Shown piece by piece: positions 1-35,904 of a stretch of DNA of 35,904 bases. Source of the stretch: Dimargaris cristalligena. Its lineage: Eukaryota. The first letter of the stretch is position 1; each line of letters opens with the position of its first letter. Made by a program: the position numbers and the translations under genes. The stretch covers positions 1 through 35,904 of the forward strand of contig ML002376.1 in the NCBI GenBank assembly GCA_003614675.1, in the 5' to 3' direction. Below the pieces are notes generated by a model. It was given only the letters and a program-made list of their open reading frames with translations, was not told where the DNA came from and did no database searches.

Positions 1-2291
1 CGGGATCCTAGCACCTTTACACCGACTGGTACACCAGCAGTCACACCAGCATCAGCAGGCGACAGGTATGCCCTGTTTATATTTCCTGATGTACCTGCCC
101 ACTGTAAATACATGACTGGTCTACCTCTCGATCGGGTCATCTTTGCAGCACAGTGGGAGCTCCGGATACCGCTGACCCGTCGGCCAACGGTATTATCCGG
201 GCCCCCACCTTGGGATCCGCACTGGCGGCGCTGTTCTCTCGGTATGTCCATGGGGAATTAGCCAATCTTTTGGCCCATGTCCGCCACCAGTACATATACC
301 ACCGGGACCCGGCCCTATTTGTCGGGTTGCGGAATAACCGGCTGCAATCAGTGATGTTGGATACCCTGTGGGGTTTCAAGCCGCTGAGCGAGCGATTCGA
401 TCCCCAGAGCCCGGTCAATAACGAGCCTTATACGGTGCTGCGTCAGGTACGTGATCAAATCACTAGTGAAGGCCCGGTGATGACCGTGACTTCCCAAATA
501 GTCCCTCGACCGATGCTGTTGCCAAAGTCTTTATTAAGCGCCGCTGAAGTCGCCCTTTCCCCCACCATCGGTGTTCACCCTAGTCCCTTACCCGATCCTA
601 CCCAAGTTGCCGCCCGTACCGATTTAATTTACCGGCGTCGTGTGCCCAACCTGGTGAGAGCAACAACCACGGTGAATGCCTTTGGGGGTGTGGATATGAG
701 CGCCCACCGGCAACCCCATCATGCACGGTCTACAATGACGTCATCGTCCACTCAACCTACAGCGGACGATAGTGCTGCCTACCAAGAATTTGTGCGCGAA
801 CAAAACCCGCACTCCCCCGCTTGGTTTTTAGCACCTTCCGAATGTTACCAGCGGGTCTTGGAAAATTTAGACCCCCAGCTTACCGATGATCCGGAAGGTT
901 TGCATAAATGGTTGGCCAAGTGGTGGGCGGCCTCGGGGAGTGGTGGTGGCTCCTTATCCGAGCGAGTTATGCCCCCCACCCACCGACTACCTGTTGCCCT
1001 CTTTCATAACCAGTATTTTGTCAATCGGGCCCATGTCCCCCAAAACCAGGCGAACTCGCGCCAGCGGGCCCATAACCAAGCCCCCATGGCCCCCAAATGC
1101 CTTTTCCCGCCCTCCGAGCCGTCGAGCCCTGATTCCAAGGGGGGTGGAGGTGGTGGTGCGGGTCGACCCTCCATGTCGCCGTTCCCCATTGATCGCACCG
1201 TCCCTATCCCGTTTGATGAACTCGACGACGCTCTGGAAGCTGAACCGCCAACCGATCCCAGCGGTAAACAGGGCTGGCGGCTGCGCCTTACTGTATTCGG
1301 GACGTTTGGATACCGGCGGGACGAAGATGCGATTCTGGCGCCCAGCCCAGATCCCATCGGGGTGGGGCCGGTGATTAATCGGATTGGTAATCCGGGTGAA
1401 GGGGCCTTCTTCCGCGTCGTGGGGACAATCCGAACTCCTACTGCCGACTTGCCGAGCCATGGTAGTGGCAGTGGAGGAGGCCGGTCCGCCGGGGGGAGCT
1501 CAGCCCGGACGGCGGCATATAACGATGCCTCGGCAGTTAACGTCGCTCTGCAAACATCAGCCCAGCTGAGCGATTGGTCGGAAACAGCCCATCGGTTCTG
1601 GGAAGCCGACTTGACCCATTCGATGGCGAGCGCCCCGCCACGGCAGCGGACGCTGGGGTTGTTTACCAACCAGAGTTTCGAGAAAAACGCGATTGTGCTG
1701 GAATTCCGTGGACAGTGGCTGGGCAGTCACCAGGCAGGACTCCGCCAGCAACGGTATCTGCAATCGGTACGCTCCATCCTGGGTGGGACTCAAGGAACGG
1801 CAGGGGTGAAGGCAGGAGGGGGTAGCCACGATCGGTCCACCAATGGCCATAGCGGTGGCGGTGTCACGGGTAAGCCGGGTAGACCGGCGGGAAGTGGGAG
1901 TCGACTACGCCAAGCCATGAATGCGGGAGGGGGAAATGGAGGAGGAGGAGGCGGTCGTTCGACACCTTCCCTTAACATGCTGACCCCGCCACATTCTACT
2001 AGTAATGGTGGGGGAGTAGATGGGGCGGAGTATCCCACGAGTTGTGCCTCGGCGGCGGCGGATCCGGGACGACCGGGTCAGCGGTATCCCAATTGCATCA
2101 TGATCCGCGCGGCGCGCGACTGGTTTGTGGACGCCAGCGGGTTCCGATCTCCGTGCGCCTATATCCAACACAGTGCCAAGCCCAATCTATTCGCCAAGAC
2201 GCTGTGCCTGGCCGACGGTAGTCTCCATGTAGTTTTATGTGCCGTGCGGCATATTGAAGCGGATGAAGAACTCACGCTGGCTTACGATTAG
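1..2291 (+). CDS. SET-domain protein, Set1/MLL(Trx)-like but degenerate; 5'-partial. Exons <1..65 and 149..2291
   Basis: Frame 1..65 is open (RDPSTF...AGD) and joins the 153..2291 ORF in phase (AG|C=Ser) via intron 66..148 (GTATGC...TTTGCAG). The C-terminus has SET motifs LGLFTNQSFEKNAIVLEFRG, FVDAS, AYIQHSAKPN and EELTLAY. Stop TAG at 2289-2291. Confidence 0.85.
66..148 (+). other. Spliceosomal intron (83 nt) in SET gene
   Basis: GTATGC donor, CTTTGCAG acceptor; splicing joins two open frames. Confidence 0.75.
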
Positions 2292-2581
2292 CATGCGAGA
2301 TGGTATCATCTAGTGTGGATCCATAGGCATATATCCCCCTTCCCCTCCACCTTTAATTCATTTGGCTTACTTAATCCTATTGATACGTTAACGCTGGTCT
2401 GCCACACTTGTAGTATATTTGCACGGGGAAGGAGGGGGCGGGGTGTTGTGATTTGACCACTCTGGAGGATTAATCTATTGCCCCATTCGACTGGAATTTG
2501 CAAGCAAAGAGATCATGAATACAAAACAGAAATTTGTGTATTTTGATAAAATCATTTATTAAGATAGGTGGATGGAAAAGT

Positions 2582-2870
2582 CTATGGTGGACGATTGTCC
2601 CGTTTCCGTAGGTTAATGGAAGAAAGGGGAGGTTCGATTACTGCTGACCAACATAGTTGGGATAATCTAAGTAAGAAGTATAATAAAAATAGATCGTGCT
2701 GGGTACCTCCCAATGCCAGGCAAAGTGCGTCGAGTGGGGCTAGGAACTCCGCGTAGTAAACTGCTGCTATTGTGGAATATGGTGGTGCTGGGATTGGTGG
2801 GGAGGGTGATCCGAGTGTGGTCGTGGACCCGAGAAGAAGGATGGAAACTTTGAGGTTGGGTGAAGTACAT
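2582..2870 (-). pseudogene. Possible small frameshifted secreted-protein gene or remnant
   Basis: ATG at 2870 (MYFT). Removing one C of ACCCAA gives MYFTNLKVSILLLGSTTTLGSPSPP..., open to TAG at 2582 (about 95 codons). TATATAAA lies on the minus strand at about 3079-3086. No family recognised. Confidence 0.2.
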
Positions 2871-3822
2871 TAACCACATGGGTGTGAAAAGCTGGTACTG
2901 GCACCATTTCATTTGTTAGGGAGACGGCACTACTAGCTGGTCACATTTCCAGTATTTGCATGGGTGGGGAGGGGAGAGAGGGTAATGGTTTTCCCACCAT
3001 ATACACGAGTAACGACGTTTCTTAAGTATTGCTGGCGGGGTTGTGTGTGTATCGCTTTATTGAATCGACACTCCGCCAATTTATATATACATATGGATTT
3101 CGGCTGATTGGATAAAGTGGTACGCCGCCCATGTAGAGCGGCCCCAGGGTTTGGTAATGTTCATGGGGAGGAGTAGTAGGTAGTAGTAAGTAACATTTTA
3201 CTTGGACACTGGCGAGTGGGAAATGGGGGTGGTGGGTAGCTAAACTATGAGAGACTGCATATCGGGCTGGTGCCTCTTTAAGAAAAAACGGAGGTCGAGT
3301 GCGGAGTAATGACGAACCTTTTAATACTGTCTATACTGCCCGATTATTCAGTTAACTCTTCTGCCTCCATGATTAAAATAGGGCGTCATTGAGGTTTCAC
3401 TAACCCGAATTTTGTGTATTCGCGCGAGTGGGTGTGGGCGGTTTCCCCTCTTTTCTGGAACATCGTTTATTGTTATTCGGCGGTTCTATCGACCGAATTG
3501 CGTGGTCATCATTGCGGCTACATTGGCCGCCTCCCAAAATTGGCCAACCAGCCCTCCTCTTAACTCCCACACCACCCTCCCTCTTCTCTCCAACCACGTT
3601 GGCTTTTCCCTCTTCCCACTATTTCACCCCGCATTTGTTTGAGAGAACAAAACTACCCTGCACGTCTATTCATATTTCACACTACCTCTTTCTCTTCTTC
3701 TCTTTCCACTTGCCTTTTCCTATTCTTCTTGGTTTTTTATCCGTCCTTGAGTCTATATCCCTTACTTGTACTCTTTTACTCCCTCCCTCTGTTTTTTATT
3801 TGTAAAATTCTTGTATTTGACC

Positions 3823-5041
3823 ATGTCTAACTACGGCAACAACAATAACTACGGCGGTGGTTACCAGGGCGGTGCGGCCAACGACTACACCGGTGGTGGT
3901 AGCTCGGGCAATTACAACAATAACAGCAACAACAACCACGGTAACGATGACCATGGTGACTCCCAGGACCGGTCGGGCATGAGTTCCCTTTTGTCCATGG
4001 CTGGTCAATTCATGGGCGGCAAGAATAGCAACAAGCAACAGCAACAGCAACAGCAGCAGCCCCAAATGGGCGGCGGAAACTATAACCAAGGGGGCGGTTA
4101 TGGCGGTAACTATAACCAACAGGGCGGTGGTGGTTATGACCAGCAGCAGCAACAGCAGTTCGGTGGTAATGGTGGTTACGGTCAACAACAGGGCGGTTAT
4201 GGTGGGGGCAACCACCATGGAGGTGGCTACGGTGGTGGTAACCCCCCTTCGGGTAGTTATGGCCAAAGCGGTGGCAACAGCAACAACAATCACAGCAGCA
4301 GCAACAATAGCAATAGCAGCAGCGGTGGGCTTATGGCTATGGGCCAGAACATGGCCATGCAGTTCTTGGGCGGTGGTAAACAGCAGCAGCAGCAGCAACA
4401 GCGACCTCCTTCCCCGAAGCAGGATTTCTTCTCGAGTGTAAGTATATGAGCTGTATACTAAAATAGGTGTGCGAGGACTGGTTTTACTCGGGACCGTGTT
4501 TGATGAGCCTGTCCACGTGACTGATATAGCCTGTAAGGGTAATGTAGAGGCATCGTTATGTATTTCTAATCCACCCCAATGATTCATGTATGAATGCATC
4601 TCTATATGTCCTTTATGACCATGCTGGCCTTTCGGGACCGTTTATCAGATTATCAGCAACGTAATGGGCAGCGGCAAGAAGACCAACATGGACACCAACC
4701 AAATGGGACAGTACCACCAGCAGGCCTACCAGTCCAACAACAATAACAATAATAGCAACAGCGGCGGCGGTGGCCTTATGGCTATGGGTCAGAACGCGCT
4801 GGCCGGCGCGGCGGCCATGCAGGCCCTCAAAATGTTCCAGGGCGGCAGCGGTGGTGGTAGTAGCGGTGGCAACTCCCAGTCGGGCCTAATGGACATGGCC
4901 ATGAAGGAGGCTATGAAGCTGTACTTCAACCAGAACAAGGCGCGCGGGGTGGAAAACAACGAACAGGAACAGTCAGAAATTGCGCAAAAGGCCGCCCAGG
5001 CCGCCATGCAACTGTTCCAGAACCAGGGAGGTCGCCATTAG
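3823..5041 (+). CDS. Gly/Asn/Gln-rich protein with C-terminal domain like the fungal 'beta-flanking' (beta-fg) family; exons 3823..4437 and 4649..5041, 335 aa
   Basis: ATG at 3823 follows a pyrimidine-rich leader. Phase-0 intron GTAAGT(4438)...TTATCAG(4648) joins FFSS|IISNVMG. The C-terminus HQQAY...GAAAMQALKMF...SQSGLMDMAMKEAMKLY...AAQAAMQLF matches my recollection of the beta-flanking protein motif. Confidence 0.8.
4438..4648 (+). other. Spliceosomal intron (211 nt)
   Basis: GTAAGT donor, TATCAG acceptor, frame-preserving. Confidence 0.85.
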
Positions 5042-6186
5042 CTTTATCCTATTATCGGATGAAACTCGCCAATGTGAAACAAACTCCAGTTTGCCTATTG
5101 TTCCTTTGGGAGTCCCCACCACGTCTAGAGGCAGTGTGTCAATAGTGGTTGGATGTGGTTGGTTGGCTCGATGGTTGATTGATTGGTGCGATAGTTTGGT
5201 ACCGCATCGCGCTATGATAAGGAATTAGCTAGTAAAAATTGAAGTAACGGAAACATCGCAAAATGGAGGAAGGGAAGAAGGGCAGTGTAATAAAATGATG
5301 CTGCGGGGTTTGTAACCGGTGATCTACTTATTCGCGCATACATAGAACCGTGGACTGTATATGCGTCACCAAGCTATATATATATGTATATGGCTGGGAG
5401 TATAGCTAGTATATATTAATAGGATGGGAAAGGGCACGTGCCGCTATTTCACTAGGGCAGAGGTTTGGGAGTTATCGGATGGGATGGTCAGACGGGCTTA
5501 TCGCACCGTGACTGAGGTAGCTAGGATCCCGTGACCGCCCTGGCCCACTCAGGCGATCGACCTACGGAGAGGGAGAGGGAGAGGCTGTTGCTCATTAAGT
5601 GTGCGTCAGCCGGCCGAGTCAGCTGTAAGCGCCTGTCCTTTGTGTATTAGCAAAGGTAAGGGCTGTTGACCAGGTTAGTCAGTAGCATACAGCTGAACTT
5701 AGCTCTTCCCACCCTCTCGAATTATGCTATCCACCGTCCTTCATATTCCTCCAGTGCTACTGATTCCCCTTCGCATATAGAGTAGTAAATATCCCTAGGT
5801 TGGCGCTCCTCTTCCCGCCTTGAGTCCTGTCCCGCCTTTTAAACTGCTTCCTATTCTTTTGCACCGCCCAGTCCAATTCAGTCCATTTCCTTTCAACATT
5901 CTTGTCCATTGTGGTCTCTGCCCTGTCTTACATACTCCCTCCGGCCGGCCGGCCCCCTTCCAAACTCCGCTAGCATACCGAACTCTCTATTCCCTTTCCT
6001 ATACCCTAAAGCCCGTCCCTTTTGGCCCTCGCTTCTCCTTATCTCCATTCTTTTCCTTTATTTCCTATCCCCCTTACCCTCCCAAGCCGCAGTCATTTCC
6101 GCCCCACCCCCTTTCTTCTACTCCCCCCGTCCGAACGGCTGTCTAGCCGTTGTAGTTTTGAGTTTGCGAACTATTATCGGCCGGTC

Positions 6187-9100
6187 ATGTCCCAGGGTCA
6201 GTCTGGTAGCAGTTCGGGGGGCCGTCGGGCCAAACCTGTCTTTCTAAAGTAAGTCCCCCCCTCACCCAGCCACCTTTTTGCGTTAATTGGTCCAGATTCC
6301 TGTCGTTCGATGGTGGCCGTGACTCGTGTCCCCTCTGGACCCTACTATTGGCGAGGTAGGCGCCCACGCCCAGGGCCGCTCTCTAGAGCAATTGACTATA
6401 TGCATGGCCTATACCACACATCTCCTCTGTTATAAGTAGAGTACGCTGCTCCTAATTTCCCCCCGCATTAACCCCCCTCCACTTTCTCCCCGGCTGTACG
6501 ACTCTAACCATTGCCACCATGCCTTATTCTAGGGAGCCGTCTTCCCTCGAGTCCCTCACTTGGGTATGGTCGGACCTCACTTCCCGCGTGGCCCAGAGCC
6601 TCCCGGCGTCGATAGCCCGCCCGGGACGCTGGTCCGGCTCGTCCCCTCAAGCCGTCCCCCCACCGGGTCCTCGTGTACCGGCTGGCCCCTTATATGCCGC
6701 CTCGATGCAGCCCACCTCACCCATGCCCTACCACCCTGCGTCGGCCTACGGCCCGCCCCGGCCCCCGTCTTTAGCCTACGGCCCTCCAGGCGAAGTACCC
6801 CCCGAATGGGACGCCGCCCCCGTACTGTACTCCGCCTTCGAAGCCTGGCCGCGGGACCCCCTGGCCCTCAATTCATCCCTGGCGGCCTGTCTATGTTTGG
6901 GCTACCCCGACGGTTTCCAGGTGTGGGATATTTCCGACATTGACAATATCCGTGAGATAATCTCCGTGCGCGATGTGGTGGAAAGGGTTACGGCGATGCG
7001 CTACTTGCGCCCTTCCCCCAAATGCCAAGCCAAATTAGACGATGTCCAGCTTGCTAGCCTGCCCTGGGTTGCCTGTGTGCACTCCGCTGCTCCCAGCGGC
7101 GACAGTGAACCCCCGTCCCCTAACCCGACCCGCTATTCCCGACCAATTGCTGTAGGCAACTGCGTATCTATTTTCTCCCTATCCCAACAGACCCTCCTTC
7201 ACTCATTTTCGTTCGCCCCCCATACCATCATTGAAATGACCCATAATGACCTCCTCATCGCGGTGACCCTGGATAATGGTACCCTGCACCTTATTGATAT
7301 CACCCGCCAAGAAGTGGTGGCCCAGTTCGACCACGTTTCCCCAGTCCCCGACGAGGTGAGCACCTCCCCCCGAATTGCCTTGGGTCCCCGCTTCCTGGCC
7401 TTTCCTACTTGCCAAATAGCTCCCGTCAAGGTCAAGCTTACTCCCATTGATGACCCCGCCTGGACTCCGCAGTCCCGCCATGCCGTCGAAAAGGTGGCCA
7501 AGGATGTGGTCAACGGCGTCAAAGTGTTGGGCAGTTTTGGTTACAAGACCCTCTCCAACTACTTTTCCCCCGCCCCATCCACTACGCAGTCCCCGTCCCT
7601 CACGTACCCACCTCCGTTGGCCGGATCCGGTCGCTCTGGTGGTCCCGTCAAGCCACCTCCTGTCTCGGACCCCGACGAACACCTGGGCAATGTCATTGTG
7701 TATGACCTGCAGGAGGTCCTGGACGCTTTACCAACAGACTCTGCTTCCACCCCGCTGGTCACGGCCGCCCCCGTAGCCCATTTCGTCGCCCACCGCCACC
7801 CTATCCATTGCTTAGTTTTTAGTCCCGGCCAGACTCTACTGGCGACAGTGTCCACCCAGGGGCATGCCCTTAATGTCTTTAGTCTACTGGGCCGTCATGA
7901 CCGTGGCTTCGCCACCGGCGGACCGGGTCACCACCCCGCCGTATTCGATGCCGTGCGGGGTATTCGCCATCTGTACCGCCTTGCCCGGGGTATCACGGAC
8001 GCCCTGGTCGAGAGTATTTCGTTCAGTCCCGATGCCCACTGGGTGGCCGCCAGTACCAGTCGAGGTACCACCCACGTGTTTCCTATCAACCCCCAGGGCG
8101 GCCCGGTCGACGCCCCGGCCCATTTGGGCCCAGCCGCTTCCCTTTCTCCGCTTGACGCCGGGTACAGCCTGTCAAACGGTAGCAGTGTGTGGAAATCCGG
8201 TTTGACCAGTGTTCCGGCGGTGGTCCGCATCAAACAGCGGGCCCCATTGGCTCCCGCCTCCCCGTTACCCCGGCCTCCTTCCCACCCGCACTACCCGGAG
8301 GACCTCGGCGTGTTTCCCATGGAGCTGCCGTCCACGGATCCCTATTCCATAGGTTACCCGGCCATGGGCCATCGTCCCCCTCAGTCCCCCCCGGCCATCC
8401 GAGGCAGTCTGGTCACCTACTTTGGTCCCTCATCGGCGGGGGCGGAATGGTATGCCACTCTGCATGGCCAATACTACCCTAGCACTTCATTCGGAACCGG
8501 TAACCCAACCTCTACAGTGACCCCTCGTCACCGGGTGAAGCAGTTGATCCAGCCCCTCCTTCTGTGGATCTTCCACCCCAATGCTACCCTAACCCTGCAC
8601 CGCTTGACCCCTAGCTGTGTAGCCCAAAAGGGTAAGCACGCCGCCGCTTTTCACCCCCGCTACACCTTGGCCGTGAACCGCGACGACCTAGCCGAGTGGG
8701 ATGTTATCCGGCATTCCACCTGGGCGACGTTACCTTGGAAGGCCCCCCGCCAGGCCCCCGCTAAAAATCCCGCCCCAGGACCTAGTACGACGGCCCCTCA
8801 GTCAGCTGCTATCGACTGGATGGTCCATATGGAATTAGTTACGTGCCCCCTTATCAATCCGGAGCCCCTCTGGGCCCAGAGCCAATTCCAGTTCCAGTGC
8901 ATTATCCCACCGACTCCCACCACCCCGACGGCCCGCTTCTCCGGAAGTCCAGCGCCGGCCCCGGCGACCGAACCCTGGTTCCCGAAGGTGCGGGTATGGG
9001 AATTCAAACGGGGCGCCCCTCGACCCTATGGGACGGCATCCATGGACCGCGGCGACGGGGACAACAGTCCCTACAGCTACCAGGTCCAAGATCGCCTACA

Positions 9101-9578
9101 CAACGCTATGAATAGCGTACTGGATATCCGTTACCCATTGGCGGTCGAGCCCCTCTTGTCCCCCGAGATTGCTACCGTCTCCCCCGCGTCCGACGATTTT
9201 CTGGCTGTGAATAAGCCCCGGCCCATCCCCTTCCTGTATTCCGAACAAGTTCCCTCCCGGCCCACTCTCCCTGGCGAAAACGGACGGCCCGAATCCCTTT
9301 TGGCCCACGTCTCGGAGAACGAGTCGATGGATGAACTGGCCTCGGATTTAGATGAGGTCCATGTTTACTCCCCTGCCCCGGAATCGCCCCCCACCTCCCG
9401 GCGGAAGAGTTACAGCGCCGGTGAACGGGGCGGTGGCTATCGGGGGGAGCCCGTTGGCCCGGGGGCAACCAATGGAAGCCGCGCCCCTGATTCACTGTTC
9501 CCCGAATTGAGCGAGGACGACAGTCTTCATGCCCTAATCAACTTCGAGGCCGACGACCAAAAATCGTCGGCCGAATGA
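6187..9578 (+). CDS. BCAS3: BCAS3 / ATG18(F-H)-like WD40 beta-propeller autophagy protein; exons 6187..6248 and 6533..9578, 1035 aa
   Basis: Motifs LGYPDGFQVWDI, IALGPRFLAF, VAHFVAHRHPIHCLVFSPGQTLLATVS..GH..NVF, HLYRLARGITDA..ESISFSPDAHWVAASTSRGTTHVFPINPQGG and W..HMELVT. Intron GTAAGT(6249)...CTCTAAC branch...TTCTAG(6532) gives AA|G=Lys in frame. Ends TGATGA. Confidence 0.88.
6249..6532 (+). other. Spliceosomal intron (284 nt) in BCAS3
   Basis: GTAAGT donor, CTAAC branch point near 6504, TAG acceptor, phase 2 consistent. Confidence 0.85.
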
Positions 9579-10349
9579 TGACGTAGTTACTGGTCCGCAT
9601 AGCAGTCGATCTGGCCGACCCCATTCCCAAGTATTGGGTTAGGACGTACCCTTCCTCTCCGCCAAAGAACTTGCCTCACAAACTCTTAATGTAATATAAT
9701 ACGATCGGGGATACTTTTATCAATTATCCCTTTCCCTTTTATGCTATAATTGGCGACAGGGAAATTGGCATATTATTCAGAGAGCGAGTCTCTCGGCTTT
9801 GTGGCGGCCTCCTCGTATTATTGTGTATCTGACCATTAGACTTGTATTACTTAATCAGGGTAACCCTTTCATCCATTTCCGAATACTAAGATTCAACCCC
9901 GTACTATTTTTCCCACTTCAAGTATTTAAATTGTCAATCGTTATTGTAACTCTATTGTTGTTGTGAAACCCCACAATCTCTTTCCCACCGCCTCCCCTTG
10001 ATTACTCCAATCTCATTTCCAAACGAGCCTGCCGACTGATCCTTGATCAAACAGGCATCACCGAGTTGCTATGTTTCTGGGGAGTAGCGCTTTTGAATTA
10101 TTATGCATTTAATTTCTGATCTCTTGTAAGCCTACTTGGCAACACCCCTTGGAGCATATTCCCTTTTGTTGTAATAGCCGCATTCAGGCCAATTTGGCCA
10201 TTCTTCATTCATTGAATTCCCGTCTCATATACCTGCTGTTCAATTGTTGTCTATAATATATAATATTTTTTAATAATCTCACAAAAAAATAATAAAATAC
10301 AATAAACCTGTAAATTGGGTGGAATAGGCCCCTCCTGTCTTCCCCAGAA

Positions 10350-10580
10350 TTAAATGGACCTGGCGAGCTCAAATGCGAATGTGATAATATTCTCGACTGT
10401 GAGTAGTTTTTTATATGGGTGGAATTCAGTGCAGATGTATAAGGTTTTGGATACTACGCATATGGGAAAGTATATGAGAGATCCATTATTAACCAGTGGA
10501 GTGGTTTTTGCCTCATCCAACGGATTTATCGTTATACAGTCTGGTTGAACCTTTCCCATATGTATAGCACTCACAATGCT
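10350..10580 (-). pseudogene. Decayed copy 1 of an unknown coding repeat family
   Basis: Translation HMGKVQPDCITINPLDEAK...YFPICVVSKTLYICTEFHP aligns at nucleotide and protein level with 22400-22560 (+). Confidence 0.55.
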
Positions 10581-10785
10581 GGGATTTCTATAGTCTTCTA
10601 CTTCAATCCTGTGTTTAATACCACCAAACTGTACTATTATATATATGAATACCTTGTGTTATCGCGGTCTTAGTATTGCGTTGATTTATTTCCTATACTA
10701 TTTAATCAATGACCCATGATTTTTGGTTGGCCATATTCATGAACGCAATCATCTGTTAAAGCAGACGACCCAGCCGTGGTGTTAG

Positions 10786-11294
10786 TTAGATAGTTGGACG
10801 GTTGATGGCACAATCCGGTGGGCACCAGCTCCCGCAATCCCCCATTGCCAAATGGTTGCGCCCAGGAATAATGGTTTTAACCAAACAATGTAAATGATTC
10901 AATGTCCGACTACACTTGGGATCAATATCCAATAGCACAGACTCGTCTTTATCCCGTTGCAGCAGGGCCACAGCCCGTTCATCGTACTGTTTTTGCCGCG
11001 GTTCGCCCGAGGTTTCGTCCACCAGCCCACGGGGATCGTATAAAAAGGTGGCGGCCAAACAGTAGTTATCCAAACTCGCCTGGAGGTTGGTCACGTCGTA
11101 ATCCAGGTAGTGCAGCCGGACGGCAATGTGGCGGCGAGCCATGATCAGGTTGAGCTGGTGCTGGTATTTGAGGTTGCGTTGGTTGATGTCTAAAGGGTGG
11201 TGGTGTACATTGCTGGCTTTCACGGATAGAAGCCAATCGTGGGCTACATTGGCCCGGCCGCGATGGGGGGGTGTCCAATGACTAGGGGTCGCAT
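10786..11294 (-). pseudogene. Orphan gene A (paralog of 14655..15149); ATG at 11294 is out of frame with the body unless the C7 run at 11265-11271 gains one base
   Basis: The body aligns almost without gaps to ORF B (W..N..P..I..R..Y, RL[HY][YF], LYDPxG, SG, DxDxSxxLDIDP). Homology extends upstream of the GTG at 11223, and there is no in-frame ATG. TATAAA lies on the minus strand near 11412-11417. Confidence 0.6.
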
Positions 11295-11619
11295 CGAGTA
11301 GAAATACCGTCTGGTGGGTAGATACAAAATAAATAAAAAATGTAGAAGGGGGCTGTAGTATTTAGCGTTGGTTAATGGGAAGAGAGAGGGGTGGGGTGCG
11401 TATACCCTCGATTTATACAATATATAGTACCGCGGGTGGTAAGTTGGGGGATGGTGCTTTTTACAAATAGGGGGTGGTGTTATTAATCTATAGAACCTAC
11501 TCGAGATGCCATGTGGGGTGAAGGTGTAGTAAGCAGTAGTCGGTATTAACGCTTTACAAACTAAATGAGGTGATGGAACTAACCAATTTCAGAGCACAGT
11601 AAAAAGATACGAATAATTA

Positions 11620-11924
11620 GAGCTAGAGAAGGCAATACATCGTTCCTTTATATCCTCAATGTTGGTTAGCCAAGTATGGGGCGCTTATGGAGCCGACCCT
11701 AATCGACAGCAATTGGATTGTCTTCCCTATGTGAATGGTTCGTAAATAGTGGGATTAAAATAGGAATCCCGCCCTTCCTCATCGCCTAATTTACCTGAAC
11801 CTGCATCATACATACTGGGAAGGTTCAGAATACAAGGCTCGTCGGGGTAATCATTTTTGATTAGTGAATTATTGGTCAGGAAGGTTAGGTTAGACTGGTA
11901 TACCTGTTGTAAATTTACCTGCAC
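11620..11924 (-). pseudogene. Decayed copy 2 of the unknown coding repeat family
   Basis: Minus-strand CCATTCAC...ACAATCCAATTGCT (11708-11738) resembles 13392-13425. PCI...NIEDIK resembles PCI...NMQDIK at 22401-22606. Contains in-frame stops. Confidence 0.35.
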
Positions 11925-13294
11925 CGACTTCTCTATTCACATCCTAGCTTGAAGGTGGTTAATGGGGAATATTCCCATTTCCATCCAAGAAGTAATCCCC
12001 GCCCCTTCTTGGTATACTATTTCAGTGCAAAGGCCAAACAAGACACTTATACTTTGGCCAGGTGTTGAACTAGGCAAGATTTAATAGTCACTATCTTTTG
12101 AAGCGCCAAAGATTAACGACTAGCCTCAATACTTAGACCACCAACGTTACGAAGAATGGGCTAGGCAGTCCGTTCTATTGGTAACTCTCCCTTTTAAGAA
12201 ATTATTTCCCTATAATATTAAATTATGGATTAAAATAGTTAGTATATAACAGGGAAGTGTACCTTTGATAGCCTGGCGGAATAATAAATTCAAAGTATTT
12301 ATTGGAAAAAGTAGTAAAGTGGGAAAGGGGTCGCATCACAGGCCTAACTGGTACTGTGAGGCTGGTGGCAAAGTTGCCTTTTGAGCTGAATGAGCCTAGG
12401 GTTTTCAAAGGCAGACTATGCTATACGGATGATGGGGCAATGTAACAAGTGGTCTTTAGGAAGCAATTTGCGATTCAGGGCATTTCTATTTTTTTGGACA
12501 GCACTAGTTTCAGACGGAAGACTAATCATGGGTTCGAAGAAAGGTCAGTGACAGGCCAGAAAGTTCATAACTTGGCCAAGGGCAACCATTTCCGGGCGGA
12601 AACAAGTCATAGGACAGCATGTCGGTTAGTTAAGATATTGTGTACCGGGCGGAACTTCTACCCAAGTGGACGCAGTTATGGGGTACCATTACGAGGAGAG
12701 TCTAGATAATGAGTAATCAAATCGTACGATTGGAAGATCGGGTTGTACTTTTGAGAAAGCATTTGCTTTCGTGGGCACAGTTTTCCTCCAGTTCGTGTAT
12801 TACGTTGATACACCTAAAGGATAGGTAGGTAGTAATTGCGAAATTGGTGCACTCGCACTCACTAATCAGTCGCGGTTGCCCTATTGCATCGACGTATACT
12901 TTACGGAGGCAGTAGTGTTATGTACGAGCAATTCATATACGGCCACTAAAGTTAAGAGTAAGTCTGTATATCTTTTAGTAAGTGTTTTCAGCGGGTTGAT
13001 ATTAAATGGCCCCACGGCACCTGCAGAATGCTTAGAATATCATCTACTATAGGCTGCTGCTACGGAGCATATTCAATTACACATACTATACCAATGGTAT
13101 TGGCCGGTCAGATGATTGTCCGTACGCCTCAGGGGGTCAGTCACGGTGCAGTACGGTGACCATGGCCTTGGAAGAATACCACTTTCAATTTTCCTGGTAC
13201 GGCAGTGTTTGGGTATATTATTTTGCCGACTATAGTCGATTATATAGCTGCATGCTCTTCATTAGAATGCACCAGCTATAATTCCATCAAATGA

Positions 13295-13450
13295 ATTTAT
13301 GACATGCCCATTGTTTAATCCCAATCGACATTCCAATAGTAGGCTGTATATTACATCGTATAATTTCGCAAATGGGCATAGGAGCGGCTTCCCATTCACG
13401 TGTTGTCAAAACAACATCAATTGCTTTGACGACTTTGACCATTTCCCAGA
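13295..13450 (+). pseudogene. Decayed copy 3 of the unknown coding repeat family
   Basis: GACATTCC..AGGCTGTATA matches GACGTTC..AGGCTGTATA at 22423-22442. LPIHVLSK matches SPIHVLCK. Confidence 0.4.
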
Positions 13451-14654
13451 TACCTGTAATGTAGAAATTGGAGGGTTTCAATATCTGGAAACTAACTAAA
13501 AGGAATGGACCAAACCCTCTGGAAGCGCGATTAACAAATGCTAGCTATAAGTATAATTCTGTATTGCCGCAGATAAAAAGGAAATATGAAAAAGATGGAG
13601 ATTTCAAAAGAGTAGGTCATAACTGGTGCTTTATTATGAGTGCAATGGGGTTGGGTTTTATACCCAAGCTGTGACTATATTTAAGCAGTACTGCGTCTAT
13701 TGACCCCCGCAGTGCTAGTTAATACTAAACCAAAGGCTATGGAGAATGGGTCGCGACTTCTGATTGAAAGCAGGCACTGCTACTTAAGGTGGGTGAATCA
13801 ATAGGAAAAGTCGAAGGATTTTCCAGCAATCGATAAAAAATTGAATGTAAATACGGGTGGTCAATAAATGAATATCAGATGGGAATAACGGTGGCTTTAC
13901 CTGGCCATTAATAAATGAACTGGAGGTGGTCATTCTGTTTCCCGGGGGGTAGTGGAAAGCCGGCGGGGCTTTGGTCAATAAGCTTTTATCAATAGCGGAA
14001 ACGCCATCTTAATTATCTTATTGGGCCATTAGGTACCCACCACGATACACAAACTCCCAATTATTTCCTACCAACTATGTTAACTGTGAGCTATTTAGAG
14101 GTAGGGCGTTCTTCCAGAACAACCTCCAGCGGCATCAAAGGAGGTGATGGAGTAATCGTATTGCTGGCCACCATCCAAACCCGGTAAGCCAGGGAATTCC
14201 ACATCTCAGGTGGCAATATAAATATCCGGTCATCGTGCAATGATATTCTGGGTTGCAAAAAAATGTATATGGTAAACAATTTATTAATCTAATGGCAAAG
14301 AAAGCCAAACTCACTGAAAAATATTTTATCCAGTACGCCAGGCCGAAATATAATCATATAATTAGTGTACAAATGTAGTCCAAAGGTACTGAAAATCCTG
14401 GGAAGGGAGGCCGGTGAGATATTCTATTACTAGTGTTTAGAGCAACCTGGCCTAGATAGGTCGCCCAAAAGGCTGCGCAGGACTACGTAACATGTTTACG
14501 AATAATAGGCCAATTGAGCTGTTCGAGACATTTATAGATATGCTGTAATTAGCAGGGCCGTTAAAACTCTACCATAGTGAATTGGGGAAAGGGGGACTGT
14601 CCTTATCGACTCTATAGGCGATAGCTATATGCCAAATGGCCATACACCGCCATT

Positions 14655-15149
14655 TCAGTCACAACAAGCCTGGCATGAGGCAATTTGTAGATGCGCCCAT
14701 CGGTTGCGCTTATTAATAAATTTACGCAAGCGTTTAAGTTCAAACATATCCTCAGCATTGTTTGGGTCAATATCCAAAATATGAGACACATCCCGATCAG
14801 CGTATAATTCCACAGCAGCTGTATCATCGTCCTTTTTTCTCAGCCGCTTCCCTGATTCACCATTGCCGGCAGTTTGCCCCTGAGGGTCATAGAGCACCCG
14901 TGTAGCAATATAGTGGAGCTTCGGTTTCACGCGCGAGTCAAACGCATCATGATTTACGAAATAAAGACGGATGACCATACGGCGGCCAGCCGTAATTTCG
15001 CTAATTCTTGTGAAATAACCACTATCTCGCTTGGGGATGGAATAGGGCCGACATTTGCCATTTAGATCAAGGAGCAATTGGATCCAATATGCGGCCAGGC
15101 CTCCTTCAAGAATGGGTGTGAGATCAATAGGTTTTGGGCTTCGGGTCAT
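14655..15149 (-). CDS. Orphan gene B, 164-aa hypothetical protein with C-terminal CQACC; paralog of gene A
   Basis: Intact ATG-to-TGA ORF with a pyrimidine-rich leader. About 29% identity (hand count, roughly 37/129) to gene A supports real coding status. Confidence 0.65.
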   Translation of the reverse strand: MTRSPKPIDLTPILEGGLAAYWIQLLLDLNGKCRPYSIPKRDSGYFTRISEITAGRRMVIRLYFVNHDAFDSRVKPKLHYIATRVLYDPQGQTAGNGESGKRLRKKDDDTAAVELYADRDVSHILDIDPNNAEDMFELKRLRKFINKRNRWAHLQIASCQACCD

Positions 15150-15624
15150 TGGGTGTAAAAGTTAAGGGTTAAAGGTGACTTAGATTAGACTAAGAATAAA
15201 AATGAAAATTAGTTGAGTAGTATTCAATGATGTCGGAAATTTCGGTGTATGCTACAAAAGGGACTGGGCTTATGCTATTAAAATTCCAAAAAAAAAAAAA
15301 AATCGATATTCGCGTTCAGATATGTTATCAAACGAACTCACCTACAAATTGGGAGCTATGGCACAGCGGAATAAAGTATCCGAAAAGTAGAGGGATTAAA
15401 TGTAGAAAGGTGCAAGGGGAAGTAGTGAGAACGCGTTAGTGATTAATTTCTCGCCGATGGTAGTGTACCAGCCCTTTTATAATATTGTAAGTGCATGAAT
15501 AGGCTATACATATTAGGTATGGGCGGTCCCCTTTCTTTGGGAGTTACATCCACGTTCAAATTGTTCGTGAATACGCGGACATATATCGAAGCTACGCCTC
15601 CTTTGTATTCAAATGGGACGGTCA

Positions 15625-17490
15625 AAGGGCCACCAAACCTGAATCATTCATGCTGTTATTTTTGGCAGTGCCAGGCACAAGAGCCTGGTGTCCAACCCCC
15701 CTCCTCCCCCTTGAACTGCCGTCATTAGCTAGTCTAGTTTCATCTATGAGGTGTTCTGGAAGCACCAAAACATAGCTAAATGTCGCCTCTGGAACTCCCA
15801 CCCCCAACCCCATTATTGGCCTGCCTAATCCTTCCTAAATACAGAATACTGATCATCCCATCCTATTGCCCTATAGCACCATATTACCCCTCCCTCAACT
15901 ATATAACCCACTATGACCGGGTCCCAATGCTTCTCACACCATACTCCACCAGCTGATCTAATGACCCTCCTCTCTTAGTGAGAGTCTTCTGAAAGCAAGC
16001 CCATCTGGTTGAAATGCCAACCCTCATCTCTTCTTTAGTCATCCCATTCCCTTAGGGACCCCTCATTATGAGTAGTCCCCCTGTATAAATAACCAGGCCC
16101 CTCTGGGACTGGTTCAGTTCCTTAGCTTATTTCTTACCCCCAGAGTTACATCAATAAACTCCTTATATACTCACCCATTATATTAGCCAGTAAGTGTGCC
16201 CACTGCATGTCCCTTGCATTAGCCTGTACTCATTCTTTATTGGCTAGTACCAATCCCTCCCTAATGCTAGTAGCCTACTTGGCCGAGCCTAAGCCCTGCC
16301 TACTGTTAGAAGCCTATCCTCAGGACTCTTGATAGACTAAGAGCAGTTAACCCAGGTGACATTCATAGTATGGATAAAGGTCAACAAGGACTTGGTTGGC
16401 TGTTCCAAGCTAGATGTACCTGGAGAGACCATAACTCAGCTACTTATCATAGCATCACCAATTTCAGGGGCTCTATATTATTAGTGTTTTATGTGGATGA
16501 ATTCATATGGCTAGGTGTAACTTAATACCTTGGGGTGGTTGGTGCTACTAGGTAGGCCAGCCAAGGGTATGAATGTCAGTGGACAGGCTGGTTTGTGACA
16601 GTGAGGGGTGTATGAATAGCAAGAGTGCCAATGTGGACATGATATCACTTTCAGCTTAGTTAAATGTAAAAGGGGGTGACAGGCCTTGGCTTATTTTTCG
16701 GATCAATGAGTAAGTTTGTTTTGGGTTGGTGATGAATCTATAGTGCATCTGTTGGGCGGGGCTAATGCAGGTGGGTTATACTACAATGCCCACTGACGGA
16801 TGTTTCAAAGAGTAAGAGTGTTCACAAGTTGCTGCACTTACACTCCAACCCATCCCCATTAAGCTGTTTTCCAAAATCTCCTACCCCATGGCATATGTAA
16901 TGGATAAACACACTAGTGCATCTTTTGGCCTAGTATCCCCTCTCATTATTGTAAGGGCTTAGTTATATGTAACTCATTTCATTTGATGCTAGGGAAAGAG
17001 TATTTCAAGACATAGCCTTGGTTTAACAAAATTAACAAAATTTTATCATTTGGTGGATAAAAAGGATGAGATAGGCCGATATTTTACTACTCCATCCCTT
17101 CAAGGGAGTCCAAGTGTGGTGTCTACAAAAGCAGTTGGACAACTCACCGGCCTTTGTGTTTTTCCCTATCAATCACAAGAAAAAGACCTCATGCAGCTTC
17201 GGGCCACTCCAAATGGGTAGCACAGAATTCCCAGAAGTCCAGCAAATGGGGAATGTGCATCCACTAAAAGACAATGGGCTGTATGTGCCTTATAAAAGTG
17301 TATTATTTACCAACAAGCAATGCTTAAGTTGATCAGGGTGAAGTGCATTTTGAATAATGGGTTAGACCTCTTGGTCATTACTAAAATAGTAGTAAGGAAA
17401 GTGTGTAAATAGTATGCCTGGTTGCCCTGGTAGCCATTTAAAGAGTGTCTCATCCCACTATGAGTACCACTGACAACCACTGACAACCAC
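15625..17490. mobile_element. CpG-depleted island, probable methylated and decayed transposon relic
   Basis: Only 10 CpG counted in about 1.87 kb, while flanks and genes have abundant CpG. TG and CA are frequent. No intact ORF. Confidence 0.6.
15781..16361 (+). mobile_element. Solo-LTR-like element (581 bp)
   Basis: Starts TGTCGCCT and ends AGGTGACA (7/8 inverted terminal match, TG...CA). Internal TATAAAT at 16084-16090 then AATAAA at 16153-16158. No clean target-site duplication (CTAAA vs TTCAT). Confidence 0.5.
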
Positions 17491-17492
17491 TG
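17466..17492 (+). repeat. Tandem repeat (ACCACTGACA) x about 2.7
   Basis: ACCACTGACA ACCACTGACA ACCACTG at the right edge of the CpG-depleted island. Confidence 0.8.
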
Positions 17493-19107
17493 GCGGCCCG
17501 GAATAATGCCAACCACTCCTCCCCCCCATTTACAATTAACGACCTCCATCTCGAATGCCACACTGATTCTATACCAACGGATATAACAATGTGAATTTCA
17601 TATCGAGAGAGCTTGGCCTATACTCCGCCAGCGACTAGATAGGTCTTGTGCACTTTTCAATTGTGGCAAAATATCAGTGAATGGGAGAATGGATAGTGCC
17701 TTCTATGGAAAATAGGAATTAGGTATAGAATGGGTTGAAAGGACCAGTGAGGTTTCTTTTAGGCGAGAGTTCCTAAAAAATGGCATCATTTTTTTGAAGG
17801 TGGATAAGTGAAGCCAAGAGCGGGGGATCCGATGCAAGGCTAAATATAGAAATACAACCTCGGGGACAACGTGAGTACTTTCGCGACATTTAACTGGCTT
17901 TCCCCCACCTTAGAACTGTAACATAGGCGATGTATGGTGTGACTGGTGGAGGATTCGGCCTCCACTAACCTTCCAATCCTACTATCCATGAATTGCCAGT
18001 ACAAGAGGTTTTTTCATTCAATGATCCCATTGTTTACACCAATAGGGATATAGTTGACGGGGAATAGGGATGGGTAGGGAGGAAAGCAGTAGTCTGCCGA
18101 ATAATCCCCCTTAATACTCAGGCCAGCCCCGTAGAGGGAGTTGGGGAAACACGACTTCTGGGCGACCCTTGCCTGCCTTCACTCATTATGACAAGAGTTT
18201 AGCTTCCCCTTCGTGCATGGGTTCGTTAAATTCCCGGCTTGGCATTCTCGATACCCCTAAACCCCGCGGGCTGTCTTTTCATTATTTTACCCGGCGCAAA
18301 AACGAATCCGGGGTTTTATCCACTCTGACTGAAGTGTATATCCCTTCCTCGATAAGTAATAATTTTCATTAGCTTTATAGCGTGTTAAAAATAAGACACA
18401 GGCGGCTTTGCCGAGTCTCGAAAAGCAGGAGGCAGTATCTAAGCCGTACAATTATATATGGTCACTAGTTTTATAGCGCAGTGATCACGGTCCCGGATAG
18501 GCGCGTAACTAAACCGTAAAATATAATTATTCGCGAAAGTGCGCTGTATATTGGTAAGGCTCAGACCCGCCCTAATATGCAAAATCTGTTTGATGCGAGG
18601 GATGATATTGGTTTAAAATGTACTTCCTCCATATATTGTTTACGGTTTCCATTTCAACTGACGCCCTAGACAGGCACAATGGAATTCGTCCATAGTGCAG
18701 CGTTTCTCCCGTAAACCGGCCGTTTGGAATAAGTAGAGGGGGGCTCGAATAGGGACTCGGGTGCTATGCCTTGTTCCGCAAGGGGGTCGGTTCAATCGGT
18801 GACCATCGCGGAATACGCCAGGGGCCAATGACCACCTCATTCGAAGTTCAGACTTGATTACACCCAACTCCATTGGCTCTACGTAGCCACCCATTATTAT
18901 GTTCCCCGTATCCCTGTGTATTACAATAGCAAATGGCCAGGATAAGAAAAGCTGGAAAGTCGGGTAGTCGGGTAGTCGACGGAATCAAAAGTTTAACCAC
19001 CAATGGCTGCACCTGATGGATACTTGGGGTTGATGAAAAGGGCTGTTTCGTCGAATTCGAAAGAAAGGGGGGGTGTATAACCCTAGATATTTCTTGGGAC
19101 ACTCGGT

Positions 19108-19115
19108 TATAAATA
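19108..19115 (+). promoter_or_regulatory. Candidate TATA box for the 19357 gene
   Basis: TATAAATA about 250 nt upstream of ATG 19357, followed by a pyrimidine-rich leader. Confidence 0.45.
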
Positions 19116-19356
19116 CGTGGCTAGAGTCCCCCTAGGACGCTTATCAACATCTCACTTGACAAAGTAGTTTTATTTTGCCTTCCCCCCAAGTGTATTTCCC
19201 TGAACTTAGACATTTACCATTGTCGTATATTGTTGTTATTTTTGCTTATTCGCCGCACCGTCTCCAGTCTATTGGTGCTTACAAACCTCCCCTCACACGA
19301 AGCCTTCCTCTCAGCTTAGCTCCCCATCCAATTGAACTTTTACGCCCAGCCCCACT

Positions 19357-20494
19357 ATGAAGGTCAACGTTGTTTCTATAATCGCCCTCATTTCGCCGGC
19401 GTAAGCATGTCCTCCGGTTCAGCCACCCCCAAATCCCAGCCGGATTGGTCAAACGCCAAAAACACGATTACGATAAATAAATCTTTGGCGACGAACCCGT
19501 ACATGTGCAAGACGCTCTATAACCCCAAAGGTAAAGGTATATTATCAGTATCGCATATATTGCGCCGTGAAAAAGTGTTGGATGCGCTAAAATCGCAAGT
19601 CAAACAGGGTGAAAACAATGGCAACGGTATCTGGTTTCAAATAGAGGGTTTTGAAAAGCTTCATGCTGCTTTCCATAGAGCCACCAAAAAAAAGCGATTT
19701 GCCAACGACTCCGGTTGAAGATAGAGTGAACATTGCGCTGATTCAAACAAAAGAAGGCGTTACTCCGAGATTAATCGACAATACCAATCCTAAAGCAGTG
19801 GAAAATATCAAACTCGCGGCCGAGCAGTCCAGAAGTTCGTTTCGGGATTACTTGGGACTCAGGACCAAGCCCCAGACTCGCTCTTGTACTTGACCTCAAA
19901 CAGAAAGTGGATGAAATGGCCTTGGCGTGGCTTCAGGAATGCTTTAATGGTATCGTCGGGGATCTTAACACCGGCACCTCCAAGACAGCAGTTTCGGGCA
20001 CCAATGCTCCCTTAGCCAAGCCCTTGACTCTTCCGAATGGGGAGAACAGTGGAACGTCGTCGGATTCAGGCAAAAAGACAGACTATCCTTCCTACTCTGC
20101 CGTTCCCTCAGGTGCTTCTTACAACCCACCCAACAAATATAGTCAGCAACCCAATGGCAACATTCCCTACTCTCAGTACCAGCCCATTCAGAACCACCTG
20201 TACAATGGTCCTCAGCCCGTTCAGAACCATCAACACATTAATGTCCAGCCCGTTCAGAACCAAAAGTTTGATACCGTCTTTAGTCAACAGAACCATTACT
20301 CTGGCTATCCTCCGGTCAACCAGCTTAACCAGGCCGGTGGCCAGCCACCTACTCTGAACGGACAGCCTACTCACCAGGGCGCCCCTATTGGCAACACCCA
20401 GAACACCCAGTATCTTAACAGCAATGCCCATCCGCTTTACCAGAACCAGGTCAACGGGTCCGCTTGGAACCGTCCCACTACAACCGTCCAGTAA
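19357..20494 (+). pseudogene. Frameshifted (or partly intron-containing) secreted protein with Q/N/P-rich repeat tail
   Basis: ATG 19357 gives MKVNVVSIIALI; one extra T in ATTTCG gives ...IFAGVSMS|SGSATP, a signal-peptide-like start. Coding-like sequence then passes through three successive frames (ORFs 19332, 19651, 19907) to TAA at 20494. Confidence 0.55.
20180..20263 (+). repeat. 33-nt coding tandem repeat (QP[IV]QN...) x about 2.5
   Basis: CAGCCCRTTCAGAACCA at 20180, 20213 and 20246. Confidence 0.85.
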
Positions 20495-22394
20495 TTTGCA
20501 GCTAACTCCGTCTGAACTAGCCACTTAGTTACTTGGCATACTTCGAATATCGACGGGTCAAAACGGGGGCTCACTGGAGAAACGAACAATTTTTCTTTTA
20601 GCCAATCTGCCATTCGCAATAATATTGTCTCAGGCAGTCAACTATAGGTTATTTAATATCATTTTTATATCTCGTTTTCTTTTAAAATTTCAATCGCCTT
20701 CTGCGAATCTATATTGTGTAAATATTAGGATATTGTTGTTGCAAATGCTTTGGTACAGGGGTACTTATTATAGCCATACCCGTTAAACTCGGCTTTTTTT
20801 TACCCCGAAACCCGCGTGTGCATCAATAAAAATAGTCTAGCTATAGTTTTAGTGAAGTATATATTATATATAATCTAGTTTAATGCATGGGCTAAGAAAC
20901 TTCCTGGAAATTACATTAAAAAGTCATGGTGAAGGTGAACTGTAAATGCGTAAACTAGGCCGCGGCGGTGCTAATCAGCCACATGGGGGGGGGTTACCAT
21001 AGAGTTAAGCTTGAGAACAGTCGAATGAATTAGGGAGTCCATCTGCGTGATATCAGCTTAGAAGTGATTGGTGAATTTACGTAAATATCGGGTTTCTGAA
21101 CTCAGTCCAAACGGGGTGCATCTTTATTCACCAATTTCTTTATAGTTAGCATTATTTCTATGGAATAGTCAACAGTTCGACTGTGTTTGCCACTGCAACC
21201 GTACGATGAGTCCCCAACCCGACGAATCTCCCCCCTCACGTGACCAGATCTCCCCCGGGCCGGCACCAAGCGGAGCGCGAACAATAACCATGGTCACTGA
21301 AAAGACGATCGAGCCAAAAGTATAAAACAAAAGATGGGGCCCGGAAACTCGGATAAGGCTTGTGTTTCAATAAAATAATTATCTAAACTTTACTAATTCA
21401 ATTCCACTTAAGAATCTTCCGATTTTATTCCTCCCCCTTTGGACCGAAGCCCAATTGGTAAATCCCCGGTTCATCTCGACCGCCCCGTTACACCACCAAC
21501 CCAGTCATTCTTAATTTTCGGTACTGCGCCAGTATAATGAAAATGAAGTTGCAGCTGGTAATTTTAAAGGGAAAGAAAACCCCACACGCGTTTGCTTCGC
21601 GAGCATCTATTAAAGAGATGAAATTACAATGCCTCTCGCGGCTTATTTTAATACCAATTATAGTTATAGGGTATATATGTACACAGCAACGAGGGTATAA
21701 TAGACCCCAGTGCTGCAGGAGAGAGGGAGGAGGTTAGATTGCGTTCTCCCAAGAATGACACATTGGCTAATATAGGGAATTGGGCTATGGTGATGGGTGC
21801 TAGTCCGTCAGGCAAGCCCGTAATCCAATTGCCGATCCCCCAGCCCCAGTGTCCCGTTAAAGCAGGGTATGTAACTCAGCTTTCTAATGACCAAGCGGAG
21901 TGGATACCTATAAAGCAGCCCTAGTATACTTGTTTTAGTGGAATCACCTACCGTGTGAAAAGCGGTGCCTTAAACCCCGATACAATAGTGTAGGAGCCAA
22001 GCTATGCTCCAAATACCCCAGTTCAGACATCACTATTGTGCTATTGGGACCAATATCTAGAACCTTAGACTAGGCTTCTACGCTATTCAATTTTCAAAAT
22101 ACATCTTTACTTCGCCAGGTCTAATCTTGGGGCGGTGTATATACCATCTGAATTAAAATATATTTGAAAAGATTAACTACGACTGCTAAGATCGCCCAGT
22201 CGGCCGCTAAAGTTGCTGATGCCGTAATAAAAGATGAACACCTTGATAGTTAGAAGCTATGATGGCCGGTATTCTCCAGTGGTACATAATGGCCCATGGT
22301 CGGTTAGTAAACCCGCAGTTTCGGGAGTTGAAACTACCACCTGACTGTACCCAGTAGCTGACCGGGCTAGAGAGTTAGAAATAAGGGGGATACG

Positions 22395-22610
22395 ATGAGG
22401 CCATGCATAATTTATATGGGAGACGTTCATCCAGGCTGTATAACGAAAAATCCATTGGATGAGGCCAATATTCCTGGTTAAGGGCTATTCTCCCGCATAT
22501 TCACCTATACATGTATTATGTAAAACCTTATACGGCTGGTTTGAATTGCATCCAAATATTTAATTAGCCGGCGAATAGCACAAAATTAGAACATGCAAGA
22601 TATTAAAAGA
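22395..22610 (+). pseudogene. Decayed copy 4 of the unknown coding repeat family
   Basis: MRPCIIYMGDVHPGCITKNPLDEAN...YSPIHVLCKTLYGWFELHP, with a frameshift and stops. Inverted relative to the 10400-10565 copy. Confidence 0.55.
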
Positions 22611-23678
22611 GCTGGATTTGGCGAAAATTACCAACCTCTGCCTTTTCTATAATATTGAAACCTGCGGCCGGTTGGGGAAGGTGTAGGCCTCTGAAGGCCG
22701 ATATTTTCAAACATCTTCACTTGCGCATAAAAAAGACTGCCCTATACAACACTGCTCTGCTCTGCTCTGAACTGAATATTAGATTTTCTTTGATTAAGGG
22801 CGGAGGTCGTTAGTGATAATAGCGAGAGTCACCAATCTTGTTGATTGCCGCAGATGTGGTGGAATAGAAGGCCTAGTTAGATCTCCTCAAGTACTATACG
22901 ACCATATAGCACAGCCGGAGCTCACTCTTGCTGCGGAAATATGCCGAGTGCCCTTATTTAAGCAGGAATAGCGTTTGAAGTCTAAAAGACGGCTAAACCA
23001 GCCGGCTATAATCACCAACCCGATTATTATTAGGCAAAGGGGAATTGGGGTATTTAAAGTAACTGGTCACCTTGGCCCTTATTATTTTAGGTTCTGCATT
23101 TCCTTATTATAAGATGACAAAGTATATTAAAGCCAAAGGACGTAGAGCTAACTACCGCAGTGCTGTCGCTTAAGAGTGCTAAGTTACTTGGGGGCGGCAT
23201 ACACATTAACCCAACCAGCTACTCCAATAGTTCTCTAAAGGATTAGGACAGTGCGGCTATGTTATGGAACACAAACGAATGAAGTCCGAAAGACCAACTG
23301 AACCTGCTACCAAGGCCCTTTATACCTTAACTTGTCGTTCAAATCCGCAGTTTCATTTCCCTGTCTGCTTTACCTCTTTATCCAGTATATTACGCCAGCT
23401 TGAAGAGGGGGTGGTGCACCAATCCTACTGGCTGATGTTAATTATGGCCCTTCAAAGCATAGCCGTGGCCCGAAGTTACCGGTGGCACGTTGAATGACAA
23501 TGTCTCAGTTGAGCTACGGTCTAACAAAGAAGGATCTTGCCCTTCATTCCTGGCCACCCGCCGGACTATATCCGCATATATTTATTTTATAGTAGATTTA
23601 GCCCTACACAGCGCCAAACCACCACCACACCCCGCCAATTATCTGGTAATGAGGTGTGAGCATGTGCATAAAGCCCAG

Positions 23679-25774
23679 CTAGGGTAGCAAGACGTCGCAG
23701 ATGCTGATATATGATCCGTCATCGGGGTCAAACGATGCACACTTCGCAATCTGTATGCGGCCAATTCGGGTAGTACCGAAGTTGTAGTCACCCAACTGGT
23801 CTAGGATAGGTCGGGCATTAAAGTCCAATTGACCCACGGAGATCTTACGACTATTGGCCACCGAGCGTGGAAGAAAAGTCGTATTAGCCAGGGTGGCATG
23901 CAGCTAATGGGGTGGGAGATGGATGGGGGTATAGACGATGATTGTATCAGGTCGCAGAACAGGTTTCGTTATGGATTCGTTAGTCGCAAAGAAGGGCGAG
24001 TAATGTGCAGCACGAAGCCCAGTCGCCTTTTTTTTAATGTTTAGTCGATTCGCTAAAGTATGGTAATGACATACTTTGTCTATAAAAAGGCGATAAAGTT
24101 TTTCTCATAATACTTTCGGGACCATTCAGCAATCGGCCCAATTGGCAAAGGGGTAAGTGGCAATGAATAAGGGGTATGGAAGACATGTTTCAGATACCTT
24201 GAGTTCCACGATGTCATCAGAAACCAAGAATCCGGCATTCTTGAAGGTTGTCAGAAGGTGTTGGCAGACTTGTTTCAGCCGATTTTCACTGTCATCCTTG
24301 ACGGCCGCATAAAGTACTTTGCAGTGGTCTAGAGTCAAATAGAAAAATGCACAGCGGTAATAGCCGGCCCCAAGGTGTTAATAAGGGTCTGAGAAAGTGG
24401 GCGGTGTCCAAGTAAGTTGTGTGATTTAGTATTGATAGCATTGGACTGGAGAGTGATTAAACTAAGATTCGGCCGATAGACAGAGGCTAGAATCGTCGCT
24501 GGATGTTGCTTAGGAAACCTGGGATTACGGTCAGCACAGCAGCAGCCTTGAATAGCGCGGACCCAGTATTCCATAATGGAGATTAAGAGATAAAGGGATC
24601 CAAATGCCCCAGAGATCTCCAGCTCAAAAAGTCGATGGCAGCAGCAAATAAAATGAAGGCACATTTGTGTCCCAGGACCGATAACGTCGATATCGATCGC
24701 ATTGGACTCGCACCCCTTGACCCCTTCTTCCTTCCCACTACTAATATTGGTGAACAACTTATACCACAATATCCCAGGGAAAATGGGAGTAGTTTATGCA
24801 ACAGCATACTTAGTATTCACTTACCGGGCGTGCCTTTCATGATCCGGAGTCCTTCCAGCTGAATCACCAGAGACCGGGTTCCGAGTAGGTCGTAGATGGT
24901 GGCTGAGCAAGACCGGAGCGTTTCGCTTGCCTGTTCCATCTCCTCCGGGCTGGAGAGCCGAAGCATGCCGATGGTTAGATGGACGCGCTCACTACGCATG
25001 TAAAGGCGGGGGTTGAGTTCCAGTGGACCTAGATTAGGGTCAGCGGGGTCGACCAATTCCGTAGCGACCGCGGGTGAGTTGCGGTAGCAGTTTAGAGCGG
25101 CTTCGCGAAAGAGGCGGACCTTGTCCTGTAGGGCCCTCTCCTTGAGCGGCAAGGATATGAAATGGGTAAAGGGACCACTGGCCTAACCAAATCGGATATA
25201 TTATACAAAGTTAACGGCATGGATAAATAAGTCGTATTAATGCAAGGTTGATTATTTACATTTAGTGATTCTGGAGTAAAGAGAGTAGGCCAATGGGGGC
25301 CGAGTGGTAAAAAGGGTTGAGGCTAGTCACCATTCGAATCGTACTTACTCTGGAGGGGCTTTTCCGGTCGGCGGGTTGCAACTCGGTACGATCATTGGAT
25401 ATGGCGGATGGTCCTAAGGCAGTATGGTAAATGGACCCAGTAGCAGCAGAGAAATTCGAGGTACATTCGCCCTAGTATGTTCGATAATGAGTCGATGATA
25501 CCACTTGGGCGTTTGCTTTCGCATGGGTCGTTTTTCTTCTCCCAAGAACCGATCGAGAGTGATACTGATTATCAAGTAACAATGTGATACCCAATGGTTC
25601 GGAAACCGACTTACCTGCCGAACTTTCCGAGGGGCCGGCTGAACATAGTGGCGAGTCGGTGTCGGTCTCGGTTCTAAAAAGAGCCCGGGGCTTGCGGGGA
25701 GCTGGGGGGTTAGTTGGTGGGCTGAATACCCGGTATGTGCGACCCTGGACAGTGAGTAGTTTGATATGGTTCAT
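23679..25774 (-). CDS. ASCC1: ASCC1 / AKAP7-type 2H phosphoesterase (2',5'-ligase-like); exons 25774..25615, 25413..25349, 25182..24825, 24328..24198, 23903..23679; 312 aa
   Basis: ASCC1-like N-terminus (LLTVQGRTYR), FTHFISLPL, HxT motifs VHLTIGML and KLHATLAN, VLYA, and ARPILDQLGDYNFG...DGSY. Four GT-AG introns (GTAAGT x3, GTATCT) are all phase-consistent; total 939 nt. Confidence 0.85.
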
Positions 25775-26092
25775 AGTAAGGACGCCGAAAAGGTCGGGTG
25801 GGGGAATCCAGAAGAAAACGATAGCGCGGTGGACCGCAAGCGGTAGGCAATGGTTGGAAGGTATAAAAGGTGTCGGTGAGTAAGTAGAGCCTGGTGGATG
25901 ATTAACTCGGAGAAGGAAATTACCAGGGGGGGGGGTGACCACCACTCTTCAGCTACCGTAACATCGGTCAGAGGTAGACTTCTGGGGTAAACTTCAGAGA
26001 CCGGCTGGCTTTCTACACCCCAAGGCCTACCAACTCGGCTTGTTCTCTATACGTCTCCTCTGTTTACACACTCTTGGCCTCGAAAATGCACC
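25775..26092. promoter_or_regulatory. Short divergent (bidirectional) promoter region between ASCC1-like and WRAP53-like genes
   Basis: Only 318 bp between opposite-strand start codons. Confidence 0.6.
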
Positions 26093-27499
26093 ATGGAAAC
26101 GCTGGAATCCAATGCAGTCGACTCCGCCCCTACTGATCCAAGTTCTCTCGCACCCGCATTCGAGAGCTCTGACCCCAATGACCAGCCCAGTGGCCTACCA
26201 TGGTCAGCCGTACCTTGGCCAGCTCTACTATACTCTCCGACTGGAGACCGCCCCATTCTAAGCGCCTCGACGGGCGCCCGGTTCAATACTACCGTGGCCG
26301 AGGGACTAAGACTCCATCCCCCTTCGAATCGCCCGGGTCAACAACATTCACTGCCCAATTCTGACGGAAGCCCCTCCTCCCCCCTTCCCACTTTAAATAG
26401 CGGTCAGCACAATAACTTCTTCCAAAGGGCGACCTGGTCACCCGATGGCTCATTTCTTTTGACTAGTTCCAATGACCAGTGCGCCCGGGTCTTCCAGCTC
26501 CCCACCGATACGCTGACTACCGCCGCTGCTACTGGTTCACCAGAGCCCCTCGAAGCCTTCCAATGCCTCCGACAGAGCCATGGCATTCTCGCCCTGGACT
26601 GGTACCCCCATGTGGATTATTACCACCCGTCCACCTGGTGTTTTGTCTCGTCCACCCGTGATCACCCGGTTCACCTATGGAATGCCTACACCGGCAAGGT
26701 CCAGGCAACCTACTGGGCTGAAGATGACAAGGGGCAGAAGATTGCGGCGTATGCGCTGGCGTTCCACCCTGACGGCCAATCATTATATACCGGCTACCAC
26801 GACGCGATCCATATTTTCGACGTTCAGCGGCCGGGGATGGCCCGGCAAACGGTCCGCCTCACCCCTACCCGCAACAGTAAGGCCGGGCAGAAGGGTATCG
26901 TATCCACCATAGCTTTTAATCCGGACCGATCGGGGCTCTACGCCGTAGGCACGTTCAGCAATTCCGTGGGCCTCTACGCCGACACGGCCCCCGGTGCCCT
27001 GCTCCATCTCAAACGACCGCCCATCGGCAACGGTCTGAGTCAATGTCAGTTCTCCCCCTGCGGCAATTACCTCTATTTGACCGGTCGGACCCACTACTCA
27101 GTATTCTGCTGGGATATTCGCCAAACGGGGAAGTTCCTGTTTTGTATTGATCGGACGCTCGGTACAAGTCAGCGCATTAGTTTTGACGTGGATCCGACGG
27201 GCCAATTTCTGGCTAGCGGTACCCGGGAAGGAACGGTTCAGATCTACGATATTAGCGGACCGCTCCAGGCCCAACCGGTCACTAAGGATCCCCTCCTGGT
27301 ACAATCATTTCCGGGCCACCATGATGCTATAGGTGCCACCCAATTCCACCCAACTCTGCCTCTCATGGCCACCTGTTCGGGCCAACGGGAGGCCCTGGAT
27401 GATGATGACGATGATGACGACGAAGGCAATACGCGTTCACTAGACAACAGCGTACGGATCTGGCGTTGGGATGCGGCGGAATTTCCCGAAGTCACCTAG
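26093..27499 (+). CDS. WRAP53: Telomerase Cajal body protein 1 (WRAP53/WDR79/TCAB1; Swt21-like) WD40 protein, 468 aa, intronless
   Basis: NNFFQRATWSPDGSFLLTSSND, DWYP, SSTRDHPVHLWNAYTG...ATY, AYALAFHPDG, IFDVQRPG, GQKGIVS.IAFNP, CWDIR, QRISFDVD, FHPTLPLMATCSGQR, DNSVRIW. Confidence 0.92.
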   Translation: METLESNAVDSAPTDPSSLAPAFESSDPNDQPSGLPWSAVPWPALLYSPTGDRPILSASTGARFNTTVAEGLRLHPPSNRPGQQHSLPNSDGSPSSPLPTLNSGQHNNFFQRATWSPDGSFLLTSSNDQCARVFQLPTDTLTTAAATGSPEPLEAFQCLRQSHGILALDWYPHVDYYHPSTWCFVSSTRDHPVHLWNAYTGKVQATYWAEDDKGQKIAAYALAFHPDGQSLYTGYHDAIHIFDVQRPGMARQTVRLTPTRNSKAGQKGIVSTIAFNPDRSGLYAVGTFSNSVGLYADTAPGALLHLKRPPIGNGLSQCQFSPCGNYLYLTGRTHYSVFCWDIRQTGKFLFCIDRTLGTSQRISFDVDPTGQFLASGTREGTVQIYDISGPLQAQPVTKDPLLVQSFPGHHDAIGATQFHPTLPLMATCSGQREALDDDDDDDDEGNTRSLDNSVRIWRWDAAEFPEVT

Positions 27500-28502
27500 T
27501 AATATCTGATGAAAAATGTGCATGGGCCTTTGGCTGGACTTTCGAAACACCATTGATACCAAGTGAGGCTGTTTTATAGATGGATAGGGGTAGCGTCTCT
27601 TGTGCGAATGGGGATGCCCGACTATCGAGATGCCATCGTATCCGCCGATTACGAGCTCGGCTATTTGTGGAGTATTTCTTAAATAGAAATTAAACGACGA
27701 ACGACCCAAATTTACACCATTACTGCTCAGACTGCAAACTCTACTACCGTTGATTAGATGAGGGGGGGGGGGTCCCTCTGGCCCCTTTACTACACCATTC
27801 CGCTTAATCAGGAGCCATAGCTGTGCAATGGTTTGACGTGGTTTTCGCTAATAATTGGGCAACGTGAAACTCCCCATTAATCTCACGCCACGCCCCTTGG
27901 CGGTTTTAGATGGACTAGGGTAGGCTCATGATATTAAGAAAAGCCCCCCTAGGTAAGACTATCAACCGGCGAAGATACTCCCTCGGCCCGATTTTCGTAA
28001 TCAAACCTGTTCTAACCTACAAGATGGTTTAAGACCTGGTCTTATACACACACGAAGACATATGGCCGTGCCCCTCTCAGTTGCAAAGATGCAGAAGTTG
28101 GCCCCAGACACGCCCAACTACATATGATTGAGTCACCTTGATCGATAAGATGTATGGATAGTGAGTAGGCTTAGCTCGATCAAGACGCCAATTGGACCGG
28201 CGAAACGGCCACCGGTGGATTACAATAGGGCCCGTCTGTTTCAAATCGAAGCGCGCCTATACTTCCTACCGCCATATCGTGTTGGTAAGACCTACAAGGT
28301 TTTACTGCGTCTCCTCATTCTATAATGGGACTCGTATCACTTGATTAGCAAGGGGAGGCATAATACGGAGGTTCCGATTGAGCAGGGCTACTAATAACAT
28401 GGCCCACTCAGAGACAGTCGAACTCGGCCGCCTTACTAACCAAGGAATCAATTCGAAACAAGGAAGGTTTTACCCACCGACAGCGGAATTGACCGGATTG
28501 GG

Positions 28503-28510
28503 TATAAATA
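28503..28510 (+). promoter_or_regulatory. Candidate TATA box
   Basis: TATAAATA about 120 nt upstream of ATG 28625. Confidence 0.55.
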
Positions 28511-28624
28511 TAAGTCGGAATCCAGCCATTGGGGATCGGGTTTTTTCCCTTATACGTTAGTTATCCTCATTACAACTCCCCATTTCGCATACCCCTCCCT
28601 CTCTCATCACCATCCACTTACACA

Positions 28625-28996
28625 ATGATCGGAAAGTCTTACGCCGCTATTGCCCTGGCCACACTCGCCGCCGCCGCGGTGGTGAACGCTCAGTCGACCG
28701 TCACCAACATCGAAACTTCTACTGTCGCCGGTGGTGGCTCGCAGAGCACCAACGGCAGTGACGATTCCGCTGACACGACCTCGGTGACTACCGAAACCAC
28801 CAGCAACTCCCCCACCAGCCAACAGGCCTCCACCGACGTGTCCACCAAGACCGTCGAGCCCTCCGACACGGCTGCCGTTGCCACTGAGACTGATGTGGTT
28901 GCCAGCGGTGCTATGGGTCTGATCAACGGCAACATGGCCGCCCAGGCCGCCGGTGCCGCCGTCGTGGCCGGTTTAGCCTTCATCTCCTACTTGTAA
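28625..28996 (+). CDS. Small secreted Ser/Thr-rich, probably GPI-anchored cell-surface protein, 123 aa
   Basis: Signal peptide MIGKSYAAIALATLAAAAVVNA|Q; S/T/D-rich body; omega-site-like SGA followed by a spacer and terminal hydrophobic AAVVAGLAFISYL; strong C-ending codon bias. Confidence 0.85.
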   Translation: MIGKSYAAIALATLAAAAVVNAQSTVTNIETSTVAGGGSQSTNGSDDSADTTSVTTETTSNSPTSQQASTDVSTKTVEPSDTAAVATETDVVASGAMGLINGNMAAQAAGAAVVAGLAFISYL

Positions 28997-31324
28997 AATA
29001 CCACCGTAATGGGTGATATAGACCGATGAAGTAATTATTGGACTTACCTGTCGTGTTCATTAATAAATGGACCATTTGCATCCAGTTTCCATTTTGAATT
29101 TCTCGGGCCGGCCCACGATGTCCCCCCCCTCTACTAACGATGTTTAGGTGGTGTAGGTGGTATAATAAGCAAGGGCGGCCCAACGGGTTTGAAACCAGTT
29201 GGTTTGAGACCTGATTTAGGGGAGTATATACGTAGTGATTATAACAAAACGACTGAATGACCCAATTAATGAATAGGGGTGCTTTTAGGTCTCTGGTTCG
29301 GTTTTAGATGGTTCTTGGCGGCCCTACGTGGCGGACACCATTTGGGAAAGGAGACAAATTGAATAAGGCTAGTTCGGAAGTGGATAGCAGGCACATTATA
29401 TATTATATACGAATAGGTCGAGTCGTGGGAATTGGCTGGTCTACATATAGGGAAGGGTAAAAGTAGCCCAAAACCATGGGACAGGTGCATATATTCACCA
29501 GACCCCCAATGCCAGACAGGCTAGGCGGAGTAAAGATCAGTTGCCAGTGGCAAAGACAAGTTGTTTGTAATTCGGAGTAAATAAAGGCGAGAAATTCTGC
29601 GGCTGGAAGGCCTGGAAGAATCGAGTGGCATGAGGTCACTGCCTCCCTTATGCAGGGTTAATGTGGGGAGGGTGGGTGTATCTGCGCAGACATGTGGGGG
29701 GGATAGTAGCATTACATTATAATGCCCTCTTTTCACGGCTCGCCCTCATCAAGCACACATGTGTATTTTTATGGTGAACGGAGATTGAAGGTGGGGTATA
29801 GAGCCCGATAAAGGTCGTTGAGTGGTAGGAGGTGGGGTCGATGGTCATGTCTGGCGAACAGGTGACGAGGTGAGGGAGGAGGGCACATGTGCAGCAGCCA
29901 TACCTCGCAAGTCCTCACAAATCCAACAGACTAAGATTTTTGGTGAACAGCACTGGGAATAAAAGGCTGGCTGGTGGGGGGGTATTTAGTAGGTGGCCCA
30001 GACAGGGTAAAAGGGGCTAATTAAGGGGCACACTAATAATGGGTATAATGATATAGGGGCTGCCCTAGATAGTATGTGAGATCCCCTCCATGCATCTATT
30101 AGACACGGCGGGGGTTATGATGGTGGTCCCTGTCCAGCTTGATGGACCTGAAATTATTGGGTTTGGCCTGCTTTGTTTCCCTTGGGGGCAGCCAGCCAAT
30201 CACGGCCGTCGGTGTGCGTCTTCCAACAAATCGAGGCCCAAACCCAAACATAAACACAGCCGAGAGAGCCAAGTCCGGACGAAAAATCACTAATTGGTAG
30301 TAAGTGCGGAACCGGGGTACCTTAAAGCCACTCTACCCACGGTTGGGGAATGTCGAGTAAATTGTACTTTTTGCTGGCGTGTGGCTGGGTCGGTGATAAA
30401 GGAGGAAGTTGACGCTTGGACAAGATCAATACGCAGAAGAGGGCCGTTTTGTTCGATAGGCCTGTAGGAGTTAGTGTAGTGTAGTGTAGGGAAAACGGCA
30501 GCTACATCTACATTTACCTGCGCAACCAGGCAGACAACAGAGAGAGGCGGGGCCCATTGTCCACTCCCCCCCTACAGTGCCTCCTGGCATTGGGAAATCA
30601 GAAGGCGGGGGGTGTTGATACAGTGTATGCGCGAGCGAGTCGCTTGTATGGTTTTTGCCAGACGTTAAATGCTATATGCACTTTCCTGCCTTTTTCCTGA
30701 GGTATACCTCCTGTATCCGGCGGAGTTGGTTCTACTTTCTCTTTTGTGTTGGCTAAATTCGTCGACTTTTCTATATTCCGGTTGGTTAACAGACAACCGG
30801 CGCCCCTGCTTACCATTCCTTTCTTTCCTGCCCTATTCTGTCCATTACCTCAGTCGGTTGCGGTTTCCTTTTTAACCTACCCAAGCATTCCTTAACCAGC
30901 CCTAGCCGTGGATTCCCCCTTCCTTATTGACCATTGTCGATTCCTTGACCCCGTTTTTCATTTTGCTACGCGTATGCTGGTGTTCGCGTGGGCCGTTTCT
31001 GTTGTCGTAAACCCACCGTGTAAAATTGATACGTTAAAGTTGTCTGAATTCTGCTCATTCGAGTTTGGTGCCGTTGTTGAACCCACCGCATATAATATGC
31101 TCAGTCCCCCGGCCGTTGTGGGTGTCTCAATAATATTAGCCCTGTTTTTAACTTCTCTTTCCCAGCTGTGTTTTCGCTGCTTTGTACCTCTTGGTGTTTG
31201 TTCTTCTAAGTATTCCTTATTCCTATTTTTGGTACCCCCCTCCCCGTATAAGTTGTTCCCTCAGAACTAGCCTCCAAGCCGTAGTATCGTCCTTCGTATC
31301 TGCGCCACCCTTTCTCAGTTCCCC

Positions 31325-34300
31325 ATGCTCTCCCGCTTTTTGGGTTCAGCCCCGCGGGACGACCCTTCCGACTCGAGTCACTCCACCAATAGCCTGGCTG
31401 ATTCCCTCGCCTCACACTACTCTCAGACTTCCTCCAGCCAACAGGGTCTCAGCTTTAATCTGCCGTCGGAGCTGTGGACCAATGCTCGGCCCGAGGCTGT
31501 AGCCGTTGTCGAATCCAGCGAGGGCAGCGCCTCCACATTGACCACTTGCGCTCCGCTCTCTAATACCTCATATTCCCCCTCATCCGTCACCCCCGGAAGC
31601 TCGCCCAATCCCTCCTTCGATCCGCTGTCCCCCGTTGTGTTTTCACGGTCGCAGGACCCGTTGGCCCCCCCAACTGCTATTCGGACCCGGGCACCTAGTC
31701 CTCTCACTAACCCCGCACCGGCTTACGATAATGAATTTTTGATCAAACATTCCAGTGCGCATTCATCAAGTCCCAGCGGCGCCACGGGCTTCCCCCCGGC
31801 GCCCGTCGTCATCAACAAATTCCAGTCGTTACCAGCTACTGCAACCGCCTATTCCAGCCTGTCATCCATATCATCCCTATCCCGACCCACGTCCGCAGCG
31901 GCTCGAGCCGCGGTGGCCGCCGCCACCTCTGAACACGGTCAAGTAGGTCCCGACTCCTCATCCTCCGAGTCTGAAGATCCCGCGCCTCCCCGGGAGTCCG
32001 ATCAAGCCGCATTACCCTCCTACGCAAACCAGCCCCGAACCAGCCCCCGCGGCCTAGAGAATTTACTGATGTCTACCTACTACCACCGGTCTGGACAGCC
32101 TCCGTCGGGCCTGGAGCCGGCCGGAATGGTCGGAAATCCCGACCCCGAGGACCCCTTTGATCATATTGCCGCGTCGTTTGAAAGTTTGAACCAGTCTATT
32201 CCCGGTTCGTCTCCGCTGCACGTCAACGAGTTTCTCCTTCAAACCAAATGGTTTCACGCCATCGCCAATGGTCAACTCATCACTGTAACCAGCCTCCTCA
32301 GCTCCCACCGCCCTCTGATCAATGCCCGCAGTCCAGTACCCACCCCGTTTCACAGTTCCATCATTCGCGATGCGAGTCTTTATCTCGGTGAGGACACCAC
32401 AGGTATGGATGGTCTACAAGTGGCCCTGATGCACTTTTCGGCCACCCAGTGCGGCCTTTCCCCCGGCGCAAATCGGCGGCCCGAGGAACTTGAAACCCGA
32501 GCCGCTGTACTACACGCCCTCATCGATAACAGTTGGCCGGGCGAGCTAGACAACCACCGGTTTGGCCGGATGCGCAATACCGCTTTGCACCTGGCCGCGT
32601 TTCTAGGTGATAAAACGGTAGTCAAGCGGCTTCTCGACCAGGGGGCTACCGCCACCATTAAGAATCGCTTAGGCTACTGCCCCAACGAAGTGACCGAGAA
32701 TGTACACATTCGCGATAGTCTTGAGGAAACAATGCAATTAGAAGACAGTGGCCGGCGACCCCAGCATCGCTTTCGGCATGATATTATCACGGAAGAGGAA
32801 GGTGTCGCTATGCTGGTGAACGAGGCCACTGATCGGCAACTTCCAGTGCGCCGAAGCGCCGCCGACCGCTCTCAATTCGGTATGAGCGACTCTGACGGGG
32901 ACTCGGATCGCCATTCCCGCGATCATGTCAACCAGTTCCGCTCGGCCAGTGACCTTGATTCGAATGAAGACCTAGATGATGATATAAGTGCCGGTGACCC
33001 TCCACTTAGCCTGGGAGACCTGGACAGTCCCAGTTTGGTGGGGTATGATCAGAGCCCGGTGGGACGGCCAGGTCCCAGTTTGGGCGCCTATGCCCTCCAA
33101 CGAGCTACCCTGGTGGTTTCTCCCCTTGGTTACAGCAGCCGTACCCAGTCCCCCGTTCCTTATGAAGAATCATCCTCGTCCGCTTTGTTCTATAACGTTG
33201 ACGACTCGCCACCACGGGACACTGATCTACCTTCCCCGTTCGATACGGCCAGCTCCCCCATCAGACTTCATCGGCCTCCTTCCTCACCCAGCCATCCCTC
33301 GCCAACGACCACCGACAACCGGATGACCTCAACCGATGCCAGTCTATCTATTGATTCTTTCCACACCGCCTCTTCATCACCTCCCGGCTTCGCCCGACTG
33401 TCGTCCCCCCAAATCACACGAGTGTCCGCGACGGGTTCACTCGGTACTCCAACCCGACTAGTGGACCTTAAACGATTATCAACCGACTCCGAATCGCTGG
33501 GTCTTTTGAATGAATTGGTGGGCCAGCGGGTGGGTGAGCGACGCACCCCCTCCCCCTCATCACGAAACCAGCGCCTTATGACCCCTTCACCTCCCCTAAT
33601 TTTGGAAGCCCTAGCTGATCCAGTGCTCGACTTGGATACGCCCATCCAAATGACCCAGTCGACCCTAAGCCCCGACTCGCATCCCGCCGGCCCTAGCGTT
33701 ACTTTCTCGCCCAATACAACTGGCCATACCGGCCCTCGCGAACCTATCCGGTCCATCTTGCACGACCCCAGTCGGACTACCCGCCTGAGCCACACCGGTG
33801 AGCTTCCGGAAGGAAACCCCACTACTGGCAACCGGTCCTCCCTTAGTCGTCACTCCTCGAATGTGCGCTTTGCCGATGAATTGGAGGTGATTATCCCACC
33901 GGAGGACCACGATGAATCCATGTCGGGCTCCTACGGAGATGACTTGACGTCCATGGGGTATTCGGACCTTGATGATTTTATCAACGATGAACTGGGCAAT
34001 ATGTCGGACGAGCATTTGCACCCACTCGGTGAAACCGAAATGCCCGACTTACTTCGACAGGGCCTCTATCCCCGCTCCATGTCCCACTCCGCCATCTTAT
34101 GCCTGCCATCTGCGCTCGACGCCAGTGGCGATGATGACCAGGGCGCTATGGGCCACTACGGCAGCGTACCTAGTAGTCGGGGTATTTACTTCCCCCGCTC
34201 CAACAGCTACCAACCCGTTTTCCCCCTTCAGCCGGAGCAAACTCCCGAATCGAATCCCTCCCAGCATGACAGCTCCAGCTCGACCTCGTCGTCCGATAAC

Positions 34301-35904
34301 TCTGCTGCCAACCGGCGGGCGTGGTTCGATGTGGGATCTATGGACTCCCAAGACGATACCCAACTGCCCGCACAACTGACACCCCGGCCTCATCCACTTT
34401 CGGATGAAATGTTTCCCGATAATCTACCGTCCAGCCCCTCTGTGACTTCACAACTTGGTGCTCCGTTTGACCACTCGCGGGATCGATCGGATTCGTCGGC
34501 TCCTTCAAGTGGCTCAATTCGACGACCTCAACCCGTGTATCCATCTTTCCCATCCGACTTCGAACCCTCCCCCCCGCCGAGCTCTCTGCCCCGTACCGGG
34601 TCCTCACCCTACCGGGATGATAACCTGGGCCGTTCCTACGAACCTTCATCCACTTTCCCCTCGGCCCGCGAGTCCCCTTATTTGACAGCAGAGCCAGCTC
34701 GTGAGTCGAAAGAGCCACCTTTCAATTCGGTAGATGCCCTCCTAAACCGACTGGTCAACTCCCCCGAAATTTCTGTACGTGACCACTCACGGCCCAGCAG
34801 CCCTTTGACCCTGAGCGGCAGTTTAAGGGAAAGCGGTGCCCGGTCCTCGTTGGGCGACCGTCGGTTGTCGGGTTCCCCCGACCCGGGATTCCCGCGCAGT
34901 CAATCGCCAGCCCGGTCTCCCCTTCCGCCTCCCAATGTTCTACGCGCGGGGACTCCCACGAAGACTCTGCGGAGTAGTCCTCTGGCTATGCGGCCCAGCG
35001 ACAATCATGATGATGACGAGACCCCACCCTTAACTGCGGAACCTGTGCCTCCCCCACTTTTATTTGACTTCCCCGAACTCCAGCAGTCCCGTAATTTTCT
35101 CGCCAGTCGACGCAAACAGCCCAGTAGCCGACCCAGCTCGCCCCGTCCTGCCGAATCCGTTCTGGATGACTACATTGATAGTAGTATTCGGGGCACTCGG
35201 CCTTCTATCCCGTCCGTTGGATGACAGGACCGCCGTGGATCACTCGCCATCACCATCCCGCATGATCCGCCGCGAAGCAAGTCCCCTGCAACTCGGCGCG
35301 CTAGTCACTCGGCGGCGAACCAGGAATTGGGTAGGGAGTCTGCCTTCACGTATTCAAATGTCATCCGCAGTCACTCGCCTCTATTGACAAACTTGCTTCC
35401 AACTGATTCGCCCCAGCCCCGCACGCCCGATTTCCCAGGACCCGACTATACTTCCGGCCGGGACTCGCCCTCATTCCTGTCATCCTCCTTTGTCACCGCT
35501 GCCAACTCCGCCCCTTCATCATCGTCACCCTCGTCCTCGCTTACCCCGAGCGGCTCACGGCGACGTGCTGTGTCCCCTTCGTTGGATAACTTAGACCGCC
35601 GTCAACTCGTATCGTCATTTCTTAAAGAAAAACACGATGTTCGTGATTTGGGGTCGTCCACCTCCTTATCAAGCCCCATCACCGTTCCTCCCGGGCTGAT
35701 TCGCCAAACGTCGGCACGGGATCGAAGGGGCGGTTCTCCCACTCCGAGCAGCGCCGCTAGAGTGCGGACCGATCTGAGCCCAGCCATTCGGCCTGTTATG
35801 GGCTCCGGCCGTTCGTCGTCGCCCAGTCAAATATATGTGCGGCCCATGTCCCCTGGCATTCGCGCCCCCGAAATTCGCACACGCTCTCCCAGTCTAATCG
35901 GGCT
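31325..35904 (+). CDS. Large ankyrin-repeat plus Ser/Pro-rich disordered protein. 1299 aa to the TGA at 35222-35224, but the same frame stays open to the window end (probably 3'-partial)
   Basis: Ankyrin motifs at about 32249-32693 (WFHAIANGQLITVTSLL; RNTALHLAAFLGDKTVVKRLLDQGATATIKNRLGYCP). Frame 35225..35904 has no stop and the same S/P-rich composition. Confidence 0.8.

Follow-up and report, generated by a model that had tools for sequence, protein, structure and literature searches.

The protein considered here appears to belong with the anillin-like proteins S. cerevisiae Bud4, C. albicans Int1 and S. pombe Mid1 and Mid2 (bioRxiv 10.1101/2025.10.03.680245); like them, it is long and of low complexity, with a C2 fold and then a PH fold predicted at its end. 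In yeast, the septin double ring requires the PH domain of Bud4 (bioRxiv 10.1101/2025.10.03.680245). Two described ways past a stop codon are also relevant to the locus. In yeast, UGA-C is reported as the leakiest tetranucleotide, and readthrough is described for a CAR-NBA hexamer behind the stop (PMC4446449). In Fusarium and Neurospora, A-to-I editing turns UAG into UGG in the sexual tissue of Pezizomycotina; the edited stop is UAG with U at −1, and the account in PMC11156358 reports such stop-correcting editing for Pezizomycotina only.

We analysed a stretch of 35,904 nucleotides from Dimargaris cristalligena (hereafter the window), which is the whole of contig C169 in assembly G000. A frame on the + strand is open from 31271, has its first ATG at 31325 and meets a TGA at 35222–35224, giving 1,299 aa from the ATG. 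Behind the TGA, the same + frame runs for 226 codons without a stop to 35902, where it ends because the contig does. In the letters of the window, the original prediction of a single in-frame TGA inside a frame of more than 1500 codons is therefore accurate. The frame behind the TGA contains no stop, as against 5 and 8 in the other two forward frames, and a stop-free frame arose in a fraction of 0.0027 of 20,000 base shuffles. Its codon-usage score was +0.13 bits per codon, versus −0.42 and −0.55 out of frame. Thus, the 226 codons behind the TGA are coding, beyond what chance would give, as had been proposed.

We then compared the window with other DNA data. Positions 31300–35904 are matched by five public runs, all of DNA and none of RNA, which represent two samples in two studies. 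Four of these (X1, X2, X3 and X5) were compared over 25000–35904 as contigs, a form of data from which rare variants have been dropped. Position 35222 is C in all four compared runs, so that the codon reads CGA (Arg), and the depth of C equals the total depth in each (213.7 in X5, 365.3 in X1, 37.2 in X2 and 39.2 in X3, one contig each). The four runs represent at most two samples and two studies, and X3 and X5 are flagged as near-identical and possibly as the source of the window. Three of the four come from a sample marked as possibly the origin of the window DNA, so that even in this sample C is the majority allele. The remaining run, X4, had a shared-word fraction of 0.97; the expectation is 0.973 without the window-only bases and 0.979 with the T, so that its value fits their absence, as a weak indicator.

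A protein from another D. cristalligena assembly gave the same answer. P0024, a protein of 3,947 aa encoded on a contig of 83,035 bases, has SVGRQDRRGS across the site, with Arg at codon 1300. Over 1,526 positions it differs from the window frame four times (N410S, D784N, D1027N and stop-1300-R); N410S, D1027N and stop-1300-R recur in all four runs, while D784N is seen in X5 alone. Because the underlying variant at 33674 is common to P0024 and X5 alone, we do not treat these two as independent evidence. Positions 31325–35221 (+) thus encode residues 1–1299 of a P0024-type protein, with the exception of residues 410, 784 and 1027, and positions 35225–35902 (+) encode residues 1301–1526, as judged from protein-level identity to P0024, from motifs common with relatives and from runs that extend past 35903. 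Judged by the DNA data that could be compared, the organism does not itself carry the internal stop. The original prediction had named a sense codon such as CGA at 35222 as the observation that would speak against recoding, and had listed a CGA-to-TGA change or a base-call error as the mundane alternative; the four runs and P0024 favour that alternative. Most likely, the T at 35222 is a base error of the assembly and involves no programmed recoding.

The same data bear on the readings in which the TGA is translated. It had been proposed that programmed UGA-C readthrough or A-to-I stop editing gives short ankyrin-only and long isoforms. The base after the TGA is indeed C, the next codon is CAG and the frame downstream is coding, and in these respects (UGA, C, a CAR codon and an open coding frame behind) the locus resembles CAR-NBA readthrough (PMC4446449). 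Readthrough requires a genomic stop, however, and the stop is lacking from the DNA of all four compared runs. The UGA-C context is also cheap because C follows 486 of the 1,524 codons of the frame (32%), and CAG GAC departs at two places from the CAR-NBA hexamer as given in PMC4446449. Thus, the leaky context that had been claimed stands as far as UGA-C and CAR are concerned but does not extend to the hexamer. The relatives of the protein, which are gene predictions, are annotated as a single long protein. As for editing, the likeness to the Fusarium and Neurospora system lies in an in-frame stop within conserved fungal coding sequence; there, UAG becomes UGG in sexual tissue of Pezizomycotina (PMC11156358), whereas the codon of the window is UGA, with G at −1, the organism is a zoopagomycete and the genomic codon is CGA. 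A literature search found no report of readthrough in Dimargaris. With CGA in all four runs, the isoform proposal is unsupported, and we consider programmed readthrough or editing highly improbable.

Reassignment of TGA to an amino acid is hinted at by the single internal TGA and by nothing else in the data. That codon is CGA in the runs, and the gene's own end, on contig C1940 of G000, is a TGA that falls exactly at the end of P0024. The BCAS3-like frame of the window terminates in TGA as well, at 9578, as had been noted. We agree with the original prediction that a global reassignment is not at work here, and we assign this reading a negligible likelihood. The BCAS3-like frame itself (6519–9578, a WD40 frame; PF21034, E 4.5e-26) was not found as an exact sequence in the protein collection.

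Could an intron remove the TGA? The public gene model on contig C169, P0001 (1,469 aa, labelled 'partial', Dimargaris cristalligena), skips 159 nt at the TGA, and the junction implied by its protein is a GTCCGT…CAG 'intron' at 35212–35370 (+). Among the 48 in-frame GT-AG pairs that span the TGA, the best is a 348-nt pair at 35091–35438, with GTAATT as its donor, CAG as its acceptor and a motif that resembles a branch point; this is the junction that had been suggested for checking in cDNA. With CGA in the DNA, however, there is nothing to remove, and P0024 reads straight across. The 159-nt candidate has GTCCGT as its donor and no branch-like motif, and its removal would take out RRGS and QELG…FTYS, two stretches that P0024 retains and that can be aligned to Dispira simplex (E 1.7e-05). 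The 348-nt candidate would cut out the motif LQ.SR.FL..R, present in all three aligned relatives, which speaks against the suggested junction. The statement that no good short intron covers the TGA is borne out, since the best-scoring pair and that of the public model both cut residues conserved in relatives. An intron over the TGA is thus very unlikely, and the 159-nt gap is most likely a gene-predictor patch over a false stop. P0001 clusters with P0024 and with P0025, a 531-aa protein that has a PH domain and is encoded on a contig of 2,546 bases; P0001 and P0025 are two pieces of one 3,947-aa gene.

To which family does this gene belong? The domains that Pfam detected were an ankyrin repeat and a PH domain broken into parts. 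The ankyrin repeat (PF00023, E 3.3e-05) covers residues 418–447, at 32576–32665 (+), and lies within a conserved block of about residues 300–470; residues 301–450 are 56–57% identical in three relatives. A first homolog search with the ankyrin region gave 23 matches from 2,262 candidates, which comprised P0001 and generic ankyrin proteins only; it yielded no full-length relatives because these lay outside its length range. A second search had residues 3230–3560 of P0024 as the query, against 808 candidates confined to proteins of 2,170–6,908 aa. It returned 10 relatives from Dimargaris, Dispira, Tieghemiomyces and Coemansia, of 2,408–4,041 aa, under the NCBI name 'Bud site selection protein bud4'. 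All 10 relatives (gene predictions) match P0024 in its ankyrin block as well as in its C-terminal block, within one protein. Motifs behind the stop, SPSL.NL.RR.LVSSFL and YVRPMSPGIR, are common to relatives. Conservation of Arg1300 itself was not seen, in a poorly aligned column that is gapped in two relatives and different in a third. A further homolog search did not reach ascomycete Bud4 (3 matches from 279), and a PDB sequence search gave ankyrin matches only (best E 0.001). No Pfam anillin-homology family was found at E ≤ 1 in P0024, P0025 or 10 relatives; long insertions split the domain.

We turned to predicted structure for the C-terminal region. The model of P0040, a relative of 1,031 aa that is 50% identical to P0024, has a mean pLDDT of 45.5, with folded parts at 70–90. 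It contains a predicted C2 fold and then a predicted PH fold, with a long insertion inside each. Its best Foldseek match was PDB 4xoh, a contractile-ring anchorage structure that we take to be the C2-PH region of S. pombe Mid1 (E 5.4e-09). VIA-align gave Z 13.9 for PH and Z 11.7 for C2, and Z 12.3 for 4xoh over 241 residues with an rmsd of 13.9. The C2PH region of rat CAPS also matches the model (E 2.5e-05), so this pair of folds is not unique to anillins. A C-terminal C2 fold followed by a PH fold, the arrangement expected of anillin/Bud4/Mid proteins, is thus present in the predicted structure, and the gene product is most likely a membrane and septin scaffold of the anillin/Bud4/Mid type, as the model indicates. 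The protein would have an N-terminal ankyrin repeat, a long Ser/Pro-rich middle and C-terminal C2 and PH domains. The original prediction had advised a search beyond the window for a conserved C-terminal domain; P0024 carries this C2-PH end, and it is matched in 10 of 10 relatives.

The protein also departs from its better-known counterparts. The numbering of yeast Bud4 ends at 1447 in the preprint, whereas the D. cristalligena protein has about 3,900 aa (bioRxiv 10.1101/2025.10.03.680245). Unlike those counterparts, it has an N-terminal ankyrin repeat and long insertions in C2 and PH. Dimargaritales and Kickxellales have in common an anillin/Bud4-like protein of 2,400–4,000 aa, in which an ankyrin repeat stands at the N-terminus and long low-complexity insertions divide both C2 and PH (31325–35902 of the window together with contig C1940; P0024, P0026–P0035, P0040, P0041).

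The T at 35222 is not the only base peculiar to the window. Relative to all four runs, the window has four substitutions, at 32553, 34403, 35222 and 35272, and none in 25000–32552. On the + strand, the window has A for G at 32553 (Asn in the window, Ser in P0024), G for A at 34403 (Asp in the window, Asn in P0024) and G for C at 35272 (synonymous, Pro), each against four of four runs; at 35222–35224 the TGA stands for the CGA of Arg1300. Read from runs to window, the changes comprise one C>T at a CpG, one G>A, one A>G and one C>G. The four span 32553–35272 (uniform-point range test, p 0.05, borderline and post hoc) and all fall within the final 3,352 bases (p 0.009, post hoc). Three of the four alter the protein, versus 74% expected of unselected changes, at a very small n. 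Substitutions at 29904 and 33674 occur in run X5 only (that at 33674 also in P0024) and are ordinary sample differences. At 25925 and 27761, the length of a G run varies among the runs and the window.

As a control, we examined a 468-aa WD40 frame at 26093–27496, which shows no difference from a protein encoded on a contig of 83,035 bases. The cluster representative of this frame from contig C169 (P0037) has only 325 aa, so the public WD40 model may be short. Elsewhere in the window, a SET-domain frame lies at 108–2291 (PF00856, E 2.8e-08). Another frame, with 232 codons at 3751–4449, is of low complexity and rich in Gly, Gln and Asn, a composition that looks prion-like by eye.

The contig of G000 breaks inside the gene, and the runs continue beyond 35903: the run matches of X1, X3 and X5 stop at 35903 and go on with C, where the final contig base, at 35904 (+), is T. 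Residues 3366–3947 lie on G000 contig C1940 and differ from P0024 once in 582. This difference, at positions 1571–1573 of C1940 (L002), places Arg in G000 versus His in P0024 at residue 3889, and is an error or a sample difference. With P0024 as the query, residues 1527–3368 were not found in G000, an incomplete genome in which a blank does not equal absence. A P0029 query gave three matches in G000, none in the gene's middle, and a search of the kind that missed the middle recovered P0025 at 100%. A search of G000 for a second copy or allele of 34500–35904 gave one match only and thus no second allele contig.

These observations bear on the main rival to a base error, that the T is real but private. 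The CGA-to-TGA change is a common spontaneous one. A fresh nonsense allele, made by C-to-T at the CpG, could sit on a haplotype with the three other substitutions, in one cell or in a minority of nuclei, whose reads would have determined the consensus at this place. It is the main rival because contigs hide rare variants, so that minority alleles could escape the run data. All four window-only bases fall within 2.7 kb, in the manner of a haplotype. Cell-to-cell SNPs in D. cristalligena are reported as real, and single one-cell libraries are described with SNPs at 100% disagreement with the co-assembly, although the example gene given there is a different one (PMC6784888). On the other hand, none of the four window-only bases occurs in any of the four compared runs (two samples), there is no second copy in G000, and the haplotype looks unselected, since one of its four changes is a stop and two are missense. 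Moreover, given the need for the PH domain in yeast Bud4, such an allele should be harmful, and the 1,299-aa form should be without its working end. We therefore regard a private nonsense allele as unlikely. If it were true, the protein would be cut at 1,299 aa and the C2-PH end would be lost. The fuller version of this reading seems a little less likely still: a true nonsense allele with three linked substitutions in a minority of spores or nuclei, which would truncate the anillin-like septation scaffold before C2-PH and would be tolerated through complementing nuclei or a UGA-C leak.

A base error of the assembly is the reading that we prefer. C-to-T at the CpG turns CGA into TGA, the site lies near the assembly break, and the stop was patched by a predicted intron of non-consensus form. 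Codon 1300 of the organism would encode Arg as CGA, within a single frame that runs without interruption for about 3,947 codons. Near the break, thin coverage may have allowed errors from few template molecules into the consensus. For the chemical cause of the T, we infer as one example C-to-T deamination at the CpG of 35222 during whole-genome amplification; C>T deamination is named as a single-cell amplification artefact in PMC7923680. The mixed types of the four substitutions form no pure deamination pattern and count against deamination as the only cause.

Taken together, these results mean that lone in-frame stops near the contig ends of this assembly should be verified against reads before recoding is claimed. 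With a conserved stop in the genome, the locus would have been a rare example of readthrough, one that links the N-terminus of a cell-division scaffold to two thirds of the protein. If the minority allele were true, it would mean loss-of-function variation within a culture of a mycoparasite, and not programmed recoding. For the public models, the finding is a correction: P0001, partial and with a false intron, and P0025 belong to one gene of 3,947 aa.
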